From Shigella phage SH7, in sequence record KX828711: a stretch of DNA of 64,000 nucleotides. One strand, 5' to 3'. Within the stretch, counting starts at the first letter, position 1. Each line of letters starts with the position of its first letter. The translations under genes were made by a program, and so were the position numbers. Shown here one piece after another: positions 1 through 64,000 of this stretch. The notes beneath the pieces were generated by a model. The model did no database searches. It was not told where the DNA came from and saw only the letters and a list, made by a program, of their open reading frames with translations.

Positions 1-11
1 TTTAAAATTCT

Positions 12-275
12 TCACAAAAGATTCCTTTTAATGTATCTTTTAGACCATTCTATCATATCATCATAATCTAAAAAGTATTCATCAAATTCAGCCATGCAAA
101 CAACACCTTGTGCTGCTTTTGATGTGATATAAATTATTCCAACATATCTAGAATCTTCTTCGGTGTAATCAATATTTGCTATGAATTCATCATTAATGTC
201 AAATGTCGAAAACTTCACAGTATGCATCCTTAATACAAGATACAGCCATATCTTGTAATGATTTAGGTGTGTCAT
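12..275 (-). CDS. hypothetical small early protein; start uncertain (internal Met at 227 possible)
   Basis: Minus-strand ORF downstream of gene 47, overlapping the next ORF as is typical for T4 early operons; no recognisable motif. Confidence 0.45.
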   Translation of the reverse strand: MTHLNHYKIWLYLVLRMHTVKFSTFDINDEFIANIDYTEEDSRYVGIIYITSKAAQGVVCMAEFDEYFLDYDDMIEWSKRYIKRNLL

Positions 276-462
276 TATCTAAAATGTTGAAGTTAAAAGA
301 TACAGCCCAGTCAGTGCAGACTGTAACCTTTTTAATACAATTATCTTCAACCTCTAGCGGTTCAAACCAATATTCAATAATTTCTTTATGCCCAATATCA
401 TCTTTTACTTCACATTCAAAATGCTGACTCATCATAACATTTTTAAATTCATCAAAAGTCAT
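199..462 (-). CDS. hypothetical small early protein
   Basis: 87-aa ORF; its start overlaps the gene 47 stop by 4 nt (ATGA-type coupling). Confidence 0.55.
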   Translation of the reverse strand: MTFDEFKNVMMSQHFECEVKDDIGHKEIIEYWFEPLEVEDNCIKKVTVCTDWAVSFNFNILDNDTPKSLQDMAVSCIKDAYCEVFDI

Positions 463-1478
463 TGTGTTGCCTCTACATATAGCTGATTTGCATATTGAAT
501 AAGTGCTTCACGATCAGAATCAGTGATGTCTGGAATTGCATTAATATACTCTTCCATTAATGTCTGAAGCGATTGAACTTCAACTTCTTCACTGTCATCT
601 GACTCGACAGAGTTATCAATCTTTGACACAACTCGTAATGAATGCACAACTTTCTCTAGTTCAGATTCGAACTTCGTCAGATTTTTGTCTACTTCAGTTA
701 CTATAACACGTACTGATAGATTTGTAAAATCTTTATAGTCAATTTTTCCTTTAAATGGATAATGAATTCTACGGTGCCAGGTAGTATTGTTTGGAATAAA
801 TTCCATTCGTTCTGTTTCTGTATCAAACATCCAGAACCCACGAGGGTCATTCTCGTCACCTGCAGTTAGTGTCCATGGTGTCCCAATATATCTGACGTTA
901 GCAGCCTCAGAGATAGTATGGAAGTGACCAGACCACACCTCTTTATAAGTCTTAAGGAAATCAGGTTCAAGACCGTGAGATTTCATTCCTTTATAAAAAT
1001 AAAATCCATTCAGCTCCCAGTGACCAACACAAAAAGAAGCAGATGAAGTTTTGATATGCTCAAGAATTTCACCAGTATTTTCTTCGCACATCCAAGGAAT
1101 TAAATCAATTAAACATCCGTCAAAATCTACTGTAGTAGGCTTATCATATACTTTAACATTAGGATATTTAGCCAAAAGCTCAGTAGAGGCATTTGGAGTT
1201 AAAGTATTTTTAAAGTGCATATCATGGTTTCCTACAACAGTATGTAGGGTAATACCAGCATCATCAAGCATTTGAACTATTTCACGAGCGAATTCCATAG
1301 TTTTATGCGTGATTGCTTTTCGCACATCAAAAATATCGCCATATTGAATCCAGGTAGTAATTCCATTTTTCTTAGAATATTCTATGGCTTGTTTAATTCC
1401 ATCCAACTGAATGGATTGAACCCACTCATCATCAGCTTTAACGCCTAAATGCCAATCACCTAAATTTAAAATTTTCAT
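459..1478 (-). CDS. 47: recombination nuclease subunit gp47 (Mre11/SbcD-like metallophosphoesterase)
   Basis: 339 aa; calcineurin-like phosphoesterase motifs GDWHLG, GDIFD, GNHD; size matches T4 gp47. Confidence 0.9.
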   Translation of the reverse strand: MKILNLGDWHLGVKADDEWVQSIQLDGIKQAIEYSKKNGITTWIQYGDIFDVRKAITHKTMEFAREIVQMLDDAGITLHTVVGNHDMHFKNTLTPNASTELLAKYPNVKVYDKPTTVDFDGCLIDLIPWMCEENTGEILEHIKTSSASFCVGHWELNGFYFYKGMKSHGLEPDFLKTYKEVWSGHFHTISEAANVRYIGTPWTLTAGDENDPRGFWMFDTETERMEFIPNNTTWHRRIHYPFKGKIDYKDFTNLSVRVIVTEVDKNLTKFESELEKVVHSLRVVSKIDNSVESDDSEEVEVQSLQTLMEEYINAIPDITDSDREALIQYANQLYVEATQ

Positions 1479-1638
1479 ATATCAAGAACCGTCATTGAAA
1501 TGCAAAATAAAATTATTGAAATAAATCCATCTGGAGTGCTAAAGAACCCAATCCAACATGCTCTAGTGAATAGATAAAATGCAAGAAAAAGTATCACATA
1601 TCCAAAAAATATCATTATATCAAACTCCGTATAAAGCT

Positions 1639-1656
1639 AAAGGGCCGAAGCCCTTT
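1639..1656 (-). terminator. UUCG-tetraloop hairpin terminator after a-gt
   Basis: AAAGGGC-CGAA-GCCCTTT; symmetric A/T flanks, overlaps the a-gt stop. Confidence 0.65.
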
Positions 1657-2857
1657 ATTTTGTAATAATGTCAAACTGTTCTTTAAAGCAGAAGCTTGAA
1701 TCTTGATGCTGATACAAAAATTCATATGCTTTTTCTCGCTCACGGTCATAAAGAGTTCGGTCAGATGACAGTTCTTTAATACGCTCGAATGTTGATTCCA
1801 TGTCATTTTCATCAAACCAAATGATACCGCTATCATGCGAGGTCAAAGGAGTATTATCAACACGGAATTTTAAATTTTCGCCAGTAGATTTCCAAAATAC
1901 CGGAATTGTTCCACATGCACCAAGCTCGAGATGAGTATATTCTAAAGAGCGCTGTAGATATTTTTTATCCAACTTACTCAACTGATAACCAAATCCGGAT
2001 TTACTCATGCGTTCAAGCATTTCGCTATTTACATAACGGTCAAGAATTTGCGTTGGCAAATTAGGAGCAATTTTAATTTGGTCTACTTGATGAAGACGAT
2101 AATACTCGTATGGAATTCCTTTTTCTTTAATAGGAATGAATGCTGGAGAACGTTCCAGACCTTCCATAATAGTACTTAGTCCTGCAGGTTTAAGATGTTT
2201 TTCGTGAAAATCAAACATCTGGTAAAAACCTTTCCATGTAGTCGTACGACCAATCCATCGATTGACATTCATGTTAATTTCAGAAACATCTTTCCAGTAG
2301 GTTGACCGAACCTTCGCAATATCCATAGGAGGCTGAAAGTTATATACGGTCGGCGCTTCTTCAATATCATCAAACAGAGAAACAGTTTCTGGATACCATT
2401 CTTTCATCAGAACTTTATTAAAATCACCATTATCAGAATGGCTAAAAATAACATCAGCTCGACGAACAGTTTCTTCTAATCCCAAATTTCGGCGCAAAGA
2501 AAGAGAAGAGTGGTCATGTTGATAAACTACAACACGAACCGAAGGTTTAATGTTATCAATAATTTTTTTATAGTTATTAATAGTGTCTTCTTCAACTGAA
2601 GTAGCAGGAACTGAATTGATAATTAGAATATCACAATCATTTACCAGCTTAAGTGTTTTATCGTATTCTTTTGCCAATAAAACCGGAATTGAAAATGATT
2701 TATAATCATGTGCACAGTTACGAGTAAATGATTTATCTTTAGCATAAACCAAAGTTACTTCATGACCATTTTTAATAAACCAATCACGTTGCTCAAGAGA
2801 AAATTTAGTTACACCACAACCTTCAAGACCCCGAGCCATAAAAATACATACTTTCAT
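1655..2857 (-). CDS. a-gt: DNA alpha-glucosyltransferase
   Basis: 400 aa; sequence agrees with my recollection of T4 AGT (N-terminus CIFMARGLEGCGVTKF, C-terminus FCFKEQFDIITK); position next to gene 47. Confidence 0.8.
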   Translation of the reverse strand: MKVCIFMARGLEGCGVTKFSLEQRDWFIKNGHEVTLVYAKDKSFTRNCAHDYKSFSIPVLLAKEYDKTLKLVNDCDILIINSVPATSVEEDTINNYKKIIDNIKPSVRVVVYQHDHSSLSLRRNLGLEETVRRADVIFSHSDNGDFNKVLMKEWYPETVSLFDDIEEAPTVYNFQPPMDIAKVRSTYWKDVSEINMNVNRWIGRTTTWKGFYQMFDFHEKHLKPAGLSTIMEGLERSPAFIPIKEKGIPYEYYRLHQVDQIKIAPNLPTQILDRYVNSEMLERMSKSGFGYQLSKLDKKYLQRSLEYTHLELGACGTIPVFWKSTGENLKFRVDNTPLTSHDSGIIWFDENDMESTFERIKELSSDRTLYDREREKAYEFLYQHQDSSFCFKEQFDIITK

Positions 2858-2908
2858 TTAATATCCTCATTGTTTTGGTTTATTTTACCAAAAATTTATA
2901 AAGCAATA

Positions 2909-2926
2909 TAGGAGCCGAAGCTCCTA
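2909..2926 (-). terminator. UUCG-tetraloop hairpin upstream of a-gt
   Basis: TAGGAGC-CGAA-GCTCCTA. Confidence 0.5.
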
Positions 2927-3100
2927 TCCGCATAATACGCCATACAAAGGCTCATTAGAGCTTCTAAATTTTCTGTGCTTATATGTTATAGTTCCTTCTG
3001 CTTTAGCTTTATCATGAGACTCTTTAAAGCGTCTCATCATTTCTACTTTAGAGGAACGAATTTTATTATAATCTATTTCAGAAGTCTGGGTGTTCATCTT

Positions 3101-3307
3101 TCATAACTGCCACCATTTTTTGACTTGATAAGAATCAACCCACACTTTCATATTAGGGTCTGCTCTTACAATAGGAGGATTAACTTCTTTAATTGAACTA
3201 TCATGGTATTCTTTTTCAGAAATTTTCACACAAAGATGACCATTCAAAGATTCAGTAAATCCTGCATTAATTTTAAGACGCTTGAATTTTACGTGTGTAA
3301 GCATCAA
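3101..3307 (-). CDS. hypothetical small protein
   Basis: 68-aa ORF, overlaps the next ORF by 35 nt; weak support. Confidence 0.35.
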   Translation of the reverse strand: MMLTHVKFKRLKINAGFTESLNGHLCVKISEKEYHDSSIKEVNPPIVRADPNMKVWVDSYQVKKWWQL

Positions 3308-3590
3308 TCATATCCTCAATTTGCGATCTAGTAGTCTTCCAAAGAATACTGATGAGTTCATCGTTATATGGCTGTTTTAGAATATCCCGACTTTTCTTGA
3401 TAGCATATTCGTATTGAGCAAAATTATTATTTTCAGCTGCGATCTGAGCGTGCTTATAAAGACGATTCAGTTCGCGTTTGTTTTTAGACAATAACTTATT
3501 TGCTTTTCTTTCTGCTTCAAGACGGTTCTTTTCTTCAATAGAAGAAATAAGCTTTTCCACTTCATCATTAATTTCGGGTTTATCAGTCAT
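3273..3590 (-). CDS. hypothetical protein, predicted coiled coil
   Basis: 105 aa, charged helical sequence; tightly packed downstream of gene 55. Confidence 0.55.
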   Translation of the reverse strand: MTDKPEINDEVEKLISSIEEKNRLEAERKANKLLSKNKRELNRLYKHAQIAAENNNFAQYEYAIKKSRDILKQPYNDELISILWKTTRSQIEDMIDAYTRKIQAS

Positions 3591-3591
3591 A

Positions 3592-3810
3592 TTATTTCTC
3601 TAATATAAAATAAAAATCATCATCTGTTAAATGATACCGATAATTTAATTCTACACCATTAGATTTAAAAGCGGTATCATACGGATTTTCTGGATCAATA
3701 TCAATGTCAAGAGCTAAAACTTCCCTGAGATACATTTTAAGTAAATAGGGAATAGCTTCAACTTCAGGTATTTCTTCCAAGAATCCGGAGAGGTTAATCG
3801 TTAGCCTCAT
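3592..3810 (-). CDS. hypothetical small protein
   Basis: 72-aa ORF overlapping the gene 55 stop. Confidence 0.5.
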
Positions 3811-4351
3811 ATAAAAAATCCAAACTAGGAGAATCGTCTACAACACTTTTCTTTTCAGCCCCCGGTGTTCTATAGGTTGATTCTTCGTAATGCGTCATTT
3901 TATCGTAGATGTCTTGAATAAAAGTTTCATCTACTAACGCAACCATATCGTCGTCACGACTGTCATAGACATTGTGAACGAAGTAACTATATTTCTTTGC
4001 AACTTCCTTACGTTCTTTTTTAATACGTTGGACGAATGCATTAAAACAAGCTTGAGTTATATACGCATGTGGGTTTTTATATTTCGTTTCATCAAAATTA
4101 TGAAGCCCCTTAATAGAAGCTTCTATACCATCTGCAATCATTTCTTGTTTCCAAGACTGGGTGTATCCTGAAAAGTTGAAACGTTTAGATAAGCCTTCTG
4201 CAATAAGCATAATGGCTAATCCGATAGTATCATTTTGACGAACTACTTTATTTGGGTCTTTATTATTTGCTAATTCTGTTTTCCAATCAATAATAGCTTG
4301 TAAAAGCTCTTTATTGTTTACGTAATTATATTTAGGCTTAGTTTCTGACAT
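3794..4351 (-). CDS. 55: late-transcription sigma factor gp55
   Basis: 185 aa from [20 protein letters not shown] (third Met of the ORF); matches T4 gp55 in size and sequence as recalled. Confidence 0.9.
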
Positions 4352-4429
4352 TTTCACCTCTTAGCTCAATTCATAGATCTATTATATCATAATATTTGAA
4401 GATCTATCTTAAAGCATAGAGGATATCAG

Positions 4430-4699
4430 TTATCTAAGTAAGCAGTATGCTTGGAACACTTTCTCCATCATCTTTTTAAATTCATGAATATCTATATAAT
4501 GACTAGTTAAATCAGCATGATATAAAAAGTCTAAAAACTTTTCATGCGTGCTAACATATTCACTTTCATTTAATTCAGAAACATGACTTTCCCAATATCC
4601 AACACCAGTCTTATTTGGGAAAAATGAAATTTTCATGTATTGGTCAACATAGAAAATGCCATAATTTTCAATAGTAATAGAAATATTAATAAATTTCAT
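4430..4699 (-). CDS. hypothetical protein
   Basis: 89-aa ORF in the gene 55 - nrdH interval, overlapping neighbours. Confidence 0.5.
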   Translation of the reverse strand: MKFINISITIENYGIFYVDQYMKISFFPNKTGVGYWESHVSELNESEYVSTHEKFLDFLYHADLTSHYIDIHEFKKMMEKVFQAYCLLR

Positions 4700-4917
4700 A
4701 CATTCATCAACTTAGCCGCTTCAAGAGCTGCATCTAGTGAATCAAATTGGTCAACATATTCAATCAATTCGCCATAATTGGCATATAACCACCATTGGCT
4801 AAATTCATACTCAAGGATGAATCCATTTCCTTCAATTTGAGTTAAACCAATGCCATTTGTATTTACTTCATATCCGGCAAGACGCAAATCGTTAATAAGA
4901 GCTTCGTTCATATTCAT
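4696..4917 (-). CDS. hypothetical protein
   Basis: 73-aa acidic ORF with 4-nt overlaps to both neighbours. Confidence 0.5.
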   Translation of the reverse strand: MNMNEALINDLRLAGYEVNTNGIGLTQIEGNGFILEYEFSQWWLYANYGELIEYVDQFDSLDAALEAAKLMNV

Positions 4918-5240
4918 ACCTTAGCAATTTTCAGGTCAGCAAATTTTTTCTTGCGTTGATTTTTCATACGACGAATAGTTTTATCGGAAATTTCATGCTT
5001 TTGATAAGCTTTAGATTCTACACCAAAAGCTTTAACATCAAATTCTGACAAGATATATTGAACCAACAATTCACGGACAGTATTGCGTCCAATCTTCTGA
5101 TCATTCTGTTTCATCGTCTGATGAAGCTCTTTTTCCCATTTATCCAAAATTTGAGGAGTTACAATATCGCCTTTTTCTAGCAAAGAAACTACTTTATCAT
5201 ATGCGTAAGAATTAATGACGTTTTTAATTTGAATAGTCAT
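4914..5240 (-). CDS. hypothetical protein with basic C-terminus
   Basis: 108 aa; C-terminal RRMKNQRKKKF basic tail. Confidence 0.55.
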   Translation of the reverse strand: MTIQIKNVINSYAYDKVVSLLEKGDIVTPQILDKWEKELHQTMKQNDQKIGRNTVRELLVQYILSEFDVKAFGVESKAYQKHEISDKTIRRMKNQRKKKFADLKIAKV

Positions 5241-5275
5241 ACATTATCCTCAATTACGTTAAAATTTTATTATCC

Positions 5276-5295
5276 AAAAAAGGGCCGAAGCCCTT
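5276..5295 (-). terminator. UUCG-tetraloop rho-independent terminator
   Basis: AGGGC-CGAA-GCCCT with an A-run giving UUUUU on the minus strand. Confidence 0.65.
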
Positions 5296-5494
5296 AGCTA
5301 AACTTTTTTGCACCCTTCCAGCCTTCATACATCATTGCGGCTGATATTAATATTGCTCCTGAGCAACTTGAATATTTGTGATTCCAAAACCAGTTTAGAA
5401 AAACTTCGTCATCAATACCTTGTGCTATCATATTTTCAAAGAATTGACGACGAGCTTCGGCAATTCGCTGCGATAATTTAGATTCAGGATTCAT
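5294..5494 (-). CDS. hypothetical small protein
   Basis: 66-aa ORF followed immediately by a hairpin terminator. Confidence 0.5.
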   Translation of the reverse strand: MNPESKLSQRIAEARRQFFENMIAQGIDDEVFLNWFWNHKYSSCSGAILISAAMMYEGWKGAKKFS

Positions 5495-5633
5495 TTAAAT
5501 TTCCCAATTGCCATTTTCATCAATAAATTTAATCCAGTCATTTACTGACCACTTAGTTGTATCGCCTTTTGGAGTAACATTTAAAGTGTATAATCCTTGC
5601 TTAAAAAGCATTCGTTTGATATTCATATTTTCC

Positions 5634-5927
5634 TCAGCTGTAACGATAACACTCGTTTGATTTACGTTTAGCAACTAGTTGAGAAGTATTATAATCAAAA
5701 TCGTCATCAATGTAAACTGATTTTTTCAACTTTCTTACTTCACCACGTAATTGACGATTTAACTCATCTTTAACTTCTGAATCAATGCCTTTCATTCTAC
5801 GCCATTTATCTGAGCGAAAAATGTTTTCAACCATATCTTTATGACTTACACCATCAGGAGCTTTACGCTTTCCGAAATAGTCATAATCACGAACTTTCAA
5901 GTCTTTACGACGATACGTTTTACCCAT
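5634..5927 (-). CDS. hypothetical basic protein
   Basis: Start placed at the internal Met (MGKTYRR) whose ATG overlaps the stop of the upstream small ORF. Confidence 0.5.
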   Translation of the reverse strand: MGKTYRRKDLKVRDYDYFGKRKAPDGVSHKDMVENIFRSDKWRRMKGIDSEVKDELNRQLRGEVRKLKKSVYIDDDFDYNTSQLVAKRKSNECYRYS

Positions 5928-6096
5928 GGAGTTTAATTTCCTTAGCAACTGAACTAAATACAGCACGATCGCAAATCATCTGTTTATTCCATTTAAGTAC
6001 AGTATAATGAACATCTAGATCATCTACTGCTGTAACAATAACAATATGTCCGTTAACACGATAATACTGATCTCTTTTAATCTCTTTATCAACCAT
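5920..6096 (-). CDS. hypothetical small protein (58 aa)
   Basis: Not in the supplied track (below 60 aa); found by manual translation; GAGGA RBS 6 nt upstream; early promoter just upstream. Confidence 0.4.
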   Translation of the reverse strand: MVDKEIKRDQYYRVNGHIVIVTAVDDLDVHYTVLKWNKQMICDRAVFSSVAKEIKLHG

Positions 6097-6126
6097 ATCA
6101 AATCCTCAAAGGCAATTCATATGTTA

Positions 6127-6156
6127 ATAATACCACAGTTTGAACTTGTTGTAAAC
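6127..6156 (-). promoter_or_regulatory. early-type promoter (GTTTAC -35, TATTAT -10)
   Basis: Reverse complement reads GTTTAC..18 nt..TATTAT upstream of the 5920-6096 ORF. Confidence 0.5.
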
Positions 6157-6237
6157 AACTTTGTGAAAATTATTTTAGGGAACGATAAGAAGGGAACGAT
6201 AGCTTAGAATGGTAATATACAGAATGTGAGAAAGAAA

Positions 6238-6250
6238 GGCCCAGAGGGCC
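6238..6250 (-). terminator. hairpin terminator downstream of nrdH-like gene
   Basis: GGCCC-AGA-GGGCC stem-loop followed by a U-rich run on the minus strand. Confidence 0.5.
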
Positions 6251-6254
6251 CGTC

Positions 6255-6563
6255 TTAATCTTCTATGATATCTCTATCATATCCAAGTGAAATGAGAGTT
6301 TCTTTGAAGTGTTTAATGTTCTTTTGTCTAGAATCATTAATGAAAATGACTGGATAACGAATGTTAAGAGATGTGAATCCAGCGCGTTTAGCAAGAGATA
6401 CAATCAGTGGACGATCATACTCAATCTTACCATTATTTGTAAGAACTTTATAGAAAGTAAAAGGAGCATTGAGCTCCTTTAGAAGTTTTGTAACTGATTG
6501 ACATCCAGGACAACGACCTACTTCATCTGGAATTCCATAGACTTCAATCTTGTTTTGTTTCAC
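6255..6563 (-). CDS. nrdH: glutaredoxin/NrdH-like redoxin
   Basis: 102 aa with CPGC dithiol motif near the N-terminus; sits next to nrdG/nrdD. Confidence 0.6.
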   Translation of the reverse strand: MKQNKIEVYGIPDEVGRCPGCQSVTKLLKELNAPFTFYKVLTNNGKIEYDRPLIVSLAKRAGFTSLNIRYPVIFINDSRQKNIKHFKETLISLGYDRDIIED

Positions 6564-6565
6564 AA

Positions 6566-6802
6566 CTATTCCTTACTAAGAGCAGCATTCAGCTTGTTAG
6601 TAATTTTATCCAGACGCTCATTAAACTCGCTAGAAGATAAGCCTTTTTCTGGAGAAATTAAGCTAATCACGAAAAATATAGCAATAAAAGGAATAAGAAA
6701 AATAGCACCAACTGCCATAAACAAAAAGAACGTTACAGTTGTAAGAAAATCAGCTAAACCTTTACGAAATTTATACATATTTACCCTTAATTGATTAACC
6801 AA
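6566..6802 (-). CDS. small membrane protein
   Basis: 78 aa with one long hydrophobic segment. Confidence 0.5.
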   Translation of the reverse strand: MVNQLRVNMYKFRKGLADFLTTVTFFLFMAVGAIFLIPFIAIFFVISLISPEKGLSSSEFNERLDKITNKLNAALSKE

Positions 6803-6892
6803 GCATTGATAAGCACTAAACTATACTGCGAATAAAATTCTGGACCAAAATGAAAAATCATATCATTTATAGTGTCCATAATATAATTCAAT

Positions 6893-7363
6893 TTAATCAT
6901 GTTTCCACACCCCATCGGTATTTGACCAAAGTCGCTGATTATCTGATCCTCGCCACAACTTTTTGGTCGGAAGATTTTTCTCATATTTCCCATCAATAAT
7001 AACATCAACATATTTAAGCATTTCTAGTTGTTTAATATCTTCAAACTTATATCCTGTCCACAACCAAATGCTTTTATTGGGATAAAGATTTTTTACTGTT
7101 TGAACAATGCAATGAACAACATCTCGGTTATCAGGATAGAGAGGGTCTCCTCCAGTTATAGTTAATCCTTCTATATAATCATTATTCAAACATTCAATTA
7201 ATTGTTCCAGTGTTTCACCAGTGAATGGAACGCCATTTCTAGCATTCCACGTTGATTTATTATAACACCCTTCGCATTTATGCAAACAACCTGTAACGAA
7301 AAGAACGACCCTGCATCCAGGGCCATTCACAAAATCGCAAGGATAAAATCTATCATAATTCAT
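6893..7363 (-). CDS. nrdG: anaerobic ribonucleotide reductase activating protein (radical SAM)
   Basis: 156 aa; CxxxCxxC radical-SAM cluster in GCLHKCEGCYN. Confidence 0.9.
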   Translation of the reverse strand: MNYDRFYPCDFVNGPGCRVVLFVTGCLHKCEGCYNKSTWNARNGVPFTGETLEQLIECLNNDYIEGLTITGGDPLYPDNRDVVHCIVQTVKNLYPNKSIWLWTGYKFEDIKQLEMLKYVDVIIDGKYEKNLPTKKLWRGSDNQRLWSNTDGVWKHD

Positions 7364-9177
7364 TGGTGTTTAACCCTATGCATGATTTCTTTATTTTTGC
7401 CGAGATTAAATCCGCGTTCGTTCGGATTTCCCAAATAACCACATGTTCTTCTTATTGTATTCATCTTTTTAGGATCAGTTTCTCCACAAATAGAACAAAC
7501 AAATCCGTTTTCAGTAGGAGTCATCTCATGGGTACTTCCACATGTAAAACATTTATCTACTGGCATATTAACACCAAAATAATCTAAATGTTGTGCAGCA
7601 TAATCCCATACAGCCTCAAGACCTTTTAAGTTATTTTTCATATCAGGAAGTTCAACATAAGAAATGTGACCACCTGTCGCAATGAAATGATATGGCGCTT
7701 CACGAGAAATCTTTTCAAACGGAGTAATATTTTCTTCTACTGAAACGTGGAAACTATTAGTGTACCATCCTTTATCGGTAACATCTTTTACACTTCCATA
7801 TTTTTCGGTATCAAGTTTACAGAAGCGATAGCACAGGTTTTCAGCAGGAGTAGAATACAAACTAAAAGCAAAACCAGTTCTTTCAGTCCACTGCTTAAGA
7901 CGAGCATTCATTTTAGTTAAAATTTCCTGTCCAATATCACGACCGACAAGAATATTCAATTCGTGAATACCAATGTATCCTAAGGACACTGAACTTCTAC
8001 CGTTTTTAAATAACTCAATTATATCATCATCGGGTTTAAGACGAACCCCGAATGCACCTTCTTGGTAAAGAATAGGAGCAACAGTAGCTTTAACTCCTTT
8101 TAAGGAACTAATTCTACACATCAAAGCTTCAAAACACAAATCCATTCGCTCATTGAATAATTCAGTAAATTTCTGTTCATTGAACTGTGTTCCAATATAA
8201 GAATCTAACGCAATGCGAGGAAGATTCAGTGTTACAACGCCAAGATTATTACGTCCATCAAGAATTTCATTACCAGTCGAATCTTTCCATACGCTCAAGA
8301 AACTACGACAACCCATTGGAGAAACAGGAATAGATGAGCCGGTGATAGCTTTATTGTTCTTAGCTGAAATAATATCAGGATACATTCTTTTGCTTGCGCA
8401 CTCTAGAGCAAGCTGCTTAATATCATAGTTCGGATCATCTTTATAAAGATTAACACCCTCTTCAACGAACATAACAAGCTTAGGGAAAATAGGAGTTATC
8501 CCATCGCGACCCAGGCCTTTAATACGATTTTTCAGAATTGCTTTCTGAATCATTCGTTCAGTCCAGTCAGTTCCCGTACCAAATGTAATTGTTACAAAAG
8601 GAGTTTGTCCGTTTGAACTAAAGAGAGTATTTACTTCATATTCATAAGCTTGGAATGCATCGTATACGTCTTTTTCTGTTTTAGATTGAGCATAATTCAA
8701 CGCATCGGCGATTTGCCATTTTTCTGCATCCTCAATGTGTTTTGCATAGGTGCGTTTAACATAAGGAGAAAGTACTTTATCTACATTCGCAAAAGTCGTT
8801 CCGCCGTATTGGTGAGAAGCAACCTGTGCAGTAATTTGTGCCATAATTGCAGTAGCAACGCCAATTGATTTAGGAGTTTCAATCTGTGCATTACCAAGCT
8901 TAAATCCGTTTTCAAGCATTCCTTTTAAATCTACTAAACAGCAATTAGTAAATGGAAGAGCAGGGGAATAATCAATATCATGGAAATGGATAATTCCGCT
9001 TTCATGCGCTTTCATAATAAAAGACGGGACCATATTTTTGGCAATGTGTTTAGACACAATACCAGCCATAAGGTCCCGTTGAGTTGGAAAAACACGAGAA
9101 TCTTTATTAGCATTCTCGTTTAAAAGGTCTTTATTAGTTTTATGAATTAATCCTTCAATTTCTTTTTCAATTGTCAT
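7360..9177 (-). CDS. nrdD: anaerobic ribonucleoside-triphosphate reductase
   Basis: 605 aa uninterrupted ORF; C-terminal zinc ribbon CFTCG..CSICG and glycyl-radical motif RRTCGYLG. Confidence 0.95.
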   Translation of the reverse strand: MTIEKEIEGLIHKTNKDLLNENANKDSRVFPTQRDLMAGIVSKHIAKNMVPSFIMKAHESGIIHFHDIDYSPALPFTNCCLVDLKGMLENGFKLGNAQIETPKSIGVATAIMAQITAQVASHQYGGTTFANVDKVLSPYVKRTYAKHIEDAEKWQIADALNYAQSKTEKDVYDAFQAYEYEVNTLFSSNGQTPFVTITFGTGTDWTERMIQKAILKNRIKGLGRDGITPIFPKLVMFVEEGVNLYKDDPNYDIKQLALECASKRMYPDIISAKNNKAITGSSIPVSPMGCRSFLSVWKDSTGNEILDGRNNLGVVTLNLPRIALDSYIGTQFNEQKFTELFNERMDLCFEALMCRISSLKGVKATVAPILYQEGAFGVRLKPDDDIIELFKNGRSSVSLGYIGIHELNILVGRDIGQEILTKMNARLKQWTERTGFAFSLYSTPAENLCYRFCKLDTEKYGSVKDVTDKGWYTNSFHVSVEENITPFEKISREAPYHFIATGGHISYVELPDMKNNLKGLEAVWDYAAQHLDYFGVNMPVDKCFTCGSTHEMTPTENGFVCSICGETDPKKMNTIRRTCGYLGNPNERGFNLGKNKEIMHRVKHQ

Positions 9178-9647
9178 TTTAAACTCTTTCTAAGCTGCTT
9201 CTTGAATGAAGCTATTAACTGTGTTTTGGTATCAGATTCATTATATTCAAATCCTCTTTGAAGCATCTCGGCCATCATTTCCTCTTTTCCTAAACGAGAA
9301 AATTCCTTTGATTTATCTCCAACAAAGTTAGGGTGAATATTATTTTGGGTGTAATCGGATTTTAAATAAGTAAGTAAATTTTCTAACCATTCAAGATAAT
9401 CAACACCTTGTCCCTTTAAGCCAGAACGATTAAATTTATGTTTCATTTGACCTTCTGCGGCATTACAGAGATTGCAAAGCAATCCACGCACCTTTCCTGC
9501 TTTTGGTCCATTTAATTCATGGTCATGGTCAAGATGATTAGCTTGAACATCAGGATTTAGTTCTCGTTGGCAAATTAAGCATTTACCGTTTTGTGCATCA
9601 TAAAATTTCTGTTTTTCTTCTTTATATAATTTGCCAGTCAATAACAT
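9174..9647 (-). CDS. 49: endonuclease VII (Holliday-junction resolvase)
   Basis: 157 aa; Cys cluster CLICQ..CNLCN and HLDHDH His-Me finger motif; size matches T4 gp49. Confidence 0.9.
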   Translation of the reverse strand: MLLTGKLYKEEKQKFYDAQNGKCLICQRELNPDVQANHLDHDHELNGPKAGKVRGLLCNLCNAAEGQMKHKFNRSGLKGQGVDYLEWLENLLTYLKSDYTQNNIHPNFVGDKSKEFSRLGKEEMMAEMLQRGFEYNESDTKTQLIASFKKQLRKSLK

Positions 9648-9689
9648 AATAAAACCCTTACCTTAAATAGATAAGGGTATTTATTATTT

Positions 9690-10175
9690 TCAAGTATTGT
9701 AAAACATTTGATTCAATCGCTTATATTGCCGAATCTTTTGGTCAGAAAAAGAAATTTGAGTTTCAAGCCATTCAATGTATTCTGCGGCAGCTTGCATCAA
9801 GTTACCTTCATAGCCATCGTTATTTTCTTGCGCAGCTAATTTAGCTAATGCGTATGGAATACGTTCACCTTGAAAATCGGCTTTAGGCTTCTGAACAACT
9901 TGATTAGTTCTCTCTACAACTTCCTCGATTTCACCATTTTCTACTGATTCAGTATTCCACAAGCACCAATACGTAATTGGCTTATCGTAGATGTTAATAA
10001 TCTTTCCATCAGAAAGTTCAATTTCAATAATTCCAGTATCAGGCTCTATATCATCTTCACATTCTTTTACAAGTTCACGAACTTTAAAGACAGTACCTGC
10101 ACTAAGTTCCGGCCAGTAATTACATAGCCCTGTATCAGCACGATTAATTCTAAACCACTTATCTACTGTAATCAT
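9690..10175 (-). CDS. pin: possible Lon protease inhibitor PinA-like protein
   Basis: 161 aa from the internal Met; assigned only by position after gene 49 and size match to T4 PinA. Confidence 0.4.
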   Translation of the reverse strand: MITVDKWFRINRADTGLCNYWPELSAGTVFKVRELVKECEDDIEPDTGIIEIELSDGKIINIYDKPITYWCLWNTESVENGEIEEVVERTNQVVQKPKADFQGERIPYALAKLAAQENNDGYEGNLMQAAAEYIEWLETQISFSDQKIRQYKRLNQMFYNT

Positions 10176-10298
10176 GTCCCATCTCCATATCAATTAAGTC
10201 ATTTATCGTTGGTTCATTATATACTGTTTCTTCATCAGTGTAAACCGGTTCTTCCGGCTCTGGCTCTACAGTTTCCCATCTAGCCGCCCACCAAGGTT

Positions 10299-10619
10299 TT
10301 ATAGCGTAATCCATTCTCGTACTGTCTGAGTTACTACACGTTCTCGAAGCTCAACCAGTTCAACAGTAGGAACTGCATAATACCAGTCAGAATGGTAAGA
10401 ACCTGAGCGAGATTCATTTACAGCCACATGAACGTTATGTTTTGGACTAAAATAAACACACTGACGATATTGACATTTACCATCTTGCACCCAGTCTTCT
10501 ATTTCGATAGGTTTAAGATAGTCGGAAAAATCGAAATCATAGTTTTCCGAAAATGCATCATGGTCTTCAATGATTTCGCTCAGAACTGCATCAACATCTA
10601 ATTTATTTTCAGTATTCAT
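10299..10619 (-). CDS. hypothetical acidic protein
   Basis: 106-aa ORF, no recognised motif. Confidence 0.5.
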   Translation of the reverse strand: MNTENKLDVDAVLSEIIEDHDAFSENYDFDFSDYLKPIEIEDWVQDGKCQYRQCVYFSPKHNVHVAVNESRSGSYHSDWYYAVPTVELVELRERVVTQTVREWITL

Positions 10620-10630
10620 TTTTTCACCAA

Positions 10631-11020
10631 TTAATTTCGCAATTTATTAAGTTCTTCATAATCAATCCAGGATTCTAATCCTGATGGCAAATCAGATTCA
10701 ATTTCCCAAAGAAGTTCTTCAATTTTATGAAGACGATCTAATTCTTCGGCTGGAATAGTAACCATTGACGGAGTTCTTGATACACTAATATCGTAAATCA
10801 TATTTACCCCCAGTTTGACCATACAATCGCCGTATTTCCACTTAGAAATAGACTTTTCACCATTAGAATAATAAACTTCGAGTTTAGCACGATTATTTTT
10901 AATTTGAATAACCTTGGCTGTCATCAAAGTTCCATACCCATAATAAACTGCAACTTCATCACCTACATATACCGCGCTTCCGCGGTAATCATGAATATAG
11001 TCAGTTCCTTCGAGCATCAT
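10631..11020 (-). CDS. hypothetical protein
   Basis: 129-aa ORF overlapping the nrdC stop by 4 nt. Confidence 0.55.
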   Translation of the reverse strand: MMLEGTDYIHDYRGSAVYVGDEVAVYYGYGTLMTAKVIQIKNNRAKLEVYYSNGEKSISKWKYGDCMVKLGVNMIYDISVSRTPSMVTIPAEELDRLHKIEELLWEIESDLPSGLESWIDYEELNKLRN

Positions 11021-11280
11021 TTAAAATATTCTCGCAGTTGGTCAAATCCACCAATATGACTTCCATCAGGAGCAAATACCTGGGGCATTGTCAAGCCGAT
11101 TTGAGTATCACGACCTAGTTTAGTCAGAAGCTCAGCGATTTTCTCATCATCAAAAACACCTTTTTCCGGCATAATGTTGATAAATTCAAACGGCTGTTTC
11201 TTCACGGTCAAAAGACGTTTTGCATTATCGCAATACACGCATTTATGGATGTTGCTATCATAACCATATACTTTAAACAT
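11017..11280 (-). CDS. nrdC: phage thioredoxin/glutaredoxin
   Basis: 87 aa with CVYC active site; matches T4 NrdC in size and sequence as recalled. Confidence 0.85.
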   Translation of the reverse strand: MFKVYGYDSNIHKCVYCDNAKRLLTVKKQPFEFINIMPEKGVFDDEKIAELLTKLGRDTQIGLTMPQVFAPDGSHIGGFDQLREYFK

Positions 11281-11281
11281 A

Positions 11282-11524
11282 TTATTCCTTAATTCCTAGT
11301 ACTTGTTTAAAAGTCTCGTCGTAATCAAGACTTTGGCCCGTTTGTTCTTTATGTTTGTATATAATATCACTTACTTCTGATAGCATATTTTTATATGAAC
11401 GAGTTAAAGCAGATTTAAGCACGCTGTATCTATCAGGAAATTTACCATGTTCATTATAATAAGCTATTGCTAATTCACGGACTGCCTTTTCAGCAGTCTC
11501 CATATATTCTTTACGCTTGGTCAT
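11282..11524 (-). CDS. hypothetical protein
   Basis: Start placed at the internal Met (MTKRKEY); the longer ORF extension overlaps the upstream gene in another frame. Confidence 0.5.
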
Positions 11525-11825
11525 TTTCTTCTCGGTCAAATCGGTGTTTACAATGACGACATTTATAACGAAGATTACTAGTCTGCCAATGGACCAATTG
11601 CACCTGTTCAGTTCCACATTCAGGGCAATTAGGAACGTTTTTAGAAGCACGTTCGCGGCGTTCAACCATGACCATTACAGAATCCCAATTAACAGGAGGG
11701 CTATAATCATCACAACCGTGAATCTTTCCACGCATTTCCAGATCGTCTTCTTCACCAGCCATAATAATTTTAATTAGACTAGAATTACTTGAAGCTGCAA
11801 TGTCTTCTAATAGACGCTTTTTCAT
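11511..11825 (-). CDS. zinc-ribbon protein
   Basis: 104 aa; CPECG..(17)..CRHCKH four-Cys ribbon. Confidence 0.55.
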
Positions 11826-12751
11826 TTCAATACCTCAATAGCATTACGTAAACCATTTGCTTTTGCATTAAGAGCTTTTAACAATTTGGTGTGTTCTGCA
11901 ATCTGGGCTTCAACTTCAACCAGTCGAGATTTGAGATATTCGCGTTCTTCGCTCAAGTTATCAACCTTTTCTACTTTAGGTTCTTTTACAACTGGCTTAT
12001 ACGTATTAGGGTCCTTCAGTTTAATTAGAATGCGTGAACTGTATAACATTGAACCATTATCTTCGGTTTCATCATACATTTCTACTACGTCCATAATTTT
12101 TAACATCATGCGAAGTTTATAAGACAACGAACGAATAGTTTTGTTGTGCTTATTAATTTCTCTAGCTGTCATGGTGCCGAGATTACGTGAGTAATAATAA
12201 GGAACCTGGATATTAATTAATACTGATGAACCACCCGGCTTGTGTGTTACTTCATCAGCAATAACCCAGTCCTTAACATGAACTGTATTTGTACGGTCAT
12301 CGCCTGCGGTAAATAGTTTACGAGCATGCTTAAAAAGCATATTCACTTGGTCATTGAATTGACAAGCGAATTTATCAGCAAATTTAGTTTCAGGAATGGT
12401 AGATAACCAATCAGCCAAATGGGTCTTTTTAACATCGTTAACAATAGTAAATTCAACCAAATCGGTTATAGATGTCGCAGATTTAATGAAGCTCGGCTTC
12501 ATAAAGTTTTCAATGTTATCACGAGCTACAGTAGAAGATAACATACGAGAACGTTTAAACCATTCAAGCAAATTGCCTAACGAATGAGAATAAGCGTTCT
12601 GTGTATCTTTACAGATATGATTTTCCTGGCCAACATATTGAAGGAAATCACGAAGAATATTATTGATTACTGCTCTGTGTCCGATCTGATAATTACGGTG
12701 TTTAGTAATAAGACTGTCAAAATAATCAATATAATGTTTACGAGTTTTCAT
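11822..12751 (-). CDS. coiled-coil-tailed protein, paralog family member 1
   Basis: 309 aa; C-terminal heptad-rich tail; shares NMLFKHARKLFTAGD-type block with the next three genes. Confidence 0.65.
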   Translation of the reverse strand: MKTRKHYIDYFDSLITKHRNYQIGHRAVINNILRDFLQYVGQENHICKDTQNAYSHSLGNLLEWFKRSRMLSSTVARDNIENFMKPSFIKSATSITDLVEFTIVNDVKKTHLADWLSTIPETKFADKFACQFNDQVNMLFKHARKLFTAGDDRTNTVHVKDWVIADEVTHKPGGSSVLINIQVPYYYSRNLGTMTAREINKHNKTIRSLSYKLRMMLKIMDVVEMYDETEDNGSMLYSSRILIKLKDPNTYKPVVKEPKVEKVDNLSEEREYLKSRLVEVEAQIAEHTKLLKALNAKANGLRNAIEVLK

Positions 12752-12784
12752 GTTCTTCTCACTTGGTTAATGATTTATACTCCG

Positions 12785-12798
12785 AGCCATCCTTGGCT
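12785..12798 (-). repeat. palindromic CCATCCTTGG-core hairpin element
   Basis: AGCCA-TCCT-TGGCT; the same 10-nt core recurs at 16236, 33592 and in variant form at 13841. Confidence 0.5.
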
Positions 12799-12803
12799 TT
12801 AAA

Positions 12804-13805
12804 TTACTTAATTAACTGTAAAGCTTGTTCCAAACGATCAAGGCGATTAACAGATTCTTCCCAAATCCTTTTAGCCTGCTCATATTCTTTCTGCGCTTTA
12901 TTAGAAATTTCTAGAACTTCTTTATAAGCTTTTTCTAGTGCAATAACTTCTGGACGAATTTCTACCGGTTCAGGTGAATCGTCAAGATTATCCATTAGTT
13001 CTTCAAGGGTAGTTTCTTCTTTAGGAGTATTCACAATTTCATCACATTTTTGCTGGTAAATTTCTTTATCAGTCGGTGAGTACGCACACTTTACTTCACG
13101 AAGACTAATTATAATTTTATATCCTTCCCAACCGCATATATTCTTAAAAGGATATGTATGAATATTTTCTACTGTTTCCATACAAAGTAATGCGGTCTCT
13201 AATTGACGAGTTATAGTGCTAGCAATTGAGAAAAATTTATTAATGTTCTTTTGGTTAGTTTCTGGTGTAAAAAATCCATAATTCACAAAAATAGCTACTT
13301 TATTTTTATCAAGTTCATATTCTTTTATGATAATCATATCAGAAGCCAAAGGATGAATTTGACGATAATCGCCATAACATAATTTAGAAGCTGATTTTAG
13401 AATTTGTTTCTTAAAAAGTCTGAAATTACTAATCCAACGACGAGTAAAAATATTCTCAGGGTCTTCTTTATTATTAAGATGATAAGAATTAACATCACCG
13501 AACCAATTATATCCTACTACATCTTTGGTTCGTTTAATTTCTTTCCCAAAATTACCAAGAATATCCCGATTAACCAAATATGAAAGAAGACGAGACTCTT
13601 TAAAGGTTTTCTTGATAACATCTTTATCTACACGGCTAGAAATTTTACGAATTTCATGAATAAATTTAGTAGAAGAAACAATACTTGCATCAACACTATT
13701 GAGCCATTGATTGATAATAGAAAGAACGATATTTTGACCAAACATCGGTATAGCTTTATCATCAATAACGCTATTGAATGATTTGATATATTCGTTACGA
13801 GTCAT
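12804..13805 (-). CDS. coiled-coil-tailed protein, paralog family member 2
   Basis: 333 aa from the Met preceded by a GAGGAG RBS; the upstream ORF extension is translated promoter sequence; motif FRLFKKQILKSASKL. Confidence 0.65.
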   Translation of the reverse strand: MTRNEYIKSFNSVIDDKAIPMFGQNIVLSIINQWLNSVDASIVSSTKFIHEIRKISSRVDKDVIKKTFKESRLLSYLVNRDILGNFGKEIKRTKDVVGYNWFGDVNSYHLNNKEDPENIFTRRWISNFRLFKKQILKSASKLCYGDYRQIHPLASDMIIIKEYELDKNKVAIFVNYGFFTPETNQKNINKFFSIASTITRQLETALLCMETVENIHTYPFKNICGWEGYKIIISLREVKCAYSPTDKEIYQQKCDEIVNTPKEETTLEELMDNLDDSPEPVEIRPEVIALEKAYKEVLEISNKAQKEYEQAKRIWEESVNRLDRLEQALQLIK

Positions 13806-13833
13806 ATTAATCTCCTCAGTAGAAAGTAAGAAC

Positions 13834-13863
13834 ATTATACCACATCCTTGTGGCAAAGTAAAC
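13834..13863 (-). promoter_or_regulatory. early-type promoter (GTTTAC..TATAAT) with a hairpin in the spacer
   Basis: Reverse complement GTTTACtttgCCACAaggaTGTGGTATAAT, then GAGGAG and the ATG. Confidence 0.6.
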
Positions 13864-14885
13864 TAGTTCAGTGCATTTAGTGCATTGTTCAGTTTAGAAC
13901 GTTGCTTTGTCAGATTTTGAACCCTTGACTGAGCTTGTTCTAACACCTTTTCAGCTTCTAGCACTTCATTAGTTGCTTTAACGAGTTCATCATCTACTGC
14001 CTTGATAGACTTCTCAATCGCATCCGCGTGCCATTTTTCAACAGGTTTAAGACTCGGATTTTCAACAGGAAGAAAATTCGCTTTATTGAATTTCCATGCA
14101 TCCTTATTACCTGAACTATACATCCAAAATTTAGGATCGTTTGATGAGTAATTGGATAAATTTAAAATATCTTGCACTTCCTGCTTTTTCTCTTGCGGGA
14201 TTTCGTCCTTTCTCAAAAAATCGTATTTAAATGAAACGATCATATCAAGTTCATATGTTGTTGTGTCTAATTTAAATCGTTCGAAATGCTGTGAAATCTT
14301 AGACTGAACTGCAGCAACAACATCCATATACTTAAATGCTTCTGTCAACTGCGATTTAAGGCATTCACAAATTGAAAGAGAATTTTTTGTATTAGGTTTA
14401 AAGCTAATTCGTGCAGTTCTATTATTTTCTTTTAATGGTCTTACTTCCATCTGAAGAGTATAACCATCAAATTTCAGATTCTTTAAGTTAATATCAGAAC
14501 CTTTTAATCGACTAGCCGTCGACAAAATTTGCTTTAATTGTTTACGGAATAGAGCAATAAATCTCCATTCAATACGATAATGATTTGGATTGAAAAATCC
14601 AGATGATAAATCGACCTTACTCTGACCAACGCCTTGAACAAATAGAGGATTTTTATAATCAATAGTTTTACAGAAATCGGTGAGCTGTTCACGAGCAGTC
14701 ATTTGCGTAATATACCCCGCTTTACTAAAATGACGTAACCATTCACTGCTATTCAGATGTTTAAAGGCGTGAATGGAACAATTAACTTTACCAAGGTCTA
14801 AATTATTTTCGCACAAAAATGTCATAGCATCACGAGTATAGCTGGCATTACGAACCATATCTTCAATTTGAGAACGAGTTTTCAT
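13863..14885 (-). CDS. coiled-coil-tailed protein, paralog family member 3
   Basis: 340 aa; motif WRFIALFRKQLKQILSTASRL shared with member 2; C-terminal coiled coil. Confidence 0.65.
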   Translation of the reverse strand: MKTRSQIEDMVRNASYTRDAMTFLCENNLDLGKVNCSIHAFKHLNSSEWLRHFSKAGYITQMTAREQLTDFCKTIDYKNPLFVQGVGQSKVDLSSGFFNPNHYRIEWRFIALFRKQLKQILSTASRLKGSDINLKNLKFDGYTLQMEVRPLKENNRTARISFKPNTKNSLSICECLKSQLTEAFKYMDVVAAVQSKISQHFERFKLDTTTYELDMIVSFKYDFLRKDEIPQEKKQEVQDILNLSNYSSNDPKFWMYSSGNKDAWKFNKANFLPVENPSLKPVEKWHADAIEKSIKAVDDELVKATNEVLEAEKVLEQAQSRVQNLTKQRSKLNNALNALN

Positions 14886-14893
14886 AGTGTTCC

Positions 14894-15799
14894 TTAAGAT
14901 TTAAGTAAATCAACAATTTTAATTAATTTTTCACGCTCAGATTTAGCTTTACTACTCAGTCCAGATAGTCTGAAAATTTCATCATCATATTGTTGAATAG
15001 AAATATTCAGCTCTTCAATTTGCTTATTAAAATAATCAATTTGCTCAGAATGTTTTTCGTTACTACGAACTGGTACAGGTTTTGTAGGCAATTTAGTTGA
15101 ACTGGATTCATCCGGGCGATAAATTAAAATACAACTTGAACCAATAGGGCATTTTGCACCAGATGAATATTCTAATGTTCCGGCTTCTTTTAAAACTTCA
15201 AAAGCTAAACAGAGATGATGCCCCATATTAACATAATCTGTAGAGCGAGCTCTGATATAATAATCATCTCCACGAGTACTAAATTTAAAGCATTTAAGGT
15301 CTTCTGTATTATTGGTCTTAAAAATCATTTGTTTATCTAGACCTTTAGCTAATCGAGCGCCTAATGCTAATAATCGTCGTTGATTTTCCCACAAATCTGC
15401 GATCATTTGGTCAAATGATAATTTCGGCATTAGTCGGCCATAAAGGTCATATCCTTTATTATAATTACGAAGAATTTCACTCGCGTTAATACGAGACAAT
15501 GCTCCAATTTTATTAAGGGCTTTCATAATGCGATTAGATAAACTCATTCCAGACCCGTTTGTTCGCTGTAAATGTTTTTCTAATCCAAATCCAATATCAA
15601 CTTTAAATTTATCTAAAATTTCTGCATGAACATCTCTGTCAATAACATTCAAATCCAAAGTTGAGTTAAATCTATGAAAAAATTTATCTGGCTCTCCACG
15701 ACGAAATACAGTCCATTCATTCATCATTTTTTTATTAACTAAAGATTTAATTACTGCATTGACATTATTAATTACTACTGACATATTTTCCTCACTCAA
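14894..15799 (-). CDS. coiled-coil-tailed protein, paralog family member 4
   Basis: 301 aa; C-terminal coiled coil; weaker similarity to members 1-3. Confidence 0.6.
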   Translation of the reverse strand: MSEENMSVVINNVNAVIKSLVNKKMMNEWTVFRRGEPDKFFHRFNSTLDLNVIDRDVHAEILDKFKVDIGFGLEKHLQRTNGSGMSLSNRIMKALNKIGALSRINASEILRNYNKGYDLYGRLMPKLSFDQMIADLWENQRRLLALGARLAKGLDKQMIFKTNNTEDLKCFKFSTRGDDYYIRARSTDYVNMGHHLCLAFEVLKEAGTLEYSSGAKCPIGSSCILIYRPDESSSTKLPTKPVPVRSNEKHSEQIDYFNKQIEELNISIQQYDDEIFRLSGLSSKAKSEREKLIKIVDLLKS

Positions 15800-16200
15800 T
15801 TTTCAATTTTACTAAATACGCAGAATATGATGGAAAAGACTATATAAGCACCGCACACAGATTGAACTAATACCATTCCAAAGAACCAAACAATATTATC
15901 AAACAATGTCTGTTTTACGTCGAAAGGACGTAAACTTACAGTAATATTATCACCTTTTTCTATTGAAGAATACATCTCTGGGGAAATATATTCACTAAAT
16001 CTATAACCGTCTTTTAGTTCATATACGGCAATAAACGATAAACTAGACCCTTTTCCTTGTGTTCCCGTAATGGTATTAACTACAGTAACATCATAATCTT
16101 TATAATGCATATAATCATTAATTGCGTAATAACCATATGCAACTACTGCACATAAACAACATATCAATAAATTCAATCTTTTAATTACCAACTGTTTCAT
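15796..16200 (-). CDS. membrane protein (N- and C-terminal hydrophobic segments)
   Basis: 134 aa; hydrophobic N-terminus LLICCLCAVVAYGYYAI and C-terminal TM. Confidence 0.6.
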   Translation of the reverse strand: MKQLVIKRLNLLICCLCAVVAYGYYAINDYMHYKDYDVTVVNTITGTQGKGSSLSFIAVYELKDGYRFSEYISPEMYSSIEKGDNITVSLRPFDVKQTLFDNIVWFFGMVLVQSVCGAYIVFSIIFCVFSKIEN

Positions 16201-16255
16201 AATAATCTCAATTAAAAGGGCTTAGAACCATTATACCATCCTTGGTATAAAGCGG

Positions 16256-16783
16256 TTATGCGAGTACCGTCTTTAACCGTTCTTCAAACTTCCGAAGAGT
16301 ATTCTGGCGTTCAGCTCTTTGCTTTTTGTAAGTTTCAATACGCTCTGAAATGAGAGTGTATCGTTCATTTACTGATTCTTTCATAAAATCAGGAATTTCA
16401 CGAGAAGCTTTAATCTCATCAAATTTATCAATAACAGCTTGCTCTTCAGCAATTAAGTTATCATACATCAAAATATCTTTCTTGATGAACTCAATATCTT
16501 CTTGAGTTACACGAGATAATTTAGATGCTTTATCCTTTTTGTACTGTTCGTTAGTATCACGAGACCAGTGTAATGTACGATTTTTATTCGTATTCTTATA
16601 AATTTCTACAATACCAATCTCATCAATAATAACGATCCAATTCCAACGGGATTTGTAAATTTGTCCTCCATCAACAGTGATTTCACCTCCGATTGAGATG
16701 TCATTAAAGAACTTGCTTTGTGCTTCAGATTTAAATTTACCATCGTTGTAATTTACCAGGTTGAAAATATCTTTAGCGTTCAT
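16256..16783 (-). CDS. hypothetical coiled-coil protein
   Basis: 175 aa from MNAKDIF; GGAGG RBS; the ORF N-terminal extension (GTIQLSTT) is translated promoter sequence. Confidence 0.6.
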   Translation of the reverse strand: MNAKDIFNLVNYNDGKFKSEAQSKFFNDISIGGEITVDGGQIYKSRWNWIVIIDEIGIVEIYKNTNKNRTLHWSRDTNEQYKKDKASKLSRVTQEDIEFIKKDILMYDNLIAEEQAVIDKFDEIKASREIPDFMKESVNERYTLISERIETYKKQRAERQNTLRKFEERLKTVLA

Positions 16784-16811
16784 TTTGTGTTCCTCCGTAG
16801 TTGATAGTTGT

Positions 16812-16841
16812 ATAGTACCACAGAGGAACGGTCTTGTAAAC
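16812..16841 (-). promoter_or_regulatory. early-type promoter (GTTTACA..17 nt..TACTAT)
   Basis: Reverse complement GTTTACAagaccgttcctctgtggTACTAT upstream of the 16256-16783 gene. Confidence 0.6.
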
Positions 16842-16843
16842 AA

Positions 16844-17158
16844 CTAAAAGAAACTTCTTTCACAATTTTTTCCACTGAACCACGCACTCACTGCTTTCTT
16901 AGTCTCAGGAGCAGTGTTATCCATAAACCATTCAAAGGCAGCCTTTTTATGATTCTGGAGGGCTTCTCGGGCTTTAATCTGCTCACGGTCTATTAACACT
17001 AACATATGAGCCTTTCTTGTCACCAGGGGCTTCTTATGATTTTTTGAATACTCCCAATCATTTGTCCATCGCATCGTTGTTGCGAATTGAAGTACAGCTT
17101 CCTTAATCTTAGTTTCGTAAATTTCACGAGCCTTTGAGTATAACATCACTACCTCCAT
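16844..17158 (-). CDS. hypothetical protein
   Basis: 104-aa ORF between the ATPase gene and the downstream promoter. Confidence 0.5.
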   Translation of the reverse strand: MEVVMLYSKAREIYETKIKEAVLQFATTMRWTNDWEYSKNHKKPLVTRKAHMLVLIDREQIKAREALQNHKKAAFEWFMDNTAPETKKAVSAWFSGKNCERSFF

Positions 17159-17247
17159 TTACCAGTTTAATTCTAATCATCTTTTTGATGGCAGTCCATA
17201 TAATCTATTTCTGAACTGCCTTTTTGTCATAGAAGGCCTCTTATGAA

Positions 17248-18216
17248 TTATTTCAGAAGAGTAACCTCAGCAATTTCTTCCCAACCGTTTTTGTCGGTCA
17301 TAATAAAGTCAGCAAGATAAAGTGCAGTACGCAGTGAAACATTGCGTAAACGATTAACATTAACTTTCATCCATGATAATGCTTTATAAGTTTCTTCATC
17401 AGAAAGACCACGTTTTTGCATCATGTCAGTTGAAAGAATAACATCTTCAACCCTGACCATAATTTCTTCATTAGTGTGAACACCCAAATCTAAATAAACT
17501 GAGCGGGACACTAATGCTTGTAAATGTGGAGCAAGTTTAGTACCACGGTCTAATTCGCGGTCAATGTCAACGTTTGTGATAAAAACAATCGTTCCTTTAA
17601 ATTCAAACTCACGCTCAATGCCTTTTTCTTCTAAGTAAGAAGATGCGGTGCTCCAGCAGACTTTACGGGTCTCTCCAGTGTCCAGAGCAGCTTTCAGAAG
17701 ATTAAGAATGTCCATATCAGAGAAAACATCCACATCATCAATCAAAAGGACAGAATTCTCTTCACGATTATTCCAAAGCTGTTCATAAAGACCGATACCA
17801 GAGATTTTACCATTAATGCTTTTATACTCAATGTATCCAATATCATTTGCTTTATTTAAAGCTTTATCTAAAGAATACGTTTTACCAATACCTGCTGCTC
17901 CCGAGATAATTAATGAACGAATGTTTCCGTTAATAATACCATTCGTCATCATTCCCATAACATTAAATCTTTTATTAATGCGGGTTTTCATATCTTCATA
18001 CGATTCTTTAACTTCTTCAACTTTTACACCATCATATGAAATGTCTGATTTGTAAACCCAAACACCGCGACGTTTACCGTCAATTTCAACAAAAACTTTA
18101 CCATCTCCTTGTGCATCTACCGGAGCATTATCTGGGAACCATTCGCCTAAGAGCTCAAAAGTTCCAGAGATTTCTTTACCGAAGTAGATACCCTTATTGA
18201 TAGTTACAGTTTTCAT
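17248..18216 (-). CDS. P-loop (AAA+-like) ATPase
   Basis: 322 aa; Walker A GAAGIGKT, Walker B VLLIDDVD, sensor-like IVFITN. Confidence 0.7.
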   Translation of the reverse strand: MKTVTINKGIYFGKEISGTFELLGEWFPDNAPVDAQGDGKVFVEIDGKRRGVWVYKSDISYDGVKVEEVKESYEDMKTRINKRFNVMGMMTNGIINGNIRSLIISGAAGIGKTYSLDKALNKANDIGYIEYKSINGKISGIGLYEQLWNNREENSVLLIDDVDVFSDMDILNLLKAALDTGETRKVCWSTASSYLEEKGIEREFEFKGTIVFITNVDIDRELDRGTKLAPHLQALVSRSVYLDLGVHTNEEIMVRVEDVILSTDMMQKRGLSDEETYKALSWMKVNVNRLRNVSLRTALYLADFIMTDKNGWEEIAEVTLLK

Positions 18217-18243
18217 TTTATTCTCCTTTGATTTGATAGGACT

Positions 18244-18273
18244 ACTATAACATAGTCCTATCAGTTTGTATAC
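18244..18273 (-). promoter_or_regulatory. early-type promoter with -10 inside a 9-bp inverted repeat
   Basis: Reverse complement GTATAC..18 nt..TATAGT; arms GATAGGACT/AGTCCTATC (18236-18262) bracket the -10. Confidence 0.45.
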
Positions 18274-18474
18274 TTATTTTGACATTTCTTCGATGTCACG
18301 ACGATACCCGTCACGAACTTCACGAAGAGCTTCAAGGCCACACATAGGCTCGATACCTGTAATGTGAACTTGATTAATCTGATACTCTACATCTTCTAAC
18401 TGAGCGAAAACATAACGACGTTCAGCTGCACAACCAGATTTAGCTTTACCGAAACGTTTATTCAAAGTAGTCAT
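18274..18474 (-). CDS. hypothetical small protein
   Basis: 66-aa ORF preceded by an early-type promoter. Confidence 0.45.
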   Translation of the reverse strand: MTTLNKRFGKAKSGCAAERRYVFAQLEDVEYQINQVHITGIEPMCGLEALREVRDGYRRDIEEMSK

Positions 18475-18512
18475 TTTGTATCTCCAATTTACTCATTTGT
18501 TTTGATAGGTCT

Positions 18513-18542
18513 ATAGTATCAACAACTACAGACCATGTAAAC
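18513..18542 (-). promoter_or_regulatory. early-type promoter (GTTTAC..TACTAT)
   Basis: Reverse complement GTTTAC..18 nt..TACTAT, immediately downstream of the 18573-18590 terminator. Confidence 0.55.
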
Positions 18543-18572
18543 CGTTTTGTGAAAAATTTTTGAAATAAAAAA

Positions 18573-18590
18573 GGGAGCCCGAAGGCTCCC
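18573..18590 (-). terminator. rho-independent terminator with UUCG tetraloop
   Basis: GGGAGCC-CGAA-GGCTCCC flanked by an A-run; on the minus strand a hairpin followed by UUUUUUAUUU. Confidence 0.75.
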
Positions 18591-18592
18591 TA

Positions 18593-19606
18593 TCATTTAT
18601 AATAACTTCGATGGTTTTCAAGATAGACCTTCTCAAGGAAGTCATCCCAAAAACCCATGTCCACTTTTTGCTGCATACCGTTCTTAGAAGCTTCAGTAGA
18701 TGCTGCTTCTACTTGATCGACCACATCTTCCAAAAACTCTTGAACGGTTTTAAATGGATGTTTACCCAACTTCACGTCGAGAATAAATGGAGCATCTTGG
18801 AGTGGATAAACCAAGTCACCAGTTTTGTAAATTTCCAATAGTTGAAGTCCACCACGACAGGCATGGCTCAGAGCTTTCCAGTCAATGCCTTCGTTGGCTT
18901 CGGCCTTACGAGCACGTTCACCATATTCAGCATCTAATTTGTTCAGTGACTGCTTAAGCTCAATAAGAGAAAGCGTTGTCTGATATTTACGACCCAACAC
19001 AGTGTAAAACGTTTGTGGGCCTGTTTTCTCATGATTATGGAACACCCATTCACAGAATTCGTTTTCTGGAAGACGATGCTTAATATCTTCAACTTTGGTG
19101 TGACGCTGCTTAATAGAACCATCTTCTTGGTAATCAATCCACTGCTCAGGGATTTGATTAACTATTTTCAATACATCGCGTAATGCAGCCAAACGAGAAC
19201 CCTTGACACCGTATTTAGAAGCTTGCTTGCGAACATATCCTAAATAGGATTTCATGTTAGTCGTATAAAAACGAGAACGGTTGTCTTGAATAAACTTCCA
19301 CACATCAGGCAAATCAGATTTAACCACTAGTTCAGGTGGAGTGTGAAGCATATCCAATGCTACAGTTTCACCATCTGCTGCTAATTTAAAGAAATATTTA
19401 AGACTGTATAGTTCATGGTCAATATCATCTTTAGTGTTTTTAGATGATGTGTTGTTAGTGTTTTTACTCATGTGCTCTTTAACATTTCCAATAAGAATAT
19501 CACGAGCAGGAGGAACAAAAATTTCTTTAAAATCTACATCAGATTCTGGGGTAGAAGTTCCATAAAGATGACTACCAAAATAGCTTTTCATTACTGTTTT
19601 CATCAT
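18593..19606 (-). CDS. Pol-beta-superfamily nucleotidyltransferase-like protein
   Basis: 337 aa; N-terminal hG[GS]..(10)..DhD signature FGSHLYGTSTPESDVDF; substrate unknown. Confidence 0.6.
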   Translation of the reverse strand: MMKTVMKSYFGSHLYGTSTPESDVDFKEIFVPPARDILIGNVKEHMSKNTNNTSSKNTKDDIDHELYSLKYFFKLAADGETVALDMLHTPPELVVKSDLPDVWKFIQDNRSRFYTTNMKSYLGYVRKQASKYGVKGSRLAALRDVLKIVNQIPEQWIDYQEDGSIKQRHTKVEDIKHRLPENEFCEWVFHNHEKTGPQTFYTVLGRKYQTTLSLIELKQSLNKLDAEYGERARKAEANEGIDWKALSHACRGGLQLLEIYKTGDLVYPLQDAPFILDVKLGKHPFKTVQEFLEDVVDQVEAASTEASKNGMQQKVDMGFWDDFLEKVYLENHRSYYK

Positions 19607-20064
19607 TCAGCCTTATATTCAATAACAGGACATACTTTAGCTTTACGAGATTTTAAAAATTCAACGATAATCGATTTCTTGGGTTGAATAGGAGGTAAAC
19701 CTTTATACGCTCTATCAATATTTTCTACGTGTAAAGCATAATCCTTTTTCCATTTATAATCTTTATATTTTTCACGCAAATGTGCAGGAATAACAAATGA
19801 ACCGATAATAAGTAAAACAACCAAAAGCGCAAGTATAAATGCTGATGGAAGCAAAGTCCATAAACTACCAAAAATAAGCCAACGTTGTAGGCTTTCTGCA
19901 CAAATAATTGTTAGCCCTACGAGTATAGCACATCCAAAAATAGAAACGAAAAATGTAGGAATGGCAATAGACCAAAAATATGCGCATAGTGTCTTAGGTC
20001 GTTGCCATTCATCGTTAAACAATTTGAATAATTTATAGTGCCAAGAGTTTTCATTAATAATCAT
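19603..20064 (-). CDS. membrane protein (2-3 TM)
   Basis: 153 aa with long hydrophobic segments; 4-nt overlap with the nucleotidyltransferase gene start. Confidence 0.6.
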   Translation of the reverse strand: MIINENSWHYKLFKLFNDEWQRPKTLCAYFWSIAIPTFFVSIFGCAILVGLTIICAESLQRWLIFGSLWTLLPSAFILALLVVLLIIGSFVIPAHLREKYKDYKWKKDYALHVENIDRAYKGLPPIQPKKSIIVEFLKSRKAKVCPVIEYKAE

Positions 20065-20066
20065 AA

Positions 20067-20588
20067 TTATCCTTTCATTGAAGGCGTAACAGTTGTTAAA
20101 TACTTAATCATAGCTTCAGCTTCTGATTTTGATAATGAAATTTCTCCATTGTTTTGACGAATAGAAATAAAATCCGGATGACGGTCACCACCAGCTTTTA
20201 AAACACACATATAAGTATCAACTTCATCTTCAATATTTGAAATGATTGAAGCAGTTCCACATGAATGCGGTTTTTGATAAATCAATGCAGCTTTTCTTCC
20301 GCCATTTGACTGTTCATAAACTTTTAATACATCAAACAAATCACTTCTTTTATCAATAGCTAAAATGTTATTTTCATCTTCAATGTTAAATCCTTCGGAT
20401 ACTTCATAAAGTGTCACCCATAAATCGCCAATATCAATAACAGCGTTCACTTTTCCATGACTTTCAAGAGCATGACAAATTTTCTTGATTTCGTCATAAC
20501 TCATTTTAATAATATCATCTCCTTGAATAAGAAAGATGTCATTTTTAAATTCAACACGAATTAAACCACTTCCACTTGAAATAAACAT
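20067..20588 (-). CDS. hypothetical protein, tandem paralog A
   Basis: 173 aa; shares GFNIE and C-terminal KxYLxxVxPxM blocks with the next gene. Confidence 0.6.
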   Translation of the reverse strand: MFISSGSGLIRVEFKNDIFLIQGDDIIKMSYDEIKKICHALESHGKVNAVIDIGDLWVTLYEVSEGFNIEDENNILAIDKRSDLFDVLKVYEQSNGGRKAALIYQKPHSCGTASIISNIEDEVDTYMCVLKAGGDRHPDFISIRQNNGEISLSKSEAEAMIKYLTTVTPSMKG

Positions 20589-20594
20589 ATTTCC

Positions 20595-21140
20595 TCACTT
20601 TGAAATCATAGTTGGAATGACAGAATCAAGATAAGTCTTTAGTGCAATAGCTTCGTCTTTGGTAAATGTGACAATATGTGCTCGAAAATCATCAATTTGA
20701 CGAATAGTTAAGACATCTCCATCTTCATAACATTTTGATACGTTTAAAACAGTTTCATCATTCTGATCGCAAGCGTTAGTAATAATAGCATTGCAATTTT
20801 TAAACCATTTTAAACTATGTTTTCTTTCATTAGAATAATAAAAATATTTAATCTTATCTATAAAACTATCCCAATGGATAACTGATAAGCATATTGACTC
20901 GCTTTCAATATTAAATCCTGGGCATGAAGAATAAAAATGAATTTTATGCTCATCATTAATGCTTACAATTTTATCAGTATAAGGATTTTCAATTTTGGTT
21001 AAATGAATGATTTCACTAGGCGTAAAATACAGCATATCGTCTTCTTGTGTCAAACGATACATATTATTTACTTTTTCTATAGCCAATTCACCAAAAAGTG
21101 AACTAACTTCTAATACTAATCGTTTCGCCGCTACCGTCAT
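20595..21140 (-). CDS. hypothetical protein, tandem paralog B
   Basis: 181 aa; paralog of 20067-20588. Confidence 0.6.
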   Translation of the reverse strand: MTVAAKRLVLEVSSLFGELAIEKVNNMYRLTQEDDMLYFTPSEIIHLTKIENPYTDKIVSINDEHKIHFYSSCPGFNIESESICLSVIHWDSFIDKIKYFYYSNERKHSLKWFKNCNAIITNACDQNDETVLNVSKCYEDGDVLTIRQIDDFRAHIVTFTKDEAIALKTYLDSVIPTMISK

Positions 21141-21272
21141 TACATACTCCTCTGAATCATATCAATAATGTTGTTCACCAGATTATAAGTAAACATTGGG
21201 TAATTATATTGAATCACCACATACACAACAAACAAAACTTTCATTCTCTTCTCCTTGGCAGTTGACAAGATT

Positions 21273-21302
21273 ACTATACCATAACCTTGCCAACTTGTAA
21301 AC
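21273..21302 (-). promoter_or_regulatory. early-type promoter (GTTTACA..TATAGT)
   Basis: Reverse complement GTTTACAagttggcaaggttatggTATAGT; flanked by imperfect inverted repeat TTGGCAG/TTGCCAA. Confidence 0.55.
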
Positions 21303-21467
21303 CATTAAATGACGTTTTCGATAAAATTCTGAAGCTTTGTATGAGCATCAACCATGATTTTCATTTCTTCCTTTGCGAAAGCTGTACCTCTTTCACGAGA
21401 AGAACATTCATAGTCAGAAACTGCATTAGCATATTCTTCAATTAGCTTCATTAAAAACATCTGCTTT

Positions 21468-21662
21468 TCAGTTTTCATTATTCCACCTAATCATTTCAAG
21501 ATATTGAACTAACTTAGCTTTGGATTTATCCAAATCCTTTTTAGCTGCTTCTATACCGTCGTATGAATATCCTTCACAATGCTCAACTGCTAATTGATAT
21601 GAATCTATTTCAATATCACGTGCTAATTTAATGATTTTTTCAAACTGTTCGCGTGTTAGCAT
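21468..21662 (-). CDS. hypothetical small acidic protein
   Basis: 64-aa ORF. Confidence 0.45.
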   Translation of the reverse strand: MLTREQFEKIIKLARDIEIDSYQLAVEHCEGYSYDGIEAAKKDLDKSKAKLVQYLEMIRWNNEN

Positions 21663-21664
21663 AC

Positions 21665-21868
21665 TTAAACTCTCGTATTATGATCGATAATTTCATCAAG
21701 AAACATATCTAACGCTTCTACAGCATTATTAACTTTATCTTCAAGTTCTTCAATACTTTTATTTGCAATGCCTGACGAAAACCAAGCAAAGTCACTAAGT
21801 TCCTCATCTGCTTTACGAATTAAAGCTACCAATTCCTTAATTTTATCCGCTTGTTCGATACTAATCAT
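21665..21868 (-). CDS. hypothetical small acidic protein
   Basis: Start at the internal Met (MISIEQ) with TAATG overlap to the upstream stop. Confidence 0.45.
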   Translation of the reverse strand: MISIEQADKIKELVALIRKADEELSDFAWFSSGIANKSIEELEDKVNNAVEALDMFLDEIIDHNTRV

Positions 21869-22056
21869 TATTCCACCACATATGAAAGAGAGAATATTGC
21901 ACACGCCATGTGAGTTGCAACTTCATCACACATATTATAACGTTTCTTAAGAAATTCTACAAGTTCTTCACTAGTAACTTCATCCATGTCGACGAAAAAA
22001 TCACCATTAATGATGACGTAGATATTTCCTTCTTGATTAAGTGCTTCAATTTTCAT
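21868..22056 (-). CDS. hypothetical small protein
   Basis: 62 aa from MKIEALNQ; the ORF extension GTIQLS is promoter sequence. Confidence 0.45.
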
Positions 22057-22084
22057 GATGTTCTCCTCTTTATCCGATAGTTGT

Positions 22085-22114
22085 ATAGTACCACAGCTCA
22101 AACGGAAAGTAAAC
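22085..22114 (-). promoter_or_regulatory. early-type promoter (GTTTAC..TACTAT)
   Basis: Same ~20-nt core (gatagttgtatagtacc) as the promoters at 16812 and 33922. Confidence 0.55.
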
Positions 22115-22130
22115 CGGTAAAATGAAAAAA

Positions 22131-22146
22131 GTCTCCCGAAGGAGAC
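22131..22146 (-). terminator. rho-independent terminator with UUCG tetraloop
   Basis: GTCTCC-CGAA-GGAGAC followed by UUUUUU on the minus strand, just after the 22152 stop. Confidence 0.7.
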
Positions 22147-22151
22147 TAATG

Positions 22152-22538
22152 TTATTCGAGGGAAAGAAGATACTTACTCTGGTAAAACATTCCAGTAATA
22201 TCATCTATCGTGCTTTGGATGGCTGGAGGCATTTCTTTATAAATGCTGTTAGATTGGTCTAGTATGTGATCAATCATTTTAATTGTGTCGGTAGGAAGTT
22301 TACTGGCATCTGGAATTGAAGGTGTGTATTTTCTACCAGAATACCCCAAATATTGCTCACCAAATTTATCAATCAAATCTGGCAACTCGGAGAAAATAAA
22401 ATCGTATGCTTTGTGTCTAGCATAACTTTTAGTTTCAAAATGTGCAGAATGAAAATAAGCTTGTGCAGCCATTAATAAACCTAAGTATTCATCTGCCTTT
22501 GAAGGTTTTCCACTTTGTGAAAAGTCGCTGAATTTCAT
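22152..22538 (-). CDS. hypothetical protein
   Basis: 128-aa ORF overlapping the rI-like gene stop by 4 nt. Confidence 0.55.
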
Positions 22539-22828
22539 TCAGTCTCCAATTTAATGTTCATAATTCTAGCGTATGATTGTGCCATCTCCGCGCCTCGTTC
22601 TATACATTCAAAATCAGAAGAGCACGGGTCATTTTTATAGGTCGTTCTCATAAAACTATAGAATTGTTCAGACGATTCTACGCTTTTATTTTCAAAAAGC
22701 ATATAAACGTGCCTAATACCAGATTCCATAAATTTATCAAAATGAGGATCGACATTCGCTTCAATCGATGGAGATAAAACAAATGACAATCCTAGCATGG
22801 CAAATAGTGCCGTTGCTTTTAAGGCCAT
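22535..22828 (-). CDS. rI: lysis-inhibition antiholin RI-like periplasmic protein
   Basis: 97 aa with N-terminal signal/SAR-like segment ALFAMLGLSFVLSPSIEA; adjacent to tk as rI is in T4. Confidence 0.65.
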   Translation of the reverse strand: MALKATALFAMLGLSFVLSPSIEANVDPHFDKFMESGIRHVYMLFENKSVESSEQFYSFMRTTYKNDPCSSDFECIERGAEMAQSYARIMNIKLETE

Positions 22829-22840
22829 AAAGGCCTCCTA

Positions 22841-23053
22841 TCATTTTTGTCCTGTATTTACTTTATGCCGATGCACGGCCTTAACTTTATCAAGGTATTT
22901 TTCAAAATTTCGCAATCTAGTATAGTCTGCCGGAGATTGGTTGAGTGATACTTCTCGACGCAAAGCTGAAATAACATTTCCAACTTCCCTACGAATTTCA
23001 TCTAATTGAAGCACAGTAAGATTGCGAAGTTGCTTTTCAGTTAATTGTAACAT
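22841..23053 (-). CDS. hypothetical small protein
   Basis: 70-aa ORF between rI and tk. Confidence 0.5.
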
Positions 23054-23095
23054 ATATACCCCTTTAGTTAGATAAACCTATTTATAACTTTTGCA

Positions 23096-23677
23096 CTAAC
23101 CGAGCTTTTTAGTTAATTCATTCCAATGTTTTCTACACAAAGAAACATAAATTTCATCGCCAATACAGATTTGATTACCCTCTTTAACTGGTGTTCCATC
23201 TTCCATTAATCGAGCTGTCATAATCGCTTTTTTACCACAATGACAAACTGCCTTTAGTTCAATAAGTTTATCTGCAATCGCTAAAAGTTCTTTAGAACCT
23301 TCAAACAATTTTCCAGCGAAATCAGTCCTTAATCCATAAGCCATAACAGGAACATTATATGTATCAACAATTCGGCTCAATTGATGCACCTGTTCAGTTT
23401 TTAAAAACTGAGCTTCATCTACAAATACGCAATGAATATCTTTTTGTGCTTCAGCCCATTTATAGAACTCGAAAATATCCATATCATCTGTAATAATATT
23501 CGCTTCCTGCTTAATTCCAATGCGAGAAACGACTTCACAGACAGAATCGCGAGTATCAATAGCAGGCTTAAGAACTAATACACTCATTCCACGTTCTTTA
23601 TAATTATGTGCAGCAGTCAAAAGAGAAGCAGATTTTCCAGCATTCATTGCTGCATAAGTAAAAATTAAACTCGCCAT
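23096..23677 (-). CDS. tk: thymidine kinase
   Basis: 193 aa; P-loop MNAGKS and zinc-binding Cys pairs (CHCG..CRKH) typical of TK1-type kinases. Confidence 0.9.
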   Translation of the reverse strand: MASLIFTYAAMNAGKSASLLTAAHNYKERGMSVLVLKPAIDTRDSVCEVVSRIGIKQEANIITDDMDIFEFYKWAEAQKDIHCVFVDEAQFLKTEQVHQLSRIVDTYNVPVMAYGLRTDFAGKLFEGSKELLAIADKLIELKAVCHCGKKAIMTARLMEDGTPVKEGNQICIGDEIYVSLCRKHWNELTKKLG

Positions 23678-23678
23678 C

Positions 23679-23867
23679 TTAGTCCTTAGTTAAATTTTCT
23701 AAATATGTTTCTAAATCATTTTCAACTTTATCGATAGATTTTACTAATTCGTAATATGTTTCGGCATCTCCATATTCAGAAGATATTTCAAAAGACAAAT
23801 CCTTTTCTAAACTAATAATTTCACCAACTAAAAATAATATTTCGTTCTTTTGTTCGCGAGTAATCAT
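23679..23867 (-). CDS. hypothetical small acidic protein
   Basis: 62-aa ORF. Confidence 0.5.
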   Translation of the reverse strand: MITREQKNEILFLVGEIISLEKDLSFEISSEYGDAETYYELVKSIDKVENDLETYLENLTKD

Positions 23868-24049
23868 AAGGAATTTATATAATTAATAAGTTCTTGTTCT
23901 TTATTATCGAATTCTTTAGAAAGTTCTTCGTACTCGTTTGCACTAAAAGGACCGCATTCATTACAAACTTTTTCCAATTCACTATTTTTATCCATAACTT
24001 CGTGGATAAGAGAAAAGAGTTTGTCTTTTTGTTCTTTGCTTAGGCTCAT
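23864..24049 (-). CDS. hypothetical small acidic protein
   Basis: 61-aa ORF, weakly similar to the preceding one. Confidence 0.5.
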   Translation of the reverse strand: MSLSKEQKDKLFSLIHEVMDKNSELEKVCNECGPFSANEYEELSKEFDNKEQELINYINSL

Positions 24050-24215
24050 ATATTAATTTCCAGAAGTTTTAAAATAATTCGCTTTTGCTTAAATATTTCC
24101 ACAGTTAAATGATCAGTATCTTTTTGACCAATTCCAATGGCAAAACCTTTATTAACAGCGAGTTCAATTAAATTATCAAGTTCACGTAACACTTCATATT
24201 GTAACTCAGAACTAT

Positions 24216-24428
24216 TCATTTCGGTTTACCTTCTTTAACGAAATCTGGATAAGGATAAAATCCCGAATAAAATCCTTCACCTTTATGATTGATGCATCCT
24301 TTATTAGAACAATAGCACCAATAATCGAAATCACAAACCATTTCATCGTTGCATAAAGCAAAAACAACCGGCCATTTACACTTTTCACAGTGGGCATTTT
24401 TAAGAATACTAGTTTGGCTCATAACCAT
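24216..24428 (-). CDS. Cys-rich small protein (probable zinc binding)
   Basis: 70 aa with 9 Cys including CEKC and CYCSNKGC. Confidence 0.5.
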   Translation of the reverse strand: MVMSQTSILKNAHCEKCKWPVVFALCNDEMVCDFDYWCYCSNKGCINHKGEGFYSGFYPYPDFVKEGKPK

Positions 24429-24646
24429 GTCACCTTTAAGCAGTATTCTTCTACATGCTGTTTACGACCTTTCTTATCAATAAAGGTATATTCAACGAAT
24501 GTTCCAATGTAGTCTTTATCTACATCATGTGGACTATTAATTGGACATTTAGTACGGCAAATGCGTTCCCATTGACGAATAATTACTGCCTTATTCTTTG
24601 GGTCATACGGATGTGGATAATGTATATTCATAATAACGGTTCCCAA
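24419..24646 (-). CDS. hypothetical small protein
   Basis: 75-aa ORF with Cys pair CRTKC. Confidence 0.5.
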   Translation of the reverse strand: MGTVIMNIHYPHPYDPKNKAVIIRQWERICRTKCPINSPHDVDKDYIGTFVEYTFIDKKGRKQHVEEYCLKVTWL

Positions 24647-25095
24647 TCAACAATCACAATTTCTAATTTAGAGGAATATGTATCTAAAATCCCCTCAATA
24701 ATATCCCAGTTCCCTTTACCTATGCCTGCTCCAATCCTAGGCATATAAATTGTAGGTTTAATCAGTTTATTTTCACCAAACTCATTTAATTCTAACATAC
24801 AATTCATTAAAGCGGAATACTCAAAATTTGGCCCTGGTTGAAATTGAGTATAAAGATTAAAGCAATACGCTTTATGAGTCCTAAAGTATTTTTCATAGAC
24901 TGAGTAAGAACCGAGTTTAGTTACATCACCCCATTCAGTCTGTAATTTATCAGCTTCCAAAATTTTAGGGAAAGCTTTGGTTAATTGACCTGCGACTCCA
25001 GCTTTCATCGCGTGAAAACAATTACATCCATGCGCAATATTTTTACCTTCAGCGAAAAGGGCGACAATATCGCCCTTGATATATTTTACAATCAT
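24628..25095 (-). CDS. macro-domain (ADP-ribose binding/processing) protein
   Basis: 155 aa; GDI..AHGCNCFHAMKAGVAG and IGAGIGKG blocks resemble macro-domain signatures. Confidence 0.55.
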   Translation of the reverse strand: MIVKYIKGDIVALFAEGKNIAHGCNCFHAMKAGVAGQLTKAFPKILEADKLQTEWGDVTKLGSYSVYEKYFRTHKAYCFNLYTQFQPGPNFEYSALMNCMLELNEFGENKLIKPTIYMPRIGAGIGKGNWDIIEGILDTYSSKLEIVIVDWEPLL

Positions 25096-25439
25096 CTAGT
25101 ACTCAATCCTCGATTATAAGAATCTACCAAACGGTCAACCATTGAATGACAAGCGGCTTTATCTTTCTCCTCCGCAACTGAACATTCTAAGGTATTCCAC
25201 TTTTTAGCATATCGTTTTAATAATGTATCGTTTTTGTATCTACTTGATTTATCTCTTTCTCCGTCTTTATATGCATATATTAATTTCTGTGCAAATTCAG
25301 CTTGACATGCTTTATTTTTCCCACAATAATCTGCCGCAGTGCGGTTTACATATTCTCTAATTTCAGTATATGATGTATCTGCTGATGCAGAAGCAGAAAA
25401 TGAAATTAATCCTATACATAAAACCAAAATTTTAGTCAT
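25092..25439 (-). CDS. secreted small protein (signal peptide)
   Basis: 115 aa; N-terminal signal peptide ending ASASA; 4 Cys. Confidence 0.6.
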   Translation of the reverse strand: MTKILVLCIGLISFSASASADTSYTEIREYVNRTAADYCGKNKACQAEFAQKLIYAYKDGERDKSSRYKNDTLLKRYAKKWNTLECSVAEEKDKAACHSMVDRLVDSYNRGLSTR

Positions 25440-25977
25440 TTACTATTTCCAAAAGTTTATTATTTTTAAGGTAATTAGCCTTTTCTAGGACTTCAGAAGC
25501 ATATTTAGAACCAGCTTTAACATTCCATCCCGAATTATAAGAGGATATTGCTTTTCTTATATCGCCCTTATGTATATTTAACCAATAAGAAAGTTCAATG
25601 TACGCCCAGGAAGCTGAATTGGATCGTTTATTCAACATTCTTTTTATTTCAGCATCGGTCATATTATAACCAAGTTCCTTAACTCTTGCTCGCATAGTAG
25701 GCAAATAATTTTGGAACATTCCGTAGGCGTGATGCTTTGGTTTAGATTTTAAATTAACTCCGCCAGAGCTTTCTTGCCATAAAATAGCAGCCATTATATG
25801 ACCTAATCCGCTCTTGTGGATATTTTTGTGTGTTTTATATTTTCCATCCTTAGAAAATTGTTCCCCGAATTGATACGCGTAACGCATGTTATCGAGTTGG
25901 ACATTACTGAAAGTATGCTCGGAGCTATGTGCCATCATTGAAATGGCCAATAGACCAGCGAGTAGTGCTTTTCTCAT
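25432..25977 (-). CDS. secreted lytic transglycosylase-like protein (SLT domain)
   Basis: 181 aa; signal peptide; family-1 motifs E-S (ILWQESSG), GMFQ, YNSG. Confidence 0.7.
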   Translation of the reverse strand: MRKALLAGLLAISMMAHSSEHTFSNVQLDNMRYAYQFGEQFSKDGKYKTHKNIHKSGLGHIMAAILWQESSGGVNLKSKPKHHAYGMFQNYLPTMRARVKELGYNMTDAEIKRMLNKRSNSASWAYIELSYWLNIHKGDIRKAISSYNSGWNVKAGSKYASEVLEKANYLKNNKLLEIVND

Positions 25978-25984
25978 GCTTACC

Positions 25985-26446
25985 TCATTGAGTTTTAATT
26001 ACTGCTTTAGAAGCCTTTCCTGGTAAACGACGACTGTTGATAATTGCCATCCTACATTGAAGTGACGGGTCTTTGAACTTCTCGTTAGGTTTACAAACTG
26101 TAAATCCAAGCCAAAGATTTCCATCTGTGATTTCTAAACGTCCAGGACGATATTCAACCCCATCAATAAAATCCTCGTCAATGTCAGGACGCGGAGGCAT
26201 TCTCAGGAATTCATTAACTTCTAAAACATGGTCTTTTATTTTATGGAATAATTCAAAAACGTATGTCTCATCAATCTCCCGTTGAATTGCACGATCAAGA
26301 AGATGTTGAGAATATTTTAGATGAAACGATGAGACCCCTGCTGCTTTTGATGCCTCACGAATCTCATTGTTAATTTGACGAAACTCCGACTCAAAGTGAC
26401 GACGAAGCTTATTTCGACGGATAAAAACTTCAGTGTTGATAGTCAT
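25985..26446 (-). CDS. regB: RegB site-specific endoribonuclease
   Basis: 153 aa; size and position match T4 RegB; sequence agrees with recollection. Confidence 0.8.
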   Translation of the reverse strand: MTINTEVFIRRNKLRRHFESEFRQINNEIREASKAAGVSSFHLKYSQHLLDRAIQREIDETYVFELFHKIKDHVLEVNEFLRMPPRPDIDEDFIDGVEYRPGRLEITDGNLWLGFTVCKPNEKFKDPSLQCRMAIINSRRLPGKASKAVIKTQ

Positions 26447-26473
26447 GTTATTCTCCTCTTAACTGATAGAAAA

Positions 26474-26503
26474 ATTATACCACAGTCAAGAGGAAAAGTA
26501 AAC
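26474..26503 (-). promoter_or_regulatory. early-type promoter (GTTTAC..TATAAT)
   Basis: Reverse complement GTTTACttttcctcttgactgtggTATAAT upstream of regB. Confidence 0.55.
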
Positions 26504-26505
26504 AG

Positions 26506-26784
26506 TTATTCTTTAAATCTAATCAATTTATTCATAGACTTTGAAACTTCGGCACGAACCTCATGTAGATTTTTGAGCTGTTCAAGACGCTGCGTATAGT
26601 AAGCAATTTCATCTTCTTCGAGACAGTCCTGCGAATCTTCTTTAAGATAACGTGCATAGTCCTGGAAAGCGTTACGGATTACTTCCTGGAAGTCATCAAG
26701 ACTTTGAATTTTCTTAGGAGCAGCAGATACACGACGAGGGGCAGTATAATACTCATAACCAAACCCTGCGCTTAATTGAGCCAT
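26506..26784 (-). CDS. hypothetical protein
   Basis: 92 aa from the Met whose ATG overlaps the upstream stop (TAATG). Confidence 0.5.
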
Positions 26785-27050
26785 TAGTATTTTTCCTCTG
26801 GTTGGAACACTGCACGACAAGCCCACATACTGGCTTCTTTGAGTTTCGTTTTAGCAATAGTTAACTGATCGAGGCTTTCAGCATAATTCTTCGCGAATTC
26901 ACAGTCTTCACAATTATCTAGTGCTTCCCAGAATTCATCGTATAAAGCGTCAAAGATAAGTCCTAAACGAACTTCAGCGTCTTTGATAGCATTCACTTTA
27001 CCGATTTTCTCTTCAGTATGTGGCTTATAACCCTTAATGTCTTCAATCAT
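26784..27050 (-). CDS. small acidic helical protein; possible Vs.4/Acb2-position protein
   Basis: 88 aa from the Met with GAGGAAG RBS; second gene upstream of regB, where T4 vs.4 lies; assignment by synteny only. Confidence 0.4.
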
Positions 27051-27264
27051 ATTTAACTTCCTCACCAGTACATAAATCATATTCAACTAAACGAATAGGT
27101 TCATGAATGCCATATCCCTGAACAGAAATTTCTGTCGTAGGATAAATTCCACTAATATCACCCATATTCCACGCTTCATTAAATTGCTGTTCGCCTGAAT
27201 TACTAAACCATTCTGCGAAAGCATTTAGCACATCTTTAGAACCTTCAATAATTATCTTTGCCAT
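27043..27264 (-). CDS. hypothetical small protein
   Basis: 73-aa ORF; start overlaps the upstream stop. Confidence 0.5.
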   Translation of the reverse strand: MAKIIIEGSKDVLNAFAEWFSNSGEQQFNEAWNMGDISGIYPTTEISVQGYGIHEPIRLVEYDLCTGEEVKYD

Positions 27265-27626
27265 TACAGACTCTCAGTAAAGGTACGAGCGATAACGTCG
27301 CGCTGCTGTTCCGGAGTCAGAGAGTTAAAGCGAACTGCATAACCGGATACACGGATGGTCAGCTGCGGATATTTTTCCGGATGCTTAACTGCATCTTCCA
27401 GAGTTTCACGACGCAGAACGTTAACGTTCAGGTGTTGACCACCTTCAATTTTAACTGTAGGTTGTGTTTCAATTTCAATTTCACGGGCGTGCAAACCATA
27501 GAAAATTTCTGGGTCTACAAAAGAGTCCTCTTTAAAGGTTTTAGAGACAATAATTCGCGCTTGAATACCATCTTCAAAATAAATAGTACCTTTATGCGTG
27601 CCTTCAAGAATTTGATATGCTTTCAT
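27264..27626 (-). CDS. autonomous glycyl-radical cofactor (GrcA/YfiD-like spare-part protein)
   Basis: 120 aa; C-terminal glycyl-radical fingerprint [17 protein letters not shown]. Confidence 0.8.
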
Positions 27627-27633
27627 ATAAACC

Positions 27634-27963
27634 TCAATTAGAAAATAAATTTATCCAAGATTGTTCTTTAATTAAAAATGGCTCAGAATCATATGCCATT
27701 AAACTTTGCGTAATTAATCCTTTAAAAGGTCCATCAATAAATTCCATGGTAAAATATGGAATTTTATTCATTAGCCGTGCATTAGGAGCCGTGCACAAAA
27801 CTCTGCATCCTTTGAATACGCCTTTTTGTAATTTGTATTGCTTAGGATAAAATTCACTTAAAATGTTATTTTTTGCCAAAATTTCAAAATGATTCACCAA
27901 TTTATTTTTAATAGTTTTTGGTGAAAAATAAAGATATTCAAAAAGTTGCGCATCTGTCATCAT
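27634..27963 (-). CDS. hypothetical protein
   Basis: Start at internal Met pair with ATGA overlap to the upstream stop. Confidence 0.5.
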
Positions 27964-28499
27964 TGCATTCCGATTACGAAAAACTGTGGACGAGTAATAC
28001 CACCAATACAACATTTAATATTACAGCAGCAGTGTACAGTGTCAATATGGACGCTATAAATCTTATCCATATCAGGAGATTTGACAGGCTCATCAATTAT
28101 ATACAAAATTCGCGAAAGCGATAAACCTCTGAACTTGCTTCCTTTATTACCAATAAAACTGCGCACAGAATCAGTAAATAAACGAAAACGTATATCATCA
28201 TTAGAATAACGCGAAAATTCCTTTTTAATGTTATTTGCAGAAATTTTAGCGTAAGCTGAAGTATTAGAAAGAACAATAACTGTTCCGCCATCATACAGCC
28301 AATTAGCAGCAAAGTTAGTCACAGCAATTGATTTACCGGATTGACGTCCACCATCTAGTCGAAGTGTGCAATACTGTTTAAGTAATTCTTCAAATGGCGG
28401 AATATATTCGTTTTTACAAATTTCTTCTACTCTAGCATCAGAATGGTGTGTAAAAGCATTCATCAGGGATAGATAAGGACCAGTTAAAAATGTTCTCAT
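27960..28499 (-). CDS. small P-loop NTPase with Cys-rich C-terminus
   Basis: 179 aa; Walker A GGRQSGKS, Walker B ILYIIDEP, C-terminal HCCCNIKCC. Confidence 0.55.
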   Translation of the reverse strand: MRTFLTGPYLSLMNAFTHHSDARVEEICKNEYIPPFEELLKQYCTLRLDGGRQSGKSIAVTNFAANWLYDGGTVIVLSNTSAYAKISANNIKKEFSRYSNDDIRFRLFTDSVRSFIGNKGSKFRGLSLSRILYIIDEPVKSPDMDKIYSVHIDTVHCCCNIKCCIGGITRPQFFVIGMQ

Positions 28500-28639
28500 T
28501 TCTTCTCTCTAAGTTTGGGCCATTCCGTGGCGCATGAATTGTCCATTTCTGTATTTACCCATTACCGCGCTTGGGCTCGACCTTATTACAGGTTGGCGGG
28601 AATCCCTCATAGAATCATGAGGTCCAGGTTGTTCCCATA

Positions 28640-29113
28640 TTATTTGAACGATTTAACGTACTGAATAGAACCTTTACTATTCACAAAGGCAATTTTACCA
28701 TTTTTGTTATACATAGTAGCAGTACGTTGATAGCCATAAGTTTGTTTACCAGATTGATAACCAACTAATGCGAAATTATCTTCACCCATTTTATTCTGTT
28801 TAGCGCGAATGCGTTCATGACCATGTGCCATAAGAACCTTAGCATCACCGGTTGCAATGGATCGACGAGTTTTTTCATCTTCAACTGTATTAACAAAGTC
28901 GTCAAATGAATCAAATTTAGCATGAGATTTATTATACAGTTTTCCATCTACTGCATAATTATATCCCTGTACATCCATCTCAACTTCTGTACCATCATCC
29001 AGTACAGCAGTGATTTTCTGTCCTTTTTTAAATTTCAAAAGATCAGTAAAAGATTCAGCAATAATTTGAGAATTAATAGCTGCTTCAGTAATAAATTCTT
29101 GATAGGTTTTCAT
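28640..29113 (-). CDS. internal head protein (capsid-targeting-sequence protein), IP locus
   Basis: 157 aa; N-terminal MKTYQEFITEA matches the T4 IP capsid-targeting sequence with an LxE protease site. Confidence 0.7.
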   Translation of the reverse strand: MKTYQEFITEAAINSQIIAESFTDLLKFKKGQKITAVLDDGTEVEMDVQGYNYAVDGKLYNKSHAKFDSFDDFVNTVEDEKTRRSIATGDAKVLMAHGHERIRAKQNKMGEDNFALVGYQSGKQTYGYQRTATMYNKNGKIAFVNSKGSIQYVKSFK

Positions 29114-29129
29114 GTGTTTCCTTTAATTT

Positions 29130-29447
29130 TTATTCTTTAGGGAAGTTTTTAGAATATGCATCATAAAGCTTATTTCCAATACGGCGGAAAACTCTAGCCG
29201 CAAAACGATTTTCTGGGTTTTTAATCATGATTTGCATCATATAAGTACCCGCGTCAGAAAGAGCTTCTTCATAGTACCCGTTAATTTCTTTAAGAGTCCT
29301 ACGTTTACCACCAGGACCATCAACAGTGATTTTCCATTTACCTGTAGAAGTGCGACTTGGCGGCTCAACTTGTTCAATCCAGATATAACCGCCTTCTACA
29401 CGTTGTCCTGCAGCAGATTCTGCAATAAATTCTTGATAGGTTTTCAT
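29130..29447 (-). CDS. internal head protein (capsid-targeting-sequence protein), IP locus
   Basis: 105 aa; N-terminal MKTYQEFIAES capsid-targeting sequence; between the IP gene and lysozyme e. Confidence 0.7.
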   Translation of the reverse strand: MKTYQEFIAESAAGQRVEGGYIWIEQVEPPSRTSTGKWKITVDGPGGKRRTLKEINGYYEEALSDAGTYMMQIMIKNPENRFAARVFRRIGNKLYDAYSKNFPKE

Positions 29448-29501
29448 GTGTTTCCTTTAAATATTTTAATTAGTAATTTATCTATTCAAGTAACTGTGAA
29501 T

Positions 29502-29531
29502 ATACTATCACAATTCCAAGAGAAAGTAAAC
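29502..29531 (-). promoter_or_regulatory. early-type promoter (GTTTAC..TAGTAT)
   Basis: Reverse complement GTTTAC..18 nt..TAGTAT upstream of the IP genes. Confidence 0.5.
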
Positions 29532-29535
29532 AGCT

Positions 29536-30504
<969 letters not shown>

Positions 30505-30508
<4 letters not shown>

Positions 30509-30993
30509 TTTAATTTCCTGCATTCAGTGATAAAGTTATTTAAATTTTGAGTATATTTCTTTTCATCAAAAATCTTTTGTTGTCTGCGTAGCCGCCATGG
30601 CATTTCAATGAACGTGTACCATATCCCAGATAATATTGCTGCTGTAAAAATATTAACAAGTATGGTTAAAAGAATCCAATCTCCTATTCTGTCCATTGGA
30701 TTTTTTATAAAAAAGTAAAATACGAATGATGTCACAGGAAGACTAATAATATACCACAGAATCATAATTTTATCTGTGAACCAATCAGCGTTCGTTAACT
30801 TAGCGCGACCATTATGAATACACACGAATTTATCATCTGTTATAATAGATGGCTTAGCTGCTTGATATCCCATTCTAAACTCCCTAATCAACAAATTTTT
30901 CATATCTTCGGAACAACCATTCCAGTCAACTCTATCAACTGAAATGCCATCATCCCCATCATCTAAATCATACCAGCGAGTTTTTAAAATCAT
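30505..30993 (-). CDS. membrane protein, junction-motif family member
   Basis: 162 aa; two C-terminal TM segments; ends FITECRKLK. Confidence 0.6.
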
Positions 30994-31352
30994 TTAATTT
31001 TCCTACAATCACTCACAAACTCTTCCATTGATTCTTTTTCAATATAAGACATGTAGCTATTATATTCTTTTAATTGTATTTTGTAATCTTTTTTTCTTTG
31101 CCAATTTATTTTAAAATTATCATAATGAAAATATAACATAGTACCAAAGAATGAAAATAATGAAATAATTTTAGTATAGTGAAGTTCACTCCAAACTTCT
31201 ATTATATCTACTGTGCCGTCAATGTTTAAAATAAGACAGTCAATTAACAATCCAAAAAGACTACCCGCAAGAGCTGCTGCCAACGCCACAGCAAAAATTA
31301 AAAATGACTCAGGAAGCGAATATTTGACTTTATTTAGTTTTGGCTTTTGCAT
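30990..31352 (-). CDS. membrane protein, junction-motif family member
   Basis: 120 aa; N-terminal TM; ends FVSDCRKIK. Confidence 0.6.
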   Translation of the reverse strand: MQKPKLNKVKYSLPESFLIFAVALAAALAGSLFGLLIDCLILNIDGTVDIIEVWSELHYTKIISLFSFFGTMLYFHYDNFKINWQRKKDYKIQLKEYNSYMSYIEKESMEEFVSDCRKIK

Positions 31353-31726
31353 CGTGATTCCTTAACAAATTTCATAATTTCATCAAATTCATACGCAGCA
31401 AGTTTAAGCTGATGTTCCCTTTTAATCTTTTTACACTGTGCTTTCCAATCACGTACGCGTTTACGATAATGTCTTCCTTGATACCAGTATCCTACCCAAT
31501 TTACAGGTACTAATAAAAGTGGAACTATTAATGGAAGAATTAGCATTAACACAAGTATTTCGCCAGAATCAATATCAGTCATAACATCTAAAACACCTCC
31601 AATAATCAATAGAATTACAAATGATATGAGTATAACAGGACCTATTAATACATCAGTAGAAATTAGCTGGCGCTTTAATTCATACTTTAAGGGTTTACTT
31701 GGAAGGTATAGTGATGGCTTTGACAT
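31334..31726 (-). CDS. membrane protein, junction-motif family member
   Basis: Start at MSKPSLY (second ATG, better RBS); TM-rich; ends FVKESRCK. Confidence 0.55.
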   Translation of the reverse strand: MSKPSLYLPSKPLKYELKRQLISTDVLIGPVILISFVILLIIGGVLDVMTDIDSGEILVLMLILPLIVPLLLVPVNWVGYWYQGRHYRKRVRDWKAQCKKIKREHQLKLAAYEFDEIMKFVKESRCKSQN

Positions 31727-32309
31727 ATTCTCTACATTCCTTAACAAATTTTTCTAATAATAAATCGCTTTCAAAATTGGGATTTTCTACGAATTTATCA
31801 AAAAGATCATCAACAATAGTTAAGATATTCTTTTTACTAAGAATACGTTTATTTTCATGCTTCGTTTCAGAATCAACTATAAGAGTAAAGAAATATTTCT
31901 TGCCCTGAAATTTTACAGTAGTATCAATATAGAATAAATTTGATTTTTGTAAATTACGTTTAAACCATGCATCACTTAAACTATAAACGCCAAGATAATC
32001 ATAATCGTCGTTTAAATAACAGACCGTCCATTCAGGAGAAACAAAATCAGTAAATTCAACGTCAAAATCGCATGTTAATAAATGAATTGATTCAATACTG
32101 TTAATAAGTATTCCAGGACGTATTAAAGATTTTTTACCTCTAGAAAATCTTCCAGAAAGACTTTCATCAGTTTCATATGAAGAACCCCAATAATAATTAC
32201 GTCCTTCTGCCATACGTTTAAGAGCATTTAATAATTGGTCTGGAACATCAACCTGTCTTTGGAACTCTTCAAACATTGAATTGAAATCACTTTGCATTTT
32301 CATTTTCAT
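31695..32309 (-). CDS. hypothetical protein, junction-motif family member
   Basis: 204 aa; ends FVKECREY; GGAG RBS; preceded by a terminator hairpin. Confidence 0.6.
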   Translation of the reverse strand: MKMKMQSDFNSMFEEFQRQVDVPDQLLNALKRMAEGRNYYWGSSYETDESLSGRFSRGKKSLIRPGILINSIESIHLLTCDFDVEFTDFVSPEWTVCYLNDDYDYLGVYSLSDAWFKRNLQKSNLFYIDTTVKFQGKKYFFTLIVDSETKHENKRILSKKNILTIVDDLFDKFVENPNFESDLLLEKFVKECREYVKAITIPSK

Positions 32310-32330
32310 TCCTATTTACTCCAAGTAATA

Positions 32331-32344
32331 GGGGCCGAAGCCCC
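32331..32344 (-). terminator. UUCG-tetraloop hairpin (terminator or stabiliser)
   Basis: GGGGC-CGAA-GCCCC between the 32351 stop and the 32309 start. Confidence 0.55.
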
Positions 32345-32350
32345 TTATCA

Positions 32351-32944
32351 TTATTTCAGAGAATTAATGTATTCCTGAACATCAGCAGAGGTAGTTTCAA
32401 CCCCAGAAATATTACCGTTAAAGGTTTCAACTCGAGCAAGAGTATCTTCAATATCAACCTTAGTCAGTGCTGCAATTTCAACTACATCATCAGCAGTACT
32501 AATTCCGAGGGCATTCGCGGCGCGAGTTTCACGGATATATTCCAATTTAACTGCAAGTTCTTGGCGAGCATCATCTAACTCAACTACTTTCTTGGCGATT
32601 TCAATTCGCATTTCAGCATAACCATCAGCTTTAGTAGTTAACTGCTCAGCTGTTCGACGATATAGTAAACCGAGTTTAGCATGCATTGTTACATCTTGAC
32701 CTTCGGAAAGAAGCTTGCGAATTTCACGCTCTTTTGATTCGGCCTGTCGATTCTTTTCGACAATAAGTTCACGAATACGCTTTTCTTCATTAATAGATTT
32801 AACAGAAGCAGTTTTTAGATCTTTAATCTTATCAAGTAGTTTTGCTGCCGCAGCAGTATACTGTTCTTCAACAGATAGATTTTTAGCCATAGCAGAACCA
32901 AGTTTAGTGCGAATAAACTCAACAATTTTCTTCAGTGTGTTCAT
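32351..32944 (-). CDS. coiled-coil protein
   Basis: 197 aa, largely helical/charged; no enzymatic motif. Confidence 0.6.
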
Positions 32945-33001
32945 AGTATTTCCTTAGGTTGGTATAATTAGATAATATCACGTTTCTAATAGATTGTAAA
33001 C

Positions 33002-33337
33002 TTATTCTTCGTCTAGCTCGTCGATAAAGGCGTCGATGGCCTCGACAACGGCATCATTGATAGCCAATAAAATAAAATCATCGTCAGTACCTTTAGAAGA
33101 TTCTAAAGCATTGATATATGCTTGGTTGGCGAGTTCCCAAGCCTTTTTAAAATAAGGAGCTTCATCATCGGGGCCAACGAAACGCACGCCTTCAAAGATA
33201 CGGTTAGCATAATCCAATACCCACTGTACAGGCATGTTTTGAGAACGTTCGTTAAACTCTTTAAATTCCTTAGATTCAAAAAGCTCTTCAGGATAATCAT
33301 TTCTATTACAAAAAGCTTTACTAAAGTTACGTTTCAT
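33002..33337 (-). CDS. hypothetical acidic protein
   Basis: 111-aa ORF with an early promoter upstream. Confidence 0.55.
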   Translation of the reverse strand: MKRNFSKAFCNRNDYPEELFESKEFKEFNERSQNMPVQWVLDYANRIFEGVRFVGPDDEAPYFKKAWELANQAYINALESSKGTDDDFILLAINDAVVEAIDAFIDELDEE

Positions 33338-33363
33338 AATGTTTTCCTTGTGATGATAAGTCT

Positions 33364-33393
33364 ATAGTAACGCCTTCATACTTAGATGTAAAC
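33364..33393 (-). promoter_or_regulatory. early-type promoter (GTTTACA..TACTAT)
   Basis: Reverse complement GTTTACAtctaagtatgaaggcgtTACTAT. Confidence 0.55.
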
Positions 33394-33546
33394 TATTTCA
33401 ACATCGCCTTTTGCTGCTTTATAACCTTCAGCCCAAGATACAACCGAGTTTTTATCTGAAGATTCAAATTCTGGCATTGGGCTTTCGCCAATGTTCACGC
33501 AGTATGTTTCTTCATTTTCGTCGAACCAAATAATTAAAGTAGTCAT
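33379..33546 (-). CDS. hypothetical small protein (55 aa)
   Basis: Manual translation MTTLIIWFDENEETYC..; not in the track (below 60 aa). Confidence 0.35.
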
Positions 33547-33582
33547 TTATTTCTCCGTTTCTGTATTTGTTTTGATAAGTCT

Positions 33583-33612
33583 ATAATAACACCATCCTTG
33601 GTGTTTGTACAC
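33583..33612 (-). promoter_or_regulatory. early-type promoter with CCATCCTTGG hairpin in the spacer
   Basis: Reverse complement GTGTACaaaCACCAaggaTGGTGtTATTAT. Confidence 0.5.
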
Positions 33613-33614
33613 AA

Positions 33615-33878
33615 TTATTTCATATTATTGAAATATTCTTCTGCGATTTCGTCGTTATCATGGTAAACTTTAGAAGACAGTTTAACATAACCTTCAGCAG
33701 TGAACATGTTAATCACAACCTTTACAGTATACCACTGACCGTCTTCATTACCCATTACTGCGTAAGTTTCAAACATCGGATGATCAGGACCGATAACTTT
33801 AATATCATTCACTGTACGACCGAAATCTTCTGAAACGCATTTCATAAAGAAGTTGAACAGTTCGCCGTAATTATCCAT
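33615..33878 (-). CDS. hypothetical protein
   Basis: 87 aa from MDNYGELF (GGAG RBS); the upstream ORF extension is promoter sequence. Confidence 0.5.
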   Translation of the reverse strand: MDNYGELFNFFMKCVSEDFGRTVNDIKVIGPDHPMFETYAVMGNEDGQWYTVKVVINMFTAEGYVKLSSKVYHDNDEIAEEYFNNMK

Positions 33879-33921
33879 TTCGTTCTCCAAGTTGTTTTCT
33901 GTATCAGTAGTTGATAGTTGT

Positions 33922-33951
33922 ATAGTACCATGGAAGAACAGGGATGTAAAC
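33922..33951 (-). promoter_or_regulatory. early-type promoter (GTTTAC..TACTAT)
   Basis: Shares the gatagttgtatagtacc core with the promoters at 16812 and 22085. Confidence 0.55.
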
Positions 33952-34074
33952 AGTTTTGTGAAAAAATTTTTAGGGAATTCTAGGGCGGAGAGGGGCAATT
34001 AAAAGGTAGGATAATATATTATAAAGGGTATAAACTAAATGATGCTTAGAGAGGCCCGGAAAGGCCTAGATACC

Positions 34075-34102
34075 AAAAAGCCCCAACCTTTCGGTCGGGG
34101 CT
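34075..34102 (-). terminator. rho-independent terminator with GAAA loop; copy 1 of a 33-nt direct repeat
   Basis: Minus strand AGCCCCGACCGAAAGGUUGGGGCUUUUU just after the 34110 stop. Confidence 0.7.
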
Positions 34103-34109
34103 AAGAATG

Positions 34110-34583
34110 TTATTTGATTTGTTTAGCAGACCAAATGCGGTCTTTAATAATTTTTTGGATGTCTTCAACATACTCAAGAGAGTGAGCATGTGGGTTATCT
34201 TTGAAACTATAAGCACGAGCTAGCTTTTGGCCTTCAGTTTTGATTACTAAAAGCTCTTTAAGGATAGCTTCATATTTGGAGATAATTCCTTTAACAATAT
34301 TTTTTTCTTGTGCAGCTTTAGGATCTGCTTTAGGAGCAGGTTTACCCGAAGCCTTTGCAAAAGCAGCGCCAGTAGCAACTAGACTTTTCCAGGCCATACT
34401 AACCGCATTTCCTGTAAATCCTTCTGCTTTCATGTCGCGAGCAAATTGGAATCGCGATTCGTCAGAAGCATCTTTATAGGAATATTTACCCGCGGCAATG
34501 GCAGCTTTTGCAACAGCTTGAATTTCAGTGCTAGATGCTTCATTTAACACCGCTTCATTTAAAAATTGAGCATATGATTTCAT
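34110..34583 (-). CDS. internal-protein-like protein with capsid-targeting sequence, outside the canonical ip loci
   Basis: 157 aa; N-terminal MKSYAQFLNEA matches the IP capsid-targeting consensus with an LxE cleavage site; Ala/Lys-rich body. Confidence 0.6.
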   Translation of the reverse strand: MKSYAQFLNEAVLNEASSTEIQAVAKAAIAAGKYSYKDASDESRFQFARDMKAEGFTGNAVSMAWKSLVATGAAFAKASGKPAPKADPKAAQEKNIVKGIISKYEAILKELLVIKTEGQKLARAYSFKDNPHAHSLEYVEDIQKIIKDRIWSAKQIK

Positions 34584-34628
34584 CTTATTTCCTGTTTTAA
34601 TTCGTGGTTTTAATATACTTATTTATAC

Positions 34629-34657
34629 TAAAAAGCCCCAACCTTTCGGCTGGGGCT
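34629..34657 (-). terminator. rho-independent terminator with GAAA loop; copy 2 of the 33-nt direct repeat
   Basis: Near-identical to 34075-34102 (3 mismatches); hairpin followed by UUUUU on the minus strand. Confidence 0.7.
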
Positions 34658-34708
34658 AAGCCTTGCGGCAACCTTGTCGGGGTTCCACCTGCTAAGGCAA
34701 GTGTTTGT

Positions 34709-34800
34709 ACGAAACGCCGGGATTCGAACCCGGTTACCAAGCAGTTGACGCTACTCAATATTTTTAAAAGGCCATATCTCGACCATATCCGAACGTTCCG
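34709..34800 (-). ncRNA. tRNA-like stable RNA candidate (acceptor stem plus T-arm, no anticodon arm, no CCA)
   Basis: Minus-strand CGGAACG pairs with CGUUUCG around a canonical T-arm CCGGG-UUCGAAU-CCCGG; lies in a 315-nt ORF-free interval. Confidence 0.35.
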
Positions 34801-34968
34801 TCAAAAACGCTACTCGGCTTACGGCAAAGATATTTCCTCGAATCGATAATTCGGTGCGCCGTTTCTGCTGTGATATAAGGGGACATTAACAGATCGTAAA
34901 GATTTGTTAATGCCAGTCCTTAAACAGGGAACATCAGTCCGACGACTTACCGGTAGCGACCCGGTTTC

Positions 34969-35319
34969 TTAATATTCTTTTAAAGCATCAATCTGTTCAC
35001 GACGTTTACGCCATAAATCAATTGCTTCATACGCAGATTCAGCATTTCGAATTGGACGGCATTTATATAAAGACTTGTGATTTTGATATTGCGTAGATAA
35101 CGGAATTTTATCTAAAAGGTCTTTACGTTCAAAGTATTCGTAACCATCTAAGCCAAATGAACGATTTTTGAGAAATTGCCAATGACCATATTCGTTTTCG
35201 ACATAAACATAATCCGCGTGTTGATAAAGCAAATTAATTACACGTTCAGAAATAATAGTGTCATTGTGATTAAAATAAAATGTTAAATCATGAACTACTA
35301 AATAAACATTACCTTTCAT
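34969..35319 (-). CDS. hypothetical protein downstream of tRNA-Arg
   Basis: 116-aa ORF beginning 17 nt after tRNA-Arg with a GAGGA RBS. Confidence 0.5.
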   Translation of the reverse strand: MKGNVYLVVHDLTFYFNHNDTIISERVINLLYQHADYVYVENEYGHWQFLKNRSFGLDGYEYFERKDLLDKIPLSTQYQNHKSLYKCRPIRNAESAYEAIDLWRKRREQIDALKEY

Positions 35320-35335
35320 ATTTTCCTCACTTAAT

Positions 35336-35411
35336 TGGTCGAGGCAGTAGGGATCGAACCTACGACCTAGGACTTAGAAGGTCCTTGCTCTTCCTTCTGA
35401 GCTATGCCCCG
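35336..35411 (-). tRNA. tRNA-Arg (anticodon UCU)
   Basis: Hand-folded cloverleaf: 7-bp acceptor, anticodon loop CUUCUAA, T-loop TTCGATC, encoded CCA. Confidence 0.8.
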
Positions 35412-35415
35412 TAAT

Positions 35416-35491
35416 TGGGGTGACCGATGGGAGTCGAACCCATGACTACGAGAATCACAATCTCGAGTTCTACCAACTGAACTACGGCCAC
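35416..35491 (-). tRNA. tRNA-His (anticodon GUG), tentative
   Basis: Cloverleaf with anticodon loop UUGUGAU and discriminator C73, but no encoded G-1. Confidence 0.55.
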
Positions 35492-35605
35492 ATTAATACC
35501 TACTCCAACAATCAAGATGTCTTCACACGAAATTAAGAGAAGAGTGATCAGTTCAACCCCGATAATCGCGTCAAGTAGATATTAATGTGACAGTTGTCAC
35601 AAATT

Positions 35606-35680
35606 TGGCGGACGTGATAGGATTCGAACCTATAACCAATCGCTTAACAGGCGATCGCTCTGCCATTGAGCTACACATCC
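35606..35680 (-). tRNA. tRNA-Asn (anticodon GUU)
   Basis: Cloverleaf, anticodon loop CUGUUAA, T-loop TTCGAAT, discriminator G, CCA encoded. Confidence 0.65.
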
Positions 35681-35684
35681 AAAT

Positions 35685-35771
35685 TGGTGGGGAGTGATGG
35701 AGTCGAACCACCCGAGTCGCAATGACAATGGATTTACAGTCCACACCGCTACCTCTACGGGATAACTCCCC
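35685..35771 (-). tRNA. tRNA-Tyr (anticodon GUA), long variable arm
   Basis: 87 nt; perfect 7-bp acceptor, anticodon loop CUGUAAA, extra arm, discriminator A, CCA. Confidence 0.6.
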
Positions 35772-35784
35772 TTAATTCTTAATT

Positions 35785-35859
35785 TGGTGGCCCTAGGTGG
35801 AATTGAACCACCATCTGGCGATTATGAGTCGCTTGCTTGAACCTTCCAGCTACAGGGCC
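35785..35859 (-). tRNA. tRNA with CAU anticodon (Ile2-type or Met)
   Basis: Cloverleaf, anticodon loop CUCAUAA; occupies the position of T4 tRNA-Ile. Confidence 0.7.
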
Positions 35860-35860
35860 T

Positions 35861-35936
35861 TGGTGCTGATTGACGGAATCGAACCGCCGACCTTCTCATT
35901 ACAAGTGAGTTGCTCTACCTACTGAGCTAAATCAGC
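35861..35936 (-). tRNA. tRNA-Thr (anticodon UGU)
   Basis: Matches my recollection of T4 tRNA-Thr (GCTGATTTAGCTCAGTAGG...); anticodon loop CUUGUAA. Confidence 0.85.
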
Positions 35937-35941
35937 AAAAC

Positions 35942-36031
35942 TGGCGGAGGCAATAGGATTTGAACCTATGAGTCGCCGGAGCGACTGCCGGTTTTCAAGA
36001 CCGGTGCATTAAACCACTCTGCCACGCCTCC
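35942..36031 (-). tRNA. tRNA-Ser (anticodon UGA), long variable arm
   Basis: 90 nt; anticodon loop CUUGAAA, discriminator G, CCA encoded. Confidence 0.8.
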
Positions 36032-36033
36032 AG

Positions 36034-36107
36034 TCTCCATACAAGGATTTGAACCTTGGACCTCCTGATCCCAAATCAGGCGCTCTACCAAACTGAGCTA
36101 CACGGAG
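36034..36107 (-). tRNA. tRNA-Pro (anticodon UGG), CCA not encoded
   Basis: Anticodon loop UUUGGGA; 3 end abuts tRNA-Ser with a 2-nt spacer. Confidence 0.8.
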
Positions 36108-36117
36108 TAAATTAAAT

Positions 36118-36191
<74 letters not shown>

Positions 36192-36196
36192 AAATT

Positions 36197-36283
36197 TGGT
36201 GCGAGAAGTGGGACTCGAACCCACAAGGAAATCATTCCGCAGCATTTTAAGTGCTGTGCCTTTACCAATTTGACCATTCTCGC
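36197..36283 (-). tRNA. tRNA-Leu (anticodon UAA), long variable arm
   Basis: 87 nt; anticodon loop CUUAAAA; CCA encoded. Confidence 0.8.
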
Positions 36284-36284
36284 G

Positions 36285-36357
36285 CTGGGAATAAAGGACT
36301 CGAACCTTTGCATCCTGGAATCAAAATCCAGTGCCTTACCAACTTGGCTAATTCCCA
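36285..36357 (-). tRNA. tRNA-Gln (anticodon UUG), CCA not encoded
   Basis: Anticodon loop UUUUGAU; 1-nt spacer to tRNA-Leu. Confidence 0.8.
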
Positions 36358-36370
36358 ATTATTAACAAAG

Positions 36371-36389
36371 GCTCTTAAGCAAGAGCCCT
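36371..36389 (-). terminator. hairpin upstream of the tRNA cluster
   Basis: GGGCTCTTGCTTAAGAGCC followed by UUUGUUAAUAA on the minus strand. Confidence 0.45.
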
Positions 36390-36454
36390 TGATGATAGAG
36401 GGTATTAATCAGTGCGATATGAGTTAATAATAACAAATAATTCTTAAAGCATAT

Positions 36455-36748
36455 TTACCATTTATGATAATACATATTTACGATGCATTCAAGACCCAAA
36501 GGATTTTTGAAAATATCATATTCAAGAGGACCTTTTTCTGTTTCGATAAAGAAATCAAAATTTACTGTATTAAATTTACGGTCTTCCTTCACTAATTTAA
36601 CTTGTGAAGATGAACGGTCAATGTAAACCTTTTCAACTTCAAAATATGTTAAAATGCCATAATCATCAATCAAGGCTTTAGCTGCTTCTTGATCATATTT
36701 ATATCCATTTTCAATGGATGATACTTTCGCATAAAGAATCATTATCAA
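36455..36748 (-). CDS. hypothetical protein
   Basis: 97-aa ORF. Confidence 0.5.
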   Translation of the reverse strand: MIMILYAKVSSIENGYKYDQEAAKALIDDYGILTYFEVEKVYIDRSSSQVKLVKEDRKFNTVNFDFFIETEKGPLEYDIFKNPLGLECIVNMYYHKW

Positions 36749-37164
36749 CCTTCATCAACAATAGTATGCGTATTGGCATTTACAATTTGCCACCAATCAA
36801 AGCGATTAGAACCATAATCTGGTTTGTTTTCATTTTCTTTGATAATGTCACGGAGTTCATCTTCGGTAGCGGCTTTCGCTATTAAATCAGCATATCCACC
36901 ACGAGGATAATAATTATCACCTGCAAAAAGTAAAAAGTTTGGTTTAATGTTATTGAACTCTTCAAGAGTAATAACTTTTCCTGACGGTTGAACAATCTCT
37001 ACATATTTATATCCCAATTTTTGAGCAGCATCTACTGCTTCAAGCAAAGTATCATGAGCCCATCCAATTTGACAACCTGGCTTTTCAGATGGATTAGCCT
37101 GATAATCCGCATACACTTTATACATTCTATTCACCTTTAGAAATTTTATCCATAACGATAGCAA
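36745..37164 (-). CDS. hypothetical protein
   Basis: 139-aa ORF; start may be the internal Met MYKVYADY. Confidence 0.5.
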   Translation of the reverse strand: MLSLWIKFLKVNRMYKVYADYQANPSEKPGCQIGWAHDTLLEAVDAAQKLGYKYVEIVQPSGKVITLEEFNNIKPNFLLFAGDNYYPRGGYADLIAKAATEDELRDIIKENENKPDYGSNRFDWWQIVNANTHTIVDEG

Positions 37165-37312
37165 TTAAACCAATTAAAAATGCTACTACAAGTGAAAAAA
37201 CATTTTCTGCTGTAGTCAATAATCCGCATATAAATCCAACAAACATTGAAAAACTAAAAGCGGAAGCAGAAATTGCAATAGCAACATTTCGAATTAATTC
37301 ACAACGTTTCAT
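37127..37312 (-). CDS. small membrane protein
   Basis: 61 aa, almost entirely hydrophobic; early promoter upstream. Confidence 0.45.
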   Translation of the reverse strand: MKRCELIRNVAIAISASAFSFSMFVGFICGLLTTAENVFSLVVAFLIGLIAIVMDKISKGE

Positions 37313-37340
37313 TTTATTCTCCTCGGTAGTTGATAGGGTA

Positions 37341-37370
37341 ATAGTATCACTACTAAAACCCTATGTAAAC
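37341..37370 (-). promoter_or_regulatory. early-type promoter (GTTTAC..TACTAT)
   Basis: Reverse complement GTTTACatagggttttagtagtgaTACTAT; -10 inside an inverted repeat. Confidence 0.55.
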
Positions 37371-37388
37371 AACTTTGTGAAATATTTA

Positions 37389-37676
37389 TTACAAAAGATT
37401 TTTAGCAATAATCTTGAGATGTGCCGCAGAAATGTGTTTAGCTTTAAACAACGCAGTTTCTTCAGCAGGAGAGATAATGATTGTAGCACCATCCTTTTTA
37501 GCAGACCACCCATCACCTAGGTAAACAGTACCTTTGATTTCTTCGCCATCAACCAAGCTAATCATTGGTTTACCTTCTCGTCCTTTATTTGCTTTAATAA
37601 CTTCAGAAGTAAGAGTAGCTTCAGTAATAGTAGAAACCGGGGTAGTTGTAGAAGTAAACTCTTTGAAAGTTTTCAT
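37389..37676 (-). CDS. ipI: internal protein I (injected anti-restriction protein)
   Basis: 95 aa; MKTFKEFTSTTTPVSTITEA capsid-targeting sequence; matches T4 IPI as recalled. Confidence 0.85.
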   Translation of the reverse strand: MKTFKEFTSTTTPVSTITEATLTSEVIKANKGREGKPMISLVDGEEIKGTVYLGDGWSAKKDGATIIISPAEETALFKAKHISAAHLKIIAKNLL

Positions 37677-37708
37677 TTTTTATTTTCCTAATTAATTTTG
37701 ATGAGATA

Positions 37709-37738
37709 ATAGTATCACTACCTCATCAGCATGTAAAC
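37709..37738 (-). promoter_or_regulatory. early-type promoter (GTTTAC..TACTAT) inside inverted repeat TGATGAG/CTCATCA
   Basis: Upstream of ipI; inverted repeat arms at 37699-37705 and 37722-37728. Confidence 0.55.
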
Positions 37739-37750
37739 AACTTTGTGAAA

Positions 37751-38447
<697 letters not shown>

Positions 38448-38448
<1 letters not shown>

Positions 38449-39161
38449 TATAGTACCTTTAGTGTATTTTTAATTTTAGAAAAAAGTTCTTCAAGAGAAC
38501 CGTCGTTTGTAATTACTAAATCGCCATCACGAATTGGCAATCCAGCTTCTGTAATATGTGTATCATTGGATTTTTGACCAGGACGAACTACATGAATTAC
38601 TGTAGCACCCATCGCCCTAGCCGCATCCATTTCATGATCTTGACGAGTATCAGGAACGATATAATAATCATAACCTGAGTTAAATTTATCAAGATAATCT
38701 AAAGCAAATAATTTTACCCAATACATGCGGTCGAAGTTATTAACAATCAAATCCGTACCTAGGGCTTGCATCAGACGACGGACTGACCATTGATCTTCAA
38801 TATTATTTATAACGTCAGTAATCTTGTTAAATGCTACGAAATTAACTGCGTCATCAAAAACAAACACACCTTTAATTGGGCTTTTACTATTAAGATAGCA
38901 AAATGCTTGTTCCATAATCGTAATTACTTCTAATTTAGTCAGATTTAAATTAGTCTCACGATCATAGTTAATTCCTTCAAACTCTTTACGAGTTAAGCAA
39001 GGATAGTCAGTGTTTGCTGCAAATACACCCCATGCATAAGCCAATGCATCCTTAATAGGACCAGCAAGTTGATATTTAACTGCAGAATAATTATTCATGA
39101 TAAAATCTGCAGTAGTATCTTTTCCACTACGCTTTACACCACTTAAAAAGATTAGTTTCAT
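38448..39161 (-). CDS. 1: deoxynucleoside monophosphate kinase
   Basis: 237 aa; P-loop GVKRSGKDT. Confidence 0.9.
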
Positions 39162-39210
39162 ATGTTTCTCCTCAAATTTAGTTAAGATTATAACACATGA
39201 AACTGAAGCA

Positions 39211-39741
39211 TTAAACTTCTGCTATAATTTTGCCATCTTTTTCTACTTGAAAATACGTATAAGGAATCGTTGCTGTGCATACTAAGGCTGGGTCTGAATC
39301 TTCTGTGTAGCTAAATTCTACTTCAGACAGGTCAGAAACCCAAGGCTTATAAAAGTTTATTGACATCACGATTTCAGTTTTACTATTATCTAAAATGTAA
39401 AGTGTAATGTATTCAGGACCTGTTTTTTGGGCAGTATTTTCGCCTGTAAGATAGTTACTAGTTCCTAGCATCCATTCATACATTCCTATCCATGACTTAA
39501 GCTCTTCATCAACTATAAATCTCACGATGAGTGGATCGTACTCAAATGTAACTCCTGGACGTTGTGCTCTGCCTAGTCCAAACGGCCCAGTCACGGTATC
39601 AGTAACAGGTATTCTAATTCCCGGAATAGGAACTGACTGAGCATTTAAAGTAAAAGCAGATGTAGTATTACTATGTGGTATTGATACTACAAAGTTAGTT
39701 GTATTTGCTTGGTTAAAAATTTGTTGCAGTGCTTGCGACAT
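39211..39741 (-). CDS. 3: tail completion/sheath stabiliser gp3
   Basis: 176 aa from MSQALQQIF (GAGGAA RBS), matching T4 gp3 length; the ORF extension upstream is not used. Confidence 0.8.
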   Translation of the reverse strand: MSQALQQIFNQANTTNFVVSIPHSNTTSAFTLNAQSVPIPGIRIPVTDTVTGPFGLGRAQRPGVTFEYDPLIVRFIVDEELKSWIGMYEWMLGTSNYLTGENTAQKTGPEYITLYILDNSKTEIVMSINFYKPWVSDLSEVEFSYTEDSDPALVCTATIPYTYFQVEKDGKIIAEV

Positions 39742-39847
39742 ATATTCCTCATAATGCTTTATAAATGTTGGTGGTATAATGGGTCTAAGTCCCTTCCATT
39801 CAATTCCAATTAGAACAAACAATAGAAAAGAATGGAAGATAATAGAA

Positions 39848-40672
39848 TTAGATATTTGACCAGACTTTGTTTGCAGAGAAACGTTTTCCTTTTGAAACGA
39901 ACTGCTGAAGTGGCATTAACACAACGTTCGCCCAGTCTTTCGGGGCGATTTCAACAAGGCTACCCATAATATTACCGGGTATATATGCCTTGATCATTTG
40001 GTCTGCACCCCTAAATCCTTTCACTTGACTCCAATCAATTTTTAATTTCGTTTTATTAGTAATAGTAGGTGTATTTGCATATTGCTTTAAAAGCTCTTCT
40101 AGAAATTGCTGACGAGCTTTAGGTGGAATATAGTGCAAGTTTAATCCGTACATTAAATTATGCTTACCTAAGCCAAGGTAAATTATCAAAGGAAATTTAT
40201 CCCAGTAAGGAAGAGTTTCCTTGTGTTTAGCATCATAAGCAAAAGCATATATTCGCCCCGGCTGCAGGCGAACAACTTTATGTCCTTTTACTTGCTTAAT
40301 AGTTTCAGCAAACCACTTTCTGGTTTTATTATTAATTGCTGCGCCTTCATTACGAATTTTATCGCGCAATGTTTGTCTGAATGAATTTATCATAAGCAGT
40401 TGTCTTTCTTGCTTATTGAGTTTATTCATTGGTTTTGATTCAAGCTTTTGAATCTTTTCAGCCGTTTTAATTCCTGAAGCATATTTTGACATTGCTGAAG
40501 TAAACGTAGAGTATTTGATTCCTCTTTCTTCAGCAAATTGCTTTCCTGTCATTCCTTTTGCTTTGGCCTTTTTATATTCAAGACCTATCTGAATCCATTT
40601 CTTTTCGTTTAATGATTGCTTAACCTTTGGAACTTGGGGAGTGCTTTCATTAATTATTTGAAAAATAGCCAT
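39848..40672 (-). CDS. 2: DNA end-protector protein gp2
   Basis: 274 aa; size and position as in T4. Confidence 0.85.
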
Positions 40673-41124
40673 TATGCCCCCTTAAAGCCAAGAGCTCGTA
40701 ATCCATCTTCTGTTAGAATTCTAAATTTTATTCCACGTTTTTCAGCTAAAGCTTGCGCTGCTTTCCATTTGTCGGTATTAACAGAATATGTATAAATTTC
40801 ATTCATAAATCTTTTCTTCGCTGCAGTTGTTAGATGTGCTGGTTTAACTGGTGGTTGTGTTTCTTTTTTAGGTTTTATTTCAATAAAAAATTCTTGCCCA
40901 GAAGAATCTTTCATCCAAATATCCATGAAGTATCTACGTTTTTTCCCTTCTGCATTACAAAAATAAGGAATTACTGCTGTTTCACTACCCCATGCAATAA
41001 TTTCTGGATTTTTATCTAACCATTCAAAAAAGAATTTTTCCCAATTTGATCTATACGTAATTTTTTTAGGGTCACCTCTATACTTTGATATATTTTTAGG
41101 AACCCATTTTCCAGAATATGCCAT
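40672..41124 (-). CDS. 4: head completion protein gp4
   Basis: 150 aa; size and position as in T4. Confidence 0.85.
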
Positions 41125-41135
41125 TGGATTCTCCT

Positions 41136-41143
41136 TATAAATA
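41136..41143 (+). promoter_or_regulatory. late promoter TATAAATA for gene 53
   Basis: Exact TATAAATA 28 nt upstream of the gene 53 ATG. Confidence 0.7.
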
Positions 41144-41150
41144 GATAATA

Positions 41151-41158
41151 TATTTATA
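41151..41158 (-). promoter_or_regulatory. late promoter TATAAATA (minus strand) for gene 4
   Basis: Plus-strand tatttata; divergent from the gene 53 promoter. Confidence 0.6.
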
Positions 41159-41171
41159 AACAGGAGGGCCC

Positions 41172-41762
41172 ATGCTCTTTACATTTTTTGATCCGATTGA
41201 ATATGCGGCCAAAACGGTGAATAAAAACGCGCCGACTATTCCTATGACAGATATTTTTAGAAACTATAAAGACTATTTTAAACGCGCTCTTGCGGGATAC
41301 CGCTTACGTACTTATTATATTAAAGGTTCACCACGCCCGGAAGAATTAGCAAATACTATATATGGAAATCCACAGTTGTATTGGGTTTTATTGATGTGTA
41401 ATGATAATTATGATCCGTATTATGGATGGATTACTTCGCAAGAAGCTGCTTATCAAGCATCTATACAAAAATACAAAAATGTAGGTGGAGACCAAATAGT
41501 ATATCATGTAAATGAGAACGGTGAAAAATTTTATAATTTAGTATCATATGATGATAATCCATATGTTTGGTATGACAAAGGTGATAAAGCTAGAAAATAT
41601 CCTCAATATGAAGGAGCACTTGCTGCGGTCGATACGTATGAAGCTGCTGTTCTTGAAAATGAAAAACTTCGTCAAATAAAAATAATAGCAAAATCAGACA
41701 TCAATTCATTTATGAACGACCTTATACGTATAATGGAGAAATCTTATGGAAATGATAAGTAA
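41172..41762 (+). CDS. 53: baseplate wedge protein gp53
   Basis: 196 aa; size and position as in T4. Confidence 0.85.
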   Translation: MLFTFFDPIEYAAKTVNKNAPTIPMTDIFRNYKDYFKRALAGYRLRTYYIKGSPRPEELANTIYGNPQLYWVLLMCNDNYDPYYGWITSQEAAYQASIQKYKNVGGDQIVYHVNENGEKFYNLVSYDDNPYVWYDKGDKARKYPQYEGALAAVDTYEAAVLENEKLRQIKIIAKSDINSFMNDLIRIMEKSYGNDK

Positions 41763-43473
41763 TAACCTTAATTGGTTTGTTGGTGTTGTTGAAGATAGAA
41801 TGGACCCATTAAAATTAGGTCGTGTTCGTGTTCGTGTTGTTGGTCTGCATCCACCTCAAAGAGCACAAGGTGATGTAATGGGTATTCCAACTGAAAAATT
41901 ACCATGGATGTCAGTTATTCAACCTATAACTTCTGCAGCAATGTCAGGAATTGGAGGTTCTGTTACTGGACCGGTAGAAGGAACTAGAGTTTATGGTCAT
42001 TTTTTAGACAAATGGAAAACTAACGGAATTGTCCTTGGCACGTATGGTGGAATAGTTCGCGAAAAACCGAATAGACTTGAAGGATTTTCTGACCCAACTG
42101 GACAGTATCCTAGACGTTTAGGAAATGATACTAACGTACTAAACCAAGGCGGAGAAGTAGGATATGATTCCTCTTCTAATATTATCCAAGATAGTAATCT
42201 AGACACCGCAATAAATCCCGATGATAGACCGTTATCAGAAATTCCAACTGATGATAATCCAAATATGTCAATGGCTGAAATGCTTCGCCGCGATGAAGGA
42301 TTAAGACTAAAAGTTTATTGGGATACCGAAGGATATCCGACAATTGGTATTGGTCATCTTATCATGAAGCAGCCAGTTCGTGATATGGCTCAAATTAATA
42401 AAGTTTTATCAAAACAAGTTGGTCGTGAAATTACTGGAAACCCAGGTTCTATTACAATGGAAGAGGCGACAGCTTTATTTGAGCGTGATTTGGCTGATAT
42501 GCAACGTGACATTAAATCACATTCTAAAGTAGGACCAGTCTGGCAAGCTGTTAACCGTTCTCGTCAAATGGCGTTAGAAAATATGGCATTTCAGATGGGT
42601 GTTGGTGGTGTAGCTAAATTTAACACAATGTTAACTGCTATGTTAGCCGGAGATTGGGAAAAAGCATATAAAGCCGGTCGTGATTCATTGTGGTATCAAC
42701 AAACAAAAGGCCGTGCATCCCGTGTTACTATGATTATTCTTACGGGAAATTTGGAATCATATGGTGTTGAAGTGAAAACCCCAGCTAGATCTCTATCAGC
42801 AATGGCTGCTACTGTAGCTAAATCTTCTGACCCTGCTGACCCTCCTATTCCAAATGACTCGAGAATTTTATTCAAAGAACCAGTTTCTTCATATAAAGGT
42901 GAATATCCATATGTTCACACAATGGAAACTGAAAGCGGTCATATTCAAGAATTTGATGATACCCCTGGGCAAGAACGATACAGATTAGTTCATCCGACAG
43001 GAACATATGAGGAAGTATCACCGTCAGGAAGAAGAACAAGAAAAACTGTTGATAATTTGTATGATATAACCAACGCTGATGGTAATTTTTTGGTAGCCGG
43101 TGATAAAAAGACTAACGTCGGTGGATCAGAAATTTATTACAACATGGATAATCGTCTTCACCAAATAGATGGAAGCAATACAATATTTGTACGTGGAGAC
43201 GAAACTAAGACGGTTGAAGGTAATGGAACTATCCTAGTTAAAGGTAATGTTACTATTATAGTTGAAGGCAATGCTGACATTACAGTTAAAGGAGATGCTA
43301 CCACTTTAGTTGAAGGTAATCAAACTAATACAGTAAATGGAAACCTTTCTTGGAAAGTTGCTGGGACAGTTGATTGGGACGTTGGTGGTGATTGGACAGA
43401 AAAAATGGCATCTATGAGTTCTATTTCATCTGGTCAATACACAATTGATGGATCGAGGATTGACATTGGCTAA
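41746..43473 (+). CDS. 5: baseplate hub and tail lysozyme gp5
   Basis: 575 aa; central lysozyme domain (MAEMLRRDEGLRLKVYWDTEGYPTIGIGHL) and C-terminal VxGxxxxx beta-helix repeats. Confidence 0.95.
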   Translation: MEMISNNLNWFVGVVEDRMDPLKLGRVRVRVVGLHPPQRAQGDVMGIPTEKLPWMSVIQPITSAAMSGIGGSVTGPVEGTRVYGHFLDKWKTNGIVLGTYGGIVREKPNRLEGFSDPTGQYPRRLGNDTNVLNQGGEVGYDSSSNIIQDSNLDTAINPDDRPLSEIPTDDNPNMSMAEMLRRDEGLRLKVYWDTEGYPTIGIGHLIMKQPVRDMAQINKVLSKQVGREITGNPGSITMEEATALFERDLADMQRDIKSHSKVGPVWQAVNRSRQMALENMAFQMGVGGVAKFNTMLTAMLAGDWEKAYKAGRDSLWYQQTKGRASRVTMIILTGNLESYGVEVKTPARSLSAMAATVAKSSDPADPPIPNDSRILFKEPVSSYKGEYPYVHTMETESGHIQEFDDTPGQERYRLVHPTGTYEEVSPSGRRTRKTVDNLYDITNADGNFLVAGDKKTNVGGSEIYYNMDNRLHQIDGSNTIFVRGDETKTVEGNGTILVKGNVTIIVEGNADITVKGDATTLVEGNQTNTVNGNLSWKVAGTVDWDVGGDWTEKMASMSSISSGQYTIDGSRIDIG

Positions 43474-44002
43474 TATACTTCCAATGAGCGCTGATTTAGG
43501 AGAATCCATGGAAGGTTCTTCTATCGACGTCACCTTTACCGCTCAATTAGAAACAGGTGAAACGTTAGTATCTATAAATATAACTAGTTACGAAGAAACT
43601 CCTGGGGTTTTAGTAGAAGAAAATCGCTTATATGGAACATATGAATCTGTATTTGGTTTCGGAAATGACGCGTTGAAATATCGTTTAGGCGATGAATTTA
43701 AAACTGCTGCTTCATGGGAAGAACTTCCTACTGATTCTGATACTCAGCTGTATTTGTGGAAAGCTCCTCAAAATCTCCAGAAGACATTCACTTACGAAGT
43801 AACATTAATATATGACTACCAAGAACAAAGTGAATCTGGGGGTTCTGGCAGTAATTCTAGGTCATCTTCTGATACTACTGAACCGACGGATCCTCCTGCT
43901 CCAGTAAGAAAAACTCTCGTTAAAAATTATACTAAAACTATAGTTGGAAATTGGAGTCGTTGGGCTAATAAACTGAGAAGCTATGTATATGAGAGGCCAT
44001 AA
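43445..44002 (+). CDS. hypothetical protein between genes 5 and 5.4
   Basis: 185-aa ORF; start ambiguous (several Met codons in the first 25 residues). Confidence 0.55.
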
Positions 44003-44296
44003 ATGTCAGGATTAAGTTATGATAAGTGTGTTACTGCTGGCCATGAAGCGTGGCCTCCAACAGTTGTGAATGCTACACAAAGTAAAGTATTCACTGGAGG
44101 AATTGCTGTTTTAGTAGCAGGCGATCCAATTACAGAACACACAGAAATTAAAAAGCCATATGAAACACATGGCGGAGTGACACAACCTAGAACTTCTAAG
44201 GTATATGTCACTGGAAAGAAAGCTGTTCAAATGGCTGATCCAATATCATGCGGTGATACTGTGGCTCAGGCATCATCTAAAGTATTCATTAAATAG
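44003..44296 (+). CDS. 5.4: PAAR-repeat spike-tip protein gp5.4
   Basis: 97 aa; size and position as T4 gp5.4. Confidence 0.8.
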
Positions 44297-44304
44297 GATT
44301 TAAA

Positions 44305-46287
44305 ATGGCAAATACCCCTGTAAATTATCAATTAACAAGAACAGCAAATGCTATTCCCGAGATATTCGTCGGGGGTACGTTTGCTGAAATAAAACAAAAC
44401 CTCATTGAATGGCTTAATGGCCAAAATGAATTTTTGGATTATGATTTTGAAGGCTCAAGATTAAACGTTCTGTGCGACCTTTTGGCTTATAATACATTAT
44501 ACATTCAGCAGTTTGGTAATGCTGCTGTGTATGAAAGCTTTATGCGTACTGCTAACTTACGAAGTTCAGTTGTTCAAGCTGCGCAAGATAACGGATATTT
44601 ACCTACTTCAAAATCCGCTGCGCAGACCGAAATTATGTTAACATGCACCGACGCATTGAATAGGAATTACATTACAATTCCTCGCGGAACTCGCTTTTTA
44701 GCATATGCAAAAGATACTTCTGTTAATCCATATAACTTCGTTTCTACCGAAGACGTTATTGCTATTCGTGATAAAAATAACCAATATTTTCCACGTTTAA
44801 AATTGGCCCAGGGACGTATAGTAAGAACTGAAATCATTTATGATAAATTAACACCTATTATCATTTATGATAAAAATATTGATAGAAACCAGGTTAAATT
44901 ATATGTTGATGGAGCGGAATGGATTAACTGGACGAGAAAGTCAATGGTTCATGCTGGTTCTACATCAACAATTTATTATATGCGTGAAACTATTGATGGA
45001 AACACTGAATTCTATTTTGGTGAAGGTGAAATTTCTGTTAATGCTTCTGAAGGAGCTTTGACTGCTAATTATATTGGAGGTCTTAAACCTACTCAGAACT
45101 CTACGATTGTTATTGAGTACATTAGTACTAATGGTGCTGACGCGAACGGCGCAGTCGGATTTTCATACGCAGATACATTAACAAATATAACTGTCATCAA
45201 TATTAATGAAAATCCAAACGGTGATCCAGATTTTGTTGGGGCAGATGGCGGCGGTGATCCAGAAGATATTGAGCGTATCCGCGAATTGGGTACTATTAAA
45301 CGCGAAACCCAACAACGATGCGTAACTGCGACTGACTATGATACATTCGTTTCAGAGAGATTCGGTTCTATTATTCAAGCTGTTCAGACTTTCACTGATT
45401 CTACTAAACCTGGGTACGCATTTATTGCTGCTAAACCTAAATCAGGATTGTATTTAACTACTGTACAACGTGAAGATATTAAAAATTATCTCAAAGACTA
45501 TAATTTAGCTCCTATTACACCATCAATTATTTCTCCTAATTATCTTTTTATTAAGACTAATTTAAAAGTCACATATGCTTTAAATAAACTACAAGAATCT
45601 GAGCAGTGGCTTGAAGGTCAAATAATTGATAAAATTGATCGCTATTATACCGAAGATGTAGAAATTTTTAACTCGTCTTTCGCTAAATCTAAGATGTTGA
45701 CATATGTAGATGATGCAGATCATTCTGTCATTGGTTCATCAGCGACTATTCAAATGGTTCGTGAAGTACAAAACTTCTATAAAACACCTGAAGCAGGTAT
45801 TAAATACAATAATCAAATAAAAGATCGTTCTATGGAATCTAATACGTTTTCATTTAATTCTGGACGAAAGGTTGTAAATCCTGATACTGGTTTAGAAGAA
45901 GATGTATTATATGACGTTCGTATAGTATCAACAGACCGAGATTCTAAAGGAATTGGTAAAGTTATTATTGGTCCATTTGCTTCTGGCGATGTTACAGAAA
46001 ATGAAAACATTCAGCCATATACAGGCAATGATTTTAATAAATTAGCAAATTCTGATGGACGCGACAAATACTATGTTATCGGTGAAATAAATTATCCGGC
46101 TGACATGATTTATTGGAATATCGCTAAAATTAATTTAACATCTGAAAAATTTGAGGTTCAGACTATTGAATTATATTCTGACCCAACCGATGATGTTATC
46201 TTTACTCGCGATGGTTCACTGATTGTATTTGAAAATGACTTACGTCCACAATACTTAACTATCGATTTGGAGCCTATATCACAATGA
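44305..46287 (+). CDS. 6: baseplate wedge protein gp6
   Basis: 660 aa as in T4. Confidence 0.9.
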   Translation: MANTPVNYQLTRTANAIPEIFVGGTFAEIKQNLIEWLNGQNEFLDYDFEGSRLNVLCDLLAYNTLYIQQFGNAAVYESFMRTANLRSSVVQAAQDNGYLPTSKSAAQTEIMLTCTDALNRNYITIPRGTRFLAYAKDTSVNPYNFVSTEDVIAIRDKNNQYFPRLKLAQGRIVRTEIIYDKLTPIIIYDKNIDRNQVKLYVDGAEWINWTRKSMVHAGSTSTIYYMRETIDGNTEFYFGEGEISVNASEGALTANYIGGLKPTQNSTIVIEYISTNGADANGAVGFSYADTLTNITVININENPNGDPDFVGADGGGDPEDIERIRELGTIKRETQQRCVTATDYDTFVSERFGSIIQAVQTFTDSTKPGYAFIAAKPKSGLYLTTVQREDIKNYLKDYNLAPITPSIISPNYLFIKTNLKVTYALNKLQESEQWLEGQIIDKIDRYYTEDVEIFNSSFAKSKMLTYVDDADHSVIGSSATIQMVREVQNFYKTPEAGIKYNNQIKDRSMESNTFSFNSGRKVVNPDTGLEEDVLYDVRIVSTDRDSKGIGKVIIGPFASGDVTENENIQPYTGNDFNKLANSDGRDKYYVIGEINYPADMIYWNIAKINLTSEKFEVQTIELYSDPTDDVIFTRDGSLIVFENDLRPQYLTIDLEPISQ

Positions 46288-49200
46288 CAGTAAAAGCACC
46301 TTCAGTCACTAGTCTCAGAATTTCCAAGTTATCCGCAAATCAGGTGCAAGTACGCTGGGATGACGTTGGTGCTAATTTCTACTATTTTGTAGAAATCGCT
46401 GAGACAAAAACAGACTCGGGGGAAAATCTCCCGAGCGATCAATATCGTTGGATTAATTTAGGATATACAGCAAACAATAGTTTCTTTTTTGATGATGCTG
46501 ATCCACTAACATCATACATCATTAGAGTAGCTACAGCTGCACAAGATTTTGAGCAATCTGATTGGGTTTATACAGAAGAGTTTGAAACTTTTGCTACGAA
46601 TGCTTACACATTTCAAAACATGATTGAAATGCAATTAGCCAATAAATTCATTCAGGAAAAATTTACTCTTAACAATTCTAATTATGTCAATTTTAATAAT
46701 GACACTATAATGGCTGCATTGATGAATGAATCGTTCCAATTCAGCCCATCATATGTTGATGTTTCATCAATCAGTAATTTTATTATTGGTGAAAATGAGT
46801 ATCATGAAATACAAGGTTCCATTCAGCAAGTATGTAAGGATATTAACCGAGTTTATTTGATGGAATCAGAAGGGATTCTATATCTTTTTGAGCGCTATCA
46901 ACCCGTAGTTAAAGTATCTAATGATAAAGGACAAACCTGGAAAGCTGTAAAGCTCTTCAATGACCGTGTAGGATATCCTTTATCTAAGACAGTATATTAC
47001 CAATCTGCAAACACGACATACGTTCTAGGATACGACAAGATTTTCTACGGCCGCAAATCTACTGATGTTAGATGGTCAGCTGATGATGTCAGATTTAGTT
47101 CACAGGATATAACATTTGCTAAACTTGGTGACCAATTGCATCTAGGATTTGATGTAGAAATTTTTGCCACTTATGCGACTTTACCAGCTAATGTATACCG
47201 CATTGCAGAAGCTATTACTTGCACCGATGATTACATTTACGTTGTCGCCAGAGACAAAGTTAGATACATAAAAACGAGTAATGCACCTATAGATTCTGAT
47301 CCATTATCTCCGACATATTCGGAAAGACTTTTTGAACCTGATACAATGACTATAACTGGAAATCCTAAAGCAGTATGCTATAAAATGGATTCTATCGGTG
47401 ATAAAGTTTTTGCTCTTATTATTGGTGAAGTTGAAACATTAAATGCTAATCCTAGAACATCAAAAATAATTGATTCTGCTGATAAAGGAATATATGTTTT
47501 AAATCATGACACGAAAACATGGAAAAGAGTTTTTGGCAACACTGAAGAAGAAAGAAGACGTATTCAACCCGGATATGCGAATATGTCAACTGACGGTAAA
47601 TTAGTTTCTCTGTCTTCGAGTAATTTTAAATTTTTAAGTGATAATGTTGTTAATGACCCTGAAACTGCAGCAAAATATCAGTTAATTGGCGCTGTTAAAT
47701 ATGAATTTCCTCGTGAATGGTTAGCTGATAAGCATTATCATATGATGGCATTTATAGCGGATGAAACATCTGATTGGGAGACTTTTACTCCTCAACCAAT
47801 GAAATACTACGCAGAACCGTTCTTTAACTGGTCTAAAAAATCTAACACACGTTGTTGGATAAACAACTCTGATAGAGCTGTAGTAGTTTATGCTGATTTA
47901 AAATACACTAAAGTTATAGAAAATATTCCGGAAACATCACCAGATAGATTAGTTCATGAATACTGGGATGATGGTGATTGCACTATAGTAATGCCAAATG
48001 TTAAATTCACTGGATTTAAAAAATATGCATCAGGAATGCTTTTCTACAAATCCTCTGGTGAAATAATTTCTTACTATGATTTTAACTATCGTGTGAGAGA
48101 TACAGTAGAAATTATTTGGAAGCCAACTGGTGTATTTTTAAAAGCATTTTTACAAAACCAAGAGCATGAGACTCCTTGGTCACCAGAAGAAGAGCATGGA
48201 TTAGCTGATCCTGATTTAAGACCATTGATTGGCACAATGATGCCTGATTCTTATTTGCTACAGGATTCGAATTTTGAGGCATTTTGCGAAGCATATATTC
48301 AGTATCTTTCTGATGGATATGGAACTCAGTACAATAATTTACGAAATTTAATTCGTAATCAGTATCCTAGAGAAGAACATGCGTGGGAATATCTGTGGTC
48401 AGAGATATATAAAAGAAACATTTATTTGAACGCGGATAAGCGAGATGCTGTAGCAAGATTTTTTGAATCACGCAGTTATGATTTTTATTCTACCAAAGGA
48501 ATTGAAGCATCATACAAATTTCTTTTTAAAGTTCTTTATAATGAAGAAGTTGAAATTGAAATTGAATCTGGGGCTGGTACTGAATATGACATAATCGTTC
48601 AATCTGATTCTTTGACTGAAGATTTAGTAGGACAAACGATTTATACAGCCACAGGAAGATGTAATGTTACTTATATAGAAAGAAGTTATTCTAATGGTAA
48701 ATTGCAATGGACCGTAACTATTCATAATCTTTTGGGAAGATTAATTGCTGGTCAAGAAGTTAAAGCAGAAAGACTTCCTAGTTTTGAAGGCGAAATTATT
48801 CGTGGGGTTAAAGGAAAGGATTTGCTTCAAAACAATATAGACTATATTAATAGAAGTAGATCATACTATGTAATGAAAATTAAATCCAATTTACCTTCTT
48901 CCCGCTGGAAATCTGACGTTATTCGTTTTGTTCATCCAGTAGGATTTGGATTTATAGCAATTACTCTTTTAACAATGTTTATTAATGTTGGTTTAACTCT
49001 TAAACATACAGAGACTATAATTAATAAATACAAAAACTATAAATGGGATTCTGGATTGCCTACTGAATATGCTGATAGAGTAGCTAAATTAACTCCAACT
49101 GGTGAAATTGAGCATGATTCAGTAACAGGCGAAGCAATTTATGAGCCTGGCCCAATGGCTGGTGTAGAATATCCTCTTCCTGATGACTATAATGCTGAAA

Positions 49201-49382
49201 ATAATAATTCAATATTTCAAGGTCAATTGCCGTCTGAACGACGTAAATTAATGAGTCCTCTATTTGATGCTTCTGGAACAACATTTGCGCAATTTAGAGA
49301 TTTAGTTAATAAACGTCTAAAAGATAATATAGGAAATCCAAGAGACCCTGAAAATCCAACACAGGTTAAAATAGATGAATGA
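46284..49382 (+). CDS. 7: baseplate wedge protein gp7
   Basis: 1032 aa as in T4. Confidence 0.9.
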   Translation: MTVKAPSVTSLRISKLSANQVQVRWDDVGANFYYFVEIAETKTDSGENLPSDQYRWINLGYTANNSFFFDDADPLTSYIIRVATAAQDFEQSDWVYTEEFETFATNAYTFQNMIEMQLANKFIQEKFTLNNSNYVNFNNDTIMAALMNESFQFSPSYVDVSSISNFIIGENEYHEIQGSIQQVCKDINRVYLMESEGILYLFERYQPVVKVSNDKGQTWKAVKLFNDRVGYPLSKTVYYQSANTTYVLGYDKIFYGRKSTDVRWSADDVRFSSQDITFAKLGDQLHLGFDVEIFATYATLPANVYRIAEAITCTDDYIYVVARDKVRYIKTSNAPIDSDPLSPTYSERLFEPDTMTITGNPKAVCYKMDSIGDKVFALIIGEVETLNANPRTSKIIDSADKGIYVLNHDTKTWKRVFGNTEEERRRIQPGYANMSTDGKLVSLSSSNFKFLSDNVVNDPETAAKYQLIGAVKYEFPREWLADKHYHMMAFIADETSDWETFTPQPMKYYAEPFFNWSKKSNTRCWINNSDRAVVVYADLKYTKVIENIPETSPDRLVHEYWDDGDCTIVMPNVKFTGFKKYASGMLFYKSSGEIISYYDFNYRVRDTVEIIWKPTGVFLKAFLQNQEHETPWSPEEEHGLADPDLRPLIGTMMPDSYLLQDSNFEAFCEAYIQYLSDGYGTQYNNLRNLIRNQYPREEHAWEYLWSEIYKRNIYLNADKRDAVARFFESRSYDFYSTKGIEASYKFLFKVLYNEEVEIEIESGAGTEYDIIVQSDSLTEDLVGQTIYTATGRCNVTYIERSYSNGKLQWTVTIHNLLGRLIAGQEVKAERLPSFEGEIIRGVKGKDLLQNNIDYINRSRSYYVMKIKSNLPSSRWKSDVIRFVHPVGFGFIAITLLTMFINVGLTLKHTETIINKYKNYKWDSGLPTEYADRVAKLTPTGEIEHDSVTGEAIYEPGPMAGVEYPLPDDYNAENNNSIFQGQLPSERRKLMSPLFDASGTTFAQFRDLVNKRLKDNIGNPRDPENPTQVKIDE

Positions 49383-50379
49383 TTCAAGTGTTATCTATCG
49401 TGCGATAGTTACTTCAAAATTTAGAACAGAAAAAATGTTGAATTTTTATAATTCAATTGGAAGTGGTCCGGATAAAAACACTATCTTTATCACATTTGGA
49501 AGATCAGAACCGTGGTCATCAAATGAAAATGAGGTGGGCTTTGCTCCACCTTATCCTACCGATTCTGTATTAGGTGTAACTGACATGTGGACTCATATGA
49601 TGGGAACCGTAAAGGTTCTTCCATCTATGCTTGATGCAGTTATTCCTCGTAGAGATTGGGGAGATACTAGATATCCGGATCCATACACATTTAGAATTAA
49701 CGATATTGTAGTGTGTAACTCAGCTCCTTACAATGCTACTGAATCAGGCGCAGGCTGGTTAGTATATCGTTGTTTAGATGTTCCTGATACCGGAATGTGT
49801 TCAATAGCATCTTTAACTGATAAAGATGAATGCCTTAAGTTAGGTGGAAAATGGACTCCTTCTGTTAGGTCAATGACTCCTCCTGAAGGTCGAGGAGACG
49901 CGGAAGGAACAATCGAACCCGGCGACGGATATGTTTGGGAATATCTTTTTGAGATTCCGCCTGATGTATCTATAAATAGATGCACGAATGAATATATCGT
50001 GGTTCCTTGGCCTGAGGAATTAAAAGAAGACCCGGCTAGATGGGGGTATGAAGATAATCTCACTTGGCAACAAGATGATTTTGGATTAATTTACCGTGTT
50101 AAGGCAAATACTATCCGTTTTAAAGCATATTTAGATTCAGTTTATTTTCCTGAGGCTGCATTGCCGGGAAATAAAGGATTTAGACAAATATCAATAATCA
50201 CGAATCCTCTTGAAGCTAAAGCTCATCCAAATGACCCAAACGTTAAAGCTGAAAAGGATTATTATGATCCGGAAGATTTAATGAGGCATTCGGGCGAAAT
50301 GATTTATATGGAAAATAGGCCACCTATTATCATGGCAATGGATCAAACAGAAGAAATCAATATTCTGTTTACATTTTAA
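49375..50379 (+). CDS. 8: baseplate wedge protein gp8
   Basis: 334 aa as in T4. Confidence 0.9.
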   Translation: MNDSSVIYRAIVTSKFRTEKMLNFYNSIGSGPDKNTIFITFGRSEPWSSNENEVGFAPPYPTDSVLGVTDMWTHMMGTVKVLPSMLDAVIPRRDWGDTRYPDPYTFRINDIVVCNSAPYNATESGAGWLVYRCLDVPDTGMCSIASLTDKDECLKLGGKWTPSVRSMTPPEGRGDAEGTIEPGDGYVWEYLFEIPPDVSINRCTNEYIVVPWPEELKEDPARWGYEDNLTWQQDDFGLIYRVKANTIRFKAYLDSVYFPEAALPGNKGFRQISIITNPLEAKAHPNDPNVKAEKDYYDPEDLMRHSGEMIYMENRPPIIMAMDQTEEINILFTF

Positions 50380-50384
50380 CTTAA

Positions 50385-50408
50385 GGGAGCCCATGGGCTC
50401 CCTTTTTC
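50385..50408 (+). terminator. rho-independent terminator after gene 8
   Basis: GGGAGCCCATGGGCTCCC hairpin followed by TTTTTCTTT. Confidence 0.75.
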
Positions 50409-50410
50409 TT

Positions 50411-50418
50411 TATAAATA
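50411..50418 (+). promoter_or_regulatory. late promoter TATAAATA for gene 9
   Basis: Exact TATAAATA 25 nt upstream of the gene 9 ATG. Confidence 0.7.
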
Positions 50419-50442
50419 CTATAAACTCATAAGGAAACCGCT

Positions 50443-51309
50443 ATGTTCATTCAAGAACCAAAGAAATTGATTGATACCGGCGAAATTGGTAACGCTTCTA
50501 CTGGTGATATCTTATTCGACGGTGGTAATAAAATTAATAGTGATTTTAACGCAATTTATAATGCGTTTGGCGATCAGCGTAAAATGGCAGTAGCAAATGG
50601 TACTGGTGCTGACGGCCAAATTATCCATGCTACTGGATATTATCAAAAGCATTCTATCACAGAGTACGCAACTCCGGTGAAAGTTGGTACTAGGCATGAT
50701 ATTGATACCTCTACTGTAGGTGTTAAAGTTATCATTGAAAGAGGCGAACTTGGCGACTGTGTTGAATTTATTAACTCAAATGGATCAATATCAGTTACTA
50801 ATCCTTTAACGATTCAGGCTATTGATTCAATTAAAGGTGTTTCAGGTAATTTGGTAGTAACTGCTCCATATAGTAAAGTTACTTTACGCTGCATTTCATC
50901 TGATAATTCTACGTCGGTTTGGAATTATTCTATTGAAAGCATGTTTGGTCAAAAGGAATCACCGGTTGAAGGTACATGGAATGTTTCTACATCCGGATCA
51001 GTTGATATTCCACTATTTCATCGCACTGAATACAATATGGCTAAATTGCTAGTTACGTGCCAATCTGTAGATGGAAGAAAAATTAAAACAGCAGAAATAA
51101 ATATTCTTGTGGATACTGTTAATTCAGAGGTCATTTCTTCTGAATATGCTGTCATGCGAGTTGGGAATGAAACCGAAGAAGACGAAATCGCTAATATTGC
51201 ATTTAGTATTAAAGAAAATTATGTAACGGCGACTATAAGTTCTTCAACTGTCGGTATGAGAGCAGCAGTTAAAGTTATCGCTACGCAGAAAATCGGGGTG
51301 GCTCAATAA
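50443..51309 (+). CDS. 9: baseplate wedge / long-tail-fibre socket protein gp9
   Basis: 288 aa as in T4. Confidence 0.9.
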   Translation: MFIQEPKKLIDTGEIGNASTGDILFDGGNKINSDFNAIYNAFGDQRKMAVANGTGADGQIIHATGYYQKHSITEYATPVKVGTRHDIDTSTVGVKVIIERGELGDCVEFINSNGSISVTNPLTIQAIDSIKGVSGNLVVTAPYSKVTLRCISSDNSTSVWNYSIESMFGQKESPVEGTWNVSTSGSVDIPLFHRTEYNMAKLLVTCQSVDGRKIKTAEINILVDTVNSEVISSEYAVMRVGNETEEDEIANIAFSIKENYVTATISSSTVGMRAAVKVIATQKIGVAQ

Positions 51310-53114
51310 TGAAACAAAATATTAATATCGGTAATGTTGTAGATGATGGTACCGGTGACTACCTGCGTAAAGGTGGTATAAAAATAAATGAAAACTTTGA
51401 TGAGCTTTATTATGAACTCGGTGATGGTGATGTTCCATATTCAGCCGGTGCCTGGAAAACTTATAATGCTTCATCAGGACAAACATTAACAGCAGAATGG
51501 GGAAAATCATATGCCATTAACACTTCATCTGGAAGAGTAACTCTGCAACTTCCTAAAGGAACCGTTAATGATTATAATAAAGTAATTAAAGCTAGGGATG
51601 TATTTGCAACATGGAATGTTAATCCAGTTACTCTAGTAGCCGCTTCTGGTGATACTATTAAAGGATCATCGTCATCAGTTGAAATTAATGTCCAATTTAG
51701 CGATTTAGAGTTAGTTTATTGTGCTCCAGGACGTTGGGAATATGTCAAAAACAAGCAAATTGACAAAATTATTAGTTCAGATATTAGTAATGTAGCACGT
51801 AAAGAATTTTTAGTCGAAGTTCAAGGACAAACAGACTTTTTAGATGTTTTCCGTGGAACTAGCTATAATGTTAATAACATCCGAGTAAAACACCGCGGTA
51901 ATGAATTATATTATGGCGATGTATTTAGTGAAAACAGTGACTTTGGCTCTCCTGGGGAAAATGAAGGAGAATTGATTCCTCTTGATGGATTTAATATTAG
52001 GTTAAGACAGCCTTGTAATATTGGTGACACTGTTCAAATTGAAACATTTATGGATGGTGTATCACAATGGAGAAGTTCATATACAAGACGCCAAATAAAA
52101 GTATTAGATTCAAAATTAACGTCAAAAACTTCTTTAGAAGGAAGTATTTACGTTACTGATTTATCAACAATGAAATCAATTCCATTCTCTGCATTTGGAT
52201 TAATTCCTGGAGAACCTATTAATCCTAATTCTCTTGAAGTTCGTTTTAATGGAATTTTACAACAACAAGCTGGAACAGCCGGATATCCTCTGTTTTTGTG
52301 TGAAGGTGCTAATTCAGATACGCAAGCAGGATGTATATCTCTTGGTGGTGAATGGAAAGAATCGAATACAGATTATTCTATAGAATATGAAGATGGAAAA
52401 CCTGTCAGTCTTTTATTTGATAGAAAATTTGAATCCGGCGATATAATCGTTATAACATGGTTCAATAATGATTTAGGAACTCTTTTAGAAAAAGATGACA
52501 TTATTGAATTAACTGATGACCGTTATGTTAGTAAAGGATCATCTACTGAAGTTACTGGTGATGTAGCCTTAACAGATTTTGATAAAATCGGTTGGCCAAA
52601 TGTTGAAAAAGTTGATTCTTATACTAGAACGTATAATTCAATATCATCTATTTTCGACAGCATTTATCCTGTTGGTTCAATTTATGAAAATGCTATAAAC
52701 CCAAATAATCCGGTGACTTATATGGGATTTGGTTCATGGAAATTATTTGGTAAAGGGCAGGTTTTAGTAGGATGGAATGATGATGTTACAGATCCAAACT
52801 TTGCATTGAACAATAATGATTTAGATTCTAGCGGAAATCCTTCACATACCGCCGGTGGAACAGTTGGTACAACATCAGTAACGCTTGAAAACGCAAATCT
52901 TCCTGCGACTAAAACTGATGAAAGAGTTTTAATTGAAGACGAAAATGGATCAGTTATTATTGGAGGATGTCAATATGACCCAGACGAAACTGGTCCTATA
53001 TATACAAAATATCGTGAAGACTACGCAACAACAAACTCTTCACATACTCCTCCTACTAATATTAGTAATATTCAACCGTCTATTACTGTATACCGTTGGA
53101 TAAGGATTGCATAA
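51309..53114 (+). CDS. 10: baseplate wedge protein gp10
   Basis: 601 aa (T4 602); position. Confidence 0.9.
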
Positions 53115-53773
53115 TGAGTTTACTTAATAATAAAGCGGGAGTTATTTCCCGCTTAGCAGATTTTCTTGGTTTTAGAACTAAGAAAAATGATATTTCGGTT
53201 ATGAATAATCAGCCGGTAGGCGCTGTAACAATTTCACAAATAGCAAAAGGTTTTTATGACCCAAATGTAGAATCTGCTATCAACGATGTTAGAAATATGG
53301 CAGAGCAACAGGTTGGAGCTGTATTAATTAATATAAGCGGCGTATCTCCTACTGGCGTACAACAAACCGACTATTGGTCATTTGAAGGAACTGTTACTGA
53401 TACTTCAGCCAAACCAGGTGACCCAGTTATTGTTAACATGTTTGGTATTCCAGTTAAAGCTACTAACGGAATGACTTCAATTGAATTTACCAGTGCCGTT
53501 AGAATAGCTCTACAGGAAATGGTTGCAAAATTTATTGCAATTGATTCATTTGAAGACCATCCTACCATAGGAAATAAAATACAAGTTAAGTATTTAGATA
53601 ACCAAGAACATATCTTAGAGCAATACTCTGATAAAGGAATTACTTTCAAACAAGAAATAATTTCTCCTTCTAAACCTGGATATGGAACTTGGCAATTATT
53701 AGGTGCGCAAACTGTCACGTTAGATAGTCACACACAACCTACAGTATTTTATTATTTTGAGAGAATAGCATGA
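53114..53773 (+). CDS. 11: baseplate wedge protein gp11
   Basis: 219 aa from MSLLNNKAG (TAATG overlap with the gene 10 stop). Confidence 0.85.
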
Positions 53774-55320
53774 GTAATAATACATATCAGCACGTATCAA
53801 ATGAATCAAAATATGTTAAATTCGATCCAGTTGGATCGAATTTTCCTGACACTGTTACGACGGTGCAGTCTGCATTATCAAAAATAAGTAATATCGGCGT
53901 AAATGGTATTCCTGATGCAACTATGGAAGTTAAAGGAATAGCAATGATTGCATCAGAGCAAGAGGTTTTAGATGGAACAAATAATTCTAAAATCGTTACA
54001 CCAGCTACATTAGCAACAAGATTATTGTATCCAAATGCTACTGAAACTAAATATGGTTTAACACGTTATTCATCAAATGAAGAAACATTAGAAGGCTCAG
54101 ATAATAATTCATCAATAACACCGCAAAAACTGAAATACCATACTGATGATGTGTTTCAAAATAGATATTCGTCTGAGTCATCAAACGGGGTTATTAAAAT
54201 ATCATCTACGCCTGCAGCTTTGGCTGGTGTCGATGATACTACGGCGATGACTCCGCTGAAAACCCAAAAACTTGCAATAAAATTAATTTCACAAATAGCT
54301 CCTTCAGAAGACACTGCAACAGAATCTGTGAGAGGAGTAGTTCAATTATCTACTGTTGCACAAACTCGTCAAGGAACTCTCCGCGAAGGATATGCAATTT
54401 CCCCGTATACCTTTATGAATTCTGTTGCAACACAAGAATATAAGGGTGTTATACGTCTAGGAACACAAGCAGAAATTAATAATAATTTGGGGGATGTTGC
54501 AGTAACAGGTGAAACACTAAATGGTCGAGGAGCTACCGGTTCTATGCGTGGGGTAGTAAAATTAACGACGCAAGCTGGTATTGCTCCTGAAGGTGATAGC
54601 TCTGGGGCATTAGCCTGGAACGCAGATGTAATTAATACTCGTGGTGGACAAACTATTAATGGTTCTTTAAATTTAGATCATCTCACAGCAAATGGAATTT
54701 GGTCGCGCGGTGGAATGTGGAAAAATGGCGATCAACCTGTTGCCACTGAAAGATATGCGTCCGAAAGGGTTCCGGTTGGAACTATTATGATGTTTGCGGG
54801 TGATTCAGCACCTCCAGGTTGGATTATGTGTCATGGTGGAACTGTGTCAGGAGACCAATATCCTGATTATAGAAACACTGTTGGAACAAGATTTGGTGGG
54901 GATTGGAATAATCCAGGGATTCCTGATATGCGAGGTCTTTTTGTTAGAGGAGCGGGCACCGGTGGTCATATTTTAAATCAACGAGGACAAGATGGTTATG
55001 GGAAGGATAGACTTGGTGTAGGATGTGATGGAATGCATGTTGGCGGTGTTCAAGCACAACAAATGTCATACCATAAACATGCTGGTGGTTGGGGAGAATA
55101 TAACAGAAGTGAAGGTCCATTTGGCGCGTCTGTTTATCAAGGATATCTTGGAACTAGAAAATATTCCGACTGGGATAACGCTTCATACTTCACCAATGAT
55201 GGATTTGAATTAGGTGGACCGAGAGATGCCCTTGGTACACTTAATCGTGAAGGATTAATTGGTTATGAAACTAGACCATGGAATATATCATTAAACTATA
55301 TTATTAAAATTCATTACTAA
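53770..55320 (+). CDS. 12: short tail fibre gp12
   Basis: 516 aa; position between genes 11 and wac. Confidence 0.9.
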
Positions 55321-55329
55321 GGATTACAA

Positions 55330-56787
55330 ATGATTGAATTAAAAGAGTTACCTTTTGTTGATAGCGTTCCTGGCGAAGGTCAGGAGCGTATTTCATGGAT
55401 TAAAAATGGTGAAGAAATATTAGGAGCTAGTACTAAGTATGGAAACGATGGATCAATGAATAGACCAACTGTTTCCGTGTTTAAAAATGTTGAGGTTCTT
55501 GACGAAAATATAGGAATTCTTAAAACAGCATTAGAAACATCCCAGGAAGATATTAAAACCATTCAGGGTATCTTAGATGTATCTGGTGATATAGAAGCTT
55601 TATCGCAAATAAGTATCAATAAAAAGGATATCACTGATCTTAAAACGCTTACGAGTGAACATACCGAAATATTAAATGGAACTAATAATACTGTCGATAG
55701 CATTCTTGCTGACATTGGTCCATTTAATTCGCAAGCAAATTCAGTTTATAGAACGATTAGAAATGATTTGTTATGGATTAAAAGGGAATTAGGACAATAT
55801 GCTGGGCAAGACATTAACGGTCTTCCTGTTGTAGGAAATAGCAGCACGGGTATGAAGCACCGTATCATTAATAATACAGATGCTATAACTTCCCAAGGAA
55901 TGCGTCTAAGTGATTTGGAAGAAAAATTTATTGAATCTGATGTAGGTTCACTGACAATTGAAGTCGGAAATCTTAGACAAGAACTTGGACAAAGACCATC
56001 TTCATTTAGTGAAAGCATATATTCACGTGTGCATAATTTAGATCAATCACAGATTAATCTTAGTTCCGAAATTAAATCTATCAAAACTTCTATTGGATAT
56101 CCAGGAAATACTTCAATAATCACAGATGTTAACACTAATACACGAGAAATTTCAGCTTTAAATGATGAACTAAATAAAAGCGGAGGTGTTAAACAACGAT
56201 TAACTATTATTGAAACATCGATTGGTTCAGATGATATTCCTTCTAGTATTAAAGGTCAAATTAAAGATAATACCACATCAATCGAGTTTTTAAATGGAAT
56301 TGTTGGTGAAAACACTTCATCTGGACTACGAGCAAATGTTTCATGGTTAAACCAAATTGTTGGAACTGATTCTAGCGGTGGACAACCTTCTCCTCCTGGG
56401 TCTCTTTTAAATAGAATTTCAACAGTTGAAACATCCGTTAATAGATTGAACAATGATGTTCAAAACTTACAAGTTGAAATTGGTAATAACAATTCCGGAA
56501 TTAAAGGACAAGTTGTAGCATTAAATAAATTAGTAAATGGAACAAATCCAAATGGCTCAACTGTCGAAGAACGCGGATTGACTAATTCAATAAAAGCTAA
56601 TGAGACTAACATTGCTTCAATTAATCAAGAGATTCGTAGCATTAAAAGCGATGTATCTTCATTACAAAGGGATGTCCAGACTTTACAGGAAGCCGGTTAT
56701 ATTCCTGAAGCTCCAAGAGATGGGCAAGCTTACGTTCGTAAAGACGGCGAATGGGTATTGCTTTCTACCTTTTTATCACCAGCATAA
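55330..56787 (+). CDS. wac: fibritin (whisker antigen control)
   Basis: 485 aa coiled coil ending in the foldon [27 protein letters not shown]. Confidence 0.95.
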
Positions 56788-56790
56788 CAT

Positions 56791-56806
56791 GGGGCCGCAA
56801 GGCCCC
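56791..56806 (+). terminator. GCAA-loop hairpin after wac
   Basis: GGGGCC-GCAA-GGCCCC; no clear U-run, so possibly a stability hairpin rather than a terminator. Confidence 0.4.
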
Positions 56807-56818
56807 AAAGGATTTTAA

Positions 56819-58520
<1,702 letters not shown>

Positions 58521-58561
58521 TAAATATTATAAACTAATTAAAGCCCAGATTAGGAGAAATC

Positions 58562-61702
<3,141 letters not shown>

Positions 61703-61730
61703 TATTAAAGCATATTAAAGAGGATTAAAA

Positions 61731-63710
61731 ATGACTTTATTATCTCCGGGCATTGAGCTCAAAGAAACTACGGTTCAAAGCACCGTGGTTAATAACTCTA
61801 CTGGTACAGCAGCTTTGGCCGGTAAATTCCAGTGGGGTCCTGCTTTTCAGATTAAACAGGTTACAAATGAAGTAGATTTAGTTAATACTTTTGGTCAACC
61901 AACCGCTGAAACTGCTGACTATTTTATGTCTGCGATGAATTTCTTGCAGTACGGAAATGACTTACGAGTAGTTCGTGCTGTTGATAGAGATACCGCTAAA
62001 AACTCATCACCAATCGCTGGTAATATTGAATACACAATTTCTACCCCAGGTAGTAACTATGCGGTTGGAGATAAAATCACGGTCAAATATGTTTCAGATG
62101 ATATTGAAACTGAAGGTAAAATTACTGAAGTAGACGCAGATGGAAAAATTAAGAAAATTAATATTCCTACTGCAAAAATTATCGCTAAAGCGAAAGAAGT
62201 AGGTGAATATCCAACACTAGGTTCTAACTGGACTGCGGAAATTTCTTCGTCTTCATCTGGTTTAGCTGCGGTAATAACTCTTGGAAAAATTATTACTGAT
62301 TCTGGTATTTTATTAGCTGAAATTGAAAATGCTGAAGCTGCTGTGACAGCGGTTGACTTTCAAGCAAATCTCGAAAAATACGGAATTCCAGGAGTAGTAG
62401 CTCTTTATCCAGGCGAATTAGGCGATAAAATTGAAATTGAAATCGTATCTAAAACTGACTATGCAAAAGGAGCTTCTGCATTACTCCCAATTTATCCAGG
62501 TGGTGGTACTCGTGCATCTACTGCCAAAGCAGTGTTTGGATATGGACCGCAAACTGATTCACAGTACGCTATTATAGTTCGTCGTAATGATGCTATTGTT
62601 CAAAGCGTTGTTCTTTCAACTAAGCGTGGTGAAAAAGATATTTACGATAGTAACATCTATATCGATGACTTTTTCGCAAAAGGCGGCTCAGAATATATTT
62701 TTGCAACTGCACAAAACTGGCCAGAAGGCTTCTCTGGAATTTTAACTCTGTCTGGTGGATTATCATCAAATGCTGAAGTAACAGCAGGAGATTTGATGGA
62801 AGCTTGGGACTTCTTTGCTGACCGTGAATCCGTTGATGTTCAACTGTTTATTGCGGGTTCTTGTGCCGGTGAATCTTTAGAAACAGCATCTACTGTCCAA
62901 AAACACGTCGTTTCAATTGGGGATGCTCGCCAAGATTGCTTAGTATTGTGCTCTCCTCCGCGTGAAACTGTAGTTGGAATTCCTGTAACTCGTGCTGTTG
63001 ATAACTTAGTCAATTGGAGAACTGCAGCAGGTTCATACACTGATAATAACTTTAATATCAGTTCAACCTACGCAGCAATTGATGGTAACTACAAGTATCA
63101 GTATGACAAATATAATGATGTGAATCGTTGGGTTCCATTAGCAGCTGATATTGCTGGTTTATGCGCGAGAACCGATAACGTTTCTCAGACTTGGATGTCT
63201 CCAGCTGGTTATAATCGTGGTCAGATTCTTAACGTTATTAAACTGGCTATTGAAACTCGCCAGGCTCAGCGCGACCGTTTATACCAAGAAGCTATCAACC
63301 CAGTAACTGGTACAGGTGGCGATGGTTACGTATTGTATGGTGATAAAACAGCTACTTCTGTTCCTTCTCCGTTTGATCGTATTAACGTTCGTCGTCTGTT
63401 TAATATGTTGAAAACGAATATCGGACGTAGTTCAAAATATCGTTTGTTCGAATTAAACAACGCGTTTACTCGTTCATCATTCCGCACAGAAACTGCCCAG
63501 TACTTACAGGGAATTAAAGCTCTCGGTGGAATTTATGAATATCGTGTAGTTTGCGATACAACAAATAATACTCCGTCAGTAATTGATAGAAATGAGTTTG
63601 TTGCAACATTCTACATCCAACCGGCTAGAAGCATTAACTACATTACCTTAAACTTCGTAGCAACTGCTACTGGTGCAGATTTCGATGAGTTAACTGGTCT
63701 TGCAGGTTAA
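61731..63710 (+). CDS. 18: tail sheath protein gp18
   Basis: 659 aa as in T4. Confidence 0.95.
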   Translation: MTLLSPGIELKETTVQSTVVNNSTGTAALAGKFQWGPAFQIKQVTNEVDLVNTFGQPTAETADYFMSAMNFLQYGNDLRVVRAVDRDTAKNSSPIAGNIEYTISTPGSNYAVGDKITVKYVSDDIETEGKITEVDADGKIKKINIPTAKIIAKAKEVGEYPTLGSNWTAEISSSSSGLAAVITLGKIITDSGILLAEIENAEAAVTAVDFQANLEKYGIPGVVALYPGELGDKIEIEIVSKTDYAKGASALLPIYPGGGTRASTAKAVFGYGPQTDSQYAIIVRRNDAIVQSVVLSTKRGEKDIYDSNIYIDDFFAKGGSEYIFATAQNWPEGFSGILTLSGGLSSNAEVTAGDLMEAWDFFADRESVDVQLFIAGSCAGESLETASTVQKHVVSIGDARQDCLVLCSPPRETVVGIPVTRAVDNLVNWRTAAGSYTDNNFNISSTYAAIDGNYKYQYDKYNDVNRWVPLAADIAGLCARTDNVSQTWMSPAGYNRGQILNVIKLAIETRQAQRDRLYQEAINPVTGTGGDGYVLYGDKTATSVPSPFDRINVRRLFNMLKTNIGRSSKYRLFELNNAFTRSSFRTETAQYLQGIKALGGIYEYRVVCDTTNNTPSVIDRNEFVATFYIQPARSINYITLNFVATATGADFDELTGLAG

Positions 63711-63726
63711 TACGGTGCATTCTAAA

Positions 63727-63744
63727 GGCCTGTTTCGGCAGGCC
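63727..63744 (+). terminator. hairpin after gene 18
   Basis: GGCCTG-TTTCGG-CAGGCC; no strong U-run. Confidence 0.4.
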
Positions 63745-63745
63745 A

Positions 63746-63753
63746 TATAAATA
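63746..63753 (+). promoter_or_regulatory. late promoter TATAAATA (first of two before gene 19)
   Basis: Exact TATAAATA. Confidence 0.6.
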
Positions 63754-63804
63754 CACTATATCCTTAATTCTTTAATTCTATATGCCCTAGGTTAAACATA
63801 GGGA

Positions 63805-63812
63805 TATAAATA
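63805..63812 (+). promoter_or_regulatory. late promoter TATAAATA for gene 19
   Basis: Exact TATAAATA 15 nt upstream of the gene 19 ATG. Confidence 0.7.
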
Positions 63813-63826
63813 CTACAGAGGCTAAT

Positions 63827-64000
63827 ATGTTTGTAGATGATGTAACACGAGCGTTTGAATCTGGTGATTTTGCTCGACCTAACTTATTCCAAGTAGAAAT
63901 TTCTTATCTTGGACAAAATTTTACGTTCCAATGTAAAGCTACTGCTCTACCAGCTGGTATTGTAGAAAAAATTCCAGTCGGATTTATGAACCGTAAAATT
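63827..64000 (+). CDS. 19: tail tube protein gp19 (5-prime partial, continues past the window)
   Basis: ATG at 63827 after the late promoter; N-terminus MFVDDVTRAFESGDFARPNLFQVEISYLGQNF. Confidence 0.85.
   Translation, partial: MFVDDVTRAFESGDFARPNLFQVEISYLGQNFTFQCKATALPAGIVEKIPVGFMNRKI

Follow-up and report, generated by a model that had tools for sequence, protein, structure and literature searches.

A candidate exported murein enzyme and a putative periplasmic partner encoded by the early vs.1–vs gene pair of T4-like phages

[quoted passage not shown] The question is raised by a pair of open reading frames (ORFs) in Shigella phage SH7 (sequence record KX828711), of which a stretch of 64,000 nucleotides, hereafter the window, was analysed. 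A preliminary description had placed two overlapping ORFs at positions 25092 to 25977 and had read them as early genes for two secreted proteins, one a lytic transglycosylase. Both ORFs are present exactly there, on the minus strand, with an overlap of 8 nt. The original observation on the gene pair is therefore confirmed, and the interpretation that accompanied it is partly supported. The window is that of a Tequatrovirus, and the pair is T4 vs.1 and vs, long-catalogued genes whose identity the description had missed, as it had the published SLT similarity of vs.1 and the ValRS annotation of vs.

The gene pair and its expression

25432..25977, minus strand: vs.1 coding sequence (181 aa; T4 ORF 61.4), predicted exported GH23/SLT-like murein enzyme (ORF, homology, model)
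25092..25439, minus strand: vs coding sequence (115 aa; T4 ORF 60.9), predicted exported four-helix, four-cysteine protein (ORF, phrog_1256, model)
25432..25439, minus strand: vs.1 stop/vs start overlap of 8 nt (…AAATGACTAA…), putative translational-coupling junction (sequence)

The nucleotide identity of the region to T4, T6 and JK38 is 98.4–98.9%. Vs.1 is identical to the product of T4 ORF 61.4 (100% amino acid identity) and matches phrog_600 (2e-68). Vs matches phrog_1256, the T4 Vs family, over its full length (1.7e-39), which makes it a member of that family, and its closest database cluster is P0001, at 98% amino acid identity. The 115-aa ORF is thus the orthologue of T4 Vs (the tau factor, as annotated) and bears the annotation 'valyl-tRNA synthetase modifier'. 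The vs ATG (25439-25437) starts 8 nt ahead of the end of the vs.1 stop codon (25434-25432), and the vs stop shares 4 nt (ATGA) with the ATG of the next gene. In the T6 record AP018814, the seemingly truncated vs.1 results from an 'NN' in the record, with no frameshift, and its 'rI antiholin' and 'tail assembly protein' annotations are propagated errors.

26474..26502, minus strand: sigma-70-type early promoter-like site upstream of regB, TTTACT-17-TATAAT with TG (10/12 consensus matches)
25982..25986, minus strand: Shine–Dalgarno GAGGT, separated by 4 nt from the downstream vs.1 ATG (5 to the A) (sequence)

Early expression, also claimed in the preliminary description, is borne out by the sigma-70-like site upstream of regB and by the transcript class of both genes in T4. 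The predicted site, a consensus match only, can drive regB-vs.1-vs-tk.4 and lies at the position equivalent to a potential −10 for ORF 61.9 in the T4 record. GAGGT coincides in place with a potential ribosome-binding site annotated in T4 record X04567. T4 vs.1 and vs fall into the early class by RNA and the middle class by protein, and mass spectrometry detected their two products at similar intensities (PMC9697503 supplement).

Predicted export of Vs.1 and Vs

25924..25977, minus strand: vs.1 signal peptide, aa 1-18, MRKALLAGLLAISMMAHS, with predicted cleavage between AHS and S (n/h/c layout)
25380..25439, minus strand: vs signal peptide, aa 1-20, MTKILVLCIGLISFSASASA, with predicted cleavage between ASA and D (n/h/c layout, pLDDT)

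Both N termini contain a basic n-region, an uncharged hydrophobic h-region and a small-x-small site, with MRKALLAGLLAISMMAHS followed by SEH in Vs.1 and MTKILVLCIGLISFSASASA followed by DTS in Vs. The predicted mature proteins begin with DTSYTEIR (Vs) and with SEHTFSNVQLDNMR or SSEHTF… (Vs.1). Signal-peptide calls were made with a simple home-made heuristic, not with SignalP. This heuristic was positive for all 44 distinct members of the Vs family and for 75 of 76 Vs.1-family members, and for only 4 of the 77 ORFs of at least 90 aa in the window; besides Vs.1 and Vs, these are the antiholin RI, known to be periplasmic, and one unknown ORF. Across the relatives of both proteins, the N-terminal sequence drifts but retains its hydrophobicity and cleavage motif. 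The signal peptides that had been proposed for both proteins therefore hold up, in their n/h/c layout as well as among relatives.

Additional features of Vs point in the same direction. Residues 1-20 are unstructured in its AlphaFold2 model (pLDDT <50), five relatives carry the lipobox LSGC at the position of the signal peptide, and the sequence contains no internal methionine before residue 100, leaving no start for a leaderless form. When full-length N-His Vs was produced in the E. coli cytoplasm, it was insoluble (PMC8076793). T4 Vs was ruled out as a lipoprotein because LVLC is not a lipobox, and a SAR anchor was ruled out for both proteins, the hydrophobic cores of which are short and followed by cleavage sites. 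Vs.1 and Vs would thus leave the cytoplasm through Sec and have their signal peptides removed. As far as prediction goes, Vs is not placed in the cytoplasm (signal peptide or lipobox, four cysteines, unstructured N terminus, no internal start).

Similarity of Vs.1 to GH23 enzymes

25462..25803, minus strand: predicted vs.1 GH23 catalytic core, approximately aa 59-172, motifs WQES, GMFQ and YNSG (Pfam SLT, invariant columns, model helices H59-70 to H154-172)
25771..25773, minus strand: Glu69 codon, predicted catalytic acid of the E-S motif (sequence; invariant in 30 homologues)

The family-1 lytic transglycosylase motifs that had been recognized in Vs.1 are supported at the level of both the domain and the residue. 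The Pfam SLT model (PF01464) matches aa 61-154 with 25.1 bits, above its gathering cutoff of 21.3 (E 1.4e-5), and several Vs.1 homologues carry a precomputed PF01464 match. Invariant in 30 homologues are E69-S70 (WQES), G86, F88 and Q89 (GMFQ), and Y147, N148 and G150 (YNSG). An hhalign comparison of the Vs.1 family with the catalytic domain of Slt70, weak overall (E 0.13) and used for motif register only, pairs WQES…GMFQ with RQES…GLMQ and E69 with the Glu of RQES, which is the catalytic E478.

The Vs.1 model (pLDDT 88.4) exhibits a goose-lysozyme-like helical fold. Its top Foldseek matches in the PDB are MltD, a GH23 chitinase, Slt, Slt70, goose-type lysozyme and phi6 P5, with probabilities of 0.9–1.0, TM scores of ~0.45–0.56 and E-values from 6.5e-3. 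A single-sequence search of Vs.1 against solved structures returned nothing useful, and a profile search against PDB sequences gave goose-type lysozyme as the sole match (E 0.44). No BLAST similarity was found to lysozyme e (29536..30030) or gp5 (41746..43473), in agreement with the earlier claim that Vs.1 is distinct from both. Similar to E. coli Slt70 and P. aeruginosa MltD and Slt, Vs.1 combines a signal peptide, and hence a predicted periplasmic location, with a goose-lysozyme-like all-helical fold, and a single Glu in E-S is followed by GLMQ-like and AYNxG-like motifs. In contrast to those enzymes, Vs.1 is minimal (mature form 163 aa, ~18.8 kDa, pI ~9.6), having no superhelical, LysM or lipid-anchor modules; it is also very divergent (25 bits in Pfam; Foldseek TM ~0.5), phage-encoded and made early.

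These results suggest that Vs.1 is probably a divergent, exported GH23 (family-1, Slt-like) enzyme that cuts the cell wall. GH23 also includes hydrolases, namely goose-type lysozymes and chitinases, and Vs.1 might be one of these, or a non-catalytic murein binder, in place of a lytic transglycosylase. The Foldseek E-values of the GH23 chitinase and goose-type lysozymes, similar to those of the transglycosylases, are compatible with that assignment, as is the sole PDB sequence match. However, E-S, G-x-F-Q and Y-N-x-G fit the family-1 transglycosylase pattern, the Glu is invariant, and the best structural matches are MltD and Slt, such that we consider a hydrolase or binder quite improbable. The SLT similarity of vs.1 is itself on record, in a passage of Nolan 2006 that cites Miller 2003 (PMC1524935).

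A four-helix model for Vs

25305..25325, minus strand: Cys39…Cys45 loop (CGKNKAC) at the helix 1–helix 2 turn, first predicted disulfide (codons, conservation, model)
25149..25184, minus strand: Cys86…Cys97 segment at the helix 3–helix 4 turn, second predicted disulfide (conservation, model)

Vs was modelled (pLDDT 84.6) as a four-helix bundle with helices at residues 22-39, 43-63, 70-86 and 91-112. All four cysteines lie in the mature part, are invariant across full-length homologues and flank both helical hairpins in the model, an arrangement that suggests the disulfides Cys39–Cys45 and Cys86–Cys97. Removal of the signal peptide would reduce the 13.1-kDa precursor to 11.0 kDa, and the pI values of its relatives span 4.4 to 9.0.

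Outside its own family, no relative of Vs emerged from structure comparison or from Pfam. A single-sequence search against solved structures yielded nothing useful, and scanning Vs together with 18 relatives against NCBIfam and Pfam produced scattered chance matches only; in precomputed tables, PF26829 is carried by 13/13 database relatives. A profile search of 1.84 billion protein representatives found no relatives beyond a small family (8 representatives), which was seen here in phage contigs only. Neither in sequence nor in fold was homology detected to known periplasmic inhibitors of lysozyme-fold enzymes or to other known envelope effectors.

Phenotypes of vs.1 and vs in T4

The preliminary description had suggested that the enzyme may remodel the cell wall during infection or act in superinfection or lysis timing; the functional data on the pair are those from T4. 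There, both genes are non-essential in LB, with transposon-insertion counts of 26.6 and 22.6 for the vs.1/vs pair compared with 290 for tk.4, 179 for regB and 652 for vs.3 (bioRxiv 10.1101/2025.11.20.689424). The counts for the pair are approximately ten-fold below those of these flanking genes. In M9-glucose, vs shows the strongest depletion in that preprint (log2FC −2.19), vs.1 shows a log2FC of −0.87 (p 0.0055, adjusted p 0.155), and plaque formation by a vs knockout is impaired in minimal medium (bioRxiv 10.1101/2025.11.20.689424). Insertions in vs.1 may be polar on vs.

Vs.1 differs in several respects from other phage-encoded GH23/SLT domains. Such domains also occur in phi6 P5, PRD1 P7 and the N-domain of T7 gp16, and Vs.1 has weak matches to PHROG families of lytic tail and internal virion proteins. 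Those enzymes are virion-borne and act at entry, whereas Vs.1 has a Sec signal, is transcribed early and is dispensable, which together suggest that it acts from inside the periplasm of the infected cell.

The same data bear on whether Vs.1 could serve as an accessory endolysin, exported to weaken the wall before holin triggering and so to set the speed of lysis, as signal-peptide and SAR endolysins do, with Vs as its antagonist until lysis. Consistent with such a role are the predicted exported GH23 domain, the impaired plaques of the vs knockout in minimal medium and, in Felixounavirus HY02, a Vs.1-like gene that adjoins rIIA/rIIB near an Rz-like spanin gene. Yet vs.1 is transcribed early, not late, and its product has a hydrophobic core of ~13 residues followed by a cleavage site, unlike a SAR anchor. 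T4, moreover, already makes an endolysin, E (29536..30030), and unlike vs.1, which is dispensable, the genes e and t and those for the spanin show strong depletion of insertions. Such an endolysin role therefore appears very unlikely to us.

Conserved linkage of vs.1 and vs

The proposal of a co-expressed secreted partner, put forward in the preliminary description, is strengthened by the near-universal adjacency of vs.1 and vs in T4-like phages. A Vs-type gene lies directly 3′ of vs.1, at a spacing of −8 to +3 nt, in 49/50 related viral loci, among them loci of Acinetobacter, Proteus and Morganella phages; neither regB nor tk.4 could be detected in those of Acinetobacter phages. Reciprocally, vs.1 is present in 27/27 loci found from the Vs side, a scan that used a T4-type Vs alignment and thus covers that subtype only. 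Vs.1 relatives occur in ~2,000 phage records, where the next gene, if named, is the 'valyl-tRNA synthetase modifier'.

The two proteins might nevertheless be periplasmic and independent, with Vs.1 trimming murein and Vs directed at a host envelope protein, a defence sensor or, as Spackle is, the tail lysozyme of a superinfecting phage. Vs evolves approximately twice as fast as Vs.1 (mean distances 0.66 and 0.36), and its two subtypes are distributed in a mosaic manner that is incongruent with the Vs.1 tree, as would be expected of a protein facing a variable outside partner; this incongruence argues against a tightly co-evolving interface. Moreover, no Vs-like neighbour was found beside the Vs.1-like secreted enzymes of Felixounavirus, Kuttervirus and a Klebsiella phage, which suggests that the enzyme does not intrinsically need Vs, and in M9 the loss of vs is more severe than that of vs.1. 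Against independent roles stand the adjacency and coupling seen from both sides, the similar LB insertion counts of the two genes and the lack of similarity of Vs to Spackle or another known envelope effector. On balance, we regard separate functions as unlikely, and we favour a joint role for the pair.

The valyl-tRNA synthetase modifier label

Predicted export of Vs conflicts with a label that is 50 years old. If Vs is exported, its annotation as a cytoplasmic ValRS modifier needs re-examination: a ValRS-binding factor must be cytoplasmic, whereas Vs and all of its relatives have export signals and paired cysteines, and their genes are locked to that of a secreted enzyme. It might be that Vs is nonetheless a cytoplasmic ValRS-binding factor, that its N terminus is unused for export or the protein only partly exported, and that adjacency to vs.1 reflects operon packing. 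All annotated records name Vs as a ValRS modifier. Marchin, Neidhardt and co-workers reportedly found, in the 1970s, a phage factor of ~10 kDa bound to ValRS, and this size, also that of the purified tau factor, is near the 11.0 kDa of mature Vs. The depletion of vs in minimal medium, the strongest of all, also fits a function in translation under amino-acid limitation, and insertions in vs.1 could be polar on vs.

Several observations argue against this role. Signal peptides are kept in every Vs relative inspected despite sequence drift, with a lipobox in some; the four cysteines are invariant and sit at the ends of helical hairpins; and the pI of Vs varies widely among relatives. Adjacency to the secreted enzyme extends to the loci of Acinetobacter phages, in which no regB or tk.4 was detected. 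A mass of 10–11 kDa fits the processed form better than it does the 13.1-kDa precursor, and processed Vs is by that token the exported form. The 1986 T4 record lists ORF 60.9 as anonymous, and literature text searches, which did not reach the older primary papers, found no evidence linking vs mutations to ORF 60.9 and no source for the vs assignment. We consider it somewhat unlikely that Vs is such a cytoplasmic ValRS-binding factor. Even a correct ValRS annotation would leave the conserved export signal and cysteines to be explained.

Discussion

The best overall explanation of these observations is that Vs.1 is an exported murein enzyme and Vs its co-expressed periplasmic partner or regulator; we judge it about as likely as not. 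In this mechanism, vs.1 and vs would be transcribed early from the regB-vs.1-vs-tk.4 unit and translationally coupled through their 8-nt overlap, and both products would be exported by Sec, with removal of their signal peptides. Mature Vs.1 would use Glu69 to cut the glycan strands of the host sacculus from the periplasmic side, most probably as a lytic transglycosylase. Mature Vs (~11 kDa) would be a bundle of four helices in the periplasm, held together by two disulfides; it would work with Vs.1, most probably by binding the enzyme and restraining or directing it. Under such restraint, the wall could be remodelled in the latent period while the cell is kept from lysing too soon. The present analysis and the published T4 data establish the identity of the genes, their motifs and predicted folds, the conservation of export signals and cysteines, the strict synteny, the expression classes and the insertion counts; from these we infer export and cleavage, the disulfides, the activity of Vs.1, any contact between it and Vs, and the direction of regulation.

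Precedents exist for control of this kind. T4 Spackle (gp61.3) is a small, helical, disulfide-containing periplasmic protein with a signal peptide that binds and inhibits a lysozyme-fold enzyme, and its relationship to the gp5 tail lysozyme is, by analogy, the kind that we propose for Vs and Vs.1. No similarity in sequence or fold was detected between Spackle and Vs, and the target of Spackle is brought in by a superinfecting virion, while the genes vs.1 and vs share a transcript. Ivy and MliC/PliC are likewise periplasmic proteins that control lysozyme-fold enzymes; Ivy, which has also been reported to inhibit MltB, uses a short disulfide-closed loop, CKPHDC. Vs similarly has a conserved loop that a disulfide could close, C-x2-N-x2-C (CGKNKAC).

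A stronger form of this explanation holds that Vs is not, or not only, a cytoplasmic ValRS modifier, being instead a disulfide-stapled periplasmic regulator of Vs.1, and that the pair forms an early module for wall remodelling, conserved among T4-like phages. We offer it tentatively, as a possibility that we doubt more than we believe. If it is true, loss of the module, not an effect on ValRS, would explain the depletion of vs in minimal medium, and the true tau factor would be encoded elsewhere, or modification of ValRS would arise on contact after cell breakage.

T4 is the reference phage, and its labels have been copied into thousands of genomes. If Vs is exported, the ValRS label is wrong or incomplete, and the need for vs in minimal medium would point to envelope biology and not to translation. 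To our knowledge, no wall-modifying function has been assigned in T4 for the latent period. The proposed module, if it exists, would place a conserved, early, phage-made murein enzyme and its partner at work on the cell wall during that time.

Identity and layout of the gene pair

The two overlapping genes proposed in the preliminary description correspond, coordinate for coordinate, to two minus-strand ORFs that share 8 nt. They and their flanking genes are as follows:

25985..26446: regB, flanking gene (Pfam REGB_T4, 8.8e-69)
25432..25977, minus strand: vs.1, 181-aa ORF (ORF listing)
25092..25439, minus strand: vs, 115-aa ORF (ORF listing)
24628..25095, minus strand: tk.4, flanking gene downstream of vs (Pfam Macro domain)

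The 8-nt overlap runs from the vs ATG to the last base of the vs.1 stop codon, within …GTA AAT GAC TAA; the vs stop codon overlaps the ATG of tk.4 by 4 nt, and a GAGGT Shine–Dalgarno sequence lies 4 nt upstream of the vs.1 ATG. The DNA around the pair is 98.4-98.9% identical to that of T4, T6, RB18, AR1 and JK38, and the window is therefore from a Tequatrovirus; together with the flanking regB and tk.4, this match identifies the ORFs as T4 vs.1 and vs. The 1986 T4 record X04567 contains a protein, 'ORF 61.4', with 100% identity to the 181-aa product, and lists the 115-aa ORF anonymously as 'ORF 60.9'. The T4 tk.4 orthologue has been named AdfM, an anti-DarTG2 macrodomain, in a 2025 preprint, and the unit containing regB, vs.1-vs and tk.4/AdfM thus brings together functions in RNA processing, the envelope and anti-defence. 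The best sigma-70 consensus match of a 6-kb scan (25302-25330, plus strand; TTGACA-17-AATAAT, 11/12) lies antisense within vs, and it may be a chance occurrence in AT-rich DNA because the number of promoter-like sites in that scan equals the shuffled expectation.

Vs.1 as a divergent GH23 protein

In an alignment of 30 Vs.1 homologues (identity down to 41%), the invariant residues include E69 (WQES), G86/F88/Q89 (GMFQ) and Y147/N148/G150 (YNSG), which at the sequence level is the family-1 lytic-transglycosylase pattern. Vs.1 also just passes the Pfam SLT model (25.1 bits; curated threshold 21.3), in agreement with the motifs first noticed, and matches phrog_600 ('unknown function', 2e-68). A profile alignment with the Slt70 catalytic domain, weak overall (E 0.13), placed WQES…GMFQ on RQES…GLMQ and E69 on Glu478, the catalytic residue of Slt70. 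The AlphaFold2 model of Vs.1 is confident and all-helical (pLDDT 88.4), and a Foldseek search of the PDB with it returned Pseudomonas aeruginosa MltD, a GH23 chitinase, Slt, Slt70, goose-type lysozyme and the phi6 P5 lysin, with probabilities up to 1.0, modest E-values (from 6.5e-3) and TM scores of ~0.5. Sequence-only searches gave no useful PDB match, so Vs.1 is a divergent GH23 member. The family is always strongly basic (pI 8.3-10). As had been proposed, Vs.1 is distinct from lysozyme e (29536..30030) and gp5 (41746..43473), to neither of which it has any similarity. Its SLT similarity is already known: Nolan et al. 2006 reported it for six T4-like phages and, for T4, credited it to Miller et al. 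2003 (PMC1524935).

Export signals

The N-termini of Vs.1, MRKALLAGLLAISMMAHS/SEH, and Vs, MTKILVLCIGLISFSASASA/DTS (slash, predicted cleavage), each comprise a basic n-region, an uncharged hydrophobic core and a small-x-small site, consistent with the signal peptides previously predicted for both. With a simple heuristic for export signals, 44/44 distinct Vs-family and 75/76 Vs.1-family sequences were positive, the sole negative being N-terminally truncated. Among the window ORFs of at least 90 aa, which served as the control, only 4/77 were positive, namely Vs.1, Vs and the following:

22535..22828: RI, the periplasmic antiholin (phrog 'lysis inhibition')
15796-16200, minus strand: 134-aa ORF with a signal- or anchor-like N-terminus, MKQLVIKRLNLLICCLCAVVAYGYY… (phrog_2547, function unknown)

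Among relatives of both proteins, the N-terminal sequence drifts freely while hydrophobicity and the cleavage motif are kept. We consider it likely that Vs.1 and Vs are both exported and that Vs.1 acts on murein as a GH23 enzyme.

One clade of Vs homologues, from five of the viral loci compared (L033, L034, L036, L037 and L048; about 3549-3875 within the locus), begins MKKLFVLL…LSGC and has the lipobox LSGC instead; these homologues would thus be lipoproteins, not soluble periplasmic proteins. A weak BFVD fold match to a 'Lipoprotein' of Cronobacter phage A24 was also obtained.

The Vs protein and its annotation

Vs matches phrog_1256 ('valyl tRNA synthetase modifier', 1.7e-39), and profile searching of 1.84 billion representative proteins turned up no more than 8 members of its family. 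In its structural model, residues 1-20 are unstructured (pLDDT <50) and the remainder (pLDDT >90) folds as four helices (22-39, 43-63, 70-86 and 91-112); the turn of the first hairpin lies between Cys39 and Cys45, that of the second between Cys86 and Cys97. No full-length relative lacks any of these cysteines, even at 19-27% identity, where divergence is very strong; the obvious reading is that they form two stapling disulfides, which implies an oxidising compartment. Residues 2 to 99 of Vs contain no Met, which leaves no internal AUG from which a leaderless isoform could start. Full-length N-His 'Valyl' formed inclusion bodies in a structural-genomics survey (PMC8076793), as expected of a cytoplasmically made precursor with a signal peptide and four cysteines.

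By every sequence criterion applied, then, the Vs family looks extracytoplasmic, which conflicts with its annotation as a valyl-tRNA synthetase (ValRS) modifier. The classical phage factor tau was purified at ~10 kDa and modified ValRS in vitro, a size that fits processed Vs (computed at 11.0 kDa; precursor, 13.1 kDa). The assignment of the ORF to vs is possibly wrong; the literature searched, which lacked the papers defining tau and vs, did not reveal where ORF 60.9 was first equated with vs. Alternatively, the Vs–ValRS association might form after cell breakage, or Vs might have two locations. That Vs is not the ValRS modifier in vivo we consider possible, if rather unlikely.

Labels vary between records. 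The T6 record AP018814.1 (L001, 947-2563) labels small ORFs 'rI antiholin' (twice) and 'tail assembly protein', which are propagated mis-annotations; its apparent 231-nt vs.1 fragment was rejected as a consequence of 'NN' in the sequence. In other records, vs.1 is labelled 'endoribonuclease' and vs 'valyl-tRNA synthetase'. Shortened vs genes were seen at L018:3541-3798 (85 aa, first cysteine pair lost) and L036:3549-3746 (65 aa, early end), and two 85-aa entries in BFVD (IME340 and vB_EcoM_005) bear the name 'Valyl-tRNA synthetase modifier'; natural vs loss-of-function variants seem to be in circulation.

Pairing and evolution of vs.1 and vs

Six-frame ORFs of 50 viral contigs encoding a Vs.1 relative were scanned with HMMs, and a Vs-family gene was found directly downstream of vs.1 on the same strand, at -8 to +3 nt, in 47 of them. 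Two further loci, L042 and L045, carry at this position a divergent ORF with the architecture of Vs (signal peptide, then C-x5-6-C … C-x8-10-C … Y-x2-G-L), bringing the count to 49/50. The two genes form a module, coupled and almost universally adjacent. The exception, L052 (vs.1 at 2929-3441; Vs.1 31% identical), has a 160-nt gap followed by a tk.4-like macro-domain gene (3601-4152), as though vs had been lost from the locus or had never entered it. In the reciprocal scan, which used the T4-type Vs alignment, 27/27 loci fell on contigs that had turned up in the Vs.1-based search. Acinetobacter phages carry the pair in loci that gave no regB or tk.4 hit, and Proteus and Morganella phages carry it with no detected tk.4. 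No fused proteins were found.

Vs was found here in T4-like phages only. Secreted Vs.1-like proteins (~30% identity) also occur beyond them, in further families of large virulent phages:

L053:1501-2049: Vs.1-like GH23 gene, Escherichia phage HY02 (Felixounavirus)
L054:1453-2070: Vs.1-like GH23 gene, Kuttervirus SenALZ1
L055:1309-1950: Vs.1-like GH23 gene, Klebsiella phage RCIP0006 (174 kb)

These proteins have retained a signal peptide together with the ES/FQ/YNAG motifs and, unlike T4 Vs.1, have cysteines in the mature part. The HY02 gene directly follows rIIA/rIIB, close to an Rz-like spanin gene. No Vs-like neighbour was found beside the three genes; the enzyme can therefore occur without Vs.

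Vs evolves at roughly twice the rate of Vs.1 (mean distance 0.66 versus 0.36), and its pI ranges from 4.4 to 9.0. It has two subtypes: one, the 'T4-type', ends SMVDRLVDSYNRGL, and the other, apparently ancestral, is shorter and mostly acidic. They are not congruent with the Vs.1 tree but form a mosaic over it (L003-L051), the ancestral type sitting, for example, inside a T4-type clade at L030 and L031, which suggests recombinational swapping.

Published T4 data and a possible joint function

Early expression, as first proposed, agrees with time-resolved omics of T4, in which vs.1 and vs are both classed as early RNA and middle protein, and both proteins were detected at intensities within one order of each other (PMC9697503). 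A transposon-sequencing preprint (bioRxiv 10.1101/2025.11.20.689424) found both genes non-essential in LB, with insertion counts about ten-fold below those of their neighbours:

Mean insertion counts in liquid LB (bioRxiv 10.1101/2025.11.20.689424)
vs: 26.6
vs.1: 22.6
tk.4: 290
regB: 179
vs.3: 652

In M9-glucose, vs was the most strongly depleted T4 gene (log2FC -2.19, adjusted p 0) and vs.1 also fell (-0.87, p 0.0055, adjusted p 0.155); a vs knockout made poor plaques on M9, which the authors interpret through the ValRS annotation (same preprint). The common defect fits a joint function, although the vs.1 effect may be polarity on vs. The stronger defect of vs loss alone fits restraint of Vs.1 by Vs and equally a separate role for Vs. 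Insertions in regB, just upstream, rose between LB and M9 (log2FC +1.17, p 0.049, not significant after correction; Data S8 of that preprint), possibly because they change how vs.1 and vs are expressed.

We propose that Vs.1 and Vs would both be exported and processed, and that Vs.1, from the early or middle stage of infection, would cut glycan strands in the host sacculus. Vs, predicted to be helical and stapled by disulfides, would bind Vs.1 or its substrate and so restrain or direct the enzyme, allowing the wall to be remodelled with no premature lysis. We give about even chances to the two acting together in the periplasm; that Vs is specifically a restraint is a more doubtful proposition. 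Small periplasmic proteins control lysozyme-fold enzymes in T4 Spackle with gp5 and in Ivy with MltB. Vs resembles neither Spackle nor Ivy in fold, so the precedent is one of analogy, not membership. We would read the pair as a system of an already-known kind, in which a lysozyme-fold enzyme of the periplasm is accompanied there by a small partner protein.

The observation in the preliminary description is confirmed. Its interpretation is partly supported, having missed that these are known T4 genes with a published lytic-transglycosylase similarity. What is added is evidence for Vs as an exported protein locked to vs.1, which bears on the recent M9 phenotype.

Follow-up and report, generated by a model that had tools for sequence, protein, structure and literature searches.

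The closest described system is the Vs.4 protein of phage T4, which is Acb2 (NP_049728; PDB 7UQ2). Crystal structure, AUC, and ITC analyses showed that the T4 Vs.4 hexamer holds three 3′3′-cGAMP molecules in pockets that are each formed between two protomers (PMC10097602). In these pockets, Y8 and F82 make stacking contacts with the purines, while Y8, H11, K23, and R79 provide hydrogen bonds and salt bridges (PMC10097602). The Kd of T4 Vs.4 for 3′3′-cGAMP was about 31 nM (PMC10097602), and Cao et al. obtained about 84 nM for the binding of cGAMP by T4 Acb2 (PMC10312549). Mutants of T4 Vs.4 at the pocket and interface sites cannot block the activation of the phospholipase CapV by cGAMP, and on CBASS cells with mutant Cap2, the titre of a T4 vs.4 knockout was reduced about 50-fold (PMC10097602). 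T4 Acb2 binds cyclic dinucleotides only; neither cA3 nor cAAG was bound in ITC or native gel analysis (PMC10312549). It also binds the decoy 2′3′-c-di-AMP (Kd about 62 nM; PMC12657218). By sequestering 2′3′-c-di-AMP, T4 acb2 is necessary and sufficient for triggering Panoptes (OptSE), and Panoptes escape mutations, such as F82C, map to acb2 (PMC12657218).

Three further proteins were used for comparison. Acb2 of Pseudomonas phage PaMx33 (p26; Huiting et al. 2023, Cao et al.) belongs to the same family, with the same fold and the same action as a hexameric sponge, at about 24% identity to the T4-type protein (PMC10312549). The Tyr/Lys cyclic-dinucleotide pocket is shared, such that Y11/K26 of PaMx33 Acb2 align with Y8/K23. 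However, PaMx33 Acb2 contains an additional pocket, R67/T74, in which cyclic trinucleotides are bound; the T4-type protein, with D61/T68 and an unkinked helix, has no such pocket (PMC10312549). Tad1 (Thoeris anti-defence 1) has the Pfam 'Acb2/Tad1 hairpin' domain in common and is a sponge of immune nucleotide signals (PMC10680739). It binds gcADPR signals and cyclic oligonucleotides, whereas the protein analyzed here is T4 Acb2 itself. Acb1 (T4 gene 57B) is an unrelated anti-CBASS protein, which degrades cyclic nucleotides enzymatically, in contrast to Acb2, which sequesters them; T4 encodes both Acb1 and Acb2 (PMC10312549).

The vs.4 gene and its product

We analyzed a stretch of 64,000 nucleotides, hereafter the window, in which the gene and its ribosome-binding site were placed as follows.

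26784..27050, minus strand: vs.4 / acb2 coding sequence, 88 codons and TAA stop, from the ORF, its translation, and 88/88 identity to T4
27057..27063, minus strand: Shine-Dalgarno sequence GAGGAAG, 6 nt 5′ of the vs.4 ATG and within the 3′ end of vs.5

The vs.4 frame begins with ATG at 27050 and ends with TAA at 26786-26784, giving a product of 88 aa. In the mechanical ORF list, the longest open frame extends to an upstream TTG at 27086, which would give 100 aa. The ATG was preferred over this TTG because the Shine-Dalgarno sequence, the T4 annotation, and the crystallized construct all agree. The T4 record X04567 carries a ribosome_binding_site annotation beneath the matched Shine-Dalgarno region, and the crystallized Vs.4 construct comprised residues 1-88, thus beginning at the ATG (PMC10097602). 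The product of 10.2 kDa contains 19 Asp and Glu against 12 Lys and Arg residues, and its calculated pI of 4.66 indicated an acidic protein. The ORF, the GAGGAAG sequence, and this pI therefore agreed with the preliminary description, which had reported a small acidic protein of 88 aa from a Met supported by a ribosome-binding site.

Next, we compared the product with known proteins. It was identical at 88 of 88 residues to T4 NP_049728 and, likewise, to chain A of PDB 7UQ2, 'Vs.4' (88/88, E 1.9e-57). The Pfam family PF24729 (Acb2/Tad1, hairpin domain; Acb2_Tad1_hairpin) was matched with 71.4 bits and E 7.1e-20, well beyond the curated cut-off of 27 bits, over residues 7-83 and the whole 58-position profile. 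A match was also obtained with PHROG 717 (E 2.3e-32), which supplied the 198 Vs.4 homologues of Jenson et al. 2023 (PMC10097602). In a phmmer search against the PDB with E up to 10, PaMx33 Acb2 (8H2J, 8H2X, 8IXZ, and others) was matched only weakly, at E 0.026, although the alignment was in register, pairing Y8 with Y11 and K23 with K26. Membership of the wider Acb2 family was therefore assigned from the Pfam and PHROG profiles and from the identity to T4 Vs.4, not from this weak pairwise match. The vs.4/Acb2 identity had previously been guessed from gene order, and alignment to T4 Vs.4/Acb2 had been named as the check, absence of Acb2 similarity being what would refute it. The opposite was found; full identity to T4 Vs.4, together with PF24729 and PHROG 717, confirmed the guess. 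Taken together, the ORF is almost certainly vs.4 (acb2) from a Tequatrovirus, a T4-like phage, and encodes a hexameric cyclic-dinucleotide sponge against CBASS; none of our results spoke against this reading.

The residues whose roles have been described for T4 (Y8, H11, T12, K23, L29, F33, A66, A73, S74, A77, R79, and F82; PMC10097602) are all present in Vs.4 here. They include the complete cyclic-dinucleotide pocket, which consists of the stacking residues Y8 and F82, the polar residues H11, K23, and R79, and S74. The hexamer-interface residues L29, F33, A66, A73, and A77 are likewise all present; these residues have been assigned to the T4 Vs.4 interface with mutational support (PMC10097602).

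Gene neighborhood and expression signals

The position of vs.4 was determined relative to the following neighbors.

25985..26446, minus strand: regB endoribonuclease, the anchor for the gene count; Pfam REGB_T4 E 8.8e-69, same position in T4
26506..26784, minus strand: vs.3, 92 aa from the ATG at 26784; 97.8% identical to T4 Vs.3, PHROG 2037
27043..27264, minus strand: vs.5, 73 aa; PHROG 1986
27264..27626, minus strand: vs.6, GrcA/YfiD-like autonomous glycyl-radical cofactor; Pfam Gly_radical E 2e-18

Six consecutive minus-strand ORFs upstream of regB correspond to Vs.3, Vs.4, Vs.5, Vs.6, Vs.7, and Vs.8 in the T4 order. The preliminary description had counted six ORFs as the vs.3-vs.8 series, with vs.4 as the second, and this count was correct when compared with the T4 annotation. 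In tblastn against T4, Vs.3, Vs.5, Vs.7, and Vs.8 showed 88-99% identity (99.1% for Vs.7 and 95.9% for Vs.8), and Vs.6 was assigned from position, length, and family matches only. T4 has the same 88-aa protein at the same place, flanked by vs.5 and vs.3 on the upstream side of regB, with the same start codon, the same ribosome-binding site, and the same TAATG junction with vs.3.

In this junction, the vs.4 stop and the vs.3 start share bases. On the other side, the vs.5 stop TGA (27045-27043) is located 8 nt inside vs.4, among its opening codons (ATGATTGA). The overlaps of vs.5, vs.4, and vs.3 form an arrangement typical of coupled phage genes, which suggests that the three genes may be translationally coupled. 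In contrast to the overlap observed here, the T4 reference vs.5 (L002 5382..5558) is frameshifted and shorter. It has a 1-nt deletion relative to the present phage and T4_ev151, its 58-aa product matches the present vs.5 in two frames, and it ends 36 nt upstream of vs.4. T4 is the odd one out for vs.5, owing either to a real frameshift or to an old sequencing error. In three more distant relatives (L007, L008, and L009), vs.6 lies directly upstream of the Vs.4 homologue with no vs.5 between them.

The surrounding genome differs from that of T4, being that of another Tequatrovirus with no denV and with other internal-protein genes. A homologue of denV (endonuclease V) was not detected across the 64-kb window by tblastn at E ≤ 1e-3. 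Between vs.8 and the lysozyme gene e (28640..29447, minus strand), there are two internal-protein-like genes of 157 aa (phrog_3155) and 105 aa (phrog_3966); both products start with MKTYQEFI, and the genes occupy the place of denV-ipII-ipIII of T4. The vs.8 frame also varied. An in-frame TAG at 28511-28509 divides the 219-aa Vs.8 of T4 into two minus-strand ORFs, namely 28509..28610 (33 aa) and 27960..28499 (179 aa, with its own ATG), and T4_ev151 is frameshifted within the vs.8 stretch that is split here by the TAG. The sequence upstream of vs.8 (28500-28640) has an unusually high GC content and is conserved at the level of DNA. Its fold z-score of 0.14 gave no structure signal for a hidden RNA, and an Rfam scan of 26000-29600 with E up to 1 returned only a spurious match to a eukaryotic lncRNA (E 0.17).

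We then searched for expression signals. In 25900-29600, sigma-70-like promoter sites were not enriched (12 sites, compared with 12.8 expected from shuffles), and no promoter could therefore be assigned to vs.4. Terminator-like sites in the same region were not enriched either (2, with 1.8 expected). The MotA-box pattern TGCTTNA-N11-13-TANNNT was found 13 times in the whole window against 4.35 expected, a number reached by none of 100 shuffles; examples are 39185..39210 and 36427..36451, both on the minus strand. Such an excess would fit middle promoters of the T4 type at other places in the window. However, no such box was located on the minus strand from vs.4 to position 35206, leaving a dedicated middle promoter for vs.4 unsupported. 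From gene packing and orientation, vs.4 is probably transcribed early within the vs.8-to-regB string.

Distribution and conservation among phages

A tblastn search with Vs.4 matched 1234 phage records, and in 120 of these the protein was at least 99% identical. Among the phage records listed, most call the product a 'hypothetical protein'. The closest vs.4 DNA matches, at 99.6%, were those of the Tequatrovirus phages ESh18, SCS4, and 235Ecol030PP. Over the 20 kb searched, the best record was only about 96.5% identical, indicating that the window derives from a T4 relative, a Tequatrovirus other than T4. Codon comparison of vs.4 revealed 8 synonymous and no non-synonymous differences from T4, and 5 synonymous and no non-synonymous differences from T4_ev151. 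Differences limited to synonymous sites show that purifying selection has acted on a functional protein, and that the frame is not a chance one.

In an alignment of homologues ranging from 99% to 30% identity, K23, A66, E72, A73, M75-R79, V81, and P84 were invariant. Y8 was kept in seven of the eight aligned homologues, the exception being the T2 reference, and F82 was also kept in seven of eight, being replaced by Ala in the homologue with 30% identity. The latter comes from an E. coli phage of 46.7 kb, an unclassified member of the Caudoviricetes (L010). The vs.4 gene of the T2 reference NC_054931 (L004 133..393) has a 2-nt deletion in codons 7-8 (GGTTAT to GG--AT). The annotated T2 product begins with MKILRDKPHT and is without Y8; cGAMP binding is lost when this Tyr is mutated. 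The deletion reflects either a naturally occurring inactive allele or an error in sequencing. Escherichia phage PNJ1809-36 (Phapecoctavirus, Stephanstirmvirinae; L005 55..324) encodes a Vs.4 homologue that is 78% identical to the T4 type. The presence of a homologue outside Straboviridae suggests horizontal exchange of the sponge gene.

Alternative readings and expected role in infection

Hexamer formation, the binding of ligands, the inhibition of CBASS, and the triggering of Panoptes are taken from the literature on the identical T4 protein; the present analysis contributes sequence identity, family membership, key residues, purifying selection, and gene context. There is a small chance of a further, undescribed ligand or role of Vs.4 in the present Tequatrovirus, either another immune or decoy nucleotide or a sponge dosage set by the vs.5-vs.4-vs.3 coupling, which is broken in the T4 reference; the sequence gave no pointer to a further Vs.4 ligand or to dosage-setting coupling. 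It is improbable, to a somewhat greater degree, that the gene, though intact, is chiefly a burden to the phage or primarily serves some other role, for example with an undescribed nucleotide signal, CBASS inhibition being secondary. T4 Acb2 does bind 2′3′-c-di-AMP and several further cyclic dinucleotides (PMC12657218, PMC10312549). However, the measured specificity of the identical protein is for CBASS-type cyclic dinucleotides, and the strong purifying selection fits the known function. Furthermore, among Thoeris-binding homologues, the structurally characterized Acb2_43 uses different pocket residues (PMC12393519).

We regard it as very improbable that Vs.4 is a broad-spectrum Acb2 of the PaMx33/JBD67 type, which would also sequester cA3 and cAAG in a second pocket. 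Although Vs.4 is in the same family as PaMx33 Acb2 and its T68 matches the T74 position of that protein, this Thr is the only one of the two residues lining the three-fold trinucleotide pocket that is kept, and D61 is found at the position of PaMx33 R67. The identical T4 protein binds neither cA3 nor cAAG by ITC or native gel, and even its D61R mutant still binds no cyclic trinucleotide (PMC10312549). In T4 Acb2, the lining helix is unkinked, and Y37, A57, L60, D61, and T64 would clash with a trinucleotide (PMC10312549); these five residues are all present in Vs.4 here. Thus, Vs.4 falls outside the broad-spectrum, trinucleotide-binding subgroup. Finally, the probability is negligible that the vs.4 position is merely filled by a chance ORF or by some small acidic protein unrelated to Vs.4: where T4-like genomes vary, gene order by itself says little, and this neighborhood is variable indeed (denV absent, internal-protein genes unlike those of T4, and vs.8 and vs.5 frames varying between phages), but the 100% identity to Vs.4, the PF24729 match, the synonymous-only changes relative to T4, and the strong ribosome-binding site refuted it.

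We therefore return to the cyclic-dinucleotide sponge. For the present phage, the mechanism of Vs.4 would be taken as established by its identity to the T4 protein. Judged by its sequence, the gene is an already known one, a T4 allele at the protein level, with nothing novel. A second anti-CBASS factor was located in the window.

37754..38209, minus strand: 57B / Acb1 homologue, second anti-CBASS factor; tblastn with T4 57B, 99.3% over 152 aa

With this homologue and vs.4 both in the window, the phage has both known anti-CBASS factors of T4. In the proposed mechanism, the acidic 10-kDa Vs.4 would assemble as a hexamer, whose three inter-protomer pockets would clamp a cyclic dinucleotide such as 3′3′-cGAMP. 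Vs.4 would thereby sequester, without degrading it, the second messenger made by the CBASS cGAS-like enzyme of the host. This sequestration would leave the CBASS effector (e.g., the phospholipase CapV) inactive, and the phage could complete its cycle. The T4-type pocket geometry would exclude cyclic trinucleotides, a gap presumably covered by the Acb1 of the phage. In Panoptes hosts, the same binding would be a liability, as sequestration of the 2′3′-c-di-AMP decoy would release the toxic effector.

Accordingly, Acb2 should make the phage resistant to CBASS systems of the cGAMP type and to those using other dinucleotides, Acb1 being a second factor against CBASS, and sensitivity to Panoptes decoys is expected. 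For annotation, entries of this protein now called 'hypothetical protein' can confidently be named acb2.

Follow-up and report, generated by a model that had tools for sequence, protein, structure and literature searches.

A GrcA-like glycyl radical protein with a host-identical radical domain in a T4-like Shigella phage

The grcA gene and its product

The window, the 64,000-nt stretch of Shigella phage SH7 (KX828711) that was analysed, derives from a Tequatrovirus (T4-like); over 3.2 kb, its identity to Escherichia phages A6-6 and vB_EcoM_G50 is ~97-98%. On its minus strand, grcA (27264..27626) forms a 120-aa ORF, from ATG to TAA, that is the ortholog of T4 vs.6 (Y06I); the RefSeq entries of G50 and of T4 (NC_000866) both give it the name 'autonomous glycyl radical cofactor GrcA'. 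The original prediction, from which the strand was absent, had placed here a 120-aa GrcA/YfiD-like protein with the sequence RVSGYAVRF, and the ORF, the Pfam search and the structure of E. coli GrcA (YfiD, PDB 6OWR) all agree with this. The C-terminal part of the protein matches the Pfam family Gly_radical (PF01228; E 2.2e-18, 67 bits against a cutoff of 22), the match covering aa 60-101 and profile positions 65-106 only, without the catalytic barrel. The best NCBIfam model is the GrcA equivalog TIGR04365 (154.6 bits, E 1.4e-45). This score lies below the equivalog cutoff of 170, because the N-terminus of the phage protein is divergent and 7 aa shorter, yet GrcA is by far the top-scoring family. 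Among solved structures, the top match is likewise E. coli GrcA (6OWR, E 4.6e-42), and the C-terminus of PflB comes second.

Glycyl radical proteins carry a signature of the PROSITE type, [STIV]-x-R-[IVT]-[CSA]-G-[YF]-x-[GACV]. A six-frame motif scan of the 64 kb retrieved two glycyl radical loops. One is RVSGY at 27339..27353(-) in grcA, and the other is RTCGY at 7435..7449(-), within the RTCGYLG loop of the ribonucleotide reductase NrdD. The former belongs to TIRVSGYAV (aa 90-98), which fits the signature, and its alignment to 6OWR and to PflB (PDB 1H16) equates Gly95, encoded by GGT at 27342..27344(-), with the radical glycines Gly102 of GrcA and Gly734 of PflB.

E. coli GrcA is likewise a small stand-alone glycyl radical domain protein. 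Its alignment with the phage protein, proposed as a check alongside the original prediction, showed that the C-terminal 63 aa are identical. The N-terminal part, in contrast, is 7 aa shorter in the phage and alignable only from aa 22, and the AT-rich DNA encoding it differs from E. coli grcA in ~55% of nucleotides. The two genes also differ in context, the phage copy presumably being expressed from a phage gene cluster and the E. coli gene from its own regulatory region. The C-terminal domain of PflB (1H16, residues 697-759) has the same radical loop and is identical to phage GrcA at 49 of 63 positions (78%). The phage protein lacks the ~700-aa catalytic barrel of PflB with Cys418/Cys419, and therefore cannot be an enzyme on its own. 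Its size and architecture are those of a stand-alone protein of ~120-130 aa that comprises a short N-terminal region and a glycyl radical domain only. For practical purposes it is a GrcA, and the sequence comparisons indicate that it would work like GrcA/YfiD.

A sensitive blastn search retrieved grcA from 1,514 records of T4-like, T5-like and other phages, 917 of which cover at least 80% of the gene, and many of these records already label it GrcA. Several phage records use the label 'pyruvate formate-lyase', which is a misnomer: a pyruvate formate-lyase (PFL) has ~760 aa, a ten-stranded barrel and the catalytic pair Cys418/Cys419, none of which phage GrcA possesses. Only PflB residues 697-759 are matched, and the 89 bits obtained with the TIGR01255 model fall short of its cutoff of 994. 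Both halves of grcA are under purifying selection, with pN far below pS in the 3' half (0.004 vs 0.066) as well as in the 5' half (0.046 vs 0.30).

The T4 protein Vs.6/Y06I (NP_049730, named GrcA in UniProt) also has 120 aa, of which 118 are identical to those of the window protein; the two substitutions are T54P and R73H. Its gene occupies the equivalent locus: it is flanked by vs.7 and vs.5, follows ipII/vs.8 and precedes regB, the T4 gene order being vs.8-vs.7-vs.6-vs.5-vs.4-vs.3-regB. According to PMC8683613, Knappe and co-workers showed that E. coli YfiD and T4 Y06I are ~14-kDa spare-part proteins on which PFL activase puts a glycyl radical, after which they form complexes with oxygen-cleaved PFL and restore its activity (Wagner et al. 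2001, BBRC 285:456). The same paper presents these two as the sole validated spare-part proteins, and the repair of oxygen-cleaved PFL by Y06I is also covered in a 2026 review (PMC13450708). Radicalisation by PflA is thus a property reported for the ortholog, and the window protein, with a radical domain identical to that of E. coli GrcA, is expected by analogy with Y06I to restore oxygen-cleaved PflB. Phage GrcA is accordingly already known, the T4 gene having been characterised experimentally in 2001. As first written, the finding rediscovers this gene and leaves existing knowledge unchanged, although it correctly illustrates that a lytic phage can carry a spare part for mending a fermentative enzyme of its host together with its own anaerobic ribonucleotide reductase (RNR).

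This reductase, of class III, is encoded by nrdD at 7360..9177(-) (605 aa; Pfam NRDD E 1.7e-171, Gly_radical E 1.2e-25), and its radical-SAM activase by nrdG at 6893..7363(-) (156 aa; Fer4_12 E 1.4e-48, Radical_SAM E 6.4e-07). Pfam assignments therefore bear out the earlier claim that the phage encodes an anaerobic RNR, its activase and a separate radical-domain module. The distance of ~18 kb given for the module also stands, the gap between nrdD and grcA being 18,087 bp, as does the different glycyl radical context of NrdD. In this phage, nrdD is uninterrupted as a single 605-aa ORF. T4 nrdD (sunY) is split by a group I intron, and the window phage appears to be intron-less at that site.

Chimeric structure of grcA and host tracking across phages

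The gene consists of two parts of different character. The 5' part (27449..27626(-), aa 1-59) is of a type common to other T4-like phages and has a GC content of ~34%, close to the 35% of the whole window. The start of this part resembles T5-like copies at the sequence level. The 3' part contains a patch (27274..27448(-), aa 60-118) that spans the whole glycyl radical domain; its 175 nt are those of E. coli grcA nt 200-374, with a GC content of ~49%. In blastn searches of 5,426 complete E. coli genomes, nt 179-363 of the phage gene alone were matched, at 98.9% identity and in every genome, while the 5' half had no DNA match in any of them. Outside the patch, megablast of the remaining 64 kb against the same genomes found no chromosomal match.

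A codon alignment with E. coli grcA places 99 differences among the 180 aligned nucleotides of the 5' part, a saturated level, and two among the 180 of the 3' part, both of which fall within the final three codons (Fisher p = 4e-35). The 5' part differs from the ortholog in a Klebsiella Jiaodavirus at 49 of 180 nucleotides. The 5' boundary of the patch is sharp and falls at the E-G-G codons. In the region that the patch covers, E. coli grcA is 92% identical to that of Citrobacter amalonaticus (pS 0.30), 88% to that of K. pneumoniae (pS 0.41) and 82% to that of Salmonella (pS 0.59). Because the patch is far closer to E. coli than the grcA genes of these other genera are, it falls inside the genus Escherichia and is host-derived. 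The DNA of T4 vs.6 is chimeric in the same way; a single nonsynonymous change (R73H) separates its patch from E. coli, compared with none for the patch of the window. The locus is hence a base-exact, dated case of host-to-phage DNA flow into T-even phages, of modest wider value.

The Jiaodavirus ortholog, from Klebsiella phage vB_VIPKPNUMC01 (L085), has a phage-type 5' half that shares 73% identity with that of the window and departs from both hosts by ~55%. The 3' half of this ortholog (L085:481-663; GC 56%) is 96.0-96.4% identical to K. pneumoniae grcA (L172), 92% to K. aerogenes grcA and 88% to E. coli grcA. The 3' regions of the E. coli and K. pneumoniae genes differ at 21 sites. The window phage has the E. 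coli base at all 21; in the Klebsiella phage most of the sites show the Klebsiella base, and these form an uninterrupted run over roughly the first 120 nt. The Klebsiella phage case requires that the radical-domain region was replaced on a host template independently at least once more.

Copies of the Tequatrovirus and Mosigvirus types show a pS of 0.30 in the 5' half and 0.066 in the 3' half, and the 3' halves of the E. coli phages differ from E. coli grcA with a pS of 0.032; these estimates are based on ~40 synonymous sites in each half. Since synonymous divergence in the 3' half is far below that in the 5' half, the patch postdates the divergence of the two types. In a sample of 11 copies from E. 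coli phages, one from a Klebsiella phage and two records of K. pneumoniae, the pattern suggests that the radical domain was replaced repeatedly with the host gene as template. A specific form of this reading is plausible, albeit slightly short of probable: the N-terminal half would be inherited vertically, and the 3' half would be overwritten again and again by homologous recombination with grcA of the current host, namely E. coli for Tequatrovirus and Mosigvirus and K. pneumoniae for Jiaodavirus. Alternatively, a single host capture may have been followed by spread through phage-phage recombination. If repeated overwriting is true, it would be an instance of an auxiliary metabolic gene being 'refreshed' on a host template by T4-like phages, which are strictly lytic and degrade host DNA, and would keep the spare part exactly matched to host PflB and PflA. 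In the searchable literature, which largely excludes subscription papers and hence provides weak evidence on this point, no earlier description of a grcA chimera or of host gene conversion was found. We regard the host-tracking chimera as a modestly interesting evolutionary footnote.

Host tracking is not universal, because the copies from T5-like phages, Krischvirus, Slopekvirus, Pseudotevenvirus, Enterobacter phages and Citrobacter have no close match (72-86%; 77-86% in one comparison of the Enterobacter, Citrobacter, Slopekvirus, Krischvirus and T5-like copies) to any sampled host, in a set of host grcA genes that lacks the specific hosts C. freundii and E. cloacae. The GrcA-like genes of T5-like phages (Tequintavirus), Krischvirus, Slopekvirus and other phages share the architecture of the window gene, with a phage-type N-terminus starting MKAYQ, and differ from it in their 3' halves, which are 72-85% identical to any sampled host grcA and lower in GC. 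On sequence grounds, they appear to have been acquired long ago and to have ameliorated since, with no recent patch of host DNA. In T5-like phages (Tequintavirus Bf23, L089; IMG/VR contigs L133-L159), the gene adjoins tRNA genes. Their copies have the N-terminus MKAYQ as in the T4-like version and 3' halves only ~72-76% identical to any host grcA, which hints at an old acquisition or phage-to-phage transfer. One contig (L120, IMGVR_UViG_2706794630_000006) was considered as a third host-tracking case and rejected: its N-terminus is of the host type (MITGIQITKA...) and it is 91% identical to Yersinia grcA. It probably represents host DNA on a prophage or a misclassified contig, not a phage GrcA.

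Proposed role of phage GrcA and its alternatives

Phage GrcA of the T4 Vs.6/Y06I type very probably repairs oxygen-cleaved host PflB, with a putative indirect metabolic link to nrdD and nrdG. The protein would be expressed from the vs.8-to-regB cluster after host gene expression has been shut off, a timing taken from T4. The host radical-SAM activase PflA would then abstract a hydrogen from Gly95 to generate the glycyl radical, as the literature describes in vitro for T4 Y06I. When host PflB is cut by O2 at Gly734, the phage protein, once activated, would dock on the truncated core in place of the lost radical domain, and the conversion of pyruvate to acetyl-CoA and formate would be restored, again in line with published in vitro work on Y06I. 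An infected cell would be unable to renew its own GrcA and PflB, and the phage copy could keep up the fermentative ATP supply during oxygen fluctuations. The 175-nt copy of E. coli grcA joined to the phage N-terminal part would make the phage protein fit host PflB and PflA exactly. The original prediction regarded the module as an adaptation to the microaerobic gut, which is a reasonable inference.

Formate is reportedly the hydrogen donor (reductant) of the E. coli-type class III RNR (Mulliez et al. 1995). T4 NrdD is placed with E. coli NrdD in subtype NrdD1. Repair of PFL could therefore maintain the supply of the reductant used by the E. coli/T4-type enzyme, consistent with established biochemistry. 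The most economical explanation of the link between grcA and nrdD/nrdG would be that it is metabolic, PFL supplying the reductant of NrdD, and not structural.

A structural link would mean that phage GrcA is a spare radical domain for phage or host NrdD, activated by NrdG, and does not serve PFL. Oxygen cleaves NrdD too, at its glycyl radical site, and nrdD and nrdG are present in the same phage; spare parts for other glycyl radical enzymes are also a matter of speculation in the glycyl radical enzyme literature (PMC8683613). Nevertheless, BLASTP of phage GrcA against its own NrdD gave nothing significant (E = 2.6) and did not align the radical loops, which are unlike one another (RVSGYAV in GrcA, RTCGYLG in NrdD). 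The C-terminal domain of NrdD furthermore contains a Zn-binding site that GrcA lacks, and the 2026 review (PMC13450708) describes spare parts as known for formate-lyases only. Since similarity to NrdD is not significant, whereas 49 of 63 residues match PflB and 63 of 63 match E. coli GrcA, a role as NrdD spare part appears unlikely from the sequences, and the reading as a whole, with NrdG as activase, is highly improbable. The same identities, together with those to T4 Vs.6/Y06I, agree with the original assignment of the protein to the PFL spare-part type, as distinct from the NrdD radical domain.

The exact mimicry of the host domain would also suit a decoy or regulator that titrates PflA or binds PflB and thereby diverts carbon flux or the use of SAM and flavodoxin. 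Such a protein could employ its phage-specific N-terminal part, and in E. coli the N-terminus influences radical installation by PFL-AE (PMC13450708). In published biochemistry, however, the near-identical T4 protein restores PFL activity and does not inhibit it (PMC8683613), so that we consider a decoy improbable. A different view would treat the host-identical 3' half as a recent, neutral capture of host DNA without a selected function in the phage. It draws on the 175 host-identical nucleotides with their host-like GC content of 49% inside a genome of 35% GC, but is hard to reconcile with a patch that preserves the reading frame and takes the place of precisely the homologous stretch in a phage gene that was already there. 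Hundreds of phage genomes from several genera have an intact ORF, pN/pS is far below 1 in both halves, and the domain has also been kept in orthologs that have no recent patch, including those of T5-like phages, RB49 and Slopekvirus; a neutral hitch-hiker is thus very unlikely. Repair of host PflB remains the preferred explanation.

Gene neighbourhood and other features of the window

A promoter and terminator scan of 26400..29300 yielded 12 sites, against 10.4 expected from shuffled sequence, with no excess directly upstream of grcA. Expression as part of a tightly packed cluster fits the arrangement of the genes, as the grcA stop and the first codon of the following ORF overlap. This ORF, of 73 aa (27043..27264(-)), occupies the position of vs.5, and the overlap of its ATG with the grcA stop (TAATG) suggests translational coupling. 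The sole two differences from E. coli at the 3' end of grcA, at gene nt 354 and 357, are common to most sampled phages and mark the 3' edge of the patch. They create the sequence GAGAG ~8 nt upstream of the ATG of the downstream ORF (junction at 27264..27280(-)), which may be a Shine-Dalgarno candidate for that gene.

The 300-nt flanks of grcA (~26860..27260 and 27630..28030) are not homologous among otherwise close phages. The downstream flank, in the vs.5 region, differs from that of T4 at 179 of 300 positions, and the upstream flank differs from those of two other phages (L092 and L095) at ~180 of 300. The gene therefore lies between hypervariable gene cassettes, at the vs.5 and vs.7 positions.

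The second gene downstream of grcA, a 100-aa ORF (26784..27086(-)) located where T4 has vs.4, contains the Acb2/Tad1 hairpin domain (PF24729, E 1.1e-19); T4 vs.4 is the known anti-CBASS cyclic-nucleotide sponge Acb2. Elsewhere in the window, part of the tRNA region (35620..35777) matches, at 84-85% identity, a tRNA-Tyr/Thr/Asn cluster found on E. coli plasmids of ~97-110 kb. These matches occur at 259 places in 255 genomes, none of them chromosomal, which suggests that tRNA cassettes are common to T4-like phages and plasmid-like prophages.

Follow-up and report, generated by a model that had tools for sequence, protein, structure and literature searches.

A stand-alone terminase-like ATPase, Vs.8, and a candidate structured RNA upstream of its gene in a T4-like phage

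Evans et al. (Nat Commun 2026;17:10151, PMC13601566) screened T4 proteins against EcAvs2 with AlphaFold 3. [quoted passage not shown] T4 Vs.8 was toxic when combined with the STAND sensor EcAvs2 in co-expression (PMC13601566), a phenotype reported for the T4 allele, which is 98% identical to the protein described here. Two other non-terminase activators of Avs2, Ksap1 and Ksap2, come from Dhillonvirus and Stephanstirmvirinae, not from T4-like phages, and are compared here by description (PMC13601566). Like Vs.8 they are small, have a restricted taxonomic range and a terminase-ATPase-like beta-sheet core, and trigger Avs2 in co-expression; unlike them, Vs.8 has true sequence homology to terminase and shares its Walker A and B motifs (PMC13601566). 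The same authors suggested that such activators, other than terminase, may serve in anti-defence and have come to be recognised by Avs2 (PMC13601566).

Very few phage proteins are known that a bacterial pattern-recognition receptor takes for terminase, and Vs.8 is among them; what it does for the phage itself is a question explicitly raised in 2026. Vs.8, its likeness to terminase and one of its phenotypes have already been published, and the homology was reproduced independently here. This report describes the vs.8 locus of a Shigella phage, weighs possible roles for the protein, and describes a conserved element upstream of the gene.

The vs.8 locus and its neighbors

The window is the whole stretch of DNA analyzed, 64,000 nucleotides of Shigella phage SH7 (KX828711), and belongs to a T4-like phage (Tequatrovirus). 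Around vs.8, a 2.9-kb stretch matches 839 phage records, with a top identity of 97.7%. Two overlapping genes are central to the locus:

27960–28499, (−) strand: vs.8 CDS, ATG start, 179 aa, stand-alone terminase-like (TerL N-terminal) ATPase core
27634–27963, (−) strand: vs.7 CDS, 109 aa (sequence reading, PP01 annotation, phrog_2049)

The 179-aa open reading frame of the initial annotation was confirmed, with its ATG start, and is the ortholog of bacteriophage T4 vs.8. The annotated order in phage PP01 is regB, vs.3, vs.4, vs.5, vs.6, vs.7, vs.8, ipIV, ip10, e, nudE, in which the open reading frame at 27960–28499 corresponds to vs.8. Its product is identical to Vs.8 of phage T4T at 175 of 179 residues (98%) and matches PHROG 1488, a family labeled "unknown function", with an E value of 2.6e-79 (residues 3–179 on profile positions 2–177 of 177). 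The locus shares with T4 the downstream neighbors vs.7, vs.6 and on to regB, the upstream internal-protein (IP) genes and e, the protein motifs and the conserved upstream element. The two proteins differ by four substitutions, two of them in a Cys-rich loop (HCCCNIKCC in the window, HYCCNSKCC in T4), and the allele is no new kind of protein.

Gene order around vs.8, with the e/denV/IP cluster on one side and vs.7 through regB on the other, is kept in 35 T4-like loci. Across these loci the position of vs.8 is fixed, at the head of a block running from vs.8 and vs.7 to vs.3, and denV and the internal-protein genes shift or are absent. The order is ipII, denV, vs.8, vs.7 in T4T and e, denV, ip10, ipIV, vs.8 in phage JK38. 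In T4, denV lies immediately upstream of vs.8; in the window, ipIV takes that place. A tblastn search with DenV over the whole 64-kb window found no denV (best E value 3.1). The interval between e and vs.8 (28500–29535) holds just two internal-protein genes, ip10-like at 29130–29447 and ipIV-like at 28640–29113, and the products of both begin with the capsid-targeting motif MKTYQEF.

The stop codon of vs.8 overlaps the vs.7 start codon (ATGA at 27960–27963), a sign of translational coupling between the two genes. Despite this overlap, constraint on vs.7 is much weaker than on vs.8. By tblastn, vs.7 was detected in 26 of 34 T4-like loci with downstream DNA and was undetectable in the other 8. 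Database homologs of vs.7 (P0069–P0077) are often truncated or frameshifted, at 60–82 aa against 109 aa in the window. A fold search with Vs.7 returned no match. The next gene, vs.6 (27264–27626, (−) strand), encodes a 120-aa GrcA/YfiD-like autonomous glycyl-radical cofactor (Pfam Gly_radical, E value 2.2e-18).

Open reading frames downstream of vs.6, at 26506–27086 on the (−) strand, are orthologs of vs.4 and vs.3 by synteny and length with PP01. We take Vs.4 to be the cGAMP sponge Acb2 (a cyclic-dinucleotide sponge). T4 Vs.4 is reportedly a subject of a 2023 Nature paper on cGAS conjugation (PMC10097602). On the same synteny and length comparison, the vs.3 product would be TadIV-1, an N7-cADPR sponge. 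With these orthologs downstream of vs.6, vs.8 heads a block that carries two proven anti-defence genes encoding immune-signal sponges.

Relationship of Vs.8 to the large terminase

The conserved segments of Vs.8 and the terminase gene with which they were compared are:

28329–28352, (−) strand: Walker A / P-loop, G50-G-R-Q-S-G-K-S57, of the terminase type G/S-R-Q-x-G-K-T/S (regex and translation; family-invariant, gp17-aligned)
28086–28109, (−) strand: Walker B, I131-L-Y-I-I-D-E-P138, with an invariant R124-G125 before it (family alignment; gp17-aligned)
27963–27992, (−) strand: conserved C-terminal strand, R170-P-Q-F-F-V-I-G-M-Q179, with F173, G177 and Q179 invariant
59867–61699, (+) strand: putative gp17 large terminase subunit, 610 aa, paralog of Vs.8 (open reading frame list, hhalign)

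[quoted passage not shown] In the 20-sequence Vs.8 alignment, which reaches down to 40% identity, the invariant residues are D49-G-G-R-Q-S-G-K56, R113, R124-G125, L132, I134, I135, E137-P138, K146, Y148, F173, G177 and Q179, and D136 is nearly invariant. By its position, the G-x-Q of the last strand would correspond to helicase motif III or the terminase C-motif.

Among 5.8 billion proteins, a word-indexed search picked up 27 Vs.8 homologs, 93% to 40% identical, and those with a named source are all from T4-like phages. When 1.84 billion representatives were searched exhaustively by profile, just 50 clusters turned up, nearly all of them stand-alone proteins of 150–185 aa. The family is restricted to phages, with no member detectable in 185,579 bacterial and archaeal genomes.

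The open reading frame at 59867–61699 is presumably gp17, judging by its length, its position in the T4 gene order and its match to known gp17 motifs. Alignment of a 40-member Vs.8 profile to this open reading frame with hhalign gave a probability of 89.5% and an E value of 2e-6, spanning Vs.8 residues 32–146 and gp17 residues 142–265 of 610. The Vs.8 P-loop G-R-Q-S-G-K-S is aligned with S-R-Q-L-G-K-T of gp17 (residues 161–167), and the Vs.8 segment F-R-G-L-S-L-S-R-I-L-Y-I-I-D-E-P is likewise paired with a gp17 segment. The window Vs.8 matches PHROG 2 (terminase large subunit) with an E value of 1.3e-5, and 24 of the 40 family members match this profile, the best at 3.9e-8. Matches to Pfam Terminase_6N were found in 17 of 40 members, all under the curated cutoff; the best member has an E value of 1.4e-4, and the window Vs.8 scores 12.7 bits against a gathering cutoff of 22. 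Together, the PHROG 2 and Terminase_6N matches, the hhalign result and the paired motifs argue that Vs.8 is a paralog of the terminase ATPase core.

An AlphaFold model of the window Vs.8 (pLDDT 82.6) has a RecA-like ASCE fold. This predicted alpha/beta fold, with a central parallel sheet, matches solved ASCE ATPases, including helicase RecA1 and terminase ATPase domains. Small structural relatives of similar size, all uncharacterised, are found in other large myophages, including Pseudomonas jumbo phages. A direct PDB sequence search with Vs.8 gave insignificant matches only, and searches of NCBIfam and PADLOC gave nothing meaningful. The P-loop NTPase call of the initial annotation is right.

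Vs.8 differs from a complete terminase in architecture and in genomic setting. The homologous ATPase core, the terminase-type P-loop and the R-G motif before Walker B are present, but Vs.8 is a single domain of 179 aa, against 610 aa for gp17, and lacks subdomain II and the RNase-H-like nuclease domain. It therefore fails as a terminase proper and could not package DNA alone. The gene is not beside the small terminase or portal genes, and the gp17 open reading frame is about 31 kb away; vs.8 sits among accessory genes, with IP and vs genes as neighbors, not in the packaging module.

Constraint on the catalytic residues is strict within the Vs.8 clade and decays in distant branches. Four distant family members (P0056, P0058, P0060, P0065) have G-H-[ST] for G-K-[ST] in Walker A and D-[VC] for D-E in Walker B, and still have the P-loop R-[QR]. 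From these substitutions, the four are probably non-catalytic pseudo-ATPases. As the Walker A Lys and the Walker B Glu are gone in some distant branches, hydrolysis is not kept family-wide.

Possible roles of Vs.8

Vs.8 is a free-standing paralog of the gp17/TerL N-terminal ATPase core, a RecA-like ASCE P-loop domain. It retains the full nucleotide-handling set, namely the P-loop G-R-Q-S-G-K-S, the R-G motif, the Walker B D-E and the G-M-Q of the final strand. Vs.8 likely binds and probably hydrolyses ATP, and is probably an ATP-loaded protein-binding module that resembles the terminase ATPase. Its role would be accessory, most likely in host interaction or counter-defence rather than in packaging. 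This combined reading, of a terminase-ATPase paralog serving as an ATP-loaded lookalike module in an accessory, host-interaction role, is the one we consider probable, with reasonable but far from full confidence.

The main rival casts Vs.8 as a functional motor or remodeller of the terminase or helicase kind, which would form oligomers and hydrolyse ATP on DNA, RNA or nucleoprotein. Such a motor could act in replication, recombination, transcript handling or packaging initiation, and its recognition by Avs2 would be incidental to shared ancestry. Within the Vs.8 clade, invariance of the Walker A Lys, the Walker B Asp-Glu, R52, Q53, R113 and R124 is consistent with a motor, as is the fold match to both helicase RecA1 and terminase ATPase domains. 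Single-domain ASCE ATPases also usually complete their active site in oligomers. However, the 179 residues hold no nucleic-acid-binding domain and no second RecA domain. Helicases of superfamily 2 (DEAD-box, Mfd, RIG-I-like) need two tandem RecA domains and motifs Ia–VI, whereas Vs.8 has one RecA domain only; against helicase families it gave no significant sequence match, with sub-threshold generic AAA matches only. Distant branches in which the Walker A Lys (GK to GH) and the Walker B Glu are gone persist as genes, only a narrow phage lineage carries the family, and vs.8 lies in an accessory block of the anti-defence type, not among replication or packaging genes. A motor acting on nucleic acid is therefore an unlikely, if serious, alternative.

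A more elaborate form of the host-interaction reading makes Vs.8 a terminase-ATPase mimic, made before the real terminase. It would serve counter-defence by titrating, desensitising or misdirecting terminase-sensing immunity (Avs1–3, Upx and others), with the Cys-rich loop as the arms-race interface and expression governed by the upstream structured RNA. Taken as a whole, this scheme is speculative and rather improbable.

The Cys-rich segment had been described as the end of the protein and as a possible metal-binding or lipidation-like cluster. It is located as follows:

27999–28034, (−) strand: Cys-rich loop, HCCCNIKCCIGG, a hypervariable, low-confidence surface loop between helix 144–158 and the last strand

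Vs.8 has cysteines at residues 28, 44, 157, 158, 159, 163 and 164. The five Cys in 8 residues are real and far beyond chance, with 7e-5 such windows expected at the Cys frequency of 0.98% in long open reading frames of the window. The cluster is not the end of the protein: HCCCNIKCCIGG spans residues 156–167, and the 12 residues that follow (168–179), among the best conserved of the family, form the last beta-strand.

A functional Zn, Fe-S or lipidation site that defines the protein would account for five Cys and one His within 9 residues, a compositionally extreme stretch. Of the 10 closest among the 20 aligned sequences, 8 have an H/Y-C-C-x3-4-C pattern (P0004 and P0007 lack the distal Cys), which leaves room for a lineage-specific Zn knuckle. 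Across homologs, however, the loop (152–171) is 16–21 residues long and the would-be ligands are not conserved: it has 0–5 Cys, the window allele being the maximum, with none in the Yersinia-phage clade and 1–2 in more distant clades. T4 already differs there (HYCCNSKCC). The family varies most here: of all 12-residue windows in the alignment, the one at Vs.8 157–170 has the highest variability, its entropy averaging 2.38 bits vs 0.12 at the P-loop. Residues 161–167, between helix 144–158 and strand 172–176, are the sole segment of at least 3 residues with pLDDT below 50 in the AlphaFold model. The Vs.8 sequence has no CaaX box, N-terminal signal peptide or lipobox, and the Cys lie 16–23 residues from the C-terminus, so that no lipidation signal accompanies them. 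S-palmitoylation of Cys runs is not known as a modification in bacteria or phages. A defining metal or lipid site is thus very improbable; the stretch is a lineage-specific, fast-changing surface loop outside the core mechanism and is not worth chasing as a metal site.

The last alternative, that Vs.8 is a RegB-related endoribonuclease or a functional replacement of the missing denV repair enzyme, draws on product names in GenBank and on the lack of denV in the window, and can be set aside with near certainty, since BLASTP of Vs.8 against RegB found no similarity (E = 19), the predicted fold is a P-loop ATPase, and vs.8 and denV sit side by side in T4 and most T4-like loci, so that one is no substitute for the other. 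The initial annotation had placed the gene where denV would be expected; vs.8 is instead the usual neighbor of denV in T4, where both coexist. With no similarity between Vs.8 and RegB, the following label is a propagated annotation error:

Shigella phage JK38 (L002) 935–1800, and proteins P0004, P0006 and P0070: "endoribonuclease (RegB)" as the name of vs.7/vs.8 orthologs in several GenBank records

A candidate structured RNA upstream of vs.8

A gap of 140 nt separates the ipIV stop codon (28640) from the start of vs.8; its GC content is 43%, against 35% in the window. The gap holds a conserved element that was also located in other loci:

28514–28645, (−) strand: GC-rich structured element of about 130 nt, candidate structured RNA (covariance model, covariation counts)
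L004–L035 and L037, about 3800–3985; L038, 1467–1561; L040, about 555–640; L041, about 575–650: the element in other loci

The element is conserved at the nucleotide level even in loci whose Vs.8 proteins are just 35–45% identical. It is sometimes called as an N-terminal extension of Vs.8. The T4T record (L039, HM137666, 831–1481), whose vs.8 CDS covers the element, gives a 216-aa product with a 37-aa N-terminal extension, and a 195-aa product represents a cluster of 1051 sequences. Other extended annotations in which the extension translates the conserved element are:

Proteins P0001, P0010, P0027, P0033 and P0035: N-terminally extended Vs.8 annotation

In the window the extension is out of frame, and it shows no conservation as protein; the true Vs.8 start is therefore the ATG of MRTFLTGPYL, and the N-terminally extended CDS annotations are errors. 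A coding role for the element was rejected because variants differ by non-triplet indels and the frame is closed in the window.

The proposed structure has a P1+PB hairpin, a three-way junction (P2/P3/P4) and a 3′ hairpin presenting GGA. A covariance model was built from this hand-drawn structure, with six helices and 24 base pairs. The window has a single hit to this model (113.7 bits, E value 1e-30), and of 34 other loci 33 have a strong one. Two loci have two tandem copies (L012, 3712–3972; L023, 3719–3978). In four loci (L017, L018, L020 and L031, about 3420–3590) the element is about 430 nt farther upstream, as if a gene had been inserted, and a degenerate second copy is present. The tandem duplication and the inserted stretches suggest that the element marks a boundary of gene-cassette exchange.

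Covariation was counted in an alignment fitted to the model, and the counts are biased toward it: 88.6% of cells pair, vs 25–47% with partners slid; 14 pairs change on both sides, vs 2–6 slid and 7.3 ± 1.3 shuffled (0/500); and the covariation score is 0.177, vs 0.02–0.05. An unbiased MAFFT/RNAalifold run on five divergent lineages recovered P1, with compensatory changes, and P3. The same run proposes a junction pairing unlike the hand-drawn one, and the junction register is provisional. No consistent structure emerged from MFE folding of single sequences or from an initial RNAalifold run, whose alignment was ragged. The strand that would be folded is the vs.8-sense one, to judge from a U-G pair that 27 sequences keep.

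By BLASTN, 1007 phage records contain the element. Three other, unrelated phages share its junction core (ACCU-GUAAUA-AGGU, a short hairpin, GGUAAU) at about 90% identity: slur16 (Vequintavirus; Vequintavirinae, a different subfamily), Vibrio phage F88 (classified as "Viruses" only) and Pseudomonas phage PsgM04F (Caudoviricetes only). The flanking helices are fully re-coded in the three (GGGG/CCCC, CACAU/AUGUG; GUACC/GGUAC, CUUAC/GUAAG; GAAUGU/ACAUUC). The GGA-loop 3′ hairpin is specific to T4-like phages, and its loop resembles those that CsrA binds.

Several identities were considered and rejected. Genome contigs of bacteria and archaea gave 0 matches, which rules out a host or prophage origin, and no family in Rfam 15 matches the element. 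It is not the T4 oriE, which lies near repEA/repEB. A conserved sigma-70 promoter was ruled out because 28500–28640 on the (−) strand has no promoter-like site and because the distance from a TTTACA-like box to the blocks downstream of it differs between variants by over 20 nt.

The element is a candidate for a previously undescribed structured RNA. It may function as a non-coding RNA that is stable, as a leader controlling RNA processing or translation of the vs.8–vs.3 block, or as a decoy that binds protein. As a structured element with no Rfam family that fronts a block with two proven immune-signal sponges, it may be a more original lead than Vs.8 itself.

The slur16 and PsgM04F copies are located within or next to clusters of tRNA genes; a search around the tRNA cluster of the window for a second copy found none. 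The window cluster, at 35336–36357 on the (−) strand, has 11 tRNA genes (Arg, His, Asn, Tyr, Met/CAT, Thr, Ser, Pro, Gly, Leu and Gln) and is larger than the T4 set of 8.

Follow-up and report, generated by a model that had tools for sequence, protein, structure and literature searches.

The minus strand of a short intergenic spacer in Shigella phage SH7, located between an internal head protein (IP) gene and vs.8, probably encodes a conserved, independently folding RNA that is an autonomous module and not a leader specific to vs.8. We analyzed the spacer (28500-28639) as part of a 64,000-nt stretch of SH7 DNA (sequence record KX828711), which we refer to as the window and to which all coordinates apply. 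The structured element, delimited by conservation and covariation, occupies 28549-28636 on the minus strand and comprises a P1/P1a hairpin domain, a P2-P3-P4 three-way junction, and the 3′ strand of a pseudoknot. Few viruses are annotated as thoroughly as T4, yet the element appears to be unrecognised there, hidden beneath an over-long Vs.8 annotation. Its retention in Straboviridae, Vequintavirinae, jumbo phages, siphophages, and a Pseudomonas phage means that it must serve something common to their infections. The present analysis corrects the vs.8 start given in the T4 reference and supplies a covariance model seed for phage genome annotation, and T4 genetics make hypotheses about the element easy to test.

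Internal head protein genes and the denV cassette

The coding strand is the minus strand throughout 27960-30030. The lysozyme gene e (29536-30030, from the ORF list) is followed by an 88-nt intergenic spacer (29448-29535, placed by alignment with relatives), two IP genes, the structured spacer, and the P-loop ORF vs.8 (27960-28499). As originally predicted, both genes between e and vs.8 begin with the IP capsid-targeting sequence, which reads MKTYQEFIAE in the 105-aa ORF (29130-29447) and MKTYQEFITE in the 157-aa ORF (28640-29113); in both it ends in Glu, as expected where the prohead protease cleaves. The former is an Ip10-type gene (phrog_3966, E 2.7e-34) and the latter an IpIV-type gene, matching the Pfam family DUF7412 (E 5.7e-96) and phrog_3155 (E 6e-102), which is labelled “internal virion protein.” Their homologues in phage PP01 are annotated ip10 and ipIV, respectively, and the homologue of the 157-aa ORF is annotated Ip4 in RB68. 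The sizes differ from those of T4 IPII (100 aa) and IPIII (193 aa), as had been noted, and the suggestion that this reflects a hypervariable locus agrees with the alignments: likeness to T4 IPII and IPIII is mainly confined to the first 12-14 residues (77-83% identity there), with a weak alignment between T4 IPII and the 157-aa ORF (33% over 79 aa, E 1.7e-4). The two ORFs share their N-terminal capsid-targeting sequence and their location between e and vs.8 with the T4 internal proteins IPI, IPII, and IPIII and the IP locus, but their mature parts are unrelated or weakly related to those of IPII and IPIII, and their own families, IpIV (DUF7412) and Ip10 (phrog_3966), are common in other Tequatroviruses. 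By sequence comparison, the two ORFs are homologues of Ip10 and IpIV, and the IP part of the locus is ordinary.

The product of vs.8 (179 aa), a P-loop NTPase, matches phrog_1488 (E 2.6e-79) and bears a weak likeness to terminase ATPase, and homologues are present in 1008 phage records. Searches of Pfam, NCBIfam, and PDB returned nothing above threshold; with neither an informative family nor a solved homologue from the family and structure searches, the Vs.8 family gives no clue to function. Downstream of vs.8 and 1.4 kb from the element lies vs.4, which is the anti-CBASS gene acb2 (PMC12657218).

The reported lack of a denV ORF holds across the window. In tblastn searches of the whole 64 kb, T4 DenV gave zero matches at E ≤ 10 and slur02 DenV gave a best match of E 3.1, leaving nothing below E 3. 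The further claim that the spacer stands in place of denV does not survive the comparison with T4, in which denV is located between ipII and vs.8 and the same ~130-nt element begins right after the denV stop codon; the spacer aligns with this element 3′ of denV and not with denV itself. Close relatives of the slur02 type carry denV as a ~0.4-kb cassette between e and ip10, ~0.9 kb from the spacer. In the alignment, denV of these relatives is inserted between ...CAGTTACTTG and TTTAAAGGAAACA, and this site is empty in both the window and PP01. Read from these alignments, denV is a presence/absence cassette whose absence in SH7 is a simple cassette polymorphism. The proposal that the spacer is the decayed remnant of denV or of another deleted gene takes its appeal from the position of denV in T4 and its absence from the window, but T4 keeps the element in addition to denV, the DenV searches are blank at the spacer, the denV of the relatives lies elsewhere, and the spacer is better conserved than the flanking genes, with conservation that tracks base-pairing and not a reading frame. 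We therefore give this proposal practically no credence.

Composition and coding potential of the spacer

The spacer is GC-rich, in agreement with the original prediction (0.46-0.49 versus about 0.29-0.41 in the flanks). Its description as ORF-free is correct for ORFs of at least 50 aa, none of which lies within 28500-28639, but not for smaller ones: a 33-aa ORF on the minus strand (28509-28610) and a 49-aa ORF on the plus strand are present, neither of them conserved. A host origin of the spacer was considered and dropped, as none of 5,426 complete E. coli genomes matched it in a blastn search.

Could the spacer nonetheless be translated, either as an N-terminal extension of Vs.8 or as the 33-aa ORF? 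T4 is annotated in this way: NP_049732 (219 aa) starts from an ATG within the element, which makes the element sequence the first 40 codons of Vs.8 and adds 40 residues, and the 33-aa ORF of the window starts with an ATG in the same frame. However, a TAG stop precedes the vs.8 ATG in the window, and T4 avoids this TAG only via a 9-bp tandem duplication. In an alignment with T4, PP01, slur02, and A6-6, the element is nearly identical and the upstream gene varies; slur02 has no ATG at the site and differs by indels of 6 and 1 nt, and the alignment indels (6, 1, and 9 nt) together with the window TAG rule out a conserved reading frame. How far the ORFs extend upstream of vs.8 varies between phages (175-199 aa), rV5-like and other versions of the element lack such a sense-strand ORF, and the Vs.8 PHROG profile begins at residue 3 of the 179-aa form. 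We consider a coding function very improbable.

Other genomic signals are sparse at this site. No promoter-like site was found in the spacer and no minus-strand terminator-like site in a scan of 27500-30200; no U-run follows P1a or the 3′ hairpin described below, so neither qualifies as an intrinsic terminator. ARAGORN placed no tRNA at the element (it identified 11 tRNAs at 35336-36357), and Rfam tRNA models did not match it, which argues against a tRNA-like gene.

Architecture of the RNA

Read 5′ to 3′ on the minus strand, the element opens with the P1/P1a hairpin domain (28598-28636), which consists of the nested inverted repeats pointed out originally and present as described. P1 pairs GGGAA (28632-28636) with UUCCC (28598-28602) and encloses P1a, in which CCUCAU (28617-28622) pairs with AUGAGG (28605-28610); P1a is a simple hairpin in the SH7 window and in T4. 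The internal loop on the 5′ side of P1 is CAACCUGGA (28623-28631, by sequence check) and contains CUG (28625-28627), the candidate 5′ strand of a pseudoknot whose candidate 3′ strand is CAG (28549-28551). We infer this pairing by homology with CCUG(G)/(U)CAGG in Karamvirus; the pseudoknot would be 3 bp long in the SH7 window and in T4, compared with 4 bp in slur02 and 4-7 bp in other lineages.

The conserved 50-nt core (28552-28601), identified through covariance model R1 and pair counts, holds the three-way junction. P2 pairs GCCA (28594-28597) with U 28561 and GGU (28557-28559), leaving G 28560 bulged. P3 is a hairpin in which ACCU (28590-28593) and AGGU (28580-28583) close a GNRA-like loop, GUAAUA. 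The junction strand CGA (28577-28579) leads to P4, a 2-bp mini-helix of GC (28575-28576) and GC (28567-28568), and the junction strand GGUAA (28562-28566) leads back to P2. Beyond the core, T4-like phages conserve a 3′ hairpin, GCCA-CGGAA-UGGC (28519-28531, minus strand), which lies ahead of the ribosome-binding region of vs.8, with the vs.8 start codon 20 nt downstream of it. S16 has a compensatory variant of this hairpin (GCCG...CGGGC), and Klebsiella phages KP17 and P545 have it duplicated ahead of two successive genes. The window contains one copy, with no second copy of either the core or the 3′ hairpin elsewhere in it.

Thermodynamic folding does not single out this region. The folding-energy z-scores are within chance (−0.01 for the minus strand, −0.98 for the plus strand), and the comparative structure is at −19.0 kcal/mol versus −31.3 for the minimum free energy fold. 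The sole match of the R1 model in the window is the 50-nt core at 68.6 bits, a score that follows by construction because this sequence sat in the seed alignment. The fold alone is thus no better than chance, and it is the comparative evidence that lifts the region above it.

Covariation across phage lineages

In a gapless MAFFT alignment of 30 sequences, 92.7% of cells pair versus 76.2% in shuffles. The covariation score in this alignment is 0.415 versus 0.101 when shuffled (0 of 500 shuffles reach 0.415) and at most 0.075 in slid-register controls, both kinds of control being without phylogenetic awareness. In 66 distinct sequences aligned by the covariance model, the share of paired cells is 97%; each of three P2 pairs occurs as 3-5 pair types with no unpaired cell, and one P4 pair occurs as CG (53 sequences), UA (11), and GC (2). 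P1 keeps its pairing through GGGAA/UUCCC, GGGAG/CUCCC, GGGG/CCCC, AAAGG/CCUUU, AAAGC/GCUUU, and AAAGA/UCUUU, and one locus of our collection (L254) has a compensatory change in P1a, CCUUAU/AUAAGG. Near-invariance extends to about 17 unpaired bases in junctions and loops, although for AGG, AGCC, and CGGTAA the invariance is partly imposed by the search patterns.

In the long-form relatives, the pseudoknot connects the internal loop of P1 with the segment immediately 3′ of P2. Across the 28 long-form sequences, its three central pairs can form in 82 of 84 cells, with 2-4 pair types each. A crude per-sequence test of complementarity against shuffled tails was not significant (median p 0.6); the case for the pseudoknot is made by this column-wise covariation and by compensatory pairs seen by eye in other groups.

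The strand is settled as minus, i.e., gene-sense, by the wobble asymmetry of the non-Watson-Crick cells (22 G-U versus 2 A-C). The same asymmetry bears on whether the element acts as DNA, with an incidental RNA fold, for example as a recombination anchor, endonuclease target, or origin. The element does form the constant edge of the hypervariable IP locus, and in KP17 and P545 genes are inserted beside it along with the duplicated flanking hairpin. However, the G-U excess points to a single-stranded sense transcript, the compensatory changes keep pairing rather than sequence, and the orientation of the element is constant with that of the flanking genes or tRNAs in every context examined. A DNA-level role is in our view barely credible.

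Distribution and genomic context

Blastn with the 151-nt spacer matched 1078 phage records. In most enterobacterial T4-like genera sampled, T4 included, the element is located directly upstream of vs.8, and the gene that precedes it varies (denV, ipII, ipIV, ip7, and others). It is carried by 11 out of 12 loci gathered by Vs.8 protein similarity, i.e., without use of the RNA pattern; in Serratia phage WSPA, vs.8 is present and the element absent.

The core also occurs in rV5-like phages (91-93% identity over a 45-nt core by blastn), 350-kb jumbo phages, 46-kb Klebsiella siphophages, Pseudomonas phage pf16, and uncultured aquatic phages, and there is no vs.8 homologue nearby in these non-T4 groups. 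In their genomes, the core lies either within tRNA clusters, in tRNA orientation, or just before intrinsic terminators at operon 3′ ends. Most loci outside the T4-like phages have same-strand tRNAs within about 40-600 nt, and the element begins just after a tRNA in L246, L222, L201/L270, L275, and L258. In pf16, it is located between gene 58 and an annotated Rho-independent terminator, after which comes a promoter; terminators lie within about 5-30 nt after the element in pf16, L222, L057, and L126. Tandem copies are present in L065, L067, L060, and L260. No protein family is common to the element neighbourhoods of different phage groups. One cluster of shared neighbouring “ORFs,” considered as a possible protein partner, turned out to be the antisense translation of the motif itself.

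The original prediction of a regulatory RNA structure is upheld as to structure, by the covariation in P2, P4, and the pseudoknot, but a role in the 5′ untranslated region of vs.8 is not the one best supported, given the occurrence of the core without vs.8 in tRNA clusters or before terminators and of vs.8 without the element in WSPA. A role as cis-acting leader of the vs.8-vs.7-vs.6-...-vs.4 (acb2) string is in our view unlikely but deserves serious consideration. Such a leader, be it a translational operator, a riboswitch-like aptamer, or a processive-antitermination RNA, would control the downstream genes in response to a ligand or protein. The placement in T4-like phages, invariably directly 5′ of vs.8 and in the same orientation, with a conserved hairpin by the ribosome-binding region, is what a leader of this kind would show, and the anti-CBASS gene downstream also speaks for it. 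Its anatomy is also aptamer-like: three-way-junction riboswitch aptamers with a pseudoknot have, like the element, about 90-110 nt, covarying stems, and invariant junction bases, and sometimes occur in tandem copies or with a terminator next. A tandem arrangement is known in some riboswitch classes, and the terminators found after the element in four loci could serve as an expression platform. Yet outside the T4-like phages, what follows the element is a tRNA, or a terminator and then a fresh promoter, with no recurrent gene class; a steady 5′ slot ahead of a coherent gene set, as riboswitches have, is not seen, the position upstream of vs.8 being limited to T4-like phages. The window itself offers no terminator or obvious anti-terminator alternative, and the vs.8 Shine-Dalgarno region, as judged by eye, is not consistently complementary to the element.

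Relation to known RNAs

None of the 4227 models of Rfam 15 matched the element, whether in the window (E up to 10), in 8 loci (E up to 1), or in 11 loci (E up to 5), the riboswitch families among them. The searches were evidently working, because the same runs picked up tRNAs, a group I intron, and abiF RNA. In the literature covered by gene name, sequence, and topic, and apart from the candidate list of a 10,006-candidate phage RNA survey (PMC10690425), we found no description of the element. The RNA fits no described family, and we call it new in that sense only.

The T4 RNAs rnaC and rnaD (species 1 and 2) are, like the element, phage non-coding RNAs of about 120-140 nt; they are co-transcribed with tRNAs, and the element fills a comparable slot in the tRNA arrays of non-T4 phages. 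We rejected a kinship, as neither sequence nor structure resembles the element. The 3′ end of rnaC is a tRNA-like T-arm, which the element lacks, and in T4-like phages the element is ~6-7 kb from the tRNA cluster, unlike rnaC and rnaD, which lie within it.

Promoter-early stem-loop (PeSL) cassettes, reportedly described in T4-type phages by Arbiol et al. in 2010, are likewise conserved non-coding stem-loop sequences that edge shuffled modules in T4-type genomes. Unlike them, the element has no promoter-like site, is much larger and single-copy, and is also found in non-T4 phages.

HDV-like theta ribozymes, which adjoin phage tRNA genes (PMC10879173), are the precedent for a quite improbable reading, in which the element cuts polycistronic transcripts by cleaving itself or by directing their processing, freeing tRNA 3′ ends elsewhere and splitting the IP-gene message from the vs.8 message in SH7. 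In some phages, only a few nucleotides separate the element from the 3′ end of a preceding tRNA; its helix order (P1 5′, pseudoknot 5′, hairpin, P1 3′, junction domain, pseudoknot 3′) is that of the nested double pseudoknot of HDV and theta ribozymes; and its core, compact and rich in invariant unpaired bases, is of a kind that could house a catalytic site. However, there were zero matches among the Rfam 15 ribozyme families, HDV included, and the conserved bases of the element fall within the counterpart of HDV P4, a dispensable domain, whereas theta ribozymes have theirs in another. The element has no equivalent of the J4/2 linker or of P1.1: the P2-to-pseudoknot linker, where the catalytic C would have to be, has a length of 0 nt in several lineages, and the P1a loops, being GAAA or GACG tetraloops, are too small to accommodate P1.1. 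Nor is a conserved nucleotide evident at any cleavage site. With topology alone in common, we rejected an HDV-like or theta assignment.

A possible role in infection

As an autonomous module, the RNA would be co-transcribed with its neighbours, which here are the IP genes and/or vs.8. By analogy with the release of T4 rnaC and rnaD from the tRNA operon, it would probably be released or stabilised as a discrete small RNA. The invariant junction is a putative specific binding or active site; its partner, which would be shared by many phage infections of Gammaproteobacteria, may be a small molecule or a protein of either host or phage. On this reading, the element is neither the remains of denV nor translated.

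The placement in tRNA operons and beside accessory or anti-defence genes suggests transcript processing, RNA stability, a decoy, or a sensor as hypotheses. We hold it as a tentative possibility, on the doubtful side, that T4 carries a representative of a new catalytic or ligand-sensing RNA class in Gammaproteobacteria phages. Such an RNA could be a ribozyme that trims tRNA-operon or accessory-gene transcripts, an aptamer for a host metabolic or immune signal, or an anti-defence decoy for a host factor. The decoy idea fits the surroundings, because the IP genes adjoin the element, acb2/vs.4 is located a short distance downstream, and related tRNA clusters carry abiF-type RNAs.

In bacteria, a scan with a 22-nt pattern returned, among the matches listed, mostly GC-rich chance matches; the one plausible bacterial instance by the covariance model among them is in Motilimonas eburnea (40 bits).

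Gene order and IP genes

The region belongs to a Tequatrovirus closely related to T4, and its minus-strand genes run in the order nudE (30068-30523), e lysozyme (29536-30030), a 105-aa ORF (29130-29447), a 157-aa ORF (28640-29113), a 140-nt gap (28500-28639), vs.8, encoding a P-loop protein (27960-28499), vs.7, and the GrcA-like vs.6 (27264-27626). Megablast with window 27900-29600 matched 715 phage records, 153 of which carry this arrangement in one piece, at identities of up to 97.6%. As the original prediction stated, both ORFs open with the IP capsid-targeting sequence, MKTYQEFI(A/T)E, and at 105 and 157 aa they are sized unlike T4 IPII and IPIII (100 and 193 aa). The IP locus is hypervariable. 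Similarity of the T4 proteins to both ORFs lies mainly in the first 12-14 residues, and the alignment of IPII with the 157-aa ORF is weak (33% over 79 aa, E 1.7e-4). Judged by family membership, both ORFs are unremarkable representatives of alternative IP families already known, since the 157-aa ORF matches DUF7412 over its full length as well as phrog_3155 (ipIV in PP01, Ip4 in RB68) and the 105-aa ORF belongs to phrog_3966, with a PP01 homologue annotated ip10. Weak matches below threshold to curli-inhibitor families were seen for IpIV (CrliSynInhib, NCBIfam, E 0.002) and Ip10 (CsgH, Pfam, E 0.09), a similarity that could be due to chance or a common beta-sandwich fold.

We confirmed that denV is missing: tblastn queries with DenV of T4 and of slur02, a near relative, match nothing in the 64-kb window. 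In slur02-type relatives denV lies between e and ip10, away from vs.8, and aligning the window with PP01 and slur02 resolves a cassette of ~0.4 kb with clean presence or absence at 29448-29535, the empty site in the window. At this site a few AT-rich bases are loosely similar to the terminal nucleotides, at both ends, of slur02-type denV and may be a deletion scar. T4 has a different order (vs.8, denV, ipII, ipIII, e). Given both arrangements, the absence of denV is an ordinary, common polymorphism unrelated to the spacer.

A conserved element upstream of vs.8

The 140-nt gap is GC-rich as described (46-49% versus roughly 29-41% in the flanks), with the nested repeats GGGAA..CCTCAT..ATGAGG..TTCCC in place, and its folding energy is no better than that of shuffled sequence (z = -0.01 and -0.98). 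The proposal that it is the remnant of a deleted gene is wrong, as T4 carries denV plus a near-identical element. In alignment, ~130 nt are almost unchanged across the window, T4, PP01, slur02 and A6-6, beginning directly after the upstream stop codon, that of denV in T4 and of ipIV in the other four. Among the neighboring genes, vs.6 reaches a GC content of 46-51%, matching that of the element and clearly above the remaining region.

In the T4 annotation the element supplies the opening 40 codons of a Vs.8 of 219 aa (NP_049732; NC_000866 64253-64912, or 1754-2413 of our T4 locus, L004), which places the start codon within the element. In T4 this frame stays open solely owing to a 9-bp tandem duplication (CTTATAGAG); in the window it is interrupted by a TAG stop (28497-28511), slur02 has no ATG at the extended start and carries indels of 6 nt and 1 nt, and in the 179-aa form the Vs.8 PHROG profile begins at residue 3. 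From these sequence comparisons we infer that the element is non-coding and that the T4 start was probably set 40 codons too early, inside it. The common length of Vs.8 is 179 aa.

Core structure and covariation

We aligned 30 diverse copies of the 50-nt core (window 28552-28601, minus strand) in 50 gapless columns and propose three helices meeting at a three-way junction: P2, of 4 bp with a conserved bulged G; P3, ACCU-[GUAANA]-AGGU; and P4, a 2-bp helix closing a loop of 5-7 nt. In this alignment 92.7% of cells pair, versus 76.2% in column shuffles, and the covariation score is 0.415 versus 0.101, with none of 500 shuffles as high and all slid registers at or below 0.075. From it we built a covariance model, R1, which detects a single copy in the window (28552-28601, a sequence that belonged to the seed) and 83 copies in 92 phage loci, and recovers none of the pattern matches that were spurious. 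The paired share of cells is 97% across 66 distinct sequences; three P2 pairs occur as 3-5 pair types with zero unpaired cells, and the variable P4 pair is CG in 53, UA in 11 and GC in 2. The invariance of AGG, AGCC and CGGUAA was partly imposed by the search patterns; CGGUAA is also kept in Vs.8-synteny loci and in divergent model matches (the Motilimonas eburnea locus L126 and the second copy in L260). The covariation of P2 and of the pseudoknot described below is not circular, because neither was ever in a search pattern. Non-Watson-Crick cells number 22 G-U versus 2 A-C, indicating pairing on the strand with gene sense and hence pointing to RNA. The structural half of the prediction of a 5'-UTR regulatory RNA for the 27960-28499 gene is right, on a stronger case than supposed; regulation of vs.8 is unproven.

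Peripheral domains

A 5' hairpin, P1, abuts P2 and covaries between lineages, occurring as GGGAA/UUCCC, GGGAG/CUCCC, GGGG/CCCC, AAAGG/CCUUU, AAAGC/GCUUU, AAAGA/UCUUU, GAAUG/CAUUC and GAGUG/CACUC. Tequatrovirus P1 has a short inner hairpin, CCUCAU/AUGAGG, doubly changed to CCUUAU/AUAAGG in locus L254. Most other T4-like genera carry a longer insert (CCUCUCCUCAUGAACGUCGNGUCCUCUGAGUGA), and a paired deletion in inserts of this type shortens CUCA/UGAG to CUA/UAG (rows with both gaps placed: L061, L066).

In 28 such long-form sequences, the P1 5' internal loop pairs with a stretch after UUUACAU, 3' of P2, to form a pseudoknot whose three central pairs form in 82 of 84 cells, alternating among CG, UA, AU and GC. 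By eye, this loop-to-tail pairing is seen again, with unrelated sequences, in rV5 (CCAGC/GCUGG), L055 (GUGAGGG/CCCUUAC), the L205 group (GGGUA/UACCC, GGGAG/CUCCC, ACAAGAA/UUCUUGU) and the L040 group (CGGA/UCCG). The complementarity was not significant in a crude per-sequence shuffle test, and outside the long-form group we therefore regard the pseudoknot as no more than likely. In the window it is limited to CUG (28625-28627) with CAG (28549-28551).

A further conserved feature of the T4-likes is a 3' hairpin, GCCA-NGGAA-UGGC (28519-28531). In KP17 (locus L034, 381-430 and about 860-890) and P545 (locus L028, 397-445), which have the Jiaodavirus/Marfavirus-type arrangement, this hairpin (GCCAAGGAAUGGCCCC) is duplicated, standing before an inserted small gene and again before vs.8; this looks like gene insertion via duplication of a flanking module.

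Distribution

The 151-nt spacer matched 1078 phage records by blastn and had no match in E. coli genomes. The element lies just upstream of a vs.8 homologue in other Tevenvirinae and related genera, including Moonvirus, Karamvirus, Dhakavirus, Gaprivervirus, Gelderlandvirus and Winklervirus; Jiaodavirus and Marfavirus have one extra small gene in between, and Serratia phage WSPA has vs.8 and lacks the element. The rV5-like Vequintaviruses carry a 45-nt core at 91-93% identity, in a 253-nt intergenic region ~580 nt upstream of a tRNA cluster. Pattern scans of IMG/VR and metagenomes added 46-kb Klebsiella siphophages (DP01 and KP591P1 type), 350-kb jumbo phages (7t3 and Munch type), Pseudomonas phage pf16, and uncultured saline-water and marine (TARA) phages. 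Among 120 bacterial pattern matches listed, one looks genuine: a 40-bit copy on a contig of Motilimonas eburnea YH6 (L126 1258-1310), which may lie in a prophage and has an altered, longer P3 (ACCUAG-UUCA-ACUAGGU) and an intrinsic terminator ~50 nt downstream. Some phages have two cores, in tandem in L065 (829-878 and 915-963), L067 (9020-9069 and 9134-9181) and L060 (5202-5251 and 5091-5138), and ~2.3 kb apart in L260 (2459-2507 and 158-205), where a plain GUAA tetraloop caps P3 of the second copy.

Two 'Campylobacter phage' records, A141 and C7 (MG065672 and MG065658; 135-141 kb), match the core at 89-93% identity, as rV5-like Escherichia phages do, and agree with them in size; their host labels may be wrong.

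Relation to known RNAs and possible function

The element has no match in Rfam 15, does not resemble T4 rnaC or rnaD, is not a tRNA, and bears no signature of a terminator or promoter. No description turned up in literature searches by topic, gene name and sequence string; it may be one of the 10,006 candidates left without names in PMC10690425. On these grounds we treat it as a new RNA family: a widespread, intricately folded and apparently undescribed RNA located in phage T4 itself, where it is directly testable.

The main rival reading of its function, cis-regulation of vs.8, fits the T4-like arrangement, in which the element is directly 5' of vs.8 and the ribosome-binding region is marked by a conserved hairpin. 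However, neighborhoods outside the T4-likes share neither a vs.8 homologue nor any other protein family. Most of these loci have same-strand tRNAs ~40-600 nt from the element, which starts a few nt past a tRNA in L246, L222, L201/L270, L275 and L258. The pf16 copy is flanked by gene 58 and an annotated Rho-independent terminator, beyond which comes a promoter, and a terminator falls within about 30 nt in L222, L057 and L126 (the last also placed at ~50 nt, as noted). Together with the double copies, these contexts favor an RNA module that stands on its own over a leader specific to vs.8. The tRNA-abutting positions and the precedent of theta ribozymes (PMC10879173) suggest that such a module might have a processing or self-cleaving role. 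Its helix order is similar to that of the HDV ribozyme, but its conserved bases and the lengths of its linkers are at odds with HDV, and it is matched by none of the ribozyme models in Rfam 15.

The tRNA cluster of the window (35336-36357) comprises 11 genes (Arg, His, Asn, Tyr, Met, Thr, Ser, Pro, Gly, Leu, Gln), compared with 8 in T4, where segB interrupts the series. A group I intron (RF00028, 54 bits) occurs at 12784-13079 of L057, a 96-kb uncultured phage contig with the motif. Matches to abiF RNA (RF03085; 45 bits, gathering score 37) fall in tRNA clusters of uncultured phages also bearing the motif (L205 3624-3655, minus strand; L237 140-171, plus strand), and may be phage-borne decoys of an abortive-infection RNA.
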